DNA of 64,000 bases from Bacteroidia bacterium (GTDB lineage Bacteria; Bacteroidota; Bacteroidia; NS11-12g; UBA9320). The notes beneath the pieces are model-generated. The model saw only the letters and a list, made by a program, of their open reading frames with translations. It searched no databases and was not told the DNA's origin. The stretch lies in assembly GCA_965216465.1 (NCBI GenBank), contig CBDCFW010000004.1, forward strand, positions 235,464 to 299,463, read 5' to 3'. Of this stretch, positions 1-64,000 are shown in pieces (the stretch's first letter is position 1; each line of letters opens with the position of its first letter). Both the position numbers and the translations under genes were made by a program.

Positions 1-876
1 ACGAGGACCTATGCCTACACCGCTATGCGTCCGTTTCTTCCTGATCATGGTATGTATGCCGCATGCATATCATTTGTGGTACCTTTGTTATTCATCTTTA
101 CTTTTCACGGTAATAAGTTTAACTATTCACTTCCATTTAGAATATTTTGCTTTGCCTTACTTTGCTTTTTTATACTAGCAGTGGCATTGTCTTTTACCCG
201 TGCATCGTGGTTGTCACTAGTTGTCGCTTTTGGAGTTTATGTTGTACTGCGGATGCGGGTCAATTTTAAACTGGTGGTGTCGGTAGCTTTGATAGCTGTA
301 GGAATTCTCTTTGCGAACATGGATAGCTTGCTTACAGACTTGTCTAGAAACAAGAAAGAGTCAGATGATAACATTGAAAATCACCTTCAATCTGTATCAA
401 ATGTGAGCTCCGATCCATCAAACCTAGAAAGACTAAATCGCTGGGGTAGTGGAATTCGAATGTGGGAAGAAAAGCCCATTTTAGGGTTTGGTCCAGGTAC
501 TTATACATTTCAATACGGTACGTATCAGCTGCCACACGAAATGACTATAATAAGCACAAATGCAGGTACGCTTGGTGGAATTCACAGCGAGTATCTTAGG
601 CCTCTTGCAGAAAGTGGAGCTTTAGGAGCAATCTTGATCGTTAGTATAGTTGTTGTAGTTTTTTCGATGGGTTTTAAGCACAACCGTTTGTTATCTGGCG
701 AGGCGAAATTTTTAAGTATGGCCGTGTTCTTAGGCTTGGTCACTTATTTTGCACATGGCGTGCTTAACAATTATTCTGAATTTGATAAAATTGCAGTACC
801 ATTGTACAGCTTCATGGCTATTTTGACCGCCATCGAGGTGAACTCTTTCCATGTTAAAAAAGATAGCAAAGAATAA
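1..876 (+). CDS. O-antigen ligase / Wzy_C family membrane protein (5' end outside window)
   Basis: Frame open from base 1; many TM segments; motifs SFTRASW, ERLNRW, PILGFGPGTY, HSEYL..LAE.G typical of O-antigen ligase-like proteins. Confidence 0.8.
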   Translation, partial: TRTYAYTAMRPFLPDHGMYAACISFVVPLLFIFTFHGNKFNYSLPFRIFCFALLCFFILAVALSFTRASWLSLVVAFGVYVVLRMRVNFKLVVSVALIAVGILFANMDSLLTDLSRNKKESDDNIENHLQSVSNVSSDPSNLERLNRWGSGIRMWEEKPILGFGPGTYTFQYGTYQLPHEMTIISTNAGTLGGIHSEYLRPLAESGALGAILIVSIVVVVFSMGFKHNRLLSGEAKFLSMAVFLGLVTYFAHGVLNNYSEFDKIAVPLYSFMAILTAIEVNSFHVKKDSKE

Positions 877-1909
877 ACTTGGGCTAGGCGGATTGATATT
901 CATATCGATCCTTTTAATTATTTCAAGTTTGGGTTATCTGATTACACCAGATTCGTCTCCTAAGGCGAATAACATCAATCTCGAAATCGCTCTTAAAAAG
1001 CCTGGATTCAGCGTAGATTTCCTACGCATTTCGGAGAATCAAGGAGAAGAGACTGGTTTTTTTACCAGTCTAGTTTCAGGAAGGCCAGATCGATTTAAAA
1101 CAATTCCTGTTGCGGAAATTGCCTACCCAGATAGCTTCGCTCGATATAATAAAAATGGACTGCTTATTTGGGAAGAGTTAGAGAAATCTGACCTCTCTGC
1201 TTCAGATTGGGAAGAGCAATATGTAACACGAAAAAAGTTCTGGCTCGGAACCGATCGATACGGCAGAGATGTGCTCAGTCGAATAATTATTGGGGCAAGA
1301 ATTTCACTGCTTGTTGGATTTATGTCTGTATTAATTACCCTTGTTATTGGTACAACGCTGGGCTTATTATCTGGATATTTTGGTGGATGGGTAGATACAA
1401 CTATACTTTGGCTGATTAATGTGGTTTGGAGTTTGCCGAGTCTCTTAATTGCAATTGCCATTTCATTCGCATTTCAAGAAAAAGGACTGTATCAAGTATT
1501 TCTAGCCATTGGCTTAAGTATGTGGGTAGAATTAGCGCGCATAGTTCGTGGGCAGGTACTTCAAATTAAAGAAATGGAGTACATTCAGGCCGCCAAAGTT
1601 TTGGGTTTTGGTAGCTTGAGAATTTTGTTCAAACATGTACTGCCCAATATTACTGCTCCAATCATAGTAGTTTGTGCAGCAAATTTTGCTTCTGCCATTT
1701 TATTGGAAGCTGGACTTAGTTTTTTAGGGTTGGGCGTTCAACCTCCAATGCCAAGTTGGGGAAGCATGATTAAAGAGCATTATAACTACATTGTATTCAA
1801 TGCTGCTTACTTGGCAATTATACCGGGATTATGCATCATGTTTCTTGTGATGAGTTTTAACTTTCTTGGAAATGCTTTGAGAGATGCCCTCGACGTTAAT
1901 CTAAAATAG
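851..1909 (+). CDS. Oligopeptide/dipeptide ABC transporter permease (OppC/DppC family)
   Basis: LGTDRYGRDVLSR, EYIQAAKVLG (EAA loop), HVLPN, LSFLGLGVQPP.PSWG. Confidence 0.9.
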   Translation: MLKKIAKNKLGLGGLIFISILLIISSLGYLITPDSSPKANNINLEIALKKPGFSVDFLRISENQGEETGFFTSLVSGRPDRFKTIPVAEIAYPDSFARYNKNGLLIWEELEKSDLSASDWEEQYVTRKKFWLGTDRYGRDVLSRIIIGARISLLVGFMSVLITLVIGTTLGLLSGYFGGWVDTTILWLINVVWSLPSLLIAIAISFAFQEKGLYQVFLAIGLSMWVELARIVRGQVLQIKEMEYIQAAKVLGFGSLRILFKHVLPNITAPIIVVCAANFASAILLEAGLSFLGLGVQPPMPSWGSMIKEHYNYIVFNAAYLAIIPGLCIMFLVMSFNFLGNALRDALDVNLK

Positions 1910-1912
1910 AAC

Positions 1913-1957
1913 GTCAAGAATGGGTATATACGAGTTTTCAAATATACCCATGTTGAC
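1913..1957. terminator. Long stem-loop between convergent oppC and dapF
   Basis: GTCAA-ga-ATGGGTATAT (1913-1929) pairs with ATATACCCAT-g-TTGAC (1942-1957). Confidence 0.55.
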
Positions 1958-1985
1958 TAGTTCCACTAATAAATTATAAGGTACG

Positions 1986-2016
1986 CAAATTTACGACTTA
2001 TCTCCTAAGTTTCAAA
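1986..2016 (-). promoter_or_regulatory. Bacteroidota housekeeping-sigma promoter (-33/-7) with no annotated gene downstream
   Basis: Minus strand reads TTTG (2016-2013), 19 nt, TAAATTTG (1993-1986), matching TTTG-N19-21-TAnnTTTG. Confidence 0.5.
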
Positions 2017-2046
2017 AAACGAGGAGTTTACGAGTTTAATTTAGAA

Positions 2047-2820
2047 TTAGTCAATGCTAACTTCGCCTTGAAACACTAGAACGGCCGGCCCCATTAAATA
2101 GATATTCTCAAATCCATTATCGGTCTTGTCGAAACTCACAGCAAGGCTGCCTCCTTGGGTTTCTACCTTACGAACGTGATTCGTTGACTGGGTGTCGTTA
2201 TCTACATATTCAACTATTACCGCAGCAGTTACGCCTGTACCACAACTTAATGTTTCATCCTCAACACCGCGTTCGTAGGTTCTAATGAAAAGGCTCTCAG
2301 TTGTCGATTTTATGTAGTTGACGTTAATACCTTTCTCTTTAAAAGGAGGTGAATAACGAATTGTTTTTGCATCTTCCACGATGTCAAAATTTAAGTCATC
2401 TCGTAATACTATGTAGTGAGGTGAACCTGTATAGGTGATGTAATCTTGTCCATTATGAGCCACTTCGCGAACATTGTGCATTTTAAGTTTGACGATGTTA
2501 TTGTCTACTATCGCACTGTGTTCTCCATCGTTCGAGTTAAAATTACAAGTGTCGGCAATCCATCCTAAATGCTTGGCGTGCATTACGGCACATCTGCTTC
2601 CATTTCCACAAAAGCTTTCTGATCCATCTGCGTTGTAGTACATCATGTCGAAATCGAGATTGCTATCTTGTTTCATCACAATTAATCCGTCGGCCCCAAT
2701 TCCAAATTTTCGATCACATAGTTTAACAATGGTTTCGGTGCTAAGGTTATAGGAGTCGCTGGTAATTACAAAGTCGTTTCCGGTTCCTTGATACTTGTAG
2801 AATGAAATTTTATTCCTCAT
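2047..2820 (-). CDS. dapF: Diaminopimelate epimerase
   Basis: KYQGTGNDF, GIGADG, FCGNGSRC, GSPH, ERGVEDETLSCGTG motifs. Confidence 0.95.
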   Translation of the reverse strand: MRNKISFYKYQGTGNDFVITSDSYNLSTETIVKLCDRKFGIGADGLIVMKQDSNLDFDMMYYNADGSESFCGNGSRCAVMHAKHLGWIADTCNFNSNDGEHSAIVDNNIVKLKMHNVREVAHNGQDYITYTGSPHYIVLRDDLNFDIVEDAKTIRYSPPFKEKGINVNYIKSTTESLFIRTYERGVEDETLSCGTGVTAAVIVEYVDNDTQSTNHVRKVETQGGSLAVSFDKTDNGFENIYLMGPAVLVFQGEVSID

Positions 2821-3931
2821 TTAATACGTTCAGTAGCGTAGGATTTACTACTTCAATTAGTCTATTGTAAGAATCGTTGTTTTCGATATAGTATTGTTTG
2901 CCTTGTACTTCAACATACAAGCGGTCGTCAAGTTCTTTAAAGGTCAATTCAGTAGCTTCATCAACTCCGTAAAGTTTAACAGTGTTTCCATCGTAATTGT
3001 ACCCTTTGTAGTTTACAACAGACTTCCAGTATTCTACTTCAATATTTCTATTCTTGACTACATTATCCGTTTTCTCTTCAATTTCCTTATCAGCCTCAAC
3101 ACCAACAGAATCAGGCATTGCAGTTTTATATGACCCAGATTGATCTTTTCTACGTCGATCACCAAAATTTCGTGCTGGCTTAGTTGCTGTAACTACATCT
3201 TCTGATTCTTCAATATTGGTAAACGTGTACGAATTGAATTGGATACTATTAACCGCATAAGTTTTGTTGCTAAGCATCTGATCTGTTCGTACTTCAAAAT
3301 CATCTGTGTTGGTGTATCCGTTGTATGTATCTTCAATGCCATCGGCATCGGCAGCAACATCAAGATCAAAGGTTAATTCTTCATCAGATTCCAAATCGTC
3401 TTCTACAACTTCTAATTCAGGTGGTGGAGGAGTGGTAGTCCATTCGGCATCTAGAAGATCTTGTTTTGAATCTTCCATTGTTATTGCCTTTTCCAGAATT
3501 TGAGTTTCTGCTAAAGAGTCTGAACCGGTTTCATTTGATTCTTCAGACTTTGAAAGTCCAAATTCGCTGTTATCTTCAGTACTGTCTTCTGCTGTTTCTT
3601 CAACCGCCATAACACTTTCAGAATTGTTGTATTGCTGGAAGGCAAAAAACGCAGACACCAAAAGTGTGATTGCAGCCGCTGTCGAAAGTACTGCACGCAA
3701 ACGAGGAGTTAACTGAATAGTAGAACCTTGATTTAGACTTGCCTTGAGATTAGCCTTGAGTTCTTTTTCTCTAGCATCTTGTATCGATTGAATAATTGCA
3801 GATTGAAGATTGACAGCCTCCTGCAATTCTTGATCAACCTTAAGGTCAGCTTTAAATTTATCCAAGGCTCTGCCCTTGAGTTCACCGTTGAGGTACTCGT
3901 TGATTAAATGATATGTTTTCTCGTTCATCAT
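2810..3931 (-). CDS. Putative anti-sigma factor (single TM helix, acidic linker)
   Basis: N-terminal LINEYLNGEL motif, one TM helix, directly coupled to the ECF sigma gene. Confidence 0.6.
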   Translation of the reverse strand: MMNEKTYHLINEYLNGELKGRALDKFKADLKVDQELQEAVNLQSAIIQSIQDAREKELKANLKASLNQGSTIQLTPRLRAVLSTAAAITLLVSAFFAFQQYNNSESVMAVEETAEDSTEDNSEFGLSKSEESNETGSDSLAETQILEKAITMEDSKQDLLDAEWTTTPPPPELEVVEDDLESDEELTFDLDVAADADGIEDTYNGYTNTDDFEVRTDQMLSNKTYAVNSIQFNSYTFTNIEESEDVVTATKPARNFGDRRRKDQSGSYKTAMPDSVGVEADKEIEEKTDNVVKNRNIEVEYWKSVVNYKGYNYDGNTVKLYGVDEATELTFKELDDRLYVEVQGKQYYIENNDSYNRLIEVVNPTLLNVLNEE

Positions 3932-4500
3932 CAGAGTAGATCTTCTTTATTATACTGTTCGGTAACTCGTTTTTGTAGCTTTTTAAAGCATTGGTATTTT
4001 TTAGCCTTAACTGTATTTGCATTCGCAAACCCAAGTTTTTCGGCAATTACCTTATTATTAAATCCATCAAAGTAAAAATAGGAGAGTAACCTTTTGCATG
4101 TTTCATCAAGCTCTTCAACCATTTTAACAATTATGGACCGGTCGATGTTTACATCAATGTTTTCCGATTCAGTTTTGGTCTCAAATTGCTTGTGTTCATC
4201 GACCAAAGTAAATTTTGATCTTTTCTTTAACTCTTTGAACCACAAATTTTTAGCAACTGCCATAACGTATGTGCTAAGCTTAGACTGCAGCAAAAAATCG
4301 GACTTGTTTACATTCCGCCATACGGCGATAACGGTGTCTTGAAGAATGTCTTCCACCACCGTATCATCTCCGCTATTCTTTAAAACAAAATTTTTAACCA
4401 TCGTGTAATGTTCTTTATACATATAAACAAGCACTTTTTCATCGCCTTGTTTAATTCTTTCTAGTACGGTATGGTCAGCGAGCTTACGAATACCGAACAT
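3931..4500 (-). CDS. ECF-type RNA polymerase sigma factor
   Basis: 189 aa; EDILQD, region 2 STYVMAVAKNLW, region 4 IAEKLGF..ANTVKAKKYQC. Confidence 0.9.
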   Translation of the reverse strand: MFGIRKLADHTVLERIKQGDEKVLVYMYKEHYTMVKNFVLKNSGDDTVVEDILQDTVIAVWRNVNKSDFLLQSKLSTYVMAVAKNLWFKELKKRSKFTLVDEHKQFETKTESENIDVNIDRSIIVKMVEELDETCKRLLSYFYFDGFNNKVIAEKLGFANANTVKAKKYQCFKKLQKRVTEQYNKEDLL

Positions 4501-4701
4501 TTTGTAGATAGTTAATACGCATTAATCGAGAAAGGTAAATAAGGCGTGTCCAAATCTGTATTTCAGCCGTTAAATACTTCAAAAGATTTTGTAATTTGCG
4601 TTTCAATTTTAGCAAAGATAATAGAGCACGACAAATAGAAATGCACAGTGCAGGATAGAATTAAGTTTTGAAATTAAATTAGACACAAAATAAGACTAAT
4701 C

Positions 4702-6162
4702 ATGAGTACAAAAAGAGTATTAGGAATTTTAACTATCGCTATTGTTGGAGGAGTGGTAGCACTCGGAATTAATAAGTTGTTTGCACCGAATAATCCTCCT
4801 CAATCTTTTCAAGAACATCAACATGCAAAATTCACTTTGTCTGAAGCGTTGGATGATGCTCCAGCATTAGATTTTGTAAGTGTTGCAGAAGTATCAACGC
4901 CAGCTGTAGTTCACATCAAATCAACTGTTCAAGTTCAATCTGGAGGTCCGGATTTTAGAAGTCCATTCGATGACTTTTTTGGTGGCCCAATGTTCCCACA
5001 GGACCGTGGTCCACAATTGGCAACTGGCTCTGGGGTGATTATAAAAAAGAATGGATATATTGTAACAAACAATCACGTTGTTGACGGAGCGACAAAGGTA
5101 GAAGTGGTGCTAGATGACAAAAGAAGCTATGTAGCAGAGGTTATGGGAACAGATCCTGAAACCGATTTAGCACTATTGAAAATAGAAGAAGATAATCTGC
5201 CTTATTTGAACATGGGCAATAGCGATGAGGTGAAGGTAGGAGAATGGGTAGTAGCAGTGGGTAACCCATTTAATCTTACTTCAACAGTTACTGCGGGTAT
5301 TGTAAGCGCAAAGGGCAGAAATATCAATTTACTGCGCCAGAAAGGTGGAGATTATGCCATTGAAAACTTTATCCAAACCGATGCTGCGGTGAATCCAGGA
5401 AATAGTGGAGGAGCCTTAGTAAATACAAAAGGTGAATTGGTCGGAATTAACACCGCAATTGCGTCACAAACAGGGTCGTATACTGGGTACTCATTTGCAA
5501 TTCCAATTAATCTTGCTAAGAAGATTATTAAAGATTTAAGCGATTATGGTGAAGTAAAAAGGGCAATTTTAGGTGTGCGAATTCAAGACGTTACACAAGA
5601 ATTAGCAGATGAAAAAGGACTTAATGACCTAAACGGTGTTTACATTCCGAGTGTAAGTGAAGATGGAGCCGCTGATAAGGCCGGAATAAAAGAAGGCGAT
5701 GTGATTACAAAAATTAACGATGAGGTAGTGAATAAATCTTCAGAACTTCAAGAGCAGATTAGCAAGTATCACCCAGGAGACAAGGTTGATGTGACTGTGA
5801 TACGTGAAGGGAAAGAAAAGCATCTAACCGCTACTCTTCTATCAAAAGACGGTGCTAATGAGATTGTGACTACAGTGAATCGCGAAGAACGTAAAGTGCT
5901 TGGAGCCGATATAGAGAATATCACTCGAGATGAGCGTATAAAGCTTGGAATTCGCAATGGAGTTAAAGTGGCGAAACTTGGAAACGGAGCCATGAAGGAT
6001 AAGGGAATCCCAGCTGGTTTTGTAATCGTGAAAATTGACAAAGTACCTATGTACACTACAGCTGATGTTGAAAAGGCATTGACCGATAAAGAGGGTGCTG
6101 TTCTAATTGAAGGTGTAAATGCTTCTGGAGAGAAGGGTGCGTTTGCTATTCGTCTAGACTAA
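4702..6162 (+). CDS. htrA: HtrA/DegP/DegQ (Do family) serine protease with PDZ domains
   Basis: TNNHVV, DLALLK, TDAAVNPGNSGGAL catalytic motifs; two PDZ-like regions. Confidence 0.92.
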   Translation: MSTKRVLGILTIAIVGGVVALGINKLFAPNNPPQSFQEHQHAKFTLSEALDDAPALDFVSVAEVSTPAVVHIKSTVQVQSGGPDFRSPFDDFFGGPMFPQDRGPQLATGSGVIIKKNGYIVTNNHVVDGATKVEVVLDDKRSYVAEVMGTDPETDLALLKIEEDNLPYLNMGNSDEVKVGEWVVAVGNPFNLTSTVTAGIVSAKGRNINLLRQKGGDYAIENFIQTDAAVNPGNSGGALVNTKGELVGINTAIASQTGSYTGYSFAIPINLAKKIIKDLSDYGEVKRAILGVRIQDVTQELADEKGLNDLNGVYIPSVSEDGAADKAGIKEGDVITKINDEVVNKSSELQEQISKYHPGDKVDVTVIREGKEKHLTATLLSKDGANEIVTTVNREERKVLGADIENITRDERIKLGIRNGVKVAKLGNGAMKDKGIPAGFVIVKIDKVPMYTTADVEKALTDKEGAVLIEGVNASGEKGAFAIRLD

Positions 6163-6194
6163 AATATTCATTTAATATTATTGAATTCCTTCCT

Positions 6195-6824
6195 CTATTG
6201 GGGAAGGAATTTTTTGTTTAATAGATTGGCGGTTGATGTATCTCCAATATGATTATAATATTGGGTTTTATAGTCAATTACTACTTCGTCGTATGGGAAC
6301 ATGAGCAAATGCTTGTTGGCTTGGGGTATGACTTTGTCGCAGTCTTCGTCAATGGTTCTGCAGCGTTCAAGATAATAGTAAACCATAGCAGCGTTAGCTC
6401 TATAGTTTTCCGGACTTCGGTTTAATACCAAGTTTAAGTCTTTGTAAGCTTCATCGAAATAATGGTTCTCAATGTAATACGGAAGTTGATATGCTATCAG
6501 ATTATCTGCTTTGGCCACCTCTTCGGCTTTACGTTCTGCTAGAGTCTTATATTTTTGGTTATAGTGCGGGTCATTTTGAACTTGCTCAACATAACCGTTC
6601 CAGTGTCGGATAATCAGAAACAGTCCGAGCAAAATGGATAAGATGAGCAATAACGAAGCAATGTTTATTCCTTTGATGTAGAGGCTTTCATGCTTTTGTG
6701 GCTGAAAATCTGAATAGCGGACGTGGTCAATTTCAGAATGTATGGGTTTTCGGTCTCTGCTAAATGCTTTTCGTGGACGCTGACCGCTGATCCACTTTTT
6801 GTAGCCCATTCCCATATATCCCAT
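6195..6824 (-). CDS. Hypothetical single-TM protein with TPR-like C-terminal part
   Basis: Basic N-terminus MGYMGMGYKKW..QRPRKAF, TM helix, helical C-terminus; ATG at 6824 follows a TAAATTTG box at 6839-6832. Confidence 0.6.
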   Translation of the reverse strand: MGYMGMGYKKWISGQRPRKAFSRDRKPIHSEIDHVRYSDFQPQKHESLYIKGINIASLLLILSILLGLFLIIRHWNGYVEQVQNDPHYNQKYKTLAERKAEEVAKADNLIAYQLPYYIENHYFDEAYKDLNLVLNRSPENYRANAAMVYYYLERCRTIDEDCDKVIPQANKHLLMFPYDEVVIDYKTQYYNHIGDTSTANLLNKKFLPQ

Positions 6825-6858
6825 AGCCACACAAATTTACTAAAAATGCTATGATTTT

Positions 6859-7566
6859 TTACAGATCAAAACCATTCCAGGTCTCAAACTTCCATATTTC
6901 CAAAATTTGAGCAATTGGAAGGGTGTAAGGAGCATAGGCACTATTCGTACTCACGAGTGTAATGGATTGTTCTTCTTTAATTTTGTTGTACAAGCGTTTA
7001 AATACTATTCCCTCATCCTTGGTAACCACAATGTAGTTCTCTCCATCTTTAATATCGCCCCAATCTTGTAAGTAGCTTGCTGTAACCCAAGAACCTTCAC
7101 TAACGGGAGGCATACTGTCTCCTTTGATTTGGAAGCTGCGGTAAGTCCTGTTTTTTGGTAAGAAAGGAAGCTTAAACTTGGGTAAACCACCTATGAATTC
7201 AGGGTCGGCATATCCGCCAGTGTATCCTGCTTGAGCCTTCATGCTAACAATCTCGATGTTCTCATTTTCATCCGCATCAACACTAACAGTAAGCAAGCGA
7301 AGTTTTCGTCCGCTAATATCAGCTTCACTTCCCTTTAAAATTTGACTGAGTTTAAAATGTGTGAGCTTCGAAAGGTCGTGCCTAACCAATCCATCCAAAG
7401 TAACATTGAAGTAATCGGCAATGTCGATTTGAATGTCGAAAGGAGGTTGAACACCTCTTTCGTAACTGTTTAATTTTGAGCGAGAAAGCTCTAATGAATC
7501 AGCAAGATCCTGTTGAGATAAGCCCTTCTTGGTACGGAGTAGTTTTATATTGCGATCGAAAAACAT
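6859..7566 (-). CDS. LexA-like XRE-HTH + S24 peptidase transcriptional repressor
   Basis: N-terminal HTH (LSQQDLADSL..SRSKLNSYE); AQAG cleavage site, GDSM Ser and VFKR Lys dyad. Confidence 0.85.
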   Translation of the reverse strand: MFFDRNIKLLRTKKGLSQQDLADSLELSRSKLNSYERGVQPPFDIQIDIADYFNVTLDGLVRHDLSKLTHFKLSQILKGSEADISGRKLRLLTVSVDADENENIEIVSMKAQAGYTGGYADPEFIGGLPKFKLPFLPKNRTYRSFQIKGDSMPPVSEGSWVTASYLQDWGDIKDGENYIVVTKDEGIVFKRLYNKIKEEQSITLVSTNSAYAPYTLPIAQILEIWKFETWNGFDL

Positions 7567-7624
7567 ATATTGACTGAGTTATGTTTCAAAGGTAATTTTA
7601 ATAGATTAAAAAATTGCCTAAATA

Positions 7625-7643
7625 TTGATAAAAAAATTATCAA
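7625..7643. promoter_or_regulatory. Palindrome, candidate operator between the LexA-like gene and mreB
   Basis: TTGATAA-N5-TTATCAA; flanked by divergent -7 boxes TACCTTTG (7594-7587, minus) and TACATTTG (7766-7773, plus). Confidence 0.4.
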
Positions 7644-7811
7644 CAAATAGAATTGCTTGATACCCAGTAGGTTTAAGTTTTGTTGTGTATATCAGGTACA
7701 TAAAAAAATGAGCCTAAACCGCTGAAATTTAAGCCCTATCATGCATTATTCAGACCAGTTTTGAATACATTTGCCATCATTTAAATTTAGACTTATCACG
7801 TTCCGACTGAA

Positions 7812-8834
7812 ATGGGGATTTTTAACTTTTTAACACAAGACTTAGCTATCGATTTAGGTACTGCCAACACCTTGATTATTCATAAAGACAAATTGGTGGT
7901 AGACGAGCCTTCTATCATTGCAAGAAATAGAACGACAAAAGAAGTTCTTGCGATTGGAGCGGAAGCTCAAAAGATGCACGGAAAAACGCATGAGGATATC
8001 AAAACAATACGTCCACTAAAAGATGGTGTTATTGCTGATTTTGAAGCAGCCGAGCAAATGATACGTGGTTTTATCAAGATGATTAACAGCAAAAGTTCAT
8101 TTGGTAGCCCACAGCTAAGAATGGTGATATGTATTCCAAGTGGAATCACGGAAGTTGAGAAAAGAGCCGTTAAAGAAAGTGCTGAACGTGCTGGAGGTAA
8201 AGAAGTTTATATGATTCCTGAACCAATGGCGGCAGCTATCGGTATTGGGATTGACGTAGCTGAACCAATGGGTAATATGATTATTGACATTGGAGGTGGT
8301 ACTACAGAAATTGCCGTAATTGCTTTGTCTGGTATTGTTTCTGATGAGTCTATTCGCGTTGCAGGAGATGAATTTACTGACGACATTATCGAATACATGA
8401 GACGCCAACACAACCTCATGATTGGTGAGCGTACAGCAGAATACATTAAAGTAAATGTTGGTGCTGCACTTCCAGAATTAGAAAATCCACCAGAAGATTA
8501 CGCGGTAAACGGAAGAGACCTCATGACGGGTATTCCGAAGCAAATAATGGTATCCTATTCTGAGATAGCCTTAGCATTGGATAAATCAATTTCTAAAATT
8601 GAGGAAGCAGTAATGAAAGCCCTTGAGCTTACACCACCTGAGCTTTCAGCAGATATTTATCAAACTGGACTTTATCTCACTGGAGGAGGTGCTCTTTTAC
8701 GAGGTTTAGATCGTAGAATTTCAAGTAAGACCAAACTTCCTGTTTATGTTGCTGAAGATCCATTAAGAGCGGTAGTTAGAGGAACCTCAGTTGCCCTGAA
8801 AAATCTAAAAAGTTTTAAAACCATATTGCAATAA
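7812..8834 (+). CDS. mreB: Rod shape-determining protein MreB
   Basis: AIDLGTANT, IRPLKDGVIADF, DIGGGTTE, LTGGGALL. Confidence 0.97.
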   Translation: MGIFNFLTQDLAIDLGTANTLIIHKDKLVVDEPSIIARNRTTKEVLAIGAEAQKMHGKTHEDIKTIRPLKDGVIADFEAAEQMIRGFIKMINSKSSFGSPQLRMVICIPSGITEVEKRAVKESAERAGGKEVYMIPEPMAAAIGIGIDVAEPMGNMIIDIGGGTTEIAVIALSGIVSDESIRVAGDEFTDDIIEYMRRQHNLMIGERTAEYIKVNVGAALPELENPPEDYAVNGRDLMTGIPKQIMVSYSEIALALDKSISKIEEAVMKALELTPPELSADIYQTGLYLTGGGALLRGLDRRISSKTKLPVYVAEDPLRAVVRGTSVALKNLKSFKTILQ

Positions 8835-8840
8835 CCCTAA

Positions 8841-9665
8841 ATGCAGCGCCTATTAGCGTTTATAGAACATAACCTATACCTAATTCTGTTTGTCTTACTA
8901 CAAACGGTGTGTGCATTTCTACTTTTTAAGCTTAATCCCTATCAACAAGCAGCATTTACCAATGCCGGAACAACGGTTACAGCTAGGGTAAATGAAACAT
9001 CAACCAATGTGGTAGATTACCTCGATTTAACTACCCAAAACAACTACCTGCAAGATCAGATTGCAAGTCAGTTTAAAGAATCTACATCTGGGTATTTAAC
9101 TTATCTCAACGACACTTTTGTTGTTAATGATAGTTCGAAACATTACTTGTTTAGTATGATTCCTGCGGAAGTGGTATTTAACACAGTACACAAAGCAGAC
9201 AATGTGTTTATTATTAACGTTGGAACTAAGCATGGAGTAAAGAAAAATATGGGCGTCGTTTCATCGCAAGGATTGGCAGGAATAGTGCTAAAATCGAATA
9301 AGGATTACAGCACTGTGATGTCGTTACTTAACACCAACATGAAGATTATTCCTTCAATCAATGGCCAGGAATATTTTACGGAATTGATATGGAATAACGA
9401 ATCTCCCTATAACCTATCTATAAATGGAGTAAATAAGCTGGAAAGTATAGAAGTGGGTGACCCCATCACGACAGGGAAATCATCGCTGTTGTTTCCTAGC
9501 GGAATTCCCATTGGTAAGGTTAGCCAACTAAACGAAATACCCAACAGCCAATACTTTGATACAAAGCTTGAAACGGCCACTAACTTTCGTGCACTTGAAT
9601 ATGTTTACGTGATAATAAATCACGAGAAAGATAACTTGGATTTAATGCTTTCTGAAAATGAATAG
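8841..9665 (+). CDS. mreC: Rod shape-determining protein MreC
   Basis: Follows mreB; N-terminal TM; GV..NMGV, GD.I.TG.S..FP.GIPIG motifs. Confidence 0.9.
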   Translation: MQRLLAFIEHNLYLILFVLLQTVCAFLLFKLNPYQQAAFTNAGTTVTARVNETSTNVVDYLDLTTQNNYLQDQIASQFKESTSGYLTYLNDTFVVNDSSKHYLFSMIPAEVVFNTVHKADNVFIINVGTKHGVKKNMGVVSSQGLAGIVLKSNKDYSTVMSLLNTNMKIIPSINGQEYFTELIWNNESPYNLSINGVNKLESIEVGDPITTGKSSLLFPSGIPIGKVSQLNEIPNSQYFDTKLETATNFRALEYVYVIINHEKDNLDLMLSENE

Positions 9666-10152
9666 AATACTGAGTTGGATTATCATATTTGGATTGCAGG
9701 TCGTGGTGTTTAATCATCTCGATTTTTCAAGCTATGTCTTGCCACAAGTGTTCATTGTATTGTTAATCACACTACCAGTGCATCTTTCGAAGATTAATCA
9801 AGTATTAATAGCCTTTGCTTTAGGGCTGTTAGCTGATTTTTTTATCTCAACACCAGGAATTCATGCCTCTGCTTGCATGACCTTGGTGCTGCTGAGAATG
9901 GGCTTGTTGCAGCGCTTAGATCTCAAAGAGCAAATAGCCAACAAGCTTAGTTTTAATGTCCGACACGTCGGAATCTCAACCTTCTTCTATATTACCGCAA
10001 TTTTGGTTGTTATCTACCACTTTTACGTGTTCTCGTTAGAAAGCATAGGTGCTGTTCATTGGGTTAAAATGTTGTTGACTACCCTAATTAGCTCTTCGCT
10101 ATCTTTGTTGATTATAGGACTAATTCAATTTGTTTCCTTACGCGAAAAGTGA
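9658..10152 (+). CDS. mreD: Rod shape-determining protein MreD
   Basis: Hydrophobic 164 aa between mreC and mrdA; AF.LGL..D.F..TPG.HA. Confidence 0.85.
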   Translation: MNRILSWIIIFGLQVVVFNHLDFSSYVLPQVFIVLLITLPVHLSKINQVLIAFALGLLADFFISTPGIHASACMTLVLLRMGLLQRLDLKEQIANKLSFNVRHVGISTFFYITAILVVIYHFYVFSLESIGAVHWVKMLLTTLISSSLSLLIIGLIQFVSLREK

Positions 10153-12011
10153 ACAATACTCGATCATACTACATATATGCAGCGGTTATTATTATAGGTT
10201 TGATATATATCTTCAAACTGTTACAATTACAGGTTTGGGACGATAAGTATACCATGATAGCAGAGAAAATATCGCTGCGAAAACAGTCTATTTATCCGCA
10301 AAGAGGATTGATTTTTGATCGAAATGAAAAACTGTTGGTCTACAACGATCCCGTTTACGATTTAATGGTTTCTGTTCCTATTAAATTGGGTGGAATTGAT
10401 ACTGTTGAGTTTTGTAAATTACTTAGGATTGAAGAAGAGGAATTTGTTTCACGCATTTCTAAATCAAAGCGTAGAGCGTATCGTGGTAAATCTGTATTCA
10501 AGAAGAATATATCAAATGAGATGTATGCTCAAATTCAAGAGCGTCTGTATGAGTTTAAAGGCTTCTTCTTTGAGATTCGTCAAGATAGAAACTACAAGTT
10601 CAACAGTTCAGCACATGTACTTGGATATCTAGGAGAGGTTAATCGTCAAGAACTCTTAGATCAGAAAGAAGGATATTACGAACAGGGAGATTTTAGTGGA
10701 AAAAAAGGTGTTGAGCACTTCTACGAAAAGTACCTGCGTGGTACTAAAGGAGAACGATATTATTACGTCGATAAGTTTGGAGTAAATAAAGGAGTATACA
10801 AAGAAGGTAAGCTTGATGTTGAGCCTATTGATGGAAACAATCTTGTGCTTTCTTTGGATATAGATTTGCAGCAATATGGTGAGCAACTCTTAAACAACAA
10901 AATGGGAAGTGTTGTGGCGATAGAGCCAAAAACTGGTGAGATTTTAGCTTTAATTTCGAGTCCGTTTTACAATCCTGCTAACTTCAACATCCAACACCGA
11001 TCAAAGCATTATGGCAAAGCTCTTCAAGATCCGACTAAACCTATTTTTAATCGGGCTGTATCAGCACCCTATCCTCCAGGTTCAACCTTCAAGCCAGTAA
11101 TGGCATTGGTTGGTGTACAAGACGGAGCGATAACAAAGCATACTCATTTCAATTGTCCGGGTCATTTCAGGCTGGGAAGCAGAATTATACGCTGCCATGG
11201 GCACCCATCGAATACGAGCTTACAGCGTTCAATTGCGAGCAGTTGTAACACGTATTATTGTTACACATTTAAAAGCATGATGAACGACGATCAGTATGCC
11301 AATACTGAAGATGCTTATAAATCGTGGAGGTCATACCTACAGAGTTTTGGAATTGGCACTTACTTGGGTTCAGACGTTTCAGGAGAAGCTAAAGGTTGGT
11401 TGATGGAACCAGACTTTTATGACAAAATGCACGGTAAGAACCGATGGAGTTATGCGAGTATTATCTCACTTTCATTTGGCCAGGGGGAGTTGGGTTTAAC
11501 TCCAATGCACATGGCTAATGTGGCCTCGATTATAGCCAATAGAGGTCACTACTATACTCCTCATGTGATAAAGCAAATAGAAGGGATGGATCACATTCCT
11601 GACAAGTATCTCATGAAGAATTATACCAAGATTCAACCACACAACTTTGACGCGATTATCGAAGGTATGCACATGGTAACCACATCCGGAACAGGAACTG
11701 CTTCAGCGATTCAAGGGATAAACATAGCGGGTAAGACGGGCACCGTTCAAAATCCGCATGGAAAGAACCACTCAGCTTACATGGCATTTGCACCTATCGA
11801 AGATCCACAAATTGCTATTGCAGTTGTGGTTGAAGAATCGGGATACGGTGCAACTTGGGCCGCACCTATTGCACACTTGATGATTGAGAATTATCTGTCT
11901 CATGATACAGCAACAACATCATTACCTCATTTTGAAGAGCGATTGATGAACTCGGATTTAATTCCAGATAAGTACAAGAAAAAAAGAAGGGAGATTTACG
12001 GTGGAAACTAA
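10149..12011 (+). CDS. mrdA: Penicillin-binding protein 2
   Basis: RGLIFDRN, PGSTFK (SxxK), SCN, KTG motifs; GTG start. Confidence 0.95.
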   Translation: MNNTRSYYIYAAVIIIGLIYIFKLLQLQVWDDKYTMIAEKISLRKQSIYPQRGLIFDRNEKLLVYNDPVYDLMVSVPIKLGGIDTVEFCKLLRIEEEEFVSRISKSKRRAYRGKSVFKKNISNEMYAQIQERLYEFKGFFFEIRQDRNYKFNSSAHVLGYLGEVNRQELLDQKEGYYEQGDFSGKKGVEHFYEKYLRGTKGERYYYVDKFGVNKGVYKEGKLDVEPIDGNNLVLSLDIDLQQYGEQLLNNKMGSVVAIEPKTGEILALISSPFYNPANFNIQHRSKHYGKALQDPTKPIFNRAVSAPYPPGSTFKPVMALVGVQDGAITKHTHFNCPGHFRLGSRIIRCHGHPSNTSLQRSIASSCNTYYCYTFKSMMNDDQYANTEDAYKSWRSYLQSFGIGTYLGSDVSGEAKGWLMEPDFYDKMHGKNRWSYASIISLSFGQGELGLTPMHMANVASIIANRGHYYTPHVIKQIEGMDHIPDKYLMKNYTKIQPHNFDAIIEGMHMVTTSGTGTASAIQGINIAGKTGTVQNPHGKNHSAYMAFAPIEDPQIAIAVVVEESGYGATWAAPIAHLMIENYLSHDTATTSLPHFEERLMNSDLIPDKYKKKRREIYGGN

Positions 12012-13257
12012 GGCTAGAGTTGACATAGTAAGCATAATTCTATTCTTGCTTATTGCGATAATTGGGATATCAAGCGTTTATTCTGCGACATCTGAACAAG
12101 GTGCCTACTCATTGTTAGAAGGAAGAAGCGGAAAGCAAATCATGTGGTTTGGGATTTCCATTTTTGTGGGTGCAGTCATCTTTTTACTTAATTCGAACTT
12201 TTTTGAGGTATTCAGTTGGTACTTCTATATTTTGTTGGTGTTGCTCTTGGTGGCCGTACTACTAATTGGAACAGAAATAAATGGAGCAAAATCTTGGATT
12301 AAAATTGGTTCGTTCAGCTTACAACCTGCTGAGTTCGCCAAGTACGGAACTGCCTTTGCACTAGCGGCTTATGTCAGCAATATTGAGGTGTCGCTCACCA
12401 GAATTAAAAATTTGGCCATTATTGGGTTGATAATTCTGATTCCTATGGCATTGATTGTTTTACAACGTGACACAGGTTCGGCATTAGTGTTTTCAAGCTT
12501 TATCTTAGTGCTCTATCGGGAAGGTCTTACGCCTTTGGTTGTTGTTCTTGGCTTACTAGCAATAGCCATATTTGTGTTAACCATGGTAATTGGGTTCACC
12601 GCATTTTCGGTGGCTGTTGGTGTTATTCTTCTGGTGTTTTATGCTTTTACTTATACCAATAAAAAGCTTTTATTGCCGTCGCTTTACACTGCCGTTGCCA
12701 TTGTGCTTTTCAGCTTGAGCGTTCAATTCATTTTTAAAAATGTGCTACAAGAACACCAGCAGAAAAGAATATTGGTTACGCTTAATCTGCTAGAAGACAA
12801 AAAGGGAGCAGGTTATAATGTGGATCAGGCCAAAATAGCGATTGGCTCAGGTGGTTTTAGTGGTAAAGGCTTTCTTAACGGTTCGCATACGAAAGGAGAT
12901 TTTATTCCAGAACAAACTACCGACTTTATCTTTTGTACCATAGGCGAAGAGGGAGGATGGTTACTCAGTAGCGGCACAATCCTGCTCTTTGTTTTGTTCA
13001 TATTACGACTTTACCACCTTGCAGGGCGAGCAAAGAAGAAGTACAAACGGATATTTATATTTAGTTTGGCTTCAATCTTATTCTTTCACCTGACCGTTAA
13101 TGTGGGTATGACTATAGGGTTAATGCCAGTAATTGGAATTCCATTACCGTTAATTTCATACGGAGGCTCCTCAATATTGGCGTTTAGCATATTCATATTC
13201 ACAGCACTTAAAATGGATTCAACCCGAGATCAAGATTTAAAATCTGTACTTACATGA
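12001..13257 (+). CDS. rodA: Rod shape-determining SEDS protein RodA
   Basis: QPAEFAK, DTGSA, AIGSGG..GKG, PEQTTDFIF, PLISYGGSS. Confidence 0.95.
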   Translation: METKARVDIVSIILFLLIAIIGISSVYSATSEQGAYSLLEGRSGKQIMWFGISIFVGAVIFLLNSNFFEVFSWYFYILLVLLLVAVLLIGTEINGAKSWIKIGSFSLQPAEFAKYGTAFALAAYVSNIEVSLTRIKNLAIIGLIILIPMALIVLQRDTGSALVFSSFILVLYREGLTPLVVVLGLLAIAIFVLTMVIGFTAFSVAVGVILLVFYAFTYTNKKLLLPSLYTAVAIVLFSLSVQFIFKNVLQEHQQKRILVTLNLLEDKKGAGYNVDQAKIAIGSGGFSGKGFLNGSHTKGDFIPEQTTDFIFCTIGEEGGWLLSSGTILLFVLFILRLYHLAGRAKKKYKRIFIFSLASILFFHLTVNVGMTIGLMPVIGIPLPLISYGGSSILAFSIFIFTALKMDSTRDQDLKSVLT

Positions 13258-13895
13258 TTACAGTTCATCAATTACCCTACAACCCGTTTTCAGAAAATAC
13301 TTATGTGTTGGCAGATAGCCAAAACAATGCGATCATAATTGATCCAGGAATGTACTTCCCTCAAGAGCAATCTCACTTGTTTGAATTCTTGAACCACCAT
13401 AAACTGAAACCTGTTCACCTATGGTTAACTCATGCACACTTAGATCATGTGTTTGGCGTAAATTGGGTATATAAAACCTATAATCTTGTACCACAGCTGG
13501 AGGCAGATGATTTGTTTATCTATGAAAGTGCGGTTGCAACAGCAAATCAATATGGACTATCAATGGATCCTCTTGTTGATTGCCAAACAAGCTTTAATGA
13601 TGGAGATATGTTGTCAGTCGATAACACTGAATTGGAGGTTATTAAGGCTCCCGGACATTCACCAGGCAGTATATGTTTTTATTGTAAAAGAGATGGATTT
13701 ATTATTTCAGGAGATGTTCTGTTTCAAGGCAGTATAGGTAGAACCGATTTGCCAGGTGGAAGTTTTGATCAATTGATTACGAGTATTCGGTCAAGGCTAT
13801 TGACCTTACCTGATGATGTTACGGTCTATTCTGGGCATGGTCCGGCAACGACTATTGGACAGGAACGACAGTCAAATCCATTTCTGATTCAATAA
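13254..13895 (+). CDS. MBL-fold metallo-hydrolase (glyoxalase II-like)
   Basis: THAHLDH, PGHSPG, GDVLF.GSIGRTD, GHG motifs. Confidence 0.9.
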   Translation: MITVHQLPYNPFSENTYVLADSQNNAIIIDPGMYFPQEQSHLFEFLNHHKLKPVHLWLTHAHLDHVFGVNWVYKTYNLVPQLEADDLFIYESAVATANQYGLSMDPLVDCQTSFNDGDMLSVDNTELEVIKAPGHSPGSICFYCKRDGFIISGDVLFQGSIGRTDLPGGSFDQLITSIRSRLLTLPDDVTVYSGHGPATTIGQERQSNPFLIQ

Positions 13896-13922
13896 AAAAG
13901 CCCTTCCAAAAGGAAAGGCTTT
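13894..13922. terminator. Probable bidirectional intrinsic terminator
   Basis: AAAGCCCTTCC-AAAA-GGAAAGGCTTT between convergent genes. Confidence 0.7.
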
Positions 13923-13942
13923 ACATTGTGTTTTAATTTCTT

Positions 13943-15133
13943 TTAGATATCATCTTGAGCTTTGAATGCGTCGATGTCAAACAAGAGGCTAAATCTGATT
14001 GTATTTTGAAGAGGATGTCTTCTAGTAAATGGTTGCAAATAAGCCGCGTCAATTTGGAACACTTTATACTTCAGTCCAGCTCCAAATGTCACATATTTAC
14101 GTGCACCTTTCGTATCTGATTCGTTGAAGTAACCCGCTCTAAGAGCAAATTGCTTATCGTACCAATATTCTACACCAATTGAATAAGTGAACTCTTTTAA
14201 TTCTTCTTGAAATCCTGCAGGGGCATCACTAAACGAGGTTAGCATTCCTTGAATTACCGCTTGGTCATCTATTTCTCGGCCGATTATGTTACCCAAAGAA
14301 TCATAAATGTATTGCGGAGTAGGAACTAATAGTTTGTTAAAGTCAACTCCAAACCCAATTTCGTTATATTCGTCTAATTGTGTTTTCCAGAAAGTTCCAA
14401 CGCGAAAATTAACAGGAATAAAATCTCTATTGGCTTCAGTGGTATAGGTAATTTTGTTTCCAATATTGCTAATGTTTCCACCGATGGTGTAATCAAAGTC
14501 TCTGCCACCAATTTCTGCATCATTAACATAAGTCATTGATACGTCTCCGGCACCAGCAAGTCCAGCCTTAATTTCTGAGCCGCTCACACCTACTTGTCCT
14601 CTCGCGAGATCCGACATGATGAAACGTAGGGCTATACCCAATGAAAGGTTGTCAGAGAGTTTACGAGCATAAGCTCCATCTAGAGCAAACTCTTTTGGCT
14701 CGTAGTTTCCGTTTGGATTACCATTGATGTCTGTGAACTGAATATCTCCTAAGGTGAAATATCTCAAAGAAGCTGCGAAAGCACTTTGCTTATCAATTTT
14801 TTTGTAGCCAGAAAGGTAGTAGAACCAAATATCTGGAACCAGTTGGCGTAGCCAAGGAGCGGCAGATAGCGCAAAACCCGCATCATCTTCAATAAACGCA
14901 AGCTTTGAAGGGTTCCAATGTATTGAATTAGCGTCAGCTGATGTTGCCACACCAAGGTCTCCCATTGCAGCACCTCTCGAATCAGGTGAGATTAGAAGGA
15001 AAGGAGCAGCAGTAGTAATCACATTACGTTGACCTAAAAGATCAGTGTTAGTATTAACCGTAGGAGTAGTCGTTTGTGCCTTAATGCCAAGGGTTGAAAT
15101 CAGGGCAAGGCCAATTAATAATTTATTCTTCAA
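13943..15133 (-). CDS. porV: T9SS outer-membrane shuttle PorV
   Basis: ITTAAPFLLISPDSRGAAMGD.GVA, WNPSKLAF, YFTLGDI; lies downstream of porU; TTG start at 15133 preferred because a TACATTTG box lies between it and the ATG at 15163. Confidence 0.9.
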   Translation of the reverse strand: MKNKLLIGLALISTLGIKAQTTTPTVNTNTDLLGQRNVITTAAPFLLISPDSRGAAMGDLGVATSADANSIHWNPSKLAFIEDDAGFALSAAPWLRQLVPDIWFYYLSGYKKIDKQSAFAASLRYFTLGDIQFTDINGNPNGNYEPKEFALDGAYARKLSDNLSLGIALRFIMSDLARGQVGVSGSEIKAGLAGAGDVSMTYVNDAEIGGRDFDYTIGGNISNIGNKITYTTEANRDFIPVNFRVGTFWKTQLDEYNEIGFGVDFNKLLVPTPQYIYDSLGNIIGREIDDQAVIQGMLTSFSDAPAGFQEELKEFTYSIGVEYWYDKQFALRAGYFNESDTKGARKYVTFGAGLKYKVFQIDAAYLQPFTRRHPLQNTIRFSLLFDIDAFKAQDDI

Positions 15134-15171
15134 TTTTAGATTATTTGTTCGCAAATGTATCATTTATTTTT

Positions 15172-18100
15172 TTAGTTAATAATGAATAGTTTTTGAGTTT
15201 TTGTTTGGGTTGAGCCATCCTCAGCCTCAACTTTTAGGGTATATAAATAAACTCCTCGAGCTATTCTGTCTCCATATTGATCGGTACCGTCCCAAGTGAG
15301 CTCTTCGATTATTTGTGCAGGTGCGTTTATATGTGCAGGAGCATTTAAAATATCTGTTGTAATGCTTTTAACTACATTGCCAGCAATTGTTGATATTGTT
15401 AAATTAACTGATAAGTTCTGGCCTGACTTATTATGGTCAAAGTGAAACTCTGTGTATTTGTTAAATGGATTTGGGTAGTTCAAAACATTTTCCACTACAA
15501 TATCTGCTTCTTCAGTAACTACAAATTCGGTATAATCTTCCGCAGAATTGTTGTAAACGTCCCAAACTTTAAGCGTAATGGTATGTCTTCCAGGCGTTAA
15601 TTGTGAGAAAGGATACTCAATCACGCCGCTTTGATAACTGTTCAGTTCAGGTGAATAATAATCGTTCAAAATTATCGACTCTTCAAATTCAGTTCCTTCA
15701 TCGAGAATAGCTTCCATTTCTCTTCCTATACCGCTGCCAATTGTATTGATTCCATTTTCATCATAGATGTCAGCAATTAACATTGGTGTCTTAGAAGTAG
15801 TTCCCCCAAATACCCAACTTCGGTCATCAATAAATAAGTTCAAGCTTGGTGGTTCTTTATCGTTTTTAAGGCTGTCGCTTGTGCCTCCAATTTTATAGCT
15901 AAGCTCTGAGCCTCCGGCATGTTTTAATCCATCCTTGGCATAGTAAGATAATTTTCCTTCACCTACATTGTATGCAATGTCTTTTGGAACTACAAATTGG
16001 AAACTAAACTTACCATTTACGATGGAAGCTTCTCCCTTGTATATAATTCTATCCTGCATTTCAAACTCAATTGGGATGCTTCGTGGATCATTACCTAACG
16101 TTTTATATGTTGAGAATTTATCGTAGAAAGTAGGGTAGAGGGTTCCATTAAAATCATCAAGCAAATTATTGCCGTTATCTCTAATTTCACCTTCAATCGT
16201 AACCAAGCCTAAAGCTTTTAAAGTGTCGTTGAAGTTACCAGTTTGAACACCATTAATGTGTGTGGTAACTACATTGTATTCTGGATAGTGCAATCGCATT
16301 GCTGGATCACCCAATAGCATAAAGCAACGCTTGTTGATTTCTTCATTAGGATCTGCATTTCTTGTATTTCTATAAACTTCACCGAGGGGCTGCAATGCTT
16401 GTCCACCGCTCTCAAACAGATTGTTGTTAATGATTTCAAAGTTCAGATCTGTGTTGGTTCCAATGTATACTACTCGAGTTGTAGCTACCATGCCAATAGC
16501 ACCTCCATTTGGATTAAGTAACATCAATTCGCCTGGAGATTCAATGTCGAGGTTGTCAATTTTTGCCAATTCGCAGCTGGCTGTAATGTAAAACGATAGT
16601 TTATCTTTATTAGTCCAAGAACTGATTTCAGGACGTGTAACCACGCGCTCATGAGCCATGCCGTTTTCTCCTCCGTGACCAACATAATTGAAGATTAAGG
16701 TTCCTCGGCTGTTTAATGCTTTATTAATTTCTTCATTTACTTTAGGGTACTTGTTCCCACTACCGAAGGAAACTTGTTCGTAAGCATCAAGCCAAATCTT
16801 ATTGATATTGTATTCTGGATACTGATTTCTAATAACCGTTGTCATGCCTTCAGATGGACCAACGTGGTCATTGCCATCTTCATCGTCACCAACAAATGTT
16901 AAAGTTTGAATCCAGTTGCCTAAACTTACCTCATCATGGTAATGAAGAATTTTATCTACCACAATTGTGGCTTCAGCTAAATTGCTTACTGGAAGTCTAC
17001 CTACACCAATATCAAGTGCTTCATCTTTGTTTTGAATACCCCAGAAACCTTCAGAATCATCCAAAATTGCATAGTAATCATCTGAACAATATGAATAAGG
17101 AGGATTGTATGAATTTCCGCTTTGATAGATAGGGACAACATTGGTGTTGTTGGCTTCAATATCTTTATAATCATAGCTAGCATCACCAAATAATAATAGG
17201 TATTTGAGTGAATATCCACCGCTGTTACCGCGGTCGTAAAGCAATTTTACGAAGTCTCTAATGCCAGTAATATCTTGAGATCCAGAAGAAAACTCATTGT
17301 AAATCTGTTCTGTTGTTACCACTTCAACTTTCAGGTTGGAGTAATCGCGATGAAAGTCGGCTAATCGATTTGCTTCAGTTAAAAGGTCTTTTCGTGTAAC
17401 AATTAAATAATCGATCTCAGTGATAGCATGCAAATTTTGGTTTTCAACTTGACCGATAAATTCTGGATTGCTTGGAGAATTTTCATCAAAAAGTATAAAC
17501 TGAGGTGCGTTGTCTGTTGCAACATTTTGGATGATACAACTTTGAGCTCCTCCATCTAAATAAGTTTCTTGTGAAGTAGGAGTGTTTAACTCGCTAATGT
17601 TCCAAAGGTGATGTTGAGCGGTTAATCCTTGAAAACTGTAGGCATTATTGCCACCAACCATATGACTGCTGGTTTTAATAACCTGTTGAGGATCTAAAGC
17701 ACTCATTTGTCTTTGAGGAACAAATAAAAAGTAATCGATCCACGCAATAGACTCATTCAGATTTTTGTCGTAATCAAACTCAATAGCGAATTGACCAGAA
17801 CTTAACGTGAAGTCTTTTCTTGAAGTCTTTGGACCCGCAATGAAGGGTTGATCATATTCACCAAATACCGTTCCGTGTGGAATCTCATAGGGGGCATTAT
17901 TTTGAATTGTTAAGTAAATTCTTGAAGAATTAAGTGAGCGCACTCCTGTAATTGTAGTAAATGGATAATCTCCAGGAACAATCCCACTTATTGAGTATTC
18001 AAACGTCTTGGTGGTGTTGTGTTGCATCTTATCACCCCACCATCTTCTACCTGATTTAATATGATTTTCTTCATTGCTTTCGTGGTAGATAGTATAGTCG

Positions 18101-19041
18101 TACGTTGAAATATTATTGTCGATGCTGGTGCCTTGATTCGACGATTGGCTAGCGATTCGTTTTCCGGCATCGCCTCCCCAAGTTAGGAAATAGTAAGACT
18201 TGGTGTCGTAATGGTTGCCTTTGTATTCATAACGCTGTTGATCATGATTAAAGTAAACATCAGTTGGGCCTTTAGCATACCACCACACATAGTCTGAAGC
18301 ATCCCAATCGTTATTACCGTTGGCGTCGTAAACATAAATGGCATTTTCAACAAGGTCTTCCGGGCGTTCAGTGATTATTGGTTCTGGTAGCATTGTGCCT
18401 CCATTTCCATAAATTTTAAAAGTAGATAAGTCGATACTCGAAACATCTATTCCGTTCTGAGTTAAGAAGTTACGGTCAATTTTATAAACTCCATCTTGCG
18501 AAATAGCTACTTTATAATGGTTCCCAGTGGTGAGTACTGAGGTATAGGTTTGGTCTTTTTTAGACTTGAAATTGCGGCTGACCTCTCGGCTTACTGTTGT
18601 TTTATAGTTTATAGTGCAAGATTCGAGTAATTCAGTTCCGCTATTGAAATTTCGAATTGGTGTAAGTTTAAGATTGATGTATTTAACCCCTTTTATGTAT
18701 GAATAACTATAATTCAATTCAAATTCACCTGAAATTTGGTCTTTTAAGCGACTGTTTGGTCTAAAAGTGGTCTTTATATTACTCAGATAAACATCAGCAA
18801 TATCTACACCCTGTGCTGGAAACTGCTTTGTGATGTAAGGAATGATAAACTCATTCGCGATAGATTCTTTGCAATTTACACAGGAGTAAACAGAAAGTTT
18901 CTGAGTGCCAGATAGTTCTGGATCAAAATCAACATCTTCGGTAATTGACCATGACAATTGAACGTCAATGTTTTGCCCCCATGAAATTGTTGTCAATCCC
19001 AAGAGAATTAAGGTGAACAGGTAGCTTGTTGTCTTACGCAT
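15172..19041 (-). CDS. porU: T9SS sortase PorU (peptidase C25)
   Basis: IYNEFSSG..D..GIRDF, LLFGDASYDYK, NYVGHG and TASC dyad, C-terminal LNYPNPF CTD; alternative start at 19077. Confidence 0.93.
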   Translation of the reverse strand: MRKTTSYLFTLILLGLTTISWGQNIDVQLSWSITEDVDFDPELSGTQKLSVYSCVNCKESIANEFIIPYITKQFPAQGVDIADVYLSNIKTTFRPNSRLKDQISGEFELNYSYSYIKGVKYINLKLTPIRNFNSGTELLESCTINYKTTVSREVSRNFKSKKDQTYTSVLTTGNHYKVAISQDGVYKIDRNFLTQNGIDVSSIDLSTFKIYGNGGTMLPEPIITERPEDLVENAIYVYDANGNNDWDASDYVWWYAKGPTDVYFNHDQQRYEYKGNHYDTKSYYFLTWGGDAGKRIASQSSNQGTSIDNNISTYDYTIYHESNEENHIKSGRRWWGDKMQHNTTKTFEYSISGIVPGDYPFTTITGVRSLNSSRIYLTIQNNAPYEIPHGTVFGEYDQPFIAGPKTSRKDFTLSSGQFAIEFDYDKNLNESIAWIDYFLFVPQRQMSALDPQQVIKTSSHMVGGNNAYSFQGLTAQHHLWNISELNTPTSQETYLDGGAQSCIIQNVATDNAPQFILFDENSPSNPEFIGQVENQNLHAITEIDYLIVTRKDLLTEANRLADFHRDYSNLKVEVVTTEQIYNEFSSGSQDITGIRDFVKLLYDRGNSGGYSLKYLLLFGDASYDYKDIEANNTNVVPIYQSGNSYNPPYSYCSDDYYAILDDSEGFWGIQNKDEALDIGVGRLPVSNLAEATIVVDKILHYHDEVSLGNWIQTLTFVGDDEDGNDHVGPSEGMTTVIRNQYPEYNINKIWLDAYEQVSFGSGNKYPKVNEEINKALNSRGTLIFNYVGHGGENGMAHERVVTRPEISSWTNKDKLSFYITASCELAKIDNLDIESPGELMLLNPNGGAIGMVATTRVVYIGTNTDLNFEIINNNLFESGGQALQPLGEVYRNTRNADPNEEINKRCFMLLGDPAMRLHYPEYNVVTTHINGVQTGNFNDTLKALGLVTIEGEIRDNGNNLLDDFNGTLYPTFYDKFSTYKTLGNDPRSIPIEFEMQDRIIYKGEASIVNGKFSFQFVVPKDIAYNVGEGKLSYYAKDGLKHAGGSELSYKIGGTSDSLKNDKEPPSLNLFIDDRSWVFGGTTSKTPMLIADIYDENGINTIGSGIGREMEAILDEGTEFEESIILNDYYSPELNSYQSGVIEYPFSQLTPGRHTITLKVWDVYNNSAEDYTEFVVTEEADIVVENVLNYPNPFNKYTEFHFDHNKSGQNLSVNLTISTIAGNVVKSITTDILNAPAHINAPAQIIEELTWDGTDQYGDRIARGVYLYTLKVEAEDGSTQTKTQKLFIIN

Positions 19042-19196
19042 TTTTCGATTAAACGAATAAACTCTCAATTCTAACATTATTCGGCCGATATTTATTGTAT
19101 TAACTTTATAAAAAGCCGATTATGACATAATAATTGATTTTTTTTATCGTATCTTTACAAATGTTTTATTTTTGTGTGTTTAATTAATTCTCAGAT

Positions 19197-20189
19197 ATGA
19201 AAAATACAAAAACTGCTTTACTTTTTCTCCTAGCCTTGTGCGTTGCTGAGTTTGTTCAGGCTCAAGACCCTGAACTTACACAGTTCTATGCCGCACCTAT
19301 TTATACCAATCCGGCAATGGCTGGTACTGGTTCTTGTGATGGAGGAGGAAGAGTAGGACTTAACTACCGTAACCAATGGCCAAGCTTGCCTGGTACCTTT
19401 GTGACCACTGCTGCAAGCTACGATCAGCACTTCGACAAAATCGGAGGTGGAATTGGTGTATTGTTTATGGATGATAAAGCAGGTGAAGGTCTTTTGAAAT
19501 CAACAACAGTTTCTGCAATTTATTCTTACCAATTGGTGGTTAATCGTAGATTAGCTATCCGTTTTGGTTTAGAAGGAACTTACGGCCAACGTAGTATTGA
19601 CTGGAGAAAATTAAGATTTGAAGATCAAATTGATCCAACACAAGGATTTACAAGACAAACAGCAGAGCAGTTTAACAATGATGTGGTTGGATACGCAAAC
19701 TTTGCAGCTGGTGCTGTTGCTTATACTGAAAGATTTTATGGAGGTTTAGCGGTTCATAATCTGATTGAGCCGAATCAATCATTCTTCGGAAACCCTAACG
19801 CTCCAATTCCGCGTAGATTTACTGCTCACGGTGGTGTGGTTATACCTTTAGATGGTAGAAAAGTGCCAGAATCAACTTTCTCGCCGAACGTACTATTCAT
19901 GATGCAAAGCAAGTTTACCCAAATGAACATTGGTTTCTACTACAACAAAGGACCTTTAGTAATGGGTGCGTGGTTTAGACAGACTTTTGGCGAATATGGT
20001 AACTCTGATGCCTTGATGGCCCTTGTTGGATTTAGAAAGGATAAATTCAAATTTGGGTACAGTTACGACTTTACTGTTTCAGACGCTAGAGCAGCCGCTC
20101 CAGGGTCTCATGAAGTGTCTGCAGCTATTGAATGGTGTGCCCGTACACCAACACGTAAGTACAGAAAAATAAGCTGTCCGGATTTTTAA
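19197..20189 (+). CDS. PorP/SprF family T9SS membrane protein
   Basis: AQDPELTQFY..P.YTNPAMAG, NYRNQW, GYSYD, GSHE. Confidence 0.9.
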   Translation: MKNTKTALLFLLALCVAEFVQAQDPELTQFYAAPIYTNPAMAGTGSCDGGGRVGLNYRNQWPSLPGTFVTTAASYDQHFDKIGGGIGVLFMDDKAGEGLLKSTTVSAIYSYQLVVNRRLAIRFGLEGTYGQRSIDWRKLRFEDQIDPTQGFTRQTAEQFNNDVVGYANFAAGAVAYTERFYGGLAVHNLIEPNQSFFGNPNAPIPRRFTAHGGVVIPLDGRKVPESTFSPNVLFMMQSKFTQMNIGFYYNKGPLVMGAWFRQTFGEYGNSDALMALVGFRKDKFKFGYSYDFTVSDARAAAPGSHEVSAAIEWCARTPTRKYRKISCPDF

Positions 20190-20262
20190 TTGAGGTCAAA
20201 AAAAATTATTATTGCACAATATTAAAGTTAGAAACTAGTTATTACTTATAGCTTCTCAGAAT

Positions 20263-21687
20263 ATGAAATTGAATAAATTCACAGTTTACATTCTTGCAGC
20301 AGCATTCATGCTGCCTGTAGCTTGTAAGAAAGAAAAATCATCAACTACCGGTTGGAATTACAACGATTCTAAGTGGGGTGGTTTTGAAAAACATGAGTAT
20401 GCTGGTCAGGAAACTGGTCCAGGTTTGGTTTTGGTTCATGGTGGTACGTTTACAATGGGGTCATCAGAACAAGATGTTACATACGAACACAACAACATTG
20501 AAAGAAAGGTTACAGTTCCGTCATTCTATATGGACGAAACTGAAGTAACCAACAATCATTATAGAGAATATGTATGGTGGTTGAAGCGTGTATACATTGA
20601 CTACCCTGAAGTTGCTACAAACGCTCTTCCAGACACCTTAGTTTGGAGAAACCGCTTGGCTTACAATGAGCCTTATGTAGACTACTACTTCAGACACCCA
20701 GCTTATCAAGATTATCCTGTAGTTGGTGTGAACTGGCAACAAGCTACACAATATGCGGCTTGGAGAACTGACCGTGTTAACGAAATGATTTTGATTAGAG
20801 AAGGTATTTTAGAGCCGGATCCAGATCAAATGAATGAAGCTGGTTTTAACACCGGAGCATATTACGTCGGTCAGCACGACGGTCTTATCTTTGGTAAGCA
20901 CCAAATGAAAGACTACAGAATTAAGCGTGGTGGTACAAGAGATGTAAGAATGGAAGACGGTATTATGCTTCCTGACTACAGGCTTCCAACCGAAGCTGAG
21001 TGGGAATTTGCTGCTCAAGCTAACATTGGGGCTACAACGTACGAAAACGTTAACCAAAAGAAAATCTACTCTTGGGAAGGTTTGACCATCCGTCATACTG
21101 GAGGAAAAGAGAAAAACAGAGGTTATATCAATGCTAACATCAAAAGAGGTAAGGGTGACCAAGCCGGTGTTGCTGGTAGACTTAATGATAAAGGATTTAT
21201 TACCGTACCAGTTGGTTCTTACTGGCCAAATGATCACGGTTTATATAACATGAGTGGTAACGTATCGGAGTGGGTAATGGATGTTTATCGTCCACTATCT
21301 TATGAAGATATGACAGACTTCAACTCATTTAGAGGTAACTACTTCACCAAGAAAAAATTAGACGAAGACGGTATTGTTGATGTAAAAGACAGTTTAGGAC
21401 GTTTAGTTTATGTTCCTGTAACTGAAGATGAGAACGTAGGTAGAAGAAACTACAAGCGTGCTGATAATATTGGTTACCTTGATGAAGAAGATTACATGGA
21501 CGGTGAACAAGGTTATGAGTACGGGGTTACAACACTTGTAGATAACCAAGCAAGAGTATACAAAGGTGGTTCTTGGAACGATCGAGTATACTGGTCTTCT
21601 CCTGGTACAAGAAGATACTTAGACGAAGAACAGTCTTTATCTACTTTAGGATTTAGATGTGCTATGCATCGTGTGGGTGCACCATAA
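20263..21687 (+). CDS. gldJ: Gliding motility lipoprotein GldJ (SUMF1/FGE domain)
   Basis: Lipobox PVAC, SSTTGWNYND..GGF, FYMDETEVTN, RLPTEAEWE, YNMSGNVSEW; divergent from porU. Confidence 0.85.
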   Translation: MKLNKFTVYILAAAFMLPVACKKEKSSTTGWNYNDSKWGGFEKHEYAGQETGPGLVLVHGGTFTMGSSEQDVTYEHNNIERKVTVPSFYMDETEVTNNHYREYVWWLKRVYIDYPEVATNALPDTLVWRNRLAYNEPYVDYYFRHPAYQDYPVVGVNWQQATQYAAWRTDRVNEMILIREGILEPDPDQMNEAGFNTGAYYVGQHDGLIFGKHQMKDYRIKRGGTRDVRMEDGIMLPDYRLPTEAEWEFAAQANIGATTYENVNQKKIYSWEGLTIRHTGGKEKNRGYINANIKRGKGDQAGVAGRLNDKGFITVPVGSYWPNDHGLYNMSGNVSEWVMDVYRPLSYEDMTDFNSFRGNYFTKKKLDEDGIVDVKDSLGRLVYVPVTEDENVGRRNYKRADNIGYLDEEDYMDGEQGYEYGVTTLVDNQARVYKGGSWNDRVYWSSPGTRRYLDEEQSLSTLGFRCAMHRVGAP

Positions 21688-21707
21688 TTGAATAAAAAAG
21701 AAATTTG

Positions 21708-21742
21708 AAATCCCGGCCTTGAAAAAGGCCGGGATTTTTTTT
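21708..21742 (+). terminator. Intrinsic terminator after gldJ
   Basis: AAATCCCGGCCTT-GAAA-AAGGCCGGGATTT followed by a T-run. Confidence 0.85.
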
Positions 21743-21760
21743 ATCCTTGTATCACACATT

Positions 21761-22114
21761 ATGAAATATTTAAGCCTAATTTTAATCAGTACATTTATCG
21801 TTGGATGTTTTGCATCAAAGACGTCTGTAGATACCGCTGAGCCGTCTGCTCAAGACGTAGTAAACAATGCAATGTCTAAGTTTCCAGGATACTCTGTAGA
21901 TCAATACAATCAAGGAATGCAATTGTATGAAGCCAATTGTACATTGTGTCACGCAGCCAAGGTTCCAGCAGATTATACCGAGGATCAATGGTCAAAGTTG
22001 GTTCCTGGAATGTCTGAAAAGGCAAACAACAAAAAAGGTACATCCATTACTAAGGCTGATGAAGATTTGATTTTCAAATATGTAGTTTCGGTAATGATGA
22101 ATGATAATAGGTAA
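21761..22114 (+). CDS. Small monoheme c-type cytochrome lipoprotein
   Basis: ATG at 21761 gives MKYLSLILISTFIVGC (lipobox); single CTLCH heme motif; downstream Met as possible axial ligand. Confidence 0.75.
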   Translation: MKYLSLILISTFIVGCFASKTSVDTAEPSAQDVVNNAMSKFPGYSVDQYNQGMQLYEANCTLCHAAKVPADYTEDQWSKLVPGMSEKANNKKGTSITKADEDLIFKYVVSVMMNDNR

Positions 22115-22171
22115 CAACCGTTCACCCAAAGCAAAGTTTTTCTTTAAGGTGCCTTGATTAAAAATTTAAAT

Positions 22172-22207
22172 AAAAAAAAGGTCTCAACATGGTTGAGACC
22201 TTTTTTT
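22172..22207. terminator. Bidirectional intrinsic terminator
   Basis: A8-GGTCTCAAC-ATG-GTTGAGACC-T7. Confidence 0.85.
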
Positions 22208-22224
22208 GTAAAAGCACGCTGTGT

Positions 22225-22638
22225 TTAGCAAAACTCTTTGTAAACCTGCTTCAAATGATTTGAAATCATGTCTGCAGAACTTCCTTCGATATGGTGACGT
22301 TCAATAAAGTGAACTAATTCGCCATCTTTAAATAATCCAATACTTGGAGATGAAGGAGGATATGGTAATAAGTATTCTCTCGCTTTCGCTGTAGCTTCAC
22401 CATCTTGACCTGCAAATACCGTATAAAGGTTATCAGGTTGTTTGTCGCCACTTAAAGAAGCAACAGCTCCTGGACGTGCATTTCCTGCGGCACACCCACA
22501 TACACTATTTACAACTAATAAAGCCGTTCCTGTTGACGAATCTAAAACATCAGTAACAGCGTTTGCGTCTCTTAATTCGGTAAAACCATTATTGGTTAGA
22601 TCAGCTCTCATTGGAGCAACTAGTTCTTCTGGATACAT
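22225..22638 (-). CDS. BrxA/BrxB (YphP) family bacilliredoxin
   Basis: MYPEELVAPMR, VNSVCGCAAG.ARP, PPSSPS..LFKDG. Confidence 0.92.
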   Translation of the reverse strand: MYPEELVAPMRADLTNNGFTELRDANAVTDVLDSSTGTALLVVNSVCGCAAGNARPGAVASLSGDKQPDNLYTVFAGQDGEATAKAREYLLPYPPSSPSIGLFKDGELVHFIERHHIEGSSADMISNHLKQVYKEFC

Positions 22639-22726
22639 CGATGTAATTTAATTTATTGCAAATATGCAACAAATAACCCCATGTGATTGTTTATTAAATG
22701 CTAATTTTGCAAACTGTTTTATAAAT

Positions 22727-24037
22727 ATGAATACACAAACAATGACAAACTACAAGGTTAAGGACATTTCGTTGGCCGATTGGGGACGAAAAGAAATCAG
22801 GTTGGCTGAGGCAGAAATGCCAGGTTTAATGTCACTTAGAGAAGAGTATGGCGATAGTAAACCGCTAAAAGGAGCACGTATCGCAGGTTGTCTTCATATG
22901 ACCATTCAAACCGCTGTGTTAATCGAAACATTACAAGCTTTAGGTGCGGAGGTTACTTGGAGTTCATGTAACATCTTTTCTACGCAAGATCAAGCTGCCG
23001 CTGCAATTGCTGCTACAGGTACGCCAGTTTTTGCTTGGAAAGGAATGAACGAGGAAGAGTTCGATTGGTGTATTGAGCAAACGCTTACAGCATTTGAAGG
23101 AGGAAAGCCATTGAACATGATTCTTGACGATGGGGGTGACCTTACCAATATGGTTTTAGATCGCTATCCAGAGTTAGTAGAAGGTATTAAAGGAATTTCA
23201 GAAGAGACTACAACTGGAGTATTAAGATTATATGATCGTGTTAAAGGTGGTACACTTCCTCTTCCAGCGATTAATATCAATGACTCTGTTACTAAGTCAA
23301 AATTTGATAACAAATACGGTTGTAAAGAAAGTGCAGTAGATGCAATTCGTAGAGCAACTGACGTAATGATTGCAGGTAAAGTTGCAGTTGTTGCAGGTTA
23401 TGGAGATGTAGGAAAAGGTACTGCAGCTTCATTAGCAGGAGCAGGAGCTCGCGTTATTGTTACTGAAATTGATCCGATTTGTGCTTTACAAGCCGCAATG
23501 GACGGATATGAAGTGAAAACCATGGAGAATGCGATTCCAAGAGCTAACATCGTTGTTACCGCAACAGGTAATAAAGATATCCTAACAGAGAAGCACTTTA
23601 AAGCGATGAACGATAAAACTATCGTTTGTAATATTGGTCACTTCGATAATGAGATTGATGTAGCATACTTAAATAATAACTACGGAGAATCTAAATATGA
23701 GGTTAAGCCACAAGTTGATGTTTACAATGTAGATGGAAATGAAATAATTCTATTGGCAGAAGGTAGATTGGTAAACTTAGGATGTGCTACAGGTCATCCA
23801 AGTTTTGTAATGAGTAATTCATTTACAAACCAAACACTTGCACAAATGGAATTGTGGAATAACACAGATCAATACGAGAATCAAGTTTACATGTTGCCTA
23901 AGCACTTAGATGAGAAAGTAGCAAAATTACACTTGGCTAAGATTGGTGTTGAATTAGAGCAAATGTCTGAAGAGCAGGCTGCATACATTGGCGTTAATGT
24001 AGATGGTCCGTTCAAGCCAGAACATTATAGATACTAA
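22727..24037 (+). CDS. ahcY: Adenosylhomocysteinase
   Basis: [53 protein letters not shown]; TAATTTTG box at 22702-22709 places the start at 22727. Confidence 0.97.
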
Positions 24038-24059
24038 TATCAATTGCAAAAGATAAGAG

Positions 24060-24089
24060 AAAGCCTTTCCGTTTGGGAAGGCTTTTTTT
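24060..24089. terminator. Intrinsic terminator after ahcY
   Basis: AAAGCCTTTCC-GTTT-GGGAAGGCTTT followed by a T-run. Confidence 0.8.
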
Positions 24090-24807
24090 ATTTTATACGA
24101 AATACCCCACGAGTGCCTCGCGTTAAAAATACTTTGTCAGCATTTTCAATATCGTCACGGGTAATTAATTTCTGGTCTAGCTGAAATCCATAGTTCCCTA
24201 AAATGTAGCGCTGTGTAGCACCATGAACGCCACCGCATTTGGGGTGAGGTACAATAATATCTTCAGTGCCATTCATTAGAATTATGTTGCTGCTAACTTC
24301 TTCACAAATTTCGTTTTTGTCGTTGGTTATGAATAAGTAGTCAAGATTAAGCTCTTCCTTCTTTTTAGACGCTAAAACATAATAGATGCTCGATAGACTT
24401 TTTACGGTTAACCAATCAACCATAGGTTTCGGTTTGTCGTAAAATCCATAATTGCCTTTAAACAAAGGGGCTTTGTTGAGCTCTGCAGCTAGGTCAAGAA
24501 CAGTGGGAAGAAAGAAATCGTGGCTTGCTTCTTTATAGGAGTGGTTAAACGCAACTTCATTTTGATCTGGGAGATAGGTGCCAAACCCTTCTCGGAAAAA
24601 GTTCATTCTAAAAATACCATTAGCACCATAGTTCTTCGCGGTTGAAAGAATGAGTTCTTCATCGATGGTAAATTGAGGTTCCATGTCGTAAATTTCAAAT
24701 CCGTCTAATATTCGTTCAACATGGTAGTAATTAAGTGGAACGTTCTGATCTACAATGCGTATGGTCTCAAAAAAACCATCGCCATATAAAAAGCCTCGAT
24801 TCATCAT
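24088..24807 (-). CDS. Aminotransferase class IV (PabC / branched-chain aminotransferase-like)
   Basis: NRGFLYGDGFFETIR, H..R, E...SNI, G..G.T motifs. Confidence 0.8.
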   Translation of the reverse strand: MMNRGFLYGDGFFETIRIVDQNVPLNYYHVERILDGFEIYDMEPQFTIDEELILSTAKNYGANGIFRMNFFREGFGTYLPDQNEVAFNHSYKEASHDFFLPTVLDLAAELNKAPLFKGNYGFYDKPKPMVDWLTVKSLSSIYYVLASKKKEELNLDYLFITNDKNEICEEVSSNIILMNGTEDIIVPHPKCGGVHGATQRYILGNYGFQLDQKLITRDDIENADKVFLTRGTRGVFRIK

Positions 24808-24884
24808 GGTGTAGCAATATTAGACAAGATGATTTGAATTCAATAAATACAATCAAATAATCGCAATTCCCAAAAACAATAAAA

Positions 24885-24937
24885 ATCCCAAAAAGAGAAT
24901 GAAATCTCAAAAAAGGACAAATTTCTCATGTTTGGAT
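24885..24937. promoter_or_regulatory. Phased upstream activator-like sites, unit 1
   Basis: ATCCC-AAAAA-GAGAA (24885), ATCTC-AAAAA-AGGAC (24904), TTCTC-ATGTT-TGGAT (24923): 19-bp period, variants of palindrome GTCTC-N5-GAGAC. Confidence 0.55.
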
Positions 24938-24988
24938 ATTGTTGGCACGGCTCGGTTAATTTGTTTCTGTTGTTTGTAATACGCAGAA

Positions 24989-25001
24989 AATCAATGTATT
25001 G
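24989..25001 (+). promoter_or_regulatory. IHF-like binding site, unit 1
   Basis: AATCAATGTATTG matches WATCAANNNNTTR exactly; a related AATCAGTGGTTA is at the equivalent place in unit 2 (25399). Confidence 0.5.
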
Positions 25002-25040
25002 TGTGCGGTTCGAAGTGCTTATGAAATTGATTTTGCGGTT

Positions 25041-25057
25041 TTGGCACCGCTATTGGA
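25041..25057 (+). promoter_or_regulatory. Sigma54-type -24/-12 promoter, unit 1
   Basis: TTGGCACCGCTATTGGA: GG-N10-GG with TGGCAC and TTG conserved (the -12 is GG rather than GC). Confidence 0.7.
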
Positions 25058-25067
25058 TAGTATATGG

Positions 25068-25251
25068 CAGATTAAGTTCTATTGAAATTTGACCATATTA
25101 ACCATCTGTCGAAAGGCAGAAAATATATAAGAAGTTGATAAAACAACAAACTACTACTACTAACTATTTGAATTAAACGAATTTTTTGTTTTTTCATTAT
25201 TAACCATTACGTTTTACATTAAAAGCTCTGCCGCAAAGCAGGGCTTTTTTT
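25068..25251 (+). ncRNA. Putative sigma54-dependent small RNA, copy 1 (~185 nt)
   Basis: Bounded by the promoter and a terminator (AAGCTCTGC-CGCAAA-GCAGGGCTT-T run); contains CTGTC-GAAA-GGCAG hairpin, and 41-nt and 20-nt boxes identical to copy 2. Confidence 0.65.
25221..25251 (+). terminator. Intrinsic terminator, unit 1
   Basis: AAAAGCTCTGC-CGCAAA-GCAGGGCTTTTTTT. Confidence 0.85.
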
Positions 25252-25294
25252 ATGCTCTGAATTTAAGGATCTCGTAATTACAGAAACGAGAAAA

Positions 25295-25347
25295 GTCTAA
25301 AAAAGAGACAAGAATCTAAAAAAGAGACGAAATGTTGATTTTTGGAA
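25295..25347. promoter_or_regulatory. Phased upstream activator-like sites, unit 2
   Basis: GTCTA-AAAAA-GAGAC (25295), ATCTA-AAAAA-GAGAC (25314), degenerate TGTTG-ATTTT-TGGAA (25333): 19-bp period, same distance to the promoter as in unit 1 (within 1 bp). Confidence 0.55.
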
Positions 25348-25451
25348 TAGGGATTCGTGTCTCAAAAATTTCGTTATATATATTTGTAAACTGCACATAA
25401 TCAGTGGTTAATGATGCAATTTCGGGTAATTGTTACACCAATTTTTCTTTT

Positions 25452-25468
25452 TTGGCACTGGTATTGGA
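25452..25468 (+). promoter_or_regulatory. Sigma54-type -24/-12 promoter, unit 2
   Basis: TTGGCACTGGTATTGGA, same spacing as unit 1. Confidence 0.7.
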
Positions 25469-25478
25469 TACTATATAC

Positions 25479-25667
25479 CAGATTACGTTCTACCGAATTT
25501 TGAAATAATTACCTCAGACAACCGAAAGGTTCGACAGAGTTTATATATAAAGAAGTTGATAAAACAACAAACTACTACTACTAACTATTTTTTGATGAAT
25601 CTTTAAGATTCGATTATTAACCATTACGTTTTTTAATTAAGCCCAGACAGAATCGTCTGGGCTTTTT
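25479..25667 (+). ncRNA. Putative sigma54-dependent small RNA, copy 2 (~190 nt)
   Basis: Starts CAGATTACGTTCTA like copy 1; AACC-GAAA-GGTT hairpin; invariant boxes at 25550-25590 and 25613-25632; ends in a terminator. Confidence 0.65.
25639..25667 (+). terminator. Intrinsic terminator, unit 2
   Basis: AAGCCCAGAC-AGAATC-GTCTGGGCTTTTT. Confidence 0.85.
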
Positions 25668-25733
25668 ATTTGCTCTTATTTTCCAATATTTAATCTTTGG
25701 AGTTTCCTTTATCTTTGCACCCCAATTTATCAT

Positions 25734-28700
25734 ATGGAAAATACACCAGCTTATACCCCAAATAATAAAGTTAGAGTTGTTACTGCAGCTTCTCTGTTTG
25801 ATGGACACGATGCCGCTATTAATGTTATGCGTCGTATTATTCAAGCAACAGGTTGTGAGGTAATACATCTTGGCCATGATAGAAGTGCTGAAGAAGTAGT
25901 GAATACTGCAATTCAGGAAGACGCTAACGCTATCGCCATGACTAGCTATCAAGGGGGACATAATGAATATTTTAAATATATGTATGATCTGCTTAAAGAA
26001 AAAGGGGCAGGCCATATTAAACTCTTCGGTGGAGGAGGTGGTACTATTCTTCCTTCAGAAATTGAAGATCTAGAGAACTACGGTATCGCAAAAATCTACC
26101 ATCCAGACGATGGAAGAGCTATGGGGCTGCAAGGTATGATTAACGACCTTGTTCAAAAATCTGATTTTCCAACCGGTTATGGATTGAATGGTGAGGTAGA
26201 AAGCTTTAGAGATCGAAATAAGATGTCGATTGCTAAGGTCATTTCTGCGGCAGAAAACTTTCCTGAAGAGAACAAAGCACTACTTGATGGCATTAAGGCT
26301 GAAGCTCAGGCTATTAGCACTCCAGTTTTGGGAATCACAGGTACAGGTGGAGCAGGTAAGAGTAGTTTAGTTGATGAATTGGTACGTCGATTTTTATTAG
26401 ACTTTCCAGAAAAGAACATTGCCATTATTTCTGTTGATCCTTCAAAAAGAAAAACGGGTGGGGCACTTTTGGGTGATCGAATTCGAATGAATAGTATTCG
26501 TAACGATCGTGTTTATATGCGCTCATTGGCAACGCGTCAGGCTAATCTAGCACTTTCAGCTCATATCGATACGGCGAAAGACATTCTCAAGGTAGCAGGT
26601 TACGATTTGATTATTCTTGAAACATCAGGTATTGGTCAAAGTGATACGGAAATTACAGACCATAGTGATTTAAGTCTGTATGTGATGACACCTGAGTATG
26701 GGGCGGCTACACAGTTGGAGAAAATTGACATGCTTGATTTTGCAGATGTCATTGCCATCAACAAGTTTGACAAGCGTGGAGCTCTGGATGCCTTGCGTGA
26801 TGTAAAAAAACAATTTCAACGCAACCACAAAAGGTTTGAAGAAGATGCTGATACAATGCCTGTTTATGGCACAATTGCGAGTCAATTTAATGACCCTGGC
26901 GTTAATGCATTGTATGCTAAGCTGATTGATACGATTAATACAAAAACTGAACATCAGTTTGACACTTCATACTCAACCGAACAAGAGCTCTCTGAGAAGA
27001 TATACATCATCCCACCGAAGCGTGTTCGATACCTTTCTGAAATTGCAGAGAATAATAGAGGCTACGACGAGTGGGCTAAAAAACAAAGTGAAATTGCTCA
27101 GAAGCTGTATGGACTAAAAAAGACTATCAGCACCATTCAAGAAACAGCAGTTACAGACGGAGACCGCTTGATTAAAGATCTTGAAGAAACCTATAGCAAG
27201 ATTGCCTTGGACTTTGATCCAAAGTTGCAAAAATTGATTGATGAATGGGATAGTATAAAAGAAGCATATGCCAACGATATTTACACTTACCTGGTACGTA
27301 ACAAGGAGATAAAGGTTGAAACTAAAACTACTTCATTATCGCACCAAAAAATCAGTAAGGTTGCTTTACCAAAATACGAAGCCTGGGGAGATGTATTGCG
27401 GTGGAATTTGCAAGAAAATGTTCCTGGGAAGTTTCCGTTTACAGCAGGTATCTATCCATTTAAGCGACAAGGTGAGGACCCTACTCGAATGTTTGCGGGA
27501 GAAGGTGGTCCTGAAAGAACGAATAAACGTTTTCACTACCTGAGCAGCGATATGCCTGCAAAGCGATTAAGTACGGCATTTGACTCGGTTACTCTATATG
27601 GTAATGACCCAGACTATCGTCCTGATATTTACGGTAAAATTGGAAATGCAGGTGTAAGTATCTGCTGTTTAGATGATGCTAAAAAACTCTATTCTGGATT
27701 CAACTTGGCAAATCCTATGACTTCAGTGTCTATGACGATTAATGGTCCAGCTCCAATGTTGTTGGGTTATTTTATGAATGCAGCAATTGACCAGCAATGT
27801 GAGATCTACATCAAAGAAAATGGGCTAGAGGATGATGTCAAAAAGAAAATTGATGCTTACTTCAAGGAACGAAATTCAGAACAACCTAAATACAATGGTG
27901 AGCTTCCAGCAGGGAACGATGGTTTAGGATTGATGTTACTTGGTTTGACCGGTGATAAAGTATTGCCAGCTGAGGTATATGCCGAAATCAAAAAGAATAC
28001 CTTAGCTCAAGTGAGAGGAACTGTTCAGGCAGATATTCTAAAAGAAGACCAAGCTCAAAATACATGCATTTTCTCAACGGAGTTTGCCCTTCGACTAATG
28101 GGTGATGTTCAGCAGTATTTCAATCAAAATAATGTAAGAAACTTCTATTCTGTTTCTATATCAGGTTATCATATAGCAGAAGCTGGAGCAAATCCAATTA
28201 CTCAATTGGCATTTACTTTAGCTAATGGATTCACTTATGTAGAATACTACTTAAGTAGAGGAATGAATATCAACGACTTTGGGCCAAATCTAAGCTTCTT
28301 TTTCTCGAATGGAATTGATCCAGAGTATGCAGTAATTGGTAGAGTTGCTCGTAGAATTTGGGCTAAAGCCATGAAGTTGAAATACGGAGCTAATGAGCGA
28401 AGCCAAATGTTGAAATACCACATTCAAACAAGTGGTAGAAGTTTACACGCTCAAGAAATCGACTTTAACGATATAAGAACTACGTTGCAGGCACTTTATG
28501 CAATTTATGACAACTGTAACAGTTTGCATACCAATGCGTACGACGAGGCAATTACTACACCTACTGAAGAGAGTGTGCGACGAGCGGTAGCCATTCAACT
28601 AATTATTAATCGTGAATTGGGTCTTGCTAAAAATGAGAACCCATTGCAGGGTTCATTTATTATTGAAGAGTTGACTGATTTAGTTGAAGAAGCTGTGTTG

Positions 28701-29114
28701 CAAGAGTTTGATCGAATTACTGAAAGAGGGGGGGTGTTAGGAGCTATGGAAACGATGTACCAACGTAGTAAAATTCAGGAAGAAAGCTTGTATTACGAAA
28801 CACTTAAACATACTGGCGAATACCCAATTATTGGTGTAAACACTTTCTTGAGCTCTAAAGGATCACCAACCATCTTACCGAAAGAGGTAATAAGAGCTAC
28901 AGAAGATGAGAAGAAATTCCAGATCAATACATTGCAGTCGCTTAATACCCGCAACGAAGAAGAAGCGAATACTCAGCTTAAGAATATACAGCAAGTTGCA
29001 TTAGACAATGGAAATGTATTTGAAGCTTTGATGGAAGTTTCGAAGTATTGTTCTCTCGGACAAATTACGAATGCTCTGTTCGAAGTTGGTGGCCAATACC
29101 GACGAAATATGTAA
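25734..29114 (+). CDS. icmF: Fused isobutyryl-CoA mutase / MeaB-like GTPase (B12-dependent)
   Basis: N-terminal B12-binding [21 protein letters not shown]-loop, VDPS, ETSGIGQ, C-terminal mutase [24 protein letters not shown]; own TATCTTTG box at 25710-25717. Confidence 0.92.
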
Positions 29115-29117
29115 TTG

Positions 29118-29972
29118 TTAATACGTATTCGTAACATCTTCATCAACAACGATGATGAAGTCTGCTTTTCCTTCGTGTGCTGAATCTAAAGTGTTTATAT
29201 CAGACTGAACAACAGTTGAGATGTTTGCACATTTAAACTCAGGATTTAACAAGTTCAAATACCACATTATCCCTTCTTTGTAGTCGCTATGAAATGAACC
29301 GTTATAGTGCATAAATAGATGGTCTTTTTGATAATTCATTGCAATAAAGTGAGCCATGGTAGCGTCTTTAATAGCCTGTGCCATAACCAACCTTGGAGAA
29401 CCATGATCACCCATCATTTTTAGTATACTTTGATAAGTAGGTAATTCAGGGTCAAATGTTATTGGTAAAGGTGCCATCCAGCTTTTTTCGAGGTTGGTGA
29501 GCGTATCCAGAGCTTCAAATCCTCCTTTGTATACTTTATTAGCATAGCGTCGTGGAATATTAGTGGCAGCAAATCTTAGTCCGTTTTCTTTGGCATAATT
29601 AACGAGCGGAGCGTAGTCAGTTTTGTAGTTATTCCAAAGTCGAGCCAGTGTATCTAATCCTTTTTGGTCAATAGAATCTTTTAAATATAGTTGAAGTGCT
29701 TCTGCATTATCTGCTTCAAACATTTCAGCCCCTAATTGTAAATCCCTTGTTTGGTCTAGATCCTTCGTGAGCTCAAGTTGCAACCAGTGAGCAATGGCAT
29801 TATTATGTAACTCACCAAAGAATACCACATCTTGCTTTGCCATGTGCTTCATCATCTTTTTATAAGTTGTTGATTTTCCATTGGACTTATAAATTTTGTA
29901 TGCAACCTTTTTTTGAGCAAAGGCACTTAAAAGAAAGAAAAGTGCTGAAAATAAGAGGATTGATCTTTTCAT
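29118..29972 (-). CDS. ChaN family (heme/iron-associated) exported protein
   Basis: DVVFFGELHNN..AHWLQ, GAEMFE, DYAPLV, NIPRRYA, AQAIKDATMA, NGSFHSDY. Confidence 0.85.
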   Translation of the reverse strand: MKRSILLFSALFFLLSAFAQKKVAYKIYKSNGKSTTYKKMMKHMAKQDVVFFGELHNNAIAHWLQLELTKDLDQTRDLQLGAEMFEADNAEALQLYLKDSIDQKGLDTLARLWNNYKTDYAPLVNYAKENGLRFAATNIPRRYANKVYKGGFEALDTLTNLEKSWMAPLPITFDPELPTYQSILKMMGDHGSPRLVMAQAIKDATMAHFIAMNYQKDHLFMHYNGSFHSDYKEGIMWYLNLLNPEFKCANISTVVQSDINTLDSAHEGKADFIIVVDEDVTNTY

Positions 29973-30101
29973 TTATCGGATTAACTTGAGGTCAAAATTA
30001 TCCAATAAATTGAGAAGAGAATGGAATCTAGTTTCATCATGACATTAATTCAACGCAATGAAACGAGAAATAAACAAAGTCAATAGTATATTTGATAGCC
30101 A

Positions 30102-33100
30102 ATGAAATTCAGATTTTTACTCCTTGGCTTTCTGTTTTCATGCTGTATTTCTGTCAATGCTCAGGTTTCTCAAGTTGGGGAAGGAGCATTTCTGAGAAGC
30201 GATATTGGACCAATGTTCAACGATACTGTTGCAAACAGTTTTGGTCGCTTTGCTTACATCTATAACAATCAAACCTTGCCAGACCTTCGTCACGGCGACA
30301 CAATTACTGGAATTTCATTTATGCACCCTAAGGGAGAGGGTCTTGTAGGCAATACAAACCTTAAAATCTATTTAAAATCAACGGACCAGGCCGATTTTGG
30401 TGCAGGTAGCTTAAACTGGTTGGCCGAAACTAGAAATGGAATGGCCTTGGTTTATGATGGTGATCCAAAAAACGAGTTTTCATCATCATTGGGCTTTTCT
30501 ACTTTTACATTTAATCAGTTACAATATGAGTTTGACACTTCTGGTGGTGCTGTCCATCTTCAAGTATTAGTTGAATACACTCAAGAAGATGCACAGCTAG
30601 AACGAAAAATGTGGTTCTGTGAAAGCAGCTTTACTGTTTCCGAATTTAATTCAACCAACGAATCAAAGTATGTTAGAGGAGTAGGAGCTTTGGATAGCAT
30701 CTGTAATCTTTCGTCAATTATTAAACCGACTGTTCGCCTTTATTACCCCCGAGATAGCTTTGATTTATATATAGATCATGCTTTTGGCCTAAAACGTGTT
30801 CCTCAGGTAAAGAATAATGGGCGTGATATATCGGCCAAGGTTTACAACGCTGGTAAAGCTAAATTGTATAATTACCCGGTTTATCTTCAGTCTACAGGTG
30901 CCAATAATTTTAGAGATACATTTACGATCGACTCGTTGAGCATAGGTGAATATGCATACATTCAATTTGAAAACTATAAGCCAGTATTTTTAGGATCTGA
31001 CCAAATTGTTATTAGTGTTGATGAGCAAGAAGGTTCTATGAATTCTAAGTCATTTAATCGTGAAGTTAATTACGACTTGTTTTCATATTCAAATTCAAAC
31101 AGTGCGGCATCAAGTTTCTTTGGGTCGGATGAAAAGAAGGTTGGAGTTTTAGCTCGCTACAATACAATAGGCATTGACCAACTTACCGATGTAGAAATAA
31201 AATTTAATACCATAGGTCGTAAATTCAAAATTGTGGTATGGAGTGCACTTAATGGTGAGCCTGATACGCTGCGGTATGAATCGTTAGTGAAGGAAACAGC
31301 TCTAGGAGTGAGCCGTTATACCATTCCTCCTATTGAAGTTAAAGATGATTTTTTTATTGGCGTGGTGCAAGATGAAGCTCAATCGATTGGATTGGCTTAC
31401 GAAGACCAACTTCCACTGATTCCAGGAACGTTCTATTACAAGGAAAACCCAACAGATACCAATTGGTCTGATTTTTCAACCTTTGAACCCAATGCGTTTA
31501 GTATTAATCCGATAATAAAGTCGGCTAACGATATTAAAGCACTTGAGATAATGGGTGTATCAGATAACGATAGTTTTGCCTTAGACCCTTCCGATTCGAT
31601 TACTGTAGGCATTAAACTGGCTAATTTAGGAAGCTTCATTCAATCTGATTTTGGTATTTCGTTACGCTTAATTAATCGCTTTAATCAGGTGGTTTATAGT
31701 GATAGTATTACCGAATCTCTTGGGCTCTCTGACACATCAACATTTTGGTTCGACCCAATAAGCCAAAATACGGCTGGGGCTTTTAAACTAGAAATTGAAA
31801 CTGTATCTCAATTTGACAAAATTGAAGGAAACAATGAACTTCAACTCGAATTTACCGTTGCCAAAGAAACGGATGTTGCTATCAGCACAGTGTTTAGTCC
31901 AACTCCAACAGATTCTTTTCAAATCAATATGGATGGATTTATGCCCAGCATTCGTGTGATTAATTTTGGTTCTAAGAAACAAATCAATATACCAGTTACA
32001 GTTCAATTGTTGAAGAATGGAGAAGTACTTTCTTCTGAAACACAATTCAGTTCACTTCAGCCTAATTTCAGTGAGATTATGGTATTTGATTCTATATATC
32101 CTTCAGAACCGGGGGATTTAGATTTTATTGCTTTTACCAGTTTAGCTCAAGACAGCTTTAATCTCAACGATACATTCAGAGTACCAATTTTTGGAAAGGT
32201 TCAGGATGACATTGCAGTTGATAGTACTTTACTTCCCAGAGCTGGAGAGCGGTACTTGATAAATCAGAATCATACACCATTTGTTACTCTGGTAAATAAT
32301 GGAGAAGCTACGCAGATAAATTTTAGTACGAAGTTTCGCATTTTAAATAAATCAGGGAAGGTTGTATTTCGCGACTCGATAATAACTTCCATTCAAGCGT
32401 TAGACTCAAGAACGCTGAGTTTTAATCATTTCAATATTTCTACACCGGGCCATTATGTAGCTCGTGTTATCGTTGTAAATCCACAGGATCAGAACAAAAA
32501 GAACGACACTTTAGATGTTCCTTTTCAATTAGTGCAGAACAACAATCTTGAAGTAACGCGGTTAAACTTTCCGAGTTCGGAACAAATTGTGGCGAAGGGC
32601 ACAGTTGAAACTCAACCTTCGGTGATTTTGACCAATCCAGGATTTGTTTCAGCAGGAAATGTACCTGTAATACTGTTTGTTACAGACGAGTCTAGTAACC
32701 TTCAGTATCGTGATACAATCGAAGTTGATATTGAACAGGGAAGTTCAAAGACTTATTCTTTCAATAAGCTACTAAGTTTTCACAGCGTTGGAAGCTTTAA
32801 TATTGAAGTCTATCATAAGTGGCAAAATGAAGCCTTATTCAGTTCCAACGATAGCTTAAACTCATCTTATCTGGTTTTGAACAAGAACGATCTAAGTGTT
32901 GTACAAAACATTACTCCAATTGATAATGATAGTATTCTACTAAATGATTTAATCAATGTGAAGGCCAACATTAAAAATATTGGAATTGATACGATTAAAG
33001 ATATTAAGCTATTTGTTGATGTAATCAATCCGGACTTGGATACTGTGCTAAGAGACACGTTGTTCTTTGACGAATTAGCTTATAATGAAGATATTAACTT

Positions 33101-33818
33101 ACAGTCTTCAAAGTTTTATGAGCCGCTAACTACAGGTAGGTTTACCGTGATATCTTCATATTTAGGTGAAGATGATAGTGCTTCTAATGACCAAGTTACC
33201 ACTTACTTTAACGTGTATAAGGATTTAGATTTGGCTATAGGAAAAGTGGTTTTTCCGCTTGATACGCATAAGGTCTACACCGGATTTACTTACAAACCAG
33301 AAGTGGAGATAGTAAACGAAGGTCTATTTTCAGTTGAACTAGCGACTATAGGTTGCACGGTTTGGTTTGAAGATGATATTATTTACAGCTCAGCTCGCAT
33401 TGTTGCAATCGATAGTGGAGAAAGATTAATTGTAGGACTTGACAGCTCATTAATGCACGACGAAGTAGGTGAGGCGGTGATTATGTTTAATGTTATAGCA
33501 CAAGGGGATGACTACTCATTCAACGATACCTTGTTCGCCACATTTGATTTTTCATCGAATGCACGCATTACAAAAGAATGGTTGCGGAATATTTCTGTTT
33601 ATCCTAATCCGTTTAAAGATGAAGTTCATATTGAGTCAGAAGACCGAATAGATGAAGTTCGAGTCTATGATATGAGCGGAAAAGAAGTTTATCTGGATAC
33701 TCCTCAAGGACAATTTTTTAGCATTAGTCTCAGCTTCTTACCTCCGGGAATTTATTATTTGGAGATGAGAAGCGGAGAAAATCAAGTTCAACGTAAGTTG
33801 CTAAAGCAGAGTAATTAA
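30102..33818 (+). CDS. Large T9SS-secreted protein with tandem CARDB/Ig-like domains
   Basis: Signal peptide; repeated D...P...N.G...D...ND units of ~110 aa; C-terminal VYPNPF...YDMSGK...L.PGIYYL...KLLK type A CTD. Confidence 0.8.
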   Translation: MKFRFLLLGFLFSCCISVNAQVSQVGEGAFLRSDIGPMFNDTVANSFGRFAYIYNNQTLPDLRHGDTITGISFMHPKGEGLVGNTNLKIYLKSTDQADFGAGSLNWLAETRNGMALVYDGDPKNEFSSSLGFSTFTFNQLQYEFDTSGGAVHLQVLVEYTQEDAQLERKMWFCESSFTVSEFNSTNESKYVRGVGALDSICNLSSIIKPTVRLYYPRDSFDLYIDHAFGLKRVPQVKNNGRDISAKVYNAGKAKLYNYPVYLQSTGANNFRDTFTIDSLSIGEYAYIQFENYKPVFLGSDQIVISVDEQEGSMNSKSFNREVNYDLFSYSNSNSAASSFFGSDEKKVGVLARYNTIGIDQLTDVEIKFNTIGRKFKIVVWSALNGEPDTLRYESLVKETALGVSRYTIPPIEVKDDFFIGVVQDEAQSIGLAYEDQLPLIPGTFYYKENPTDTNWSDFSTFEPNAFSINPIIKSANDIKALEIMGVSDNDSFALDPSDSITVGIKLANLGSFIQSDFGISLRLINRFNQVVYSDSITESLGLSDTSTFWFDPISQNTAGAFKLEIETVSQFDKIEGNNELQLEFTVAKETDVAISTVFSPTPTDSFQINMDGFMPSIRVINFGSKKQINIPVTVQLLKNGEVLSSETQFSSLQPNFSEIMVFDSIYPSEPGDLDFIAFTSLAQDSFNLNDTFRVPIFGKVQDDIAVDSTLLPRAGERYLINQNHTPFVTLVNNGEATQINFSTKFRILNKSGKVVFRDSIITSIQALDSRTLSFNHFNISTPGHYVARVIVVNPQDQNKKNDTLDVPFQLVQNNNLEVTRLNFPSSEQIVAKGTVETQPSVILTNPGFVSAGNVPVILFVTDESSNLQYRDTIEVDIEQGSSKTYSFNKLLSFHSVGSFNIEVYHKWQNEALFSSNDSLNSSYLVLNKNDLSVVQNITPIDNDSILLNDLINVKANIKNIGIDTIKDIKLFVDVINPDLDTVLRDTLFFDELAYNEDINLQSSKFYEPLTTGRFTVISSYLGEDDSASNDQVTTYFNVYKDLDLAIGKVVFPLDTHKVYTGFTYKPEVEIVNEGLFSVELATIGCTVWFEDDIIYSSARIVAIDSGERLIVGLDSSLMHDEVGEAVIMFNVIAQGDDYSFNDTLFATFDFSSNARITKEWLRNISVYPNPFKDEVHIESEDRIDEVRVYDMSGKEVYLDTPQGQFFSISLSFLPPGIYYLEMRSGENQVQRKLLKQSN

Positions 33819-33896
33819 GAAGTTTTTAAGCAGATAATTTTAAAATCTGCCACATATTCTCATTTCTTTTTTAATTTTGGCTTAAATTGAAAACCA

Positions 33897-34538
33897 ATGA
33901 AATATTTCTTAACGATCTTTCTCCTAACCTCATCTGTATTGGTATTTGCTCAGAATAGAGATTTGCCTGAAGTTGACGAAAACTTTGAAAAATATCTAGA
34001 TGATGGTCAAAATACTGGTGCAGATGGGAATGTACAAGTTGCTGTTTCAGCATTAATTAATGGATTTATTGACGTTCAGTACGAACAAAAAATTAATCAC
34101 TCTTTTTCAGTTCAGGCTGGAGGGGCATTGCAAATTGCACCCGGCTTTGATTTAGTTTCAGCCTTTTTTACCGATTTCGGGTTTAATGATCGAGAGCGGT
34201 TTGATGGAGGCTACGGATACAGTGGAACATTTAAATATTATGCAGGTCAATCGGCAATCACGCGACTAGGATACGCTTCTTTGACCTATCGAAATAGAAC
34301 AAGCAACTATGCTGAAGGTGAGTTTCAAGAAAGTGCATATAAATATGCTGTAAACGATATTTATTATTCAACAGGTTTGAAGTTCCTTTTCGCTAACTCT
34401 GCAAGTGCTGATGTATCAACGGGAGTTGGGGCACGACTAAGTAGGATAAACTACGCAGACAAGAATATTGATAGTGAATCAGGTCTTGGCTTGTTTTATG
34501 GATTAGAGGTTAAACTAGGATACTACATTAAATATTAA
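33897..34538 (+). CDS. Putative small outer-membrane beta-barrel protein
   Basis: Signal peptide, alternating beta-strand pattern, C-terminal VKLGYY. Confidence 0.6.
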   Translation: MKYFLTIFLLTSSVLVFAQNRDLPEVDENFEKYLDDGQNTGADGNVQVAVSALINGFIDVQYEQKINHSFSVQAGGALQIAPGFDLVSAFFTDFGFNDRERFDGGYGYSGTFKYYAGQSAITRLGYASLTYRNRTSNYAEGEFQESAYKYAVNDIYYSTGLKFLFANSASADVSTGVGARLSRINYADKNIDSESGLGLFYGLEVKLGYYIKY

Positions 34539-34542
34539 GACG

Positions 34543-36255
34543 ATGAAAGCATTATTTACATTTATACTAAGTTTTACGGTTGTTCTTGCTTCGGCACAAA
34601 AGATTAAGGTCAGAGAGGAGCACGGGGATGTGTTTAAGACCAAGGGATTTAACATTGAAGACATTTTTGAACTATCTACAGGAGGATACTGGTCAATCGG
34701 TAGCCGATGGGAAGGTTCAGGACTAGGAGGCTTCGTTTCTTTTGTTAAAGCAAAAAAGATATACTACGTACAAAATTTTGATGAGGACATGAATTTCGCT
34801 GGTGAGAAGCGATTGAATCTTACGTTCATGGACAAAGATCTTGTAATGAATAAAATTGTAAAGTTTAAAGGTGAGTATTACATCTTTTTAACTTTTGACA
34901 ATATCGAGAAGAAGAAGACTTACCTGTTTTATGCCCTTTTTGATCATCACGACTTAAGAATTGATGGTGATTTGACCAAGGTAGCAGAAATTAGTTTAGG
35001 GTCTAAGGCAACAAATAGCTATCCGGGTTCTTTTGATGTAAGTGTTTCTGATAACGAAAATTTCTTGGTGGTATTTGGAAACGAACCGGTAAAAATAAAG
35101 CGCAAGAAACGCAGGTTGTTTGGAAATCGTTCAAGTTCAAGTGGTTCTGATGTAGGAACTCATACATTTAAGTTTACTTATTGGGTATTAGACCGCGATT
35201 TTCAAATTGTAAACTACGAAAAGAAGCATGAATTAGAGATTGAAAATTCTTCAGATAAATTTTATGTTAGAGACTACGCAGTTGATGAAGAAGGAAGTAT
35301 TTACATTTTAGGAAAGAATAGTATTGTTGATGAGCTTTCAAGAAGTGAGCGAAGAAAGAAGAAAACAAGTTCATGGAGGGAGTACAACAAATCAGCATTC
35401 ATCATCGAGAAGATTGATATAGATGGTTTAACCTACCAACAAGCAACTCCTGAAGAAGAGTTTTTTATTGATATGGATATACTCTTTGACCAGGATGGAG
35501 ACGTTAATCTCGTGGGAATAATTGGAGAACAAGTTTATAGCCGATTAGTTACGACTGGTGTATACCGTTTACTTCTTGATAAGGACAACTTGGATGTGCT
35601 TTCAAGTGTGGGTTCAGAATTCGATGAGGAGGTTCTTGAGAATATTAATGACATTCAAGAAAGAGAGTCGAATCTTAGCAATAGAAGAAAGAGACGGGTT
35701 AAGAGGAGAGAGGCTAAAATGTCGAAGGAAGAGAAGGCCTATCGCGAAGTTGCCAAACGGGCTGCTCTAAATGCAAACTTCATTGCATTCTCTGGTATCG
35801 ACGAAAATGGTGATGCCATAATCGTTTTAGAGGAGCAACATCTAGAAATTGTTACGACTACCACGACCAACGCAAATGGTGTAACTACAACCACGACAAC
35901 ATATTATTATCACTATGATGATTTAATTATGGCTAAGTTTATAGAGGATGAAGTAGTACAGAATTACTACAAGAAGAGCTTTGTATCGGTAAACCGTCCT
36001 CTAACTAAGAGCATGGATGTAGCCCTTAAAGATGGAGAGGTAAACATCATGACTCAAGGACACATTGTAAAAGCAGACTACGAGCTTCAAGAGGTTCGTG
36101 ATTATGAGCTTCAAGCCTTTAAAAGAAAAGATAGAATTAAGGGTATGCGACGTAAAATGTTTACTTACCGTAAAACGATTGCCGACCAAAACGTAATTCT
36201 AGCTGCAGCACAGAATAAAAGGAAAATAGTTTGGTACAAGATCGAAGTGCAATAA
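34543..36255 (+). CDS. Exported hypothetical protein (beta-rich)
   Basis: 570-aa ORF with signal peptide; basic inserts and Thr tracts before YYYHYDD. Confidence 0.65.
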   Translation: MKALFTFILSFTVVLASAQKIKVREEHGDVFKTKGFNIEDIFELSTGGYWSIGSRWEGSGLGGFVSFVKAKKIYYVQNFDEDMNFAGEKRLNLTFMDKDLVMNKIVKFKGEYYIFLTFDNIEKKKTYLFYALFDHHDLRIDGDLTKVAEISLGSKATNSYPGSFDVSVSDNENFLVVFGNEPVKIKRKKRRLFGNRSSSSGSDVGTHTFKFTYWVLDRDFQIVNYEKKHELEIENSSDKFYVRDYAVDEEGSIYILGKNSIVDELSRSERRKKKTSSWREYNKSAFIIEKIDIDGLTYQQATPEEEFFIDMDILFDQDGDVNLVGIIGEQVYSRLVTTGVYRLLLDKDNLDVLSSVGSEFDEEVLENINDIQERESNLSNRRKRRVKRREAKMSKEEKAYREVAKRAALNANFIAFSGIDENGDAIIVLEEQHLEIVTTTTTNANGVTTTTTTYYYHYDDLIMAKFIEDEVVQNYYKKSFVSVNRPLTKSMDVALKDGEVNIMTQGHIVKADYELQEVRDYELQAFKRKDRIKGMRRKMFTYRKTIADQNVILAAAQNKRKIVWYKIEVQ

Positions 36256-36277
36256 TTACTTCATAAAAAATAAATTG

Positions 36278-36311
36278 AAAAGCCAGCAAATTAATTTTTG
36301 TTGGCTTTTTT
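36278..36311. terminator. Bidirectional intrinsic terminator
   Basis: AAAAGCCAGCAAA-N6-TTTGTTGGCTTTT. Confidence 0.7.
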
Positions 36312-37026
36312 AGTGGATGTGAAAATTCACGGCTAACAAAGCTACAATCAGACCAATTGCAATCGCTAGAAGCTTGTGTTTTCCATAGGTGTGACTTTCA
36401 TTGTTCTCAAATAATATAGTTGTAGAAATGTGTAGGAAAACACCAATTACAACAGCAATTACAGCTGTAAACGCTTCGCTGTACTCAACAAACTGACGGC
36501 CTATTAGCATTCCAATAGGAACCATCAGAGCGTAGAATGTGATCCACATATAATTGCGTTTTGCTTTTTCTAAAACACTCTTTAAAACCACTGCAAGTGC
36601 AAATGCCGCTGGAATTTCATGTAATCCAATGGCGAATACAAGATTGTTTCTTGTTTCCTCAGAGAACGCATCTCCACCAAGGCTAAACCCTTCTAATACT
36701 GCATGTAAGCTTAACGCCAGAAACACGGTGATTGGAAATCCTTTCTTTAGTTCGTGAATGTGCAAGTGGCCATGTTCAATTCCTTTGCTGTAAAAATCGG
36801 TGACGATTTGCAAGAAGAAACCTGCGAGAATGTAATAACCAGCTTTGTGTCCAAGTTTTTCAAATACTTCGGGTAGTAGATTAAGCACCGTGATGGAAAT
36901 AAGGAAAGCACCACTGAATGCCAAGAATAGTTTCAGTTGCCGTGTATTTGTTGAATTAATATTCAAGCCAACAACTCCTCCAAGAAATGGAAAGAAAAAC
37001 AATAGAAATATCCACCAAAATTGCAT
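36310..37026 (-). CDS. ZIP family divalent metal transporter
   Basis: LAFSGAFL, LLPE, EHGHLH loop, HAVLEG, HEIP. Confidence 0.9.
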   Translation of the reverse strand: MQFWWIFLLFFFPFLGGVVGLNINSTNTRQLKLFLAFSGAFLISITVLNLLPEVFEKLGHKAGYYILAGFFLQIVTDFYSKGIEHGHLHIHELKKGFPITVFLALSLHAVLEGFSLGGDAFSEETRNNLVFAIGLHEIPAAFALAVVLKSVLEKAKRNYMWITFYALMVPIGMLIGRQFVEYSEAFTAVIAVVIGVFLHISTTILFENNESHTYGKHKLLAIAIGLIVALLAVNFHIH

Positions 37027-37080
37027 GCGGGTGCAAGTTTAGCGAATAGAATTCAATTTGTGATTTCTAAGTTAAAAAAC

Positions 37081-38784
37081 TTAAATGTCGAGGTAGGCAT
37101 ATGCGAGCTTGATAACTGCATAACTCACCTTACCGTTAAGTGCATCAAATATTACTTTTGACTTAAGCCTTCCATCAGGGTTAAACATGGATGCATCGGC
37201 CGTAGCTTCAGCAGCGGAATAAGCTTTTTGAATGGGTGCCAAAACCTTTTCTGAAGGTCTGTATGCCGAGATGTCGACTTCAGGAAATTCATCCGCAATC
37301 TTTAAAATGTGACCTTGAATTGTGGTATAACCCAATCCTCTTTCATCGGCTATTTCTTTTAATGATTTTCCGGCTTTAACCAAGTCTATCGTTTGTTGGT
37401 AAGTGCTGATTTTTTTCTTTTTAGCTTCTTGCTTTGAGCGGTGCTTCTTTAATTCTTTGGGATCTGTCGTTCCACCGCTGGCAAGTATATGAGCTTCCCA
37501 ATTGGCTTCATAATCAGACTCTTCGAGCATATCTGCTTCATTGCTAAGTTCCATGAAACGTTTATCAGCCTTAGCAGCCAGAGAATCAACCTCAATGGCC
37601 ATTCGATTTATGCCCAGTAATTTGAGACCATCTAAGTCTTTTAATCGAGAAAGTGCAACATAACCCTGTCCAGGTTCAAATGTTTTGCTTAAATCAACTT
37701 CTGCGGCCTCCAATGTCATCCCCTGACTTTTGTGCACTGTGATGGCCCAGGCCAAGCGTAATGGAACTTGAATAAATTCAACAATTGGACGTTCATTATC
37801 CATAATTGACCAAACATCAGAAGTAACGGTTACTTTTCGTCGGTCTGATAATTGAACTACGGGCCAAACCTTTCCTTTGTCGTCTTCGGTAAAATCTATA
37901 ACTACACCCAAAGTGCCATTCATGTAACCTTTGTCGAAGTTGTTCTTTAGAAACATCACCTTTGCACCTTTCTTTAAGACTAGTTTTTCCCTAACAATCA
38001 GCGATTTAACGAAAGTTTCCATCAACTTTGCATTGCCTTTACGTTCTGCAAAGAATACCTCTTCTTTTGACTCAATTTCGCTAAGTTCTTTATCGTTTAT
38101 AGCATCAACATCGGCGTTGTGTGAATACAGTCGAGTTGGTTCAATACTGTGCTCGTTATATGCTGTTTCTTGTAATAACTGAACAGCATGTTCGTCAACC
38201 TCTTGAGATCGAATTTGATTTAGAATGGTGTTGAGTTCATTTTTAGTCTGACGATATTGTTCTGTAAGGTAACAAACTACCGGAGCGGCATCTACCCATG
38301 CTTTGCTCATAAAAGCAAATTTGTTCTTACTTGGTTCTTGTTCCTTACTAACTGGTGGTAGCTGAAAAAAGTCTCCAGCAAAAACAACCTGCATCCCTCC
38401 AAAAGGCAACGGAGAATTTTTTAAATACTTCAACGCCTGATTAATCATGTCAATCTGATTGCGATGCAGCATTGAAATCTCATCTATAATTAATACATGA
38501 GTTTTCTCAATATTTTTCATGAGGTACTGCTTACCGCGCATAGTTCTCAAATCGTTATGAGAAAGGCTGTCTTTAATACCAATTCCGCTCCATGAATGAA
38601 TGGTAGTTCCGTTCATGTGAGTTGCAGCTATACCTGTGGATGCGGTTATGGCTACTGGAACGCGATGTTCCTTTAACCATTTAATATAGGCGTTTAATGT
38701 ATATGTTTTTCCTGTTCCTGCACTTCCGGTCAAGAAGACATTCTTACCTGATTTTAATATGGCTAAAGCTTTTTCTTGGAACAT
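37081..38784 (-). CDS. PIF1/RecD-like SF1B helicase with C-terminal HTH
   Basis: GSAGTGKT, TASTGIAA, IIDEISM, GDFFQLPP, PLRLAWAITVHKSQGMT, YVALSR; C-terminal IADERGL..TTI..H. Confidence 0.9.
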   Translation of the reverse strand: MFQEKALAILKSGKNVFLTGSAGTGKTYTLNAYIKWLKEHRVPVAITASTGIAATHMNGTTIHSWSGIGIKDSLSHNDLRTMRGKQYLMKNIEKTHVLIIDEISMLHRNQIDMINQALKYLKNSPLPFGGMQVVFAGDFFQLPPVSKEQEPSKNKFAFMSKAWVDAAPVVCYLTEQYRQTKNELNTILNQIRSQEVDEHAVQLLQETAYNEHSIEPTRLYSHNADVDAINDKELSEIESKEEVFFAERKGNAKLMETFVKSLIVREKLVLKKGAKVMFLKNNFDKGYMNGTLGVVIDFTEDDKGKVWPVVQLSDRRKVTVTSDVWSIMDNERPIVEFIQVPLRLAWAITVHKSQGMTLEAAEVDLSKTFEPGQGYVALSRLKDLDGLKLLGINRMAIEVDSLAAKADKRFMELSNEADMLEESDYEANWEAHILASGGTTDPKELKKHRSKQEAKKKKISTYQQTIDLVKAGKSLKEIADERGLGYTTIQGHILKIADEFPEVDISAYRPSEKVLAPIQKAYSAAEATADASMFNPDGRLKSKVIFDALNGKVSYAVIKLAYAYLDI

Positions 38785-38785
38785 G

Positions 38786-39373
38786 CTAATCTGCTATATG
38801 CTTTGACTTTATTGGTACGTATTTTTTTAAAAAGGTAACGATGAGCCAACCGATGAGCAAACCGGCCAATCCTCCCACGAGAATGTCTGCTGGAAAATGT
38901 TTTGCCACATAAACTTGAGCTAGAGAGATGGCTCCAGCCCAGGTGTAGAACACCCATTGCCATGACTTCCAATTGCTAATTGAATTAAAGAACCAGCTAA
39001 ATATGACAGCAAGCCCGAAATGATTTGCTGCGTGTGACGACACAAACCCGTATTGGCCTCCGCAATCTAGAATTGGTCGGATAATTTCGGTTAAACTGGG
39101 GTCGTGACAGGGTCTAAGTCGTTCAAAAAAAGGTTTCATAAATCCACTTGCAAATTGATCTGCGAAGAGAACAATTATCCCAGCCGCAGCTAGAATATAA
39201 AATCCTGAATATCTGTAGCGATAGAAGGCGAAAAAAGCGAAAATAAGATAGAGCGGAATCCAAGTTTTTGCTTCACGAAATACAGGAAGAAATTGGTCTA
39301 GAAAATCATTGGCCAATCCATTATGAATTTGAATGAACAGTTGCTTATCTATTTCAATTAACGACTCTATCAC
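38786..39373 (-). CDS. PAP2 family membrane phosphatase (possible lipid A or undecaprenyl-PP phosphatase)
   Basis: K.FFERLRPCH, FVSSHAAN, AQVY..KHFP.D. Confidence 0.85.
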   Translation of the reverse strand: MIESLIEIDKQLFIQIHNGLANDFLDQFLPVFREAKTWIPLYLIFAFFAFYRYRYSGFYILAAAGIIVLFADQFASGFMKPFFERLRPCHDPSLTEIIRPILDCGGQYGFVSSHAANHFGLAVIFSWFFNSISNWKSWQWVFYTWAGAISLAQVYVAKHFPADILVGGLAGLLIGWLIVTFLKKYVPIKSKHIAD

Positions 39374-40092
39374 TTTTTCAAGATCAAAATTAATCTTTTG
39401 GAGTTATCCTCGTTAAATGCTGTAAGATTATAATCCCCAAAAGTATCTTGAAGTTTAAATCCAGCTTGGTTACACAAGTTTTTAAGGTCACTTTTTGTAA
39501 ATGCTCTGACGCTTTCTTGGAAACTGTAATCGTTCCCTTGGTCATGAAATTCAATTCTTTTAATTAGTGTGCCATTTTTAATAGCTCGTGAGATATTAAA
39601 AGAAATATTCTCCTGTTTAATTACTTCGAACGGCACCAGGCTAGACTCGCTATTTGTTCGGTTAAGAAAATCAAGTACAAAGACTCCATCGTCATTGAGC
39701 CCGTTATATACGTGCTTTAAGGTGTTTAAATGTTCTTGATCGCTATCAAAATAACCAAAACTGGTAAATAGATTGACGATGTAATCAAATTTTCGAGAGA
39801 ATGAATGCCTCATATCGTGAGTGAGAAATTCTAATCCATCGGTTTCTAGATGTTTGGCATGTGCAATACTATTTTGGCTATAATCTACACCTAATACATT
39901 CATGCCGCACTGGTGTAATTGAACACTATGTCTACCCTTCCCGCAGGCTAAATCAAGGAAAGTTGAACCCTGAGTAGGTGAGAGGTATGAAATTAGTGTT
40001 GTTATAAATTGCTCAGCCTCCTTATGGTCTCTGTTCCCATAAAGCATGTGATAGTATGGGCTATCGAACCATGTACCGAACCATTCACTCAT
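39370..40092 (-). CDS. Class I SAM-dependent methyltransferase
   Basis: WFDSPYYH.LY, LDLACGKGRHS, HDMR, NLFTSFGYF. Confidence 0.88.
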   Translation of the reverse strand: MSEWFGTWFDSPYYHMLYGNRDHKEAEQFITTLISYLSPTQGSTFLDLACGKGRHSVQLHQCGMNVLGVDYSQNSIAHAKHLETDGLEFLTHDMRHSFSRKFDYIVNLFTSFGYFDSDQEHLNTLKHVYNGLNDDGVFVLDFLNRTNSESSLVPFEVIKQENISFNISRAIKNGTLIKRIEFHDQGNDYSFQESVRAFTKSDLKNLCNQAGFKLQDTFGDYNLTAFNEDNSKRLILILKK

Positions 40093-40195
40093 GTAAGCAA
40101 ATGTAAGACTTCAACCCAAATTTAGTATCTTTATCCAATCAATATCGCAGCTCATCAAAGAGTAAAAGGAGCCACATATTTTTTTTACTACTTTG

Positions 40196-40224
40196 TGTAA
40201 CTTTCTATATATATGAGCGTATAA
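40196..40224 (+). promoter_or_regulatory. Candidate autoregulatory ECF promoter
   Basis: TGTAAC-N16-CGTATAA (AAC...CGT pattern) just upstream of the ECF gene. Confidence 0.5.
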
Positions 40225-40239
40225 CAATCGAACCAGCCA

Positions 40240-40725
40240 ATGAACACCCAGCAATACAACGAATGTGTAAAGCTATATTCCGATGGGATATTTCGGTTTA
40301 TTGTGAAAAATCTGCGGGATGAGTTCGAGGCTGAGAATATAGTCCAAAACACGTTTGAAAAGCTTTGGATAAAGCGAGAAAGCGTGGTGATGGAAACGGC
40401 AAAGTCCTACCTTTTTAAGGTAGCTTATAACAACATGATTGATGTGATACGCAAAAACAAAAAACATACTAGCTTAGAGGATGCAAGACATGTAAGTTCT
40501 GAGAGCAGAGAGTATGATGATTTGATTGAACATGTAAACAGAGCTGTTGATAAGCTTCCTGAGAAACAGAAAAGTGCAATTACTTTGCGCGATTTTGAGG
40601 GACACGATTACAAAAGTATTGGCGATATAACCGGCATGAGTGAAAGCCAGGTTAAGGTCAATATTTATAGAGCGAGAAAGTTTATTAAGGAATACATTAG
40701 TAAACTAGAGATGATGATGTTTTAA
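40240..40725 (+). CDS. ECF-type RNA polymerase sigma factor
   Basis: AENIVQNTFEKLW, KSYLFKVAYN..ID, LRDFEGHDYK.I, VKVNIYRAR. Confidence 0.92.
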   Translation: MNTQQYNECVKLYSDGIFRFIVKNLRDEFEAENIVQNTFEKLWIKRESVVMETAKSYLFKVAYNNMIDVIRKNKKHTSLEDARHVSSESREYDDLIEHVNRAVDKLPEKQKSAITLRDFEGHDYKSIGDITGMSESQVKVNIYRARKFIKEYISKLEMMMF

Positions 40726-40726
40726 G

Positions 40727-41617
40727 ATGAGCAAAATGAAATTAACACGAGACAATTATGAACTGGTAATGTTCGACTTGCTAGAAGGCAATTTGACCGA
40801 AAGCGATGAGCTTAACGTAATGGCACAAATTGAAGCTAATGAGTTTTTCTTTAAAGAGTGGAAGCTTTTTAAAACTACAATACTTGTTGCTGATTCTGAT
40901 GTAGTTTATAAGAATAAAGAAAGTTTGCTGAAGGATGAACCTTCGGTAATACCAATGTTCCGTTGGGCGTCTGTAGCTGCAGCGGCATGTTTAATTATTG
41001 GGTTTATTGCATTCTGGCCTAAAGACACACCAATTGATGTGGCTGATACTCCAACAGAGATAATTTCACCAATTGAGCAAGAAGAGCCTACAGTTCCTGT
41101 TGTTCAAGCTATAGAAACAGAAGAGATAGAAACACCAGCTCAGGTTGTAAGAAACGACGCAGAACCAGAATTATTTATTCCAGAATCTATAGATGAAGAC
41201 CTCGATGTGGCTGATACGAATGAAGAAGTAATTGCAATTGAAGCTCCAAATAAAGAAAGTGAAATTAAAGAGGTGCCAAAATTGATCAATGAAGTACAAC
41301 AAGAAGAGCAACCTAAGTACATTGTTGAAAACCTTGAGCCAAAAACACTAGAAGATATTTACACTGCACCAGCAACTAATCCTGCTGAATATCAGAAGGA
41401 TGTGCCGAATTTTATAACTGTTGCAAGTGAATTTGTAACTTCTAAACCAAAAGAACGTATAATGAATAAAGCGAATGAGTTTATTGCCAAGGTAAGCAAT
41501 CCTAAAGTTCGATTTAAACCACAATTTGTAGATAAGAAACCCGGGCTACAAATAGAGTTTGAAACAACAGGATACCAAGCAATTGCAAGTTTGCAACCGT
41601 TTAATAAATCACGATAA
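40727..41617 (+). CDS. Putative anti-sigma factor
   Basis: LTRDNYE....D.LEGNL N-terminal domain, WASVAAAACLII TM helix, acidic Pro-rich linker; coupled to the ECF gene. Confidence 0.65.
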   Translation: MSKMKLTRDNYELVMFDLLEGNLTESDELNVMAQIEANEFFFKEWKLFKTTILVADSDVVYKNKESLLKDEPSVIPMFRWASVAAAACLIIGFIAFWPKDTPIDVADTPTEIISPIEQEEPTVPVVQAIETEEIETPAQVVRNDAEPELFIPESIDEDLDVADTNEEVIAIEAPNKESEIKEVPKLINEVQQEEQPKYIVENLEPKTLEDIYTAPATNPAEYQKDVPNFITVASEFVTSKPKERIMNKANEFIAKVSNPKVRFKPQFVDKKPGLQIEFETTGYQAIASLQPFNKSR

Positions 41618-41619
41618 AA

Positions 41620-42675
41620 ATGAAAAAATTAATACAATATACCCTAGCATTCGGAGCACTGTTCATGGCAGCAACTGCTCAAGCTCAAACCGACACTACT
41701 CAGTCTGAGCAAGAAATTGTAATCGACAACGGAAAAGTAAAGATTGTTCTGAAAGAGAAAAAAATCATTATGGACGGGGTTGACGGTTCAGACACCATTG
41801 TCGATCACGATGTTGAACGCGTTGAGATTAAAGTGGGTGACGAAACGATGGAAATCCATACCAACGGAGACGATATCAGCTTCAGAGACACTGAAGATAT
41901 GGAAGAACTTAACGAAGAGATGGAAGAGTTAAAAGAAGAACTCGCTGAATTGGAAGAGGAAATGAAGGTAGAATTCAAAGACTTCGAAAGTCTTGAAGAT
42001 TTAGAAGACCTTGAAGATCTTAAAGACCTATGTGAAGATGACGAACCAGATTTTATTGAAACAGACTGGTTTAACTTCCAACTTGGATTAAATAATCTAC
42101 TTAACGTAAATGATGAGCTCGTAATGCCTGAAGGCTATGAGACTTTAGAATTGTCTACTGGAAAATCAATAAATTTTCAAGTAAATGTTGTGCAACAAGC
42201 TGTTAATATTTACCGTGAAAAGATTCGTTTGGTGTACGGTGTAGGTGTTGATTTTAATAACTACCGTTTCAAAAATGACATAGACCTTGTAGAAGATTCA
42301 GATCCGCTAGAAGTTGAGCTTAGCACTGTAAATTACAAGAAAAATAAATTAGTGGTACAGTATCTATCAGCACCAGTAAAACTAGATCTTAGAATTGGTA
42401 AAGATGCTGACGAAGCCTTAACGCTAGCATTTGGTCCACACTTCCAATACCTAATTGGTAGTCACCAACGTAAGAAGTGGAACGATAACGGCAACCACAA
42501 AACAAAAATTAGAAACGACTACAACCTCGAAAAATTCCGCATGGGATGGGAAGCGCAGTTTGGATACGGTTCAGTAGTGCTTTACGGAAAGTACTTTCCT
42601 GAGAGCATCTTTAGAGCCGGTAAAGGTCCAGATCTAAGAACTGTTTCTGTTGGAATTTTAATCGGAGGCGTATAA
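41620..42675 (+). CDS. Outer-membrane beta-barrel protein with acidic coiled-coil N-terminal region
   Basis: Signal peptide; MEELNEEMEELKEELAELEEE; C-terminal G.G..FNNYRF, KNKL...YL..P barrel pattern. Confidence 0.7.
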   Translation: MKKLIQYTLAFGALFMAATAQAQTDTTQSEQEIVIDNGKVKIVLKEKKIIMDGVDGSDTIVDHDVERVEIKVGDETMEIHTNGDDISFRDTEDMEELNEEMEELKEELAELEEEMKVEFKDFESLEDLEDLEDLKDLCEDDEPDFIETDWFNFQLGLNNLLNVNDELVMPEGYETLELSTGKSINFQVNVVQQAVNIYREKIRLVYGVGVDFNNYRFKNDIDLVEDSDPLEVELSTVNYKKNKLVVQYLSAPVKLDLRIGKDADEALTLAFGPHFQYLIGSHQRKKWNDNGNHKTKIRNDYNLEKFRMGWEAQFGYGSVVLYGKYFPESIFRAGKGPDLRTVSVGILIGGV

Positions 42676-42722
42676 AAATATTGCGGGCAACCGCAATTCA
42701 TACTTAGCTTTTAGTAATGTTT

Positions 42723-42752
42723 AAGCCCATCCAAAGTGGTTGGGCTTTTTTT
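42723..42752. terminator. Intrinsic terminator
   Basis: AAGCCCATCCA-AAG-TGGTTGGGCTT followed by a T-run. Confidence 0.75.
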
Positions 42753-42753
42753 A

Positions 42754-44568
42754 TTATAGGATATCCATCTTTCTCCAGATCAATTTGTTTTGATCGTAGA
42801 TGTCGTAACAGAAATGTAGCGTCCAGTCTTTGTCATAATATACAGTCCGATAATCCAAATACAACGGTATGGGCTTATGTAAATTAAGCTTAGTTGTTGT
42901 ATCCAAGGGTTGAATTAAAGCCGTAGTATCTTCAGGATCATATTCTTCTAACCTTTCCTCATCTAATGGTTCGTAGCCCATCATAATACGAAAATCATCA
43001 GAATCGTATTTTTTAGATCCCTGCATTAGAAATTCACCAAACAAAAGTGGGTTCTCTAAACGAACGCATCCATGACTCACTGCACGTTGGGTACGTTCAA
43101 ACGCCTTTTTATGTGGAGTATCATGTAAGTAAATTGAAAATGGATTGCTAAACATGTATTTTACCGTTCCCAAAGAGTTTTTTTCTCCAGGTTGTTCTAC
43201 GATAGTGTAAGGGATTCTATTTCGATTAATTCGACTCCAGTTAATTGTGTCACCGTTAACTTCCTCTTTTCCGCGATATACTTTGTAGTTATTAGCACTC
43301 AAATATTCGGGTTCTCGCACCAGTCTCCACCACATCTCTCTTCGGATGATACTATAAGGAACCGTCCACGTTGGGTTGACCACAATATAAGTAAACTTAC
43401 TCGCTATTTGAGGCGTTTCCATATTCCTAGGAAGCTTATGTAGCCAGCCGCTGTCTGTATATTGTTTAACCATGGCATCGTAATTGTCAGGAAGGTTTTT
43501 TCCGATACATACCTTCATTGATTTGGTGCTATCTTCCCAATTAAGGTCAACCATGTACTCCGGGAGATTCACATACACAAAAGGTGGTTCAGACCCGGCA
43601 TTTGTGTACCATCTTTGGCGTTCTAAATTTGCTCGAACTTGATCTATTTTGTCGGTAGGTGTGGTGTTTATCAAGCGGTAGGTTTTAAAACCCATGATAC
43701 CATCCGGAGTTAAACTGTACTTTTCTTGAAGTACCTTGATCAGCTCAAACAATTCAGCCGTATAGATCGTGGTGTCTTGTATTGCATGAATACGCTCGTC
43801 TGGAAGATTTCGAGCTTTAAGTCGAGTAATTATTTCAGAAATGACAGGAACTGTGTCACCTTTTTCAATTTTAGGGTAGTCTGAGAAATCAATTAGTGTT
43901 GATTCGAGTTCATTTTTCTTGTCGAGGTAGTACCTCATGACTTTCAACAGCTCGTTATATGTGGTGTCGCCTTTATGAACTTTGTCTATCCATTTAATTT
44001 TATTTCGGGCTTTCAAGAACCCTGAATAATTAAGTTCTTTGACATTATTTCTAGGAAGCATATAGGTATAGCCATATACTTCTTTTGGATCTGTTCTTCC
44101 GTTGCTAATGTCTTCGTACATGCGGAGCATGCTATTTGAAATTATTAGCTCCAACTCAGCCATAAGCCGATAGGCACTGTCTGCATTTTTAAGATTAGCA
44201 ATACTATCTCTGTAATAGTTTACAAGAGGGAGGTAGTAGTATCTGTAGTCCATTCCGTGATAAGTGCTGTATCTGAACACTTCTTCCGCTTCTGCATTAG
44301 AGGCACTATCGTTGGTAATGAGTCCCCACCAATAGGGTTTGTTCTTACGCTGGTCATAAATGGTTTTAAGCGTATCTAGATAGGGTAAATTATCTTCACA
44401 CATCAATGATACTTCAAAATCAAATTTGTTATCGAAGTAATGGAAGAATGAATCTTTGGTCAGAACCATTTGTGGAGCTACGACCACCTGTTTTGGTTCT
44501 TCTTTACACGCATTAAGTAGTACAAAAGGCAATGTAATCAGTGCAACAATTAGAGATTGCTTCAACAT
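42754..44568 (-). CDS. L,D-transpeptidase, YcbB/LdtD-like lipoprotein
   Basis: Lipobox LNAC; PG-binding L.PDGIMG; NLERQRW; NPTWTVP; YLHDTP...SHGCVR. Confidence 0.9.
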   Translation of the reverse strand: MLKQSLIVALITLPFVLLNACKEEPKQVVVAPQMVLTKDSFFHYFDNKFDFEVSLMCEDNLPYLDTLKTIYDQRKNKPYWWGLITNDSASNAEAEEVFRYSTYHGMDYRYYYLPLVNYYRDSIANLKNADSAYRLMAELELIISNSMLRMYEDISNGRTDPKEVYGYTYMLPRNNVKELNYSGFLKARNKIKWIDKVHKGDTTYNELLKVMRYYLDKKNELESTLIDFSDYPKIEKGDTVPVISEIITRLKARNLPDERIHAIQDTTIYTAELFELIKVLQEKYSLTPDGIMGFKTYRLINTTPTDKIDQVRANLERQRWYTNAGSEPPFVYVNLPEYMVDLNWEDSTKSMKVCIGKNLPDNYDAMVKQYTDSGWLHKLPRNMETPQIASKFTYIVVNPTWTVPYSIIRREMWWRLVREPEYLSANNYKVYRGKEEVNGDTINWSRINRNRIPYTIVEQPGEKNSLGTVKYMFSNPFSIYLHDTPHKKAFERTQRAVSHGCVRLENPLLFGEFLMQGSKKYDSDDFRIMMGYEPLDEERLEEYDPEDTTALIQPLDTTTKLNLHKPIPLYLDYRTVYYDKDWTLHFCYDIYDQNKLIWRKMDIL

Positions 44569-44600
44569 ACGATTACTACAAATATGGTTAAGAAAGCTGA

Positions 44601-45419
44601 TTAAATGCGTAAGTCGTCCACAGTGATGTAGAGATTAGCATTCAATATATCAGAATTTTCAAGGTAAGAGTTGGTAGGGTGGAAGATAAAAAGACAAGAT
44701 CCACCTTTTACTGTTTCAATTAGTTGTTTGTTCACGCTCTGTGAAATAGCCGGACAACCATAACTTCTACCAATGCGCCGATTGTACTTTAGATAATTGT
44801 CACCAACATAGTTGGCACCATGAATAACAATGCCTCTTGAAAAAGCATTTGAGTTAATTCCTTTCTCTAATCCGTTTAATTTTAAAGAGAAACGATTGCT
44901 TCCCCAATATGTACTTCCGGTGGTGTAAAAACCTAATGAACTTTTGTTCGAACCGTGTGAATTGCTGAAATATTTTGGGTACTCATCACCGGTACGAGCC
45001 CCATGGGCAACCATTTCGTTAAAAATAACATGCTGGTTTTCCATATCAATAACCCACATTCTTTTGTCATTGCAGTACTTTGAAAAGTCAATAACGGTAA
45101 GATATTTAGGATTGTCTAAGCCATCAGTATGTTTGAGATACATGTAACCTACTAGGGCATGTTTTAGCACGCGTTTAGCAATAGTATCACCACCGTTGTA
45201 TTGAAGTTTAAAGTGAAATTGGTTTACATATTGGTTAAACTCATCAGATTTAAGTGTAATGAGTTGCTTTCCAAAGTAACCTTCGTTTTCATGAGTCAAG
45301 TTTCCATCTCTCAATTGGAAAGATGAAGAGAAGAAGATAAATAAAAGACAAGCTAAACCCTTTACCCAACTTGATGTACGGGCATTAAGTCTAACCTTAA
45401 TAGCATTTAGCTTGTCCAA
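44601..45419 (-). CDS. Murein L,D-transpeptidase catalytic domain protein (YkuD_2-type)
   Basis: TVIDFS...KRMWVID, VAHG, FSN...S.KSSLGFY.T, HGANYV, GRSYGCPA. Confidence 0.88.
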   Translation of the reverse strand: MDKLNAIKVRLNARTSSWVKGLACLLFIFFSSSFQLRDGNLTHENEGYFGKQLITLKSDEFNQYVNQFHFKLQYNGGDTIAKRVLKHALVGYMYLKHTDGLDNPKYLTVIDFSKYCNDKRMWVIDMENQHVIFNEMVAHGARTGDEYPKYFSNSHGSNKSSLGFYTTGSTYWGSNRFSLKLNGLEKGINSNAFSRGIVIHGANYVGDNYLKYNRRIGRSYGCPAISQSVNKQLIETVKGGSCLFIFHPTNSYLENSDILNANLYITVDDLRI

Positions 45420-45427
45420 ATTTTGTT

Positions 45428-47863
45428 TTATTCTAAGCTTGAGCCTTCTTCTGAAGTCTCAGCTTCTACTTCAACAGCTTCTTCTGTTGCTTCTTCAACT
45501 TCTTCAACTTCAGTTGTTACAGTTGTTTCTTCTTCAGCTGTTTCAGTATTTTCTTTGTTTTTCTTAGCACAGCATTTTTTCTCTGTACCTTCTTCGTATT
45601 TACAGTCGGCTTTATCGTGGCCTTCACATGCTTCAACGTAAGCTGCTTTGTCTTTATTACAACAAGCTCCTTTTGCTGATGCCTTACCAATCCAATCACC
45701 CAAGATTGGAGCGATTACAAGACCAACTAAACATGTAAGTTTAATCAAAATGTTCATTGATGGTCCTGAAGTATCTTTAAATGGATCTCCAACAGTATCA
45801 CCAGTTACAGCAGCTTTATGTGCTTCAGAACCTTTGTAAGTCATTTCGCCGTTAATTTCAACTCCAGCTTCAAATGATTTTTTAGCGTTATCCCAAGCAC
45901 CACCTGCGTTGTTTTGGAAGATTGCCCAAAGAACACCACTCACACAAACACCAGCCATATAACCACCTAGTACTTCGGCAGCAGTTGCCCAATCACCTGT
46001 TAGCATACCTGTTCCGAATGCAATGATAAGAGGAGTAAGAATGGTAAGAGCACCTGGCAACATCATTTCTCTTAATGCTGCTTTAGTTGAAATGTCAACA
46101 CACTTATCGTACTCTGGAGTACCTGTTCCTTCCATAATACCTGGAATTTCTTTGAACTGTCTTCTTACTTCTTGTACCATCGCCATTGCAGCTTTACCAA
46201 CACTTTGCATAGCAAGTGCTGAGAATACTACAGGTACCATACCACCAATAAACAGGGCAGCAAGTACCGGAGCCTTAAAGATGTTAATTCCATCTATTCC
46301 TGTAAATGTTACATAGGCTGCAAATAGTGCGAGTGCTGTAAGTGCAGCAGAAGCAATGGCAAAACCTTTTCCAACAGCTGCGGTTGTATTTCCTACAGAA
46401 TCTAAGATGTCAGTACGTTCTCTAACTTCTTCTGGAAGTTCACTCATTTCGGCAACTCCACCTGCGTTGTCTGCAATAGGACCGAATGCATCAATAGCTA
46501 ACTGCATTGCCGTAGTAGCCATCATTGCACTTGCCGCAATAGCAACACCATAGAAACCTGCAAGCTCATATGATCCCCAAATCGCAAATGCGAAAAGAAG
46601 AACAGAACCAAATGTAGAAATCATACCTGTTGCTAAACCAGCAATAATGTTGGTCGCAGCACCAGTAGAAGAGTTTCTAACGATATTAAGAACTGGTTTT
46701 TTACCAAGTCCAGTGAAGTGTTCAGTGATTGCACTGATTAAACCTCCAACCGCTAATCCGATTAAGGTAGCGTAGAAAACGTTCATATTGCTTACTGATT
46801 TCAATCCTTCACCGAAGAAGTTCATGCGAAGTGTTTCAGGAAGCATCCATTTAATCAAAAAGAATCCAGCAACCGCAGTTATGATGATTGCAGACCAGTT
46901 ACCTAAGTTCAATGCTTTTTGAACTTCAGCTTCTTTAGCGTTGTTATCTTTAATTCTGATGAATAAAGTTCCAATGATAGAAGCGATAATACCGATTCCT
47001 GCAATAGCTAATGGAAGTAAGATTGGTCCCATTCCGTCAAATGCATCAGCAAATTGTTCGGTTGCACTCATGTCTTTAATGATGTAGTTACCAAGCACCA
47101 TTGAAGCCAATACAGTTGCAACGTAAGATCCGAATAAGTCAGCACCCATTCCTGCAACGTCACCAACATTGTCACCAACGTTATCAGCAATAGTAGCAGG
47201 GTTACGTGGATCATCTTCAGGAATACCTGCTTCTACCTTACCTACAAGGTCAGCTCCAACGTCTGCAGCTTTTGTATAAATACCACCACCAACTCTTGCA
47301 AACAATGCAATAGACTCAGCACCAAGTGAGAATCCCGCAAGTGCTTCAAGCACGTGTGTCATATCATCATAAAAGTTACTATGTCCCATAAAGTGGCTAA
47401 CGAAGAACAGGAAGAACAAGCTCAATCCTAATACGGCTAAACCAGCAACACCAAGTCCCATTACAGTTCCTCCGTTGAAAGAAACTTTAAGTGCTTGTGG
47501 TAAGCTAGTTCTTGCAGCTTGAGTAGTACGAGCATTTGCAGAAGTTGCAATTCTCATTCCTACATTACCTGCTACAGCAGAAAAAACAGCTCCTATGATA
47601 AATGCTGGAACAATCATCCAAGATGTAGTTTCAACAGCTAAAGAGATTCCGAATAATGCAATTGAAGCAACAATCACGAAAATCAATAATAATCTGTACT
47701 CTGCGTTCAAGAATGCAAGAGCACCTTCTTTAATGCTCTTAGAAATGCTTTGCATTTTCTCATTTCCTGCGTCTTGTTTGTTTACCCAAGAAGCCTTTAT
47801 AGCCATGATAATCAGGCCGATAACTCCGAAAATAGGTAGAATGTAAATTAAATAATTCGACAT
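45428..47863 (-). CDS. hppA: Membrane-bound ion-translocating pyrophosphatase, K+-dependent type
   Basis: [49 protein letters not shown]; a TATTTTTG box at 47889-47882 favours the ATG at 47863. Confidence 0.95.
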
Positions 47864-48075
47864 AGTTTTAATTAAAGGGTGCAAAAATAAAATTTCTAGT
47901 AAAACAGGATGTATATTTTACAAGTATTTAGCCCACATTATTCAGATTAATTTCACACAAATTTCTCGATCAAAAGCTAGGCTTTATACTCATCTACAAA
48001 AGGGTTGATAAATTATCTAGACAAAGCGTTGATAATCAGGCAACCATTTAGCTAGTTTTGTGTCTAACTCAATAT

Positions 48076-49791
48076 ATGAAGACCATCGTATCGTTTTTAA
48101 GCTTTCTGTTATTCTCGGTTTGTTCAAATGCACAGTTGGATGTTCGAATTGCGCAAGGTGACATTGAAGTCTGCAATGGCCATTTTGCAGACTTAAGTGC
48201 AACTACTGTTTCGGGAACTCCTACCTCGTATACATGGAGCTGCGATAAGGCAACTTTTTCTAGCACTACCAAAAAAAATACTCGGGCTATTTTTTCAACT
48301 ATCAGTAACACATATGTGACTTATCTCTATCTCGAGGCTCAAAATGCAACCGAAACATCACTTGACTCCGTTAAAGTGACAATTAAGGCTTTGCCAAGCA
48401 TTCTCTTATCGGAAGAAACGTGGTGCGACAATGCAGGAAATATTGATTTGAAAGAAGAAATTGTACTTTCTCCTGCGGTTTACCTGGGCACACCTTCGTG
48501 GGACTGCATCGACTGCAACGGGAACAATTTCGATTCAATGCTTATCGACGAAGGTGTAGCAGGAATAACCGATTATAAACTGAGAGTTGGCCCTGATCAC
48601 TACAGCTTCAAAAACTTGCTTAAAGACACAATCTACCTTGAATTTAAGTATGTTAATGAAAGAAGCTGTACCAATTACGACACTGTGCCTCTTGAAATTG
48701 TAAGGACACCTAAATTGACTTTAGATAATACTAACGACCTATGTTGGAATGATGGAGAAATTGACCTAAATGATTGGTCTGGAGTGAATTACAAAGGAGG
48801 AACATGGTCGTGTGTTGATGAATCGGGGTATGCTTCGTGCAGCGAGCTCGGTGGATTTGTGGACGACACAATAAATACAATGAATAGCAGGCCAAATGGA
48901 GGCGTTTATTTATTACGGTACATCCACACAAGTTCTGGCTGTCAAGTATCGTTTGACACACCAATTAAAATTAATCCTACTCCAGCGGTTAATATTGATG
49001 CACTGAAGCGCAACCCGCCTCATTATTGTGAAGATATAAACGCCATCCCATTGGATGCATCTCCGGTAGGAGGAGCATGGACAGCTAGTGAACCCACAGC
49101 CCTGGTAAATGGAAATCGCTTCAGCCCTAGTTCAGCTGGAGTTGTTAATGAAAGAATATATTTTTATTATTCTTATACCAACCCCGTAACTGGTTGCATA
49201 GGTGTGGATTCTGTTTGGGCGATTGTTGAGCCTTTTCCTCAATTAGAGGTGCCTAATGATACCAACTTCTTTAGGCATTATAACCAAAGCCAAGTACAGT
49301 TGAATTTTGATATTGAAGCCCAGTATCATGGAGGATTAGACTACTATAAAACAAATGTGTTCGCTAATAGCGATAAGTATGAGTTTTCGTCGTCAAGTGA
49401 TTCATCTGTAACTGTTGATCTAAACTTTACGAAGGATACAATTGAAATTTTTAGGGTGATTGTACTTGCAACGTCGACAGGGTCTTGTTCTGACGTTGAT
49501 AATCACTTTGACATCATCGCATACCCTCCTCATCCTGTAAGTGTCGAACCAATTCTAATTGCAGACGCTGCAGAAATTTATCCAAATCCCAACAATGGTG
49601 CCTTTAAATTAGGCAAGCTCAATCCAAATGATTATACCGTCACGGTAGTTAGCAAGCATGGTCAGATACTCGATGAATTGGAAGCAGACGAGTTCAATAC
49701 CTATCATTGGAATGAAAAAGGACTCTTTGTTTTATGGATTCAATCAAAAGAAGGCGATGCGTCCTTTACCCTGCGGATGTTAGTGCTGTAA
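48076..49791 (+). CDS. T9SS-secreted protein with Cys-containing Ig/PKD-like repeats
   Basis: Signal peptide; repeated C...I.L...GG.W...Y.YT...GC units; C-terminal IYPNPNNG.F CTD-like motif. Confidence 0.72.
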   Translation: MKTIVSFLSFLLFSVCSNAQLDVRIAQGDIEVCNGHFADLSATTVSGTPTSYTWSCDKATFSSTTKKNTRAIFSTISNTYVTYLYLEAQNATETSLDSVKVTIKALPSILLSEETWCDNAGNIDLKEEIVLSPAVYLGTPSWDCIDCNGNNFDSMLIDEGVAGITDYKLRVGPDHYSFKNLLKDTIYLEFKYVNERSCTNYDTVPLEIVRTPKLTLDNTNDLCWNDGEIDLNDWSGVNYKGGTWSCVDESGYASCSELGGFVDDTINTMNSRPNGGVYLLRYIHTSSGCQVSFDTPIKINPTPAVNIDALKRNPPHYCEDINAIPLDASPVGGAWTASEPTALVNGNRFSPSSAGVVNERIYFYYSYTNPVTGCIGVDSVWAIVEPFPQLEVPNDTNFFRHYNQSQVQLNFDIEAQYHGGLDYYKTNVFANSDKYEFSSSSDSSVTVDLNFTKDTIEIFRVIVLATSTGSCSDVDNHFDIIAYPPHPVSVEPILIADAAEIYPNPNNGAFKLGKLNPNDYTVTVVSKHGQILDELEADEFNTYHWNEKGLFVLWIQSKEGDASFTLRMLVL

Positions 49792-49845
49792 TGCTTTGAA
49801 AAAATAGCTCTGCAAAATGGCTAAAAAAATTACTTTTGCACCCCA

Positions 49846-51639
49846 ATGGAGCACATCCGGAATTTTTGCATAATTGCCCATATCGACCACGGTAAATCTA
49901 CCTTGGCAGATAGACTGTTGCACACCACAGGAACGATTAGTGATCGAGACCTGAAAGAGCAAACTTTAGACGATATGGATTTGGAACGCGAGCGTGGTAT
50001 TACCATTAAATCACATGCTATCCAAATGAACTACAAACATGAAGGTACGGATTATGTGCTTAACCTCATTGATACTCCTGGTCACGTTGACTTTAGTTAT
50101 GAAGTGAGTCGATCAATTGCTGCATGTGAAGGGGCATTGCTCATTGTTGATGCTGCACAAGGTATTCAAGCTCAGACTATTAGTAATCTGTATCTGGCAC
50201 TAGAGAACGACTTAGAAATTATTCCGATCCTAAATAAAATGGACCTTCCGGGTGCTATGCCTGAAGAGGTTAAAGATCAGATTGAAGAGTTAATTCTGTG
50301 CGAACGAGATGATATTATTCCAGCAAGTGGTAAAACCGGTTTAGGGGTTGATAAGATTTTAGAAGCGATTGTAAATCGTGTTCCTGCTCCTAAAGGTGAT
50401 CCCAAGGCACCACTAAAAGCATTGATCTTTGATTCTGTTTTTAATCCTTTTAGAGGAATTATCGCATATTTCAGAGTTTTAGATGGAGAAATTAACAAAG
50501 GAGATCACGTAAAATTCATCAACACAAAAAAAGACTATTACGCTGACGAAATTGGGGTTTTACGACTTAATCAAGAACCTCGAACTTCCATTAAAACGGG
50601 AGATGTTGGGTACATCATATCTGGAATTAAAGATGCTAAAGAAGTTAAGGTTGGTGACACCATTACCTTACTAAAAGAACCTACTGCAGAAGCAATTCAA
50701 GGTTTTGAAGATGTTAAACCAATGGTTTTTGCAGGGATATATCCTGTTGATACTGAAGATTTCGAAGAGTTAAGAGACTCTATGGGTAAGCTTCAATTGA
50801 ATGATGCCAGTTTAGTTTTCGAACCAGAATCTTCCGCTGCACTTGGATTTGGATTCCGTTGCGGATTCTTAGGAATGTTGCATATGGAGATTATTCAAGA
50901 GCGATTGGAACGTGAGTTTGGGATGACAGTAATCACCACCGTTCCAAACGTTAGTTATCACGCCTTTTTGAAAAAGGAAACGGATATGATTGTGGTAAAT
51001 AATCCAAGTGATCTTCCTGAGCCAAACTATACCGATAGAGTAGAGGAGCCTTATATCAATGCTCAAGTCATTACTTCAGCAGATTACGTTGGGGCAATTA
51101 TGACGCTGTGTATTGAAAAAAGAGGAATCTTAAAGAATCAAGTATATCTGACCAGTAATAGGGTAGAGCTAACCTTTGAAATGCCTATGGCTGAAGTTGT
51201 TTTTGACTTTTATGATAAGTTGAAAACGGTTTCGAGAGGTTATGCCAGTTTCGATTATCACCCGATTGGCTATCGTCCGTCAACATTGGTGAAGTTAGAT
51301 ATTCTGCTTAATGGTAAAGTTGTAGATGCATTATCAGCTGTTATTCACCGCGATAAGGCGTATGAATATGGAAAGAAGATTTGCGAAAAGCTTAAGGATT
51401 TGATTCCTCGTCACCAATTTGAGATTCCGATTCAAGCAGCTATTGGAGCGAAGATTATATCACGCGAAAACATCAGAGCACTTAGAAAAGATGTAACTGC
51501 TAAATGTTATGGAGGTGATATTTCACGTAAGCGTAAACTCCTCGAGAAGCAGAAAAAAGGAAAGAAGCGTATGCGTCAAGTGGGAAATGTTGAAATCCCT
51601 CAAAGTGCGTTTATGGCTGTTCTGAAAATTAACGACTAG
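49846..51639 (+). CDS. lepA: Elongation factor 4
   Basis: [55 protein letters not shown]. Confidence 0.98.
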
Positions 51640-53555
51640 TTTCTAAATTTAGGGATGTGAATTATAAATGTAGATCCCTCTCCGTAAACCGATTCTAAGA
51701 ACATTTTACCCTTGTTCACACTGAGGTATTCTTTTGATAATTTAAGGCCAATTCCAACCCCAAATTTGGTGTCATCTTTGGTATAGATTTCATCGCCTAA
51801 AATTTTGTCAAACTCGCTCTTTTCAATTCCTACGCCAAAATCCTGAACACTAATTACAATAGTCTCGTCTTGGGCAAAAGCACGAACGACTATTTTTTCG
51901 CCATAATCGCTGAACTTAACTGCATTGCTGATTATATTTCGGATGATAATTTCAAGTTGAGATTGGTCAACAAAAGCTATTAGATCTGAGCCGACAGACT
52001 CAGTATCGATGAGCAAATTGCTGTCACTAGCTCGAGTAGAAACATAGGAAACGGCTTTTAATACAACTTCTTTAACATCAACGGCTTCCCTATTCGCATT
52101 TGCCCCTTTAATTTGATTGATAGACCATTTAAGGATGGAATCAACGTTTCCGCGTAAGTCATCCAATCGATCGTTAATGCTTTTAATAATTTCACTGCGG
52201 TCTTCATACGATAGTGCATCCATTTTCATGAGCTCTAAGATGTTTTCTACATCAGCCAATGGAGATCGAATATCGTGAGTCAGAGTCGTAATAATCTTGT
52301 CTTTGTGCTTATTTGAAGTAGCTAGTTTTTCGTTCAGCACTACACGTTTCTTGTTACCCGTTACCAGAACATAGATGAAGAGTCCGCCAAGTACAAGAGC
52401 TAAAATCAACTTTATTATCGTATGGTTGGTTTTATTAAGCTCAATTTGACTACGAAGCATTTCGCTTTCCAGTTGTTGCATCTTGGCTTCAGATTGCTCT
52501 ATTTCATTAATAAGGTGAGCGAATTTTATCTTCTCAATGTGAAGTGAGTCGATTATTGTTTTTACCTTTTTGTTATGAACGAGTGCTGCTTTGTAATTTC
52601 CATTTTTTTCATACAGTTCGGCCATCAGGCGTTCAGCTTTAAGTATTCGCTCAAAATTTCCAAGTTCATTTGCTATGTTTAAAGCAGTTTCTCCTTTTTG
52701 TTCCGCTATAGAAAATTGGTCGACTTTAGTATGGTATTCAATTCTATTTAAAAGGTTGATGAGCTCAAATTCTTTAGCGAAATCTTTAAATTCTAACTTT
52801 TCAGCGAGCAGTATATAGTGCTCTGCAGAATCCAGTTGGAAATCAGCCATATAGAACTGGGCCAGCTCACTGTACAAGTAAAACAGGATGTCTTCATGAA
52901 ATTTAATGGCATTGGAGTCATTTAGCGTCCGAAGGTGACCTTTTATAGCTCTTTTGTGTTCTCCTAACTTGTGCTGTTCGTAACACAATGCCATTTTGAT
53001 TAAGTATTTATTGAGTTCATCATATTCGTCTAGACTTTCACTTTTCAGGCCAAGCTTGAACTGTTTTATAGCATCTTCATGCAAGTCTAATGAACTAAAA
53101 ACGAGCCCCATGTTGTAATAAAACAAAACATCTGAGGTGCCACTACTGTCGCATGCTATTGCTTGCGATTCGTTAAAGTATCGAATGGCTGATTCATTAT
53201 CGCCAAGCGATGAGATTACACAACCAAGGTTAAAATAGATTCCTTTAAGCTTGCATGAATCTTGAATCACAGCAAAATTGTCTTTCGCGGAGAAAAAGTT
53301 GTTTAAAGCCTGTTTGTAGTTTCCTTCAGCATACTCGTCATATGCCTTTGCATAAAAAAGGTTGCCGGGTTTCAGCCCTTTAGTGTAGTCTTCTTCAAGC
53401 TCTTCTATTGCTAAGTTTAGGTATTTCTCAGCTATTGAATCGTTAACATCTACATTGTCAGTGTACTGTTGGTAATACTCCTCAAATTGAACGTTTTGCC
53501 CCCAAAGGGAAAGTGTGCAACTTAGCAGGGTAAAGAGTGATAGAATTTTAGCCAT
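51636..53555 (-). CDS. TPR-containing sensor histidine kinase (no adjacent response regulator)
   Basis: Signal peptide, TPR repeats, TM helix, THDIRSPL H-box, [20 protein letters not shown]. Confidence 0.9.
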
Positions 53556-53594
53556 GTAGGGTAGTAGTGATTTTATCGGGGTGCAAAATAGAGA

Positions 53595-54827
53595 TTAACT
53601 CCCATTTTTGCTAATGACTCCTAAAGTTAGCCAATTGGCAATTGCTTGTCTGTTATTTACAATAAGCAATCGTTTCTGGTCGAAGTCGTTGGTGATATTG
53701 CCAAGCTCAATATATACAACAGGAGGTATAGTTTCTCTCAAGGTATGGAGGTCTCTACTCTTTACAACGCCTTTGTATCCTCTATTTGCTTGGTGGTCGT
53801 CATATTCGCTCTTAATTGTAGTGTACATTTCTGTTGCCAATTCTTTTCCAGTATTGCTTCCAGGATAATAGTAAAAGAATATGTCGACTTTTTGCTCAAC
53901 ATAACGACTGTCGATGTGAACTTCAATAACTCTTTGAATTGTAGCACCTTCATTTTTGTGTTTGGCATACAATTCATTAATCTTATTTGAGCGTTGCTTT
54001 AATCTACGTACATGATTCAATGGGATTTTTTGGTTGTACCACACCGTTTCATCTTTATCAGGGTCGAGGTATTCTTCATCTCTAATTCCGTCATCATCAC
54101 GGGTAATTACATAAACTGTAGCACTGTGCTGAAGTAGGTTTCGAGCAAGTCTTAAGGTTACGTCATAGGCATATTCATCCTCACACAAAACGTGTCCGTC
54201 TTTCTTAGTCATTGCCCCTGGGTCCGGACCTCCATGACCGCTAATTAAATAATAAACCTGGCCTTTTAATTTTTCAGTGTAGATTGGAGTTTTTTCATAG
54301 TCTTTTCCGAAGATTGGAAATACTTCAGTGCGTATTGCTTCTCCGCTTTCGTCGTGCTCGTACTCTTCTGTATTATCTGAAGTGATGGCAGAAATATCTT
54401 GTGCACTGGCTTCTTCGTTCATACAGTTTAGTGCATGAACAGGCACCCACAATTGTTTGTCTTCTCTAAAATCCGTTTCGCGAACACCTGATGAAAGCAA
54501 GCTCTCGTTGTATTTCTGAATATACACCGCTAGTTCGTAATCTTCAATGTTTATTGTCGTGCGAATACTCTTTCCGTTGTATTCATAAACGGCTATTGGA
54601 AGAATGTATGTTTTGTCGAGTTGAAGGTGGTCTGACTTGTTTAAATTGTTGTATTTGAGAAAACTGTCAACATTGCAAGTGTGTGCAGCCAGGTCGTAAC
54701 GATTTAATAGTACGCTAATGCCATCTCCTCTCTTTGCTTTTATTTTTAAGTTTTCCTGGCCTTTTGCTGTTAGTGCGAAGAGACCAATTAATATGAATGT
54801 AAAAATTTGTTTATGTAGACCAACCAT
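53595..54827 (-). CDS. N-acetylmuramoyl-L-alanine amidase (Amidase_3)
   Basis: SGHGGPDPGA, EDEYAYD, EVHID, IELGNI; ATG at 54827 gives a signal peptide. Confidence 0.88.
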   Translation of the reverse strand: MVGLHKQIFTFILIGLFALTAKGQENLKIKAKRGDGISVLLNRYDLAAHTCNVDSFLKYNNLNKSDHLQLDKTYILPIAVYEYNGKSIRTTINIEDYELAVYIQKYNESLLSSGVRETDFREDKQLWVPVHALNCMNEEASAQDISAITSDNTEEYEHDESGEAIRTEVFPIFGKDYEKTPIYTEKLKGQVYYLISGHGGPDPGAMTKKDGHVLCEDEYAYDVTLRLARNLLQHSATVYVITRDDDGIRDEEYLDPDKDETVWYNQKIPLNHVRRLKQRSNKINELYAKHKNEGATIQRVIEVHIDSRYVEQKVDIFFYYYPGSNTGKELATEMYTTIKSEYDDHQANRGYKGVVKSRDLHTLRETIPPVVYIELGNITNDFDQKRLLIVNNRQAIANWLTLGVISKNGS

Positions 54828-55464
54828 GTGTTCCTGTGAGCGGAACAAAGTTAAATTTGCCGTGACTAGTTTGCTTATATTCATTTTCACCATGACGTTC
54901 TATTAGTATCATTTTTTGGACATCTCGATCGCCAACTGGGGCTACGAGTTTTCCGTTAACTTTTAACTGTTTGGTAAGTGAGTTCATAAGCTTAGGGGCC
55001 GCAGCGGTAAGAATAATCTTATCGTACGGAGCAAATTGACTCAAACCATTTGAGCCATCCCCATAAAAAGTTGCAATATTTAAGCCAAGTTTAGAAAACA
55101 AGGTTTTTGCTGTTTCGTGAAGTTCTCTTACGGTTTCAATAGTGTAAACGTCAGCTCCTAATACTTTTAAGATAGCAGCTTGATATCCCGAACCTGTTCC
55201 AATTTCTAATATTTTGTCTCCTTTTTTAATGTCGAGCAAAGCGGTTTGCATGGCTACAGTGTACGGCTGAGAGATGGTTTGACCTCCTCCAATAGGAAAA
55301 GCAATATTGTCATATGCCTTGTCGACGAAGTCGTCTGGAAAGAAAAAATGTCGAGGAACTTTTTGTAATGCAGAAAGAACTTTTTGAGAAGAAACACCCA
55401 TTCTTTTAACCTCATCAACCAGTTGTTTTCGCTTTCCTTGTAGTTTGTATGAATCTTGTAGCAA
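54811..55464 (-). CDS. pcm: Protein-L-isoaspartate O-methyltransferase
   Basis: VPRH.F, GQTISQPYTVA, LEIGTGSGYQAA, APYDKI..TAA, FVPL. Confidence 0.95.
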   Translation of the reverse strand: MLQDSYKLQGKRKQLVDEVKRMGVSSQKVLSALQKVPRHFFFPDDFVDKAYDNIAFPIGGGQTISQPYTVAMQTALLDIKKGDKILEIGTGSGYQAAILKVLGADVYTIETVRELHETAKTLFSKLGLNIATFYGDGSNGLSQFAPYDKIILTAAAPKLMNSLTKQLKVNGKLVAPVGDRDVQKMILIERHGENEYKQTSHGKFNFVPLTGTHGWST

Positions 55465-55550
55465 GTGTTTAGTTTTTAATACGCAGCAAATATCAATGTT
55501 TTTAGCAGAAATAAATTAACACCGTATTTCGTGATATAGAAAATTAAGGT

Positions 55551-56486
55551 TTGCGAATAGGAATTTTAGGATCAGGGAATTTTTCTTCTAAGGTATTAAA
55601 TGTGCTTCAAGAAGATGAAAGCTTGGAGGTGGTTGGAGCCTTTGACTCAGCATCAATAGATGGTTTAAATCAGTTTACATCATTTGCCGAATTCTTGGTA
55701 GAGATTGATGCCGTTTTGATTTTGGATTTCTTATTTACCAATTACGATTTTGTTTCTGAAATTGTAAAGAACGGAAAGCACGTATATATCGAAAGCCCTA
55801 ACTTATGTAGTCGTCGCGATTTACGAAATTTAGAGATGCTGGCTTACGAGTCAGGAAGTACAATTCAAGTAGGCCTAAAGCAGCGTTTTTATAATTTTTA
55901 CGACGATCTCGAAAAGTATAAAATTATCCCTCGAATAATTGATACCAATCGGTTTGTGAAGTTTAATAAGAAATCTACACATTTAAGTGTGATTGATGAT
56001 TTGATGACGCACGACCTTGATGTTACCATGAAATTGGCAGGTGCAGAGGTTAAATCTGTCTATGCCACTGCTGTAGGAGTGTATTATAAAGATCCTGATT
56101 TAGTAAACGCACGGGTTGAGTTTTACAACGGTTGTGTTGCAAATCTCTCGGCGAGTAAAATATCGAACAAAGATGTTCACGACACCAAATTCTTTCAGAA
56201 CAACACCTATTGCTCAATTGATTTCGTGAACCAGATGCTAAAGGTTCAAAACAATACTGGAGAAGATGAAGGACCTGAGGAACAATGGGGGGTTAAAACG
56301 ACCTATAATCAAGCCAAAGACTCCGATGGTTATGTTTCTATGCTCAAAAAAGAAATCTCTTCGTTTTACAATTGCATTGCAAAAAAAGTTGAACCAAGTG
56401 CTGGTATTTCACAATATTTGCAGCTTCAATCAGTAACCGATAAAATTAAAGAGCAATTAGAACGCAATTTCACAACAAACGCTTAA
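55551..56486 (+). CDS. Gfo/Idh/MocA family oxidoreductase-like protein (divergent)
   Basis: RIGILG.G, GKHVYIE.P, IQVG...RF, DLMTHDLD, NARVEF.NGCVANL.AS. Confidence 0.75.
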   Translation: MRIGILGSGNFSSKVLNVLQEDESLEVVGAFDSASIDGLNQFTSFAEFLVEIDAVLILDFLFTNYDFVSEIVKNGKHVYIESPNLCSRRDLRNLEMLAYESGSTIQVGLKQRFYNFYDDLEKYKIIPRIIDTNRFVKFNKKSTHLSVIDDLMTHDLDVTMKLAGAEVKSVYATAVGVYYKDPDLVNARVEFYNGCVANLSASKISNKDVHDTKFFQNNTYCSIDFVNQMLKVQNNTGEDEGPEEQWGVKTTYNQAKDSDGYVSMLKKEISSFYNCIAKKVEPSAGISQYLQLQSVTDKIKEQLERNFTTNA

Positions 56487-56512
56487 TCGCATTATTTCAA
56501 TTCTTTGGGCTT

Positions 56513-57370
56513 TTGGCCCTACTTATTTGTTTTTCAGGATGCGACGATGAAGAGCCAATTCCAGGCTACCTGTATATTCCTTCTATGAATTTAGATGTTA
56601 ATGCCAATGGAACACAGGGTTCAGACGCACATCAAATTCTTGATGCATGGGTTTATGTGGCTGGTGAATTTATTGGTGTGTTTGAATTACCTACAAGAAT
56701 TCCAGTATTGAAAGAAGGGGAACAAGAACTAACAATACTTGCGGGCATTAAGAAAAATGGACTTGTAAATAGCAGGGTAGCTTATCCCTTCTATGCTCCT
56801 TTTGAAAAAACCATAAACTTAGTTCCATCAGAGATAGATACGTTAATCCCAACCATTCGATACCGTGAAAATGTGATTTTTCCTTGGTTAGAAGACTTTG
56901 AAGATCAGTCTATTTCGCTTGAACGCAGCGGTTCAAATACTACGATTGATAGTCTTGTGATTACAGGCAATAGTGATCTTGTTTATAATTTCGACGGAGT
57001 ATCAAATCGCTTTAGTGGCGAGGTGGTTTCTGATACTGGATTTCAAATTTTTGAGAACAGTTCGGTGCAACTTTTTGATTTACCACGTAAAGGCCAGGAA
57101 ATCTATCTGGAATTTAACTACAAGACTGATGCAGAGCTTATTGCAGGAATTTATCCTATATCTGGCAGTGTGGTTGCAGGTGTTCCAATTGTCAACTTTT
57201 TCGCAACTGACGAATGGAAAAAAGCTTACGTGAGTTTAAAAGAAGACGTTAATAGTGCTGCATATGCCGGATTCGATTTCCGTGTTTTCTTCCATCAACA
57301 AACCAATAATACCGAGATGGTGCCCAAGATTTATCTCGATAATATTAAATTAGTCCACTTTGAACCGTAG
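56513..57370 (+). CDS. Hypothetical lipoprotein (true start probably upstream)
   Basis: FSGC lipobox followed by DDEEPIPGY; frame open upstream to 56450. Confidence 0.7.
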   Translation: MALLICFSGCDDEEPIPGYLYIPSMNLDVNANGTQGSDAHQILDAWVYVAGEFIGVFELPTRIPVLKEGEQELTILAGIKKNGLVNSRVAYPFYAPFEKTINLVPSEIDTLIPTIRYRENVIFPWLEDFEDQSISLERSGSNTTIDSLVITGNSDLVYNFDGVSNRFSGEVVSDTGFQIFENSSVQLFDLPRKGQEIYLEFNYKTDAELIAGIYPISGSVVAGVPIVNFFATDEWKKAYVSLKEDVNSAAYAGFDFRVFFHQQTNNTEMVPKIYLDNIKLVHFEP

Positions 57371-58772
57371 GTTACTTACATTAAAATATTTTCTTCTTGA
57401 CTTTCTGGCTTCTTCTGTTGCATGGGGGTTATTTTTCATTTTTAGAAAATGCTATGTAGATGGTGCGTTTAATTCCTACTACATGCAATATGTGTGGAAT
57501 GACTCTAAGCTCTATTATGGTATGGTGCTGATTCCGCTATTTTGGGCTGCATTGTATACGCTGTTTGGGTTATACAGAAATGTTTATAGGAAGTCTAGGT
57601 TAAGAGAATTTATGCGGGTACTTACAGCAAGTGCTTTAGGGGTATTAATCATCTTTTTTACCCTTGTTTTGGATGACGAGGTGAATGCATATCAACGCTA
57701 TTACCAATCGATATCTGTGTTGTTTGGCTTGCACTTTGTTCCCACTTCAATTTTTAGATTCATACTTTCTAGCAGAATTGCACACAAGATTAAAAATAGA
57801 GAGATTGGATTTAAAACGATCATAGTAGGAGCAGGTCCCAAGGCTTTAAAAATTTACAATGAATTAACTTCAGCTAAGAAATCGGAAGGTCATTTTATAC
57901 TTGGGTTTTTGAATGTAAATGGCGAGAACAAAGACATCACAGATGTTCCTCATTTAGGTGATATGAAGAGATTGACGGAAGTAATCCGAGAAAAAGAGAT
58001 TGAGGAAGTGATTATCGCCATAGAAGACAACCATAAAGATGAAATTCCAACAATTTTAACCTTGCTTGAGGGCTTAAAAATTGTAATTAAAATTCTTCCC
58101 AATATGTATCAACACCTAGCGGGAATGGTTAAGATGGGAAATGTGTTTGGGGCTGTTTTAATTCAGATTCAGACCGATGTGTTACCGCCTTGGCAGAAAT
58201 TATTCAAGCGTAGTTTTGATATTGTAGTTTCACTTCTCGTTTTGATTTTAGGTCTTCCATTTTATGTGGTAATCGGACTGTTGGTTAAACTAGGATCTAA
58301 AGGCCCTATCTTTTATAAGCAAGAAAGAATTGGAATATTTGGTAAGCCTTTCGATATTGTAAAATTTAGAAGTATGAAGGTAGACGCAGAAGCCGCCGGT
58401 CCTCAACTCAGTAAAGAAGAGGATCCAAGAATTACGCGAATGGGTAAGTTTTTGCGCAAAACTCGAATAGATGAATTTCCCCAATTTTGGAATGTTTTAA
58501 TTGGTGATATGAGTGTAGTGGGACCTAGACCGGAGCGTCAATTCTTTATAGATCAAATATTAGAAAAAGCACCACATTACAATCGATTACATCAGGTAAA
58601 ACCGGGAATTACTTCGTGGGGTCAGGTGAAATATGGCTATGCCGAAAATGTTGATGAGATGGTAGAACGCCTGGAGTACGACCTACTTTACATGGAAAAT
58701 ATCTCGCTACAACTAGACCTTAAGATTTTAATCTATACCGTTTTGATTATGATTCAGGGTAGAGGGAAATAA
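57360..58772 (+). CDS. Undecaprenyl-phosphate sugar phosphotransferase (WcaJ/WbaP family)
   Basis: KRSFDI, KFRSM, DPRIT..GKFLRKTRIDEFPQ, GDMSVVGPRPE, KPGIT.WGQ. Confidence 0.93.
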   Translation: MNRRLLTLKYFLLDFLASSVAWGLFFIFRKCYVDGAFNSYYMQYVWNDSKLYYGMVLIPLFWAALYTLFGLYRNVYRKSRLREFMRVLTASALGVLIIFFTLVLDDEVNAYQRYYQSISVLFGLHFVPTSIFRFILSSRIAHKIKNREIGFKTIIVGAGPKALKIYNELTSAKKSEGHFILGFLNVNGENKDITDVPHLGDMKRLTEVIREKEIEEVIIAIEDNHKDEIPTILTLLEGLKIVIKILPNMYQHLAGMVKMGNVFGAVLIQIQTDVLPPWQKLFKRSFDIVVSLLVLILGLPFYVVIGLLVKLGSKGPIFYKQERIGIFGKPFDIVKFRSMKVDAEAAGPQLSKEEDPRITRMGKFLRKTRIDEFPQFWNVLIGDMSVVGPRPERQFFIDQILEKAPHYNRLHQVKPGITSWGQVKYGYAENVDEMVERLEYDLLYMENISLQLDLKILIYTVLIMIQGRGK

Positions 58773-60252
58773 ATGCTTCACCTAAATGGTCAATAATGTC
58801 ACGAGCAATTAGTGACTCATATCCTTTCTTTTTAAGGGCTAAATCTCCAGCTATTCCGTGTACATAAACTCCTAACAATGATGCATCTTCTGAAGAATAG
58901 CCTTGAGAAATTAAACTCGATAAAATACCGGTTAAAACATCTCCGCTGCCAGCTGTAGCCATTCCTGGATTTCCTGTTGTGTTAAAGAAGAGTCTACCAT
59001 CGGATAGTGCAATTGAAGTGAATGCACCTTTAAGCACCACGATAATGTTTTGCTGTTCTGCTAACTCACGCTGAAGTCTAAGCTTCTCAGTGTCTCCATT
59101 CCATTGGCCTACCAGTCTCTCAAATTCTTTGGGGTGAGGTGTTAAAATTGAACTTTCGGGAATCAGGTTTATCCACTCTTTGTTTTGAGCAAGAATGTTG
59201 AGAGCATCAGCATCAATTATCATGGGGAGTTTAGCTGCTTTTAGATGGTCATGCACAAATTTTGCTGTTTCAGGATGTTGTCCAATTCCAGGTCCAAGGC
59301 CTACAATTTGAGTTATACTGTTAGTAGGTTTTAGGTGTTTTTTACCTGGATTTTGCTTAACCATAACTTCTGGAATTGCTGTTTGAAAGACAGGCGTTCC
59401 TGCTTTTGGGGTGACCACAGATACCAGACCTGATCCACCGCGTAAACAAGCTAAAGAACTTAACAATCCTGCTCCAATCTTTCCAAAACTTCCGACAGCA
59501 AGCTTAGCATGTCCAAAGGTTCCCTTATGTGAAAATTTAGAACGTTGCTTTAAAATTCCACTTATTGACTTTTTGGTTAATAAGAAATTTGAAGACTCAA
59601 CAGTGTCGAAGTAGGAGGGGAGCAGGCCAATATCTAAGACTTCAAATTTATTGACGAACGGAGCATTTTCAGGAAGAAAAAAAGCGAGTTTGGGTAATTG
59701 AAATGTTAAGGTGTAATCCGCCTTTATAATGGCGTCTAAGTCATTGTTCGTGTTGTCTTCGCAAAATAATCCTGAAGGAACGTCTATTGAAATCACATGA
59801 TTAGAGCAGTTGTTTATCAGCTCTATTACACTCTTAGTTAAACCTTGAGCTGGCCGATTGAGTCCAGATCCAAATATTGCATCGATTACAATTGAATTAG
59901 GAGTTATTGATGGAATATCGTTGGTGTTGTAAATGGGGATGTAAGGAACGCCAGAATCAATAAGTCGATTTTTATTTATGGTGAAGTCGTCCGAATGTTT
60001 GGTGCTAAAAATGATTCCATAACAAACAACATGATGACCACGTTGATTTAATTGTCGTGCAATGGCCAATCCATCACCACCATTGTTTCCTACGCCACAA
60101 AACACACTCAATTCGCACTTTGGGAAATGCTTTGTAATGAATAATGAGCACTTGAGAGCTGCCCGTTCCATAAGGTCGATCGATAAAACAGGTTCATTTA
60201 AAATAGTGAAGGCATCTGCCTCTTTTATTTGTGCTGCAGATAAGATTTTCAT
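58747..60252 (-). CDS. nnr: Bifunctional NAD(P)H-hydrate epimerase/dehydratase
   Basis: LMERAA, GNNGGDG, DAIFGSG, SHKGTFG, GPGIG, DADAL, TPHPKEF, ATAGSGDVL. Confidence 0.93.
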   Translation of the reverse strand: MKILSAAQIKEADAFTILNEPVLSIDLMERAALKCSLFITKHFPKCELSVFCGVGNNGGDGLAIARQLNQRGHHVVCYGIIFSTKHSDDFTINKNRLIDSGVPYIPIYNTNDIPSITPNSIVIDAIFGSGLNRPAQGLTKSVIELINNCSNHVISIDVPSGLFCEDNTNNDLDAIIKADYTLTFQLPKLAFFLPENAPFVNKFEVLDIGLLPSYFDTVESSNFLLTKKSISGILKQRSKFSHKGTFGHAKLAVGSFGKIGAGLLSSLACLRGGSGLVSVVTPKAGTPVFQTAIPEVMVKQNPGKKHLKPTNSITQIVGLGPGIGQHPETAKFVHDHLKAAKLPMIIDADALNILAQNKEWINLIPESSILTPHPKEFERLVGQWNGDTEKLRLQRELAEQQNIIVVLKGAFTSIALSDGRLFFNTTGNPGMATAGSGDVLTGILSSLISQGYSSEDASLLGVYVHGIAGDLALKKKGYESLIARDIIDHLGEAFISLYPES

Positions 60253-60335
60253 GCGAAATATTGGTTCTACCAAAGTTAGATAATTTTAAGGGGATAATCG
60301 CTTTTTGTTGGAATTTGAGAACCTATATTTGCCCA

Positions 60336-61115
60336 ATGGCATACGAATTTATAAAGGTAACTCCTGACTACGATAAGCACGTAGCATTGATTCAGTTAAA
60401 TCGTCCTAAAGAACTAAATGCATTAAACTTACAGTTGATGCTTGAGGTTAAACAAGCCTTAATGGATTTAGACGATAATGATCAGGTAAGAGCGATAATC
60501 ATCACTGGAAATGACAGAGCTTTTGCGGCCGGAGCTGATATCAAGCAAATGGCAGGAAAAGGAGCAATTGATATGTTAAAAATTGATCAATTCAGTACCT
60601 GGGATCAAATTCGTAAAACCAAGAAACCGATGATTGCAGCAGTAAGTGGATTTGCCCTTGGAGGAGGATGCGAATTGGTTATGCACTGCGATATGGTAGT
60701 AGCAAGTGAAACAGCACAATTCGGGCAGCCAGAAATTAAAATAGGCGTTATGCCTGGAGCAGGGGGTACACAAAGACTTCCCAGAGCAGTTGGTAAAGTA
60801 AAAGCTATGGAAATGGTATTGACTGGTGACTTTATTGGTGCAGAGGAAGCTTTGCAATGGGGCATGATCAATAAAATTGCCCCGGTTGAGCTTTATCTTT
60901 CAGAAGCTGTAAAAATGGCGAAGAAGATTGCCAGTATGAGCCCAATTGCTGTTCAAATGGCAAAAGAAAGTGTCTTAAAAGCCTTTGATATGCCTTTACA
61001 AGAAGCCCTTTATTTTGAGCGCAAGAATTTTTATATGCTCTTTGCAACTGAAGATCAGAAGGAAGGTATGAGTGCCTTTGTAGAAAAAAGAAAAGCCGAC
61101 TTCCAAGGGAAGTAA
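60336..61115 (+). CDS. Enoyl-CoA hydratase (PaaF-like crotonase)
   Basis: LNRPKELNAL, AFAAGADI, ALGGGCE, FGQPEI..G.MPGAGGTQRL; a TATATTTG box at 60324-60331 places the start at 60336. Confidence 0.92.
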   Translation: MAYEFIKVTPDYDKHVALIQLNRPKELNALNLQLMLEVKQALMDLDDNDQVRAIIITGNDRAFAAGADIKQMAGKGAIDMLKIDQFSTWDQIRKTKKPMIAAVSGFALGGGCELVMHCDMVVASETAQFGQPEIKIGVMPGAGGTQRLPRAVGKVKAMEMVLTGDFIGAEEALQWGMINKIAPVELYLSEAVKMAKKIASMSPIAVQMAKESVLKAFDMPLQEALYFERKNFYMLFATEDQKEGMSAFVEKRKADFQGK

Positions 61116-61135
61116 CTCAGGCATATATTAGATAT

Positions 61136-61169
61136 AAAAAAAAGCCCTTGGAAACTCCAAGGGCTTTTT
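61136..61169. terminator. Bidirectional intrinsic terminator
   Basis: A8-GCCCTTGG-AAACT-CCAAGGGC-T5. Confidence 0.85.
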
Positions 61170-61186
61170 CTTTGGGTCCATTTCTA

Positions 61187-64000
61187 TTATGGTTGTCCGA
61201 AGTTTGCAAATTGCACATCAACCGGACCAAGGTTTAAGTTAGAACCTGTTCCGTTAAAGAATATTACGTGAACCTGATTCGGCTGTCTAACGTATGCAGT
61301 TAGTGTAATACCCTGTAAATCTTGTAGCAAAGTCGCTAAGATAATATCTCCTGGTTGAGCTCCAGTACTTGGGAAGTTTCTAATGGTTTGGCCACCAGCA
61401 GGAATATTACCCGTACTTACTTGGCTTGTACCAGTTCCCGGACCACTGCTTTGATCTATTGCAGATATTTCAATCGTTTTGTTCGCAGTATCGATGTTTA
61501 AGAATGTTCTTAAACCAGCAGTAAGCGTGTACAGCTCAGCTGATCCAGTAATGTTTGCAATTACCATCACCGAGTCGGTAACAGGAAGTGTTCCTACTGG
61601 AGATGTTCCTTTACCTACTAAGATAGTCTCAGATCCAAGATCTGTGCTACCTGTACCTCCAATACTTACCGGTACAACACCATTAAGTTTGGTTGCCGCA
61701 TCGATGGTACCGTTTGCGATATCTTCGTTAAGAATAGTTCCATTTTCTATTTCACTTGTTGTTACTGCTCCCGTTGCGATATCTTCAGCAAGAATAGTCT
61801 CATTCAAAATTTCAGAAGTTTCAACTGCACTTGTTGCAATATCTTCCGCTTGAATGGTCTCATTTAAGATTTCGTCAGTGGTAACAGCACTTGTAGCGAT
61901 GTCTTCAGCAAGAATAGTCTCGTTAAGAATCTCAGAAGTCTCAACCGCACCTGTTGCAATATCTTCGGCAAGAATGGTCTCATTCAAAATTTCAGAAGTG
62001 GTAACAGCACCGGTGTCAATATCTTCAGCCTGAATAGTTTCGTTCAATATCTCAGAAGTTTCAACTGCACCTGTAGCAATATCCTCAGCTAAGATAGTCT
62101 CATTTAAGATCTCAGATGTTGTCACAGCACTGGTGTCAATATCTTCAGCTTGAATAGTTTCGTTCAAAATTTCAGATGATTCAACTGCACCCGTTGCAAT
62201 ATCTTCTGCTAAAATGGTTTCATTAAGAATCTCAGAAGTTTCAACTGCACCAGTGGCAATATCTTCAGCAAGAATAGTCTCATTCAAAATTTCAGAAGTT
62301 TCAACCGCACCTGTTGCGATATCTTCAGCAAGAATTGTCTCGTTTAGAATCTCAGAAGTTTCTACCGAACCAGTTCCGATATCTTCAGCTAAGATAGTCT
62401 CATTTAAAATCTCTGAAGTAGTAACTGCTCCAGTGTCGATGTCTTCTGCTTGAATCGTTTCGTTCAAGATTTCTGAAGTTTCAACCGCCCCTGTTGCGAT
62501 ATCTTCAGCTAAGATTGTCTCGTTCAAAATCTCAGATGTAGTCACCGCACCTGTGTCGATATCTTCTGCTTGAATTGTCTCGTTTAAGATTTCAGAAGTT
62601 TCAACTGCACCTGTTGCAATGTCTTCAGCAAGGATGGTTTCGTTCAGAATTTCTGAAGTTTCAACCGCACCTGTTGCAATGTCTTCAGCAAGAATGGTCT
62701 CATTCAGAATTTCAGAAGTTTCAACCGCACCTGTAGCAATATCTTCAGCAAGAATGGTTTCATTCAAAATTTCAGAAGTTTCTACAGAACCAGTTCCAAT
62801 ATCTTCAGCCAAAATTGTTTCATTCAAGATTTCAGAAGTGGTAACAGCACCTGTGTCGATGTCTTCAGCTTGAATTGTTTCGTTCAAGATTTCAGAAGTT
62901 TCTACCGAACCGGTACCAATATCTTCAGCAAGAATAGTTTCATTCAGAATCTCAGAAGTAGTCACTGCACCTGTATCGATATCTTCGGCTTGAATGGTTT
63001 CGTTCAAGATTTCAGAAGTTTCAACTGCACCCGTTGCAATGTCTTCAGCCAAAATGGTTTCGTCAAGGATCTCTGAAGTCTCAACCGAACCAGTACCAAT
63101 GTCTTCAGCTAAGATTGTCTCATTTAAAATCTCTGAAGTAGTAACCGCACCCGTGTCAATGTCTTCTGCTTGAATAGTTTCGTTCAATATTTCAGAAGTT
63201 TCAACTGCACCTGTTGCGATATCTTCAGCCAAAATGGTCTCATCAAGTATCTCTGAAGTTTCAACTGATCCAGTACCAATATCTTCAGCTAAGATGGTCT
63301 CATTCAAAATCTCCGAAGTTGTAACGGCACCTGTGTCGATGTCCTCCGCTTGAATGGTTTCATTCAAGATTTCAGAAGTTTCAACCGCACCTGTTGCAAT
63401 GTCTTCCGCTAAGATTGTTTCGTCTAGAATCTCAGAAGTGGTCACCGCTCCAGTGTCTATATCTTCTGCTTGAATGGTTTCATCAAGAATTTCAGAAGTT
63501 TCAACTGCACCTGTAGCAATATCTTCTGCTAAGATGGTTTCGTCTAAAATTTCAGAAGTGGTAACGGCACCAGTGTCGATGTCTTCAGCTTGAATGGTTT
63601 CATCAAGAATCTCGTCGGTAGTAATGGCTCCATCTGCAATGTCTTCTGCTTGAATTGTTTCATCTAAAATTTCAGAAGTTGTAACGGCCCCTGTGTCGAT
63701 GTCTTCAGCTTGAATAGTTTCATCAAGAATTTCCGAAGTTTCAACCGCGCCTGTTGCAATATCTTCAGCAAGGATAGTTTCGTCTAATATCTCATCTGTT
63801 TCTACAGAACCAGTTCCAATATCTTCGGCTAATATCGTTTCATCTAAGATTTCATCGGTGGTAACCGCACCGGTAGCAATATCTTCTGCTAAGATAGTCT
63901 CGTCTAAGATTTCGTCGGTGGTAACTGCCCCAGTAGCAATATCTTCTGCTAAGATAGTTTCATCTAAAATCTCATCAGTTGTTACTGCCCCAGTTGCAAT
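61187..64000 (-). CDS. Large acidic repeat protein with fibre-like C-terminus (5' end outside window, at least 937 aa)
   Basis: Frame open from 64000; ~38 copies of TSEILNETILAEDIATGAVE, then VPVSIGGTGS and a ~170-aa unique C-terminus. Confidence 0.85.
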   Translation of the reverse strand: MATGAVTTDEILDETILAEDIATGAVTTDEILDETILAEDIATGAVTTDEILDETILAEDIGTGSVETDEILDETILAEDIATGAVETSEILDETIQAEDIDTGAVTTSEILDETIQAEDIADGAITTDEILDETIQAEDIDTGAVTTSEILDETILAEDIATGAVETSEILDETIQAEDIDTGAVTTSEILDETILAEDIATGAVETSEILNETIQAEDIDTGAVTTSEILNETILAEDIGTGSVETSEILDETILAEDIATGAVETSEILNETIQAEDIDTGAVTTSEILNETILAEDIGTGSVETSEILDETILAEDIATGAVETSEILNETIQAEDIDTGAVTTSEILNETILAEDIGTGSVETSEILNETIQAEDIDTGAVTTSEILNETILAEDIGTGSVETSEILNETILAEDIATGAVETSEILNETILAEDIATGAVETSEILNETILAEDIATGAVETSEILNETIQAEDIDTGAVTTSEILNETILAEDIATGAVETSEILNETIQAEDIDTGAVTTSEILNETILAEDIGTGSVETSEILNETILAEDIATGAVETSEILNETILAEDIATGAVETSEILNETILAEDIATGAVESSEILNETIQAEDIDTSAVTTSEILNETILAEDIATGAVETSEILNETIQAEDIDTGAVTTSEILNETILAEDIATGAVETSEILNETILAEDIATSAVTTDEILNETIQAEDIATSAVETSEILNETILAEDIATGAVTTSEIENGTILNEDIANGTIDAATKLNGVVPVSIGGTGSTDLGSETILVGKGTSPVGTLPVTDSVMVIANITGSAELYTLTAGLRTFLNIDTANKTIEISAIDQSSGPGTGTSQVSTGNIPAGGQTIRNFPSTGAQPGDIILATLLQDLQGITLTAYVRQPNQVHVIFFNGTGSNLNLGPVDVQFANFGQP
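61700..64000 (-). repeat. Coding tandem repeat, 60-bp unit (~38 copies)
   Basis: Successive 60-nt lines of the sequence align column-wise, with variation mostly at synonymous positions. Confidence 0.95.

Follow-up and report, generated by a model that had tools for sequence, protein, structure and literature searches.

In the 64,000-nucleotide stretch of DNA analysed here (the window), the gap before icmF consists of two diverged copies of one module. An offset of 411 bp had been claimed for them in an earlier note on this DNA, and the alignment places them 410-411 bp apart, with 73% identity over 229 nt (BLAST). Long invariant blocks are separated by spacers that have diverged as heavily as described, and a whole-genome BLAST search returns no module copy besides these two. 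Each module carries a pair of TCY-N7-RGA palindromes phased by 19 bp, an IHF-like box, a putative -24/-12 promoter, a shared 5' box, a GAAA-loop hairpin, two invariant boxes and a strong intrinsic terminator (Table 1). This layout agrees with the earlier reading except for the IHF-like site, which stands in copy 1 and fits the consensus less well in copy 2. Boxes resembling TGCAGAWAWTCAG are equally placed in two relatives (G008 and G024) and in a putative third sRNA of this genome. The extra TTGGCACGGCTCGGTTAATTTG element of copy 1 has a near-twin at the equivalent spot before a T9SS-protein gene in locus L046.

A scan of 2.5 kb finds 8 terminator-like sites, where shuffled sequence yields 1.9 +/- 1.2. 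Downstream of the second terminator, icmF possesses its own -7 box, 17 nt ahead of its start codon (ATG at 25734). This box is kept in relatives and belongs to the Bacteroidota consensus TAnnTTTG as quoted in PMC9723704. Because the RNAs have their own terminators and icmF its own promoter, the RNAs are not icmF leaders, as had been argued before.

Table 1. Features of the two modules, of the icmF promoter and of the candidate regulator (window positions unless a contig is given)
Feature	Position	Strand	Basis
Module copies 1 and 2	24886-25255; 25296-25670		reading, alignment
Putative upstream activator sites, copy 1 (TCY-N7-RGA x2)	TCCCAAAAAGAGA 24886-24898; TCTCAAAAAAGGA 24905-24917	+	sequence
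Putative upstream activator sites, copy 2 (TCTAAAAAAGAGA palindromes x2)	25296-25308; 25315-25327	+	sequence
Extra TTGGCACGGCTCGGTTAATTTG element between activator sites and promoter, copy 1 only	24943..24964	+	sequence
Conserved GCAGAAAATCA box, copy 1, IHF-like WATCAA-N4-TTR match	24983..25001	+	sequence
IHF-like AATCAATGTATTG, copy 1	24989	+	sequence
Conserved TGCACATAATCAGTGGTTA box, copy 2, IHF-like, weaker match (25398)	25392..25410	+	sequence, alignment
Putative sigma-54-type promoter, copy 1 (TGGCAC-CGCTA-TTGG)	25042..25056	+	12/12 homologues, rpoN present
Putative sigma-54-type promoter, copy 2 (TGGCAC-TGGTA-TTGG)	25453..25467	+	12/12 homologues
sRNA gene 1, ~189 nt, start inferred	25067..25255	+	covariance model (CM), fold, terminator
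sRNA gene 2, ~193 nt, start inferred	25478..25670	+	CM, fold, terminator
5' box AGATTA(A/C)GTTCTA	both sRNA copies	+	sequence
GAAA-loop hairpin	copy 1 25106-25119; copy 2 25513-25539 (core 25520-25531)	+	sequence
Invariant box with UUGAUAAAACAACAAACUACUACUACUAACUA (copy 1)	25129-25169 / 25550-25590	+	alignment
Invariant box ATTATTAACCATTACGTTTT	25196-25215 / 25613-25633	+	alignment
Intrinsic terminators	25221-25255 / 25639-25670 (as scanned: 25221-25248 / 25639-25664)	+	terminator scan
icmF -7 box TATCTTTG (TAnnTTTG)	25710-25717	+	sequence, kept in relatives
NtrC-family regulator, REC-AAA+-Fis-type HTH, 448 aa	G000:C5:494879-496222		

Homologous modules occur in G001, G008, G014, G017, G021, G024, G057 and G058, so that 9 of the 66 family genomes are carriers when the present one (G000) is counted. 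A pattern search detects the RNAs in 7 of the 66, with no match in the reversed control, and the covariance model CM R1, a search of the kind envisaged in the earlier note, also reaches 7 of 66. The window copies score 44.6 bits (copy 1) and 46.1 bits (copy 2) against the model, and their fold z-scores are -2.03 and -3.12, respectively. Nine of the 11 modelled base pairs vary on both sides, and the first hairpin displays nine different sequences at one position across homologues. Paired cells reach 94.5% versus 27-40% when slid, a level matched by 0 of 500 shuffles in an alignment that was fitted to the model. U-G pairs and T-runs are consistent with the + strand.

Members of the RNA family occur in no fewer than five genera, all within a single uncultured Bacteroidia family, and mostly stand as one to three tandem copies right before icmF. 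Its hallmark is a covarying 5' hairpin followed by an invariant UUGAUAAA box and a G-poor unpaired tract; longer homologues also have hairpin loops with the repeated motif YUGAUUA / GAGUGAUGA. The position upstream of icmF is kept in genera g1, g17, g20 and g22. The RNAs of the latter three give no CM R1 match at E<=0.01, their homology being based on conserved gene order, a common type of promoter and shared boxes and not on a scored alignment. An exact-pattern scan of 185,579 species returned 11 loci, six of which are the same genus-level MAGs; the other five, under Dysgonomonas, Phytoplasma, Enterousia, Rickettsiales and Tannerellaceae titles, failed the covariance model at E<=0.01. Every carrier seen belongs to an uncultured lineage represented by MAGs. 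That the RNAs could not be assigned to a known family in the earlier note is borne out by Rfam, with zero matches at gathering score and, at E<=10, 16 matches that are all far below gathering, the best ones being terminator-driven. The same genome also encodes a putative third sigma-54 RNA bearing AAGUAGUUAAAGUAGUAG, a partial complement of the tract; by BLAST this RNA was not found in relatives, 3 of the 66 genomes matching in short pieces only.

Standard sigma-54 promoters combine TGGCAC at -24, including its GG, with TTGC at -12 across a 5-nt spacer. In all 12 homologous copies, from seven genomes, TGGCA(C/T)-N5-TTG is located 23-27 nt before the RNA match and the flanks diverge around it, so that the constant spacing reported for the two window copies (both TGGCAC-N5-TTGG) is a property of the homologues as well. 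One RNA copy, in G021, is devoid of TGGCAC. Among icmF upstream regions, 15 of 30 family loci bear TGGCA(C/T)-N5-TTG sites, 25 in all, and 22 of the 51 genomic TGGCAY-N5-TTG sites lie outside ORFs of at least 100 aa, as crudely called. The -12 element reads TTGA, TTGT or TTGG across the genus. The canonical TGGCAC-N5-TTGC has no occurrence in this genome and is found in several of the more diverged, syntenic icmF-upstream copies of the sister genus g20. Thus, TTGG at -12 does look lineage-typical, as the earlier note had surmised, and the comparison shows that the putative sigma-54 promoters of this lineage accept any base where the canonical -12 element has its C, which matters for regulon prediction. 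Both protein partners invoked for such promoters are encoded: the genome search retrieves rpoN (RpoN DNA-binding domain, E 6.8e-55) and four strong NtrC-family enhancer-binding proteins (EBPs; Sigma54_activat domain, E<=2.2e-68). The paired palindromes are situated 125-156 bp upstream of TGGCAC, within the approximately 80-200 bp expected of EBP sites, and a pair of sites at -140 to -155 is what EBP-controlled promoters typically show.

The paired-site pattern has only three matches in the 3.23-Mb genome, namely the two modules and the promoter of one EBP gene, which encodes a REC-AAA+-HTH regulator and is directly followed by an Hpt gene. A TCY-N7-RGA site is present on the regulator promoter in 29 of the 30 orthologue loci examined; 27 of these 29 have it 40-63 nt ahead of the start codon (shuffles: mean 2.7, maximum 8), the outliers being G078 and G017, for which the scripted start call is uncertain. 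Homologous activator sites are also found in the modules of relatives. The sharing of this palindrome points to the regulator as the candidate activator of the sRNA genes, under autoregulation, and since the palindrome overlaps the regulator's own sigma-A promoter, self-repression is probable. Of the 15 genomes that show sites before icmF, 14 encode an orthologue, and none of the six genomes without an orthologue has such sites, a link made of motif sharing and co-occurrence among related, non-independent genomes. In G068 (84% complete), the promoter is present and the orthologue was not found; conversely, G023, G009, G021, G007, G019 and G010 have the orthologue and no such promoter before icmF. 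An order-wide scan for an activator site together with the promoter gives, as pattern counts, 35 places versus 5 in the control for family f1 and 28 versus 8 for family f2. Among proteins of solved structure, LuxO (5ep0, E 2.9e-79) is one of the regulator's closer relatives. The regulator is not a LuxO orthologue because it scores 351.1 bits against the LuxO model NF041946 (NCBIfam), whose cut-off is 800; it likewise falls below the cut-offs of the NtrC, AtoC and ZraR models.

The RNAs are poor in G (11% versus 19% for the genome) and rich in one short repeat. Across 25 RNAs, ACTAC, TACTT and TACTA together reach a count of 290 compared with 26 +/- 6 in shuffles, the number of ACUAC/UACU repeats ranges from 2 to 35 per homologue, and the repeat tract is unpaired in 10 of 10 MFE folds; one AACAACAA lies in the window box. 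No conserved ORF was detected in the RNAs, and sRNA gene 1 has no ATG-led ORF. The genome, which is 100% complete, contains no Hfq domain and no CsrA, and it encodes two RRM_1 proteins, at G000:C3:219962-220171 and C6:93003-93212; RRM-type proteins are the only candidate binding class seen here. UUACUUAC, considered as a motif common to co-regulated 5' UTRs, is not enriched there: of its 128 genomic occurrences, 4 are within 60 nt ahead of the start of a crudely called ORF, where about 3 are expected. A multi-site decoy titrating a single-strand RNA-binding protein and a base-pairing RNA appear about equally probable.

Overall, the locus is read as two paralogous sRNA genes of ~190 nt with their own sigma-54 promoters and terminators, activated by the regulator and acting as putative decoys, with a probability of roughly 0.7. 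The same sigma-54/EBP-driven sRNAs could instead operate by base pairing, as Qrr and FopS do, through a seed in the unpaired CAAACUACUACUACUAACUA tract or in the AUUACGU boxes, a possible but less favoured mode. The tract is single-stranded and does not differ between the window copies, Bacteroides sRNAs use single-stranded seeds without Hfq (PMC11697453), and the putative third RNA offers a partial complement. However, a 12-nt complement scan allowing G-U pairs gives 260 matches versus 346 for the reversed seed, with no cluster at start codons, the variation in repeat number would be unusual for a seed, and the third RNA has no counterpart detected by BLAST in relatives. It is unlikely that TGGCAC is bound by a transcription factor or arose by chance and that the RNAs start from another type of promoter (sigma-A or ECF). 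Besides the noncanonical G, A or T at -12 in the genus, this possibility draws on the absence of numerical enrichment of TGGCAC-N5-TTG, with 14 sites genome-wide against 15 for an N4 and 24 for an N6 spacer; yet no TAnnTTTG box precedes the conserved 5' box, and the invariable spacing and position of the element, the full canonical form in g20 and the paired upstream sites all argue for sigma-54.

A cis-acting role as icmF leaders or attenuators, either as a riboswitch or through a leader peptide with runs of Thr, Leu or Tyr codons, has a very low probability. The conserved position before icmF and a UUG-started frame spanning the repeats in the window copies would fit, whereas, in addition to the terminators and the icmF -7 box, the RNA is ~2.2-2.6 kb away from icmF in G057 and G058, and the copies of G017 (contig C151) and G021 have different flanks with no icmF in the stretch read. 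The frame itself codes for Thr in the window but for Leu in G008 and G024, and in five homologues (G014, both G017 copies, G001 and G004) its third codon is a UAA stop. No ATG precedes the tract in the RNAs. That the locus is what remains of a mobile or repetitive element and has no function, as tandem duplication and AT-richness might suggest, is hardly credible given only two copies in the genome, conserved synteny, covarying base pairs and invariant boxes that persist where the spacers decay.

Under the favoured reading, each sRNA gene would have a -24/-12 promoter to itself, giving a + strand transcript that runs up to the gene's own intrinsic terminator. The Hpt protein encoded next to the regulator probably passes phosphate to it; the regulator would then bind the paired palindromes and remodel the sigma-54 holoenzyme, probably also repressing its own gene via the palindrome on its sigma-A promoter. 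The RNAs would work in trans, as a decoy whose many sites titrate a single-strand RNA-binding protein. Such a circuit would join the decoy logic of CbrB-CrcZ/Hfq or GacA-RsmZ/CsrA to the transcriptional wiring of LuxU-LuxO-Qrr. In Vibrio quorum sensing, LuxU-LuxO-Qrr1-5 couples an EBP and its Hpt partner to several paralogous sRNA genes. The likeness to the circuit proposed here includes an Hpt encoded beside a REC-AAA+-HTH sigma-54 activator, paralogous sRNAs with -24/-12 promoters and upstream sites, and activator sites on the activator's own promoter. However, Qrr RNAs are ~100 nt long versus ~190-260 nt here, share no sequence with these RNAs (the Rfam Qrr covariance model gives no match even at E<=10) and depend on Hfq, which this genome lacks, and LuxO recognizes a site other than TCY-N7-RGA. 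In the CbrA/CbrB-CrcZ/CrcY/CrcX system of Pseudomonas, A-rich AAnAAnAA motifs titrate Hfq/Crc; as proposed here, sigma-54 and an NtrC-family regulator drive paralogous sRNAs with many short unpaired motif copies. The motif here is ACUAC/UACU instead, Hfq is absent, Rfam gives no match, and the RNA genes do not adjoin the regulator gene. GacA-RsmX/Y/Z and BarA/UvrY-CsrB rely on sigma-70 promoters, a GGA motif and CsrA as partner. As two-component-driven, multicopy and sometimes tandem decoys with repeated motifs they resemble what is proposed for the present RNAs, a loop motif being seen in the longer homologues here, but they are GGA-rich whereas these RNAs are G-poor, and CsrA is absent.

Within Bacteroidota, FopS/GibS of Bacteroides thetaiotaomicron are 65-70 nt long, use canonical sigma-ABfr promoters and a single 5' seed, and the FopS family is reported to be deposited in Rfam (PMC11697453). 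The same paper describes multicopy paralogous sRNAs in a host without Hfq and CsrA and associated with an RRM-1 protein, likenesses set against the ~190-nt length, the lack of a TAnnTTTG box before the RNA and the lack of an Rfam match here. The lack of a known family stands for the RNA; however, a sigma-54-promoter sRNA, Rfp36 of Flavobacterium psychrophilum, is already on record (PMC9723704). Its co-expression cluster includes exported proteins of unknown function, in parallel with the T9SS-tailed proteins bearing the same sites here. Rfp36 looks unrelated: its printed sequence, compared by eye, shows neither ACUAC repeats nor any of the boxes, and the gene is described there as single, with no mention of activator sites. 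Beyond this table entry, no sigma-54/EBP-driven multicopy sRNA of Bacteroidota was found described in the literature searched.

To our knowledge, Bacteroidota lack both Hfq and CsrA, and post-transcriptional control in the phylum is for this reason poorly mapped. The paralogous sRNA family under a sigma-54/activator circuit proposed earlier is supported by the homologues in relatives, and the best reading is a new multicopy sRNA family driven by sigma-54 and an EBP in an uncultured Bacteroidia family, similar to LuxO-Qrr or CbrB-CrcZ. Its predicted wiring is nearly complete from sequence alone, with a sensor relay, an activator and its DNA site, autoregulation, promoters and a multicopy RNA output carrying a new repeat motif. 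The type of circuit resembles those by which other bacteria govern group behaviour or the choice of carbon source. More speculatively, a phosphorelay from a hybrid kinase via Hpt to the REC-AAA+ regulator might control UAC-repeat decoys that titrate a single-strand RNA-binding protein, perhaps one of the RRM-1 type, and thereby reprogram translation of surface or T9SS cargo; if true, this would be a third, independently evolved global switch of the Csr/Crc type, in Bacteroidota devoid of Hfq and CsrA. Should the RNAs prove to be decoys, their ACUAC repeat would provide a direct handle to fish out the missing global RNA-binding protein.

A single module is present twice between the class IV aminotransferase gene and icmF (window 24600-25900 read; 24860-25270 aligned with 25271-25681), the two copies lying 410-411 bp apart. 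The observation of the earlier note, two diverged copies offset by 411 bp, is confirmed, and its interpretation, a paralogous small RNA (sRNA) pair under a sigma-54/activator circuit, is supported within the limits of sequence evidence. The sole BLAST match of copy 1 in the genome (G000) is copy 2, with 73% identity over 229 nt. The IHF-like site assigned to each copy stands in part, as a conserved box found in both and an exact IHF consensus only in copy 1. The proposed icmF promoter after the second terminator is recognized there by its -7 box.

Features of the putative sRNA modules in the window and of putative co-regulated loci elsewhere in G000
Feature	Position	Strand	Basis or remark
Class IV aminotransferase gene, upstream neighbour	24088-24807	minus	domain match
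Paired 13-bp TCY-N7-RGA palindromes, 19 bp apart	24886/24905 (copy 1); 25296/25315 (copy 2)		sequence
Conserved GCA(G/C)A(A/T)AATCA box	both copies		exact IHF consensus match at 24989
Sigma-54-type TGGCAC-N5-TTGG	25042-25056 (copy 1); 25453-25467 (copy 2)		sequence
5' box AGATTA(A/C)GTTCTA	both copies		sequence
Hairpin with GAAA loop	both copies		sequence
Invariant 41-nt box	25129-25169 (copy 1); 25550-25590 (copy 2)		sequence
Invariant 20-nt box ATTATTAACCATTACGTTTT	both copies		sequence
Strong intrinsic terminator	25221-25248 (copy 1); 25639-25664 (copy 2)		terminator scan
-7 box of icmF, TATCTTTG	3' of second terminator		sequence
icmF	25734-29114		B12-binding, MeaB and mutase domains
340-aa protein, T9SS sorting tail	L046 1386-2611 (G000:C5:341885-343110)		TCY-N7-RGA + TGGCAC-N5-TTG(A/T)
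605-aa protein, T9SS sorting tail	L150 2226-4190 (G000:C1:24225-26189)	minus	TCY-N7-RGA + TGGCAC-N5-TTG(A/T)
77-aa secreted peptide ORF, signal peptide	L151 3901-4275 (G000:C6:1008900-1009274)	minus	no Pfam match; 5' TCCCATTTTGGGAT + TGGCAT-N5-TTGAC
Putative third sigma-54-driven sRNA	L047 5700-6004 (G000:C5:498199-498503)	minus	ORF-less ~200-nt unit ending in terminator

A further element with TGGCAC in it, TTGGCACGG(C)T(C/T)GGTT(A/T)ATTTG, stands between activator sites and promoter in copy 1 (24943-24964) and in a T9SS-protein promoter (L046 1414-1436), and is absent from copy 2. Relatives carry TGGCA...TGCCA or a doubled TGGCAC at the promoter or just before it. This element may be the site of another regulator.

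Putative sigma-54 promoters are recognized by a TGGCA(C/T)-N5-TTG motif located 23-27 nt 5' of the RNA match in 12/12 copies defined by covariance model (CM), with the consensus ttTGGCACt.gGATTG.AT. In genus g1, the canonical C at -12 is replaced by G, A or T, and the icmF-proximal copies of genus g20 have TGGCAC-N5-TTGC. This canonical form has no occurrence in G000 (3.23 Mb, 100% complete), despite rpoN and four enhancer-binding proteins (EBPs) with full sigma-54-interaction domains, both of which had been expected in the genome. TGGCAY-N5-TTG occurs 51 times, 22 of them outside ORFs (crudely called, at least 100 aa), and several sites with TTGA or TTGT stand directly 5' of genes. Because TGGCAC-N5-TTGC is missing from G000 and such sites precede genes, the -12 element of the lineage seems to be TTGN, in agreement with the earlier view of TTGG as a possible lineage variant. 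Intergenic candidate promoters in G000 show TTGA, TTGT or TTGG at -12.

In a model-fitted alignment of the 12 copies, 9 of the 11 pairs in two helices vary on both sides, and 94.5% of cells are paired versus 27-40% with slid partners, values reached in 0/500 shuffles; since this alignment leans towards the modelled structure, these figures are supportive, not decisive. By eye, hairpin 1 shows nine distinct sequences at one position, with GAAA, UUCG, GCAA, AAUU and other loops. Both window RNAs fold better than shuffled sequences (z-scores of -2.03 and -3.12), and the G-poor ACUAC repeat tract is unpaired in 10/10 minimum free energy folds. The Rfam 15 search of the whole window, a check proposed earlier, gave zero matches at gathering score; at E<=10, 16 matches appeared, all far under gathering, the best aligning to terminators only. 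No ATG lies 5' of the invariant box in either window RNA, and the listed ORFs (24928-25092 and 25430-25606) span regions that do not correspond between the copies. A frame opened by UUG crosses the repeats, encoding Thr in the window copies and Leu in those of the related genomes G008 and G024; it was rejected as coding, since UAA at codon 3 closes it in five homologues. Judged by sequence, the RNAs are outside any described family and noncoding.

Relatives were searched by BLAST, box pattern and a CM built from four copies (66 family genomes). The box pattern (0 matches for its reversed control) and the CM, the route suggested previously, each matched 7/66 genomes; with all methods pooled, the module is found in nine, namely G000, G001, G008, G014, G017, G021 and G024 (g1) and G057 and G058 (g16). 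Tandem pairs 5' of icmF, as in the window, are found in G008 and G024, and single, longer modules, again 5' of icmF, in G014, G001 and for one G017 copy. An exact-pattern scan of one genome per species (185,579 species) returned the same genus-level MAGs and five matches without CM support. The G021 copy (L037 1459-1696, minus strand, contig G021:C235), a long-type member directly 3' of a tRNA gene and its terminator, lacks both TGGCAC and the 5' box, and would be either truncated or under another promoter.

The DNA 5' of icmF in 30 family genomes includes 1-3 sigma-54-type sites in 15 of them, and each of the 25 sites is followed by an ORF-less, terminator-ended stretch of 140-260 nt. These 15 genomes include genera g20 (nine genomes; G075 with three copies), g17 (G060) and g22 (G080), whose RNAs have in common with the window RNAs the UUGAUAAAUACUA box, repeats and sometimes UUAUUAACC. 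As the first CM detected none of them, the case for their homology is made by synteny, type of promoter and shared boxes instead of a score. Copy number across the family ranges from 1 to 3; the three tandem modules of G075 (L130, G075:C46:187660-191004) are ~520 bp apart, all with TTGC at -12. In genus g13, a short contig carries two activator-site-plus-sigma-54 matches separated by 2.5 kb (L103, G044:C18:225-2846); the icmF query used had no match in G044.

By regular expression scan, two sites 19 bp apart are found at three places in G000, both window modules and one promoter, where they lie 30-60 bp 5' of a REC-AAA+-lid gene start, directly against a TATATTTG -7 box. This gene (G000:C5:494879-496222) encodes a 448-aa candidate regulator with a Fis-type HTH tail; a gene for a 112-aa Hpt protein follows immediately, and atpD is divergent. 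Family-wide, TCY-N7-RGA occurs within 110 nt 5' of the start codon at 29 of 30 orthologue loci, the 30th having just 8 nt of upstream DNA (shuffled control: mean 2.7 loci, maximum 8). At 27 of the 29, the site stands 40-63 nt 5' of the start codon, just upstream of the -7 box, the outliers being G017, with an uncertain start call by the script, and G078. This pattern is as expected for an autoregulated activator recognizing TCY-N7-RGA. Orthologues (at least 65% identity) are found in most genera, are absent from 14 of 28 g1 genomes (G000 counted) and are present in 9/9 genomes with g1/g16-type RNA, split in G058. For the 30 icmF loci, 14 of the 15 genomes with sigma-54 sites have the orthologue (exception G068, 84% complete), 0/6 genomes without it have sites, and six have it without sites; as these genomes are mutually related, the counts do not amount to a statistical test. 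The gene is split or has an in-frame stop at G058:C2:687278-688538, G013:C295:1583-2921 and G009:C2:171073-172296; the sRNA is still found in G058, and no sigma-54 site lies 5' of icmF in G009. By sequence scores, the regulator is an NtrC-family protein of generic type, falling short of the cut-offs of all named NCBIfam equivalogs (LuxO, 351 versus 800 bits); among solved chains, the closest to it are NtrC-type proteins of Aquifex, and LuxO ranks fifth. Multicopy sRNAs driven by an EBP and sigma-54 are an already known kind of system. No earlier description of this RNA family, its ACUAC-repeat make-up, DNA site or Hpt-coupled regulator was found in the literature or Rfam, and these features, with the assignment to such a regulator in Bacteroidota, appear to be new.

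In 25 RNAs from 5' of icmF, the G content of the body is 11% versus 19% for the genome, and ACTAC/TACTT/TACTA words number 290 versus 26 +/- 6 in mononucleotide shuffles. ACUAC and UACUA are present in 25/25, with 2 to 35 words per RNA; the longer homologues of g1 have 2-4 additional small hairpins with YUGAUUA or GAGUGAUGA loops. RNAs that titrate proteins, for example CsrB/RsmZ and CrcZ, carry many unpaired short motifs in variable copy number, and have tandem paralogues and a dedicated two-component activator. The window-type RNAs resemble them in their unpaired repeated motif, its variable count, the tandem paralogous genes and the candidate two-component activator, and may likewise titrate a protein. 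Action by base pairing is an alternative of fairly low probability: a simple complement scan gave 260 matches versus 346 for its reversed control and thus no support, but this is a weak test, and base pairing is therefore kept as a rival. A periodic repeat of 147 bp, or of a multiple of 147, with TGGTTGGTAGTAG in each unit, is present in one gene (G000:C1:64703-69118), which came up solely because it yielded spurious seed complements. Regarding possible protein partners for titration, neither Hfq nor CsrA was found in G000, which encodes two small RRM_1 proteins; in Bacteroides, proteins of this class bind sRNAs (PMC11697453).

Activator site and sigma-54-type promoter also stand together 5' of other G000 genes outside the window. 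The two T9SS-tailed proteins have no known domain beyond the C-terminal sorting domain, and their genes are likely co-regulated with the sRNAs. The putative third sRNA unit consists, in order, of TTCTCTTTTTGGGAC, TGCAGATAATCAG, TGGCAC-N5-TTGAAT, ~200 nt without ORF and the terminator AAGGCCCAAGTTTACTTGGGCCTTTTT; it holds AAGTAGTTAAAGTAGTAG, a partial complement of the ACUAC tract in the window RNAs, and was not found in relatives by BLAST. A comparable association is the F. psychrophilum SM4 cluster, which, in PMC9723704, groups exported proteins with a putative RNA, Rfp36, whose sequence as printed there differs by eye in having neither the boxes nor the repeats of the window RNAs. Sigma-54 regulons have a 'cell exterior' theme, which the putative regulon described here would fit.
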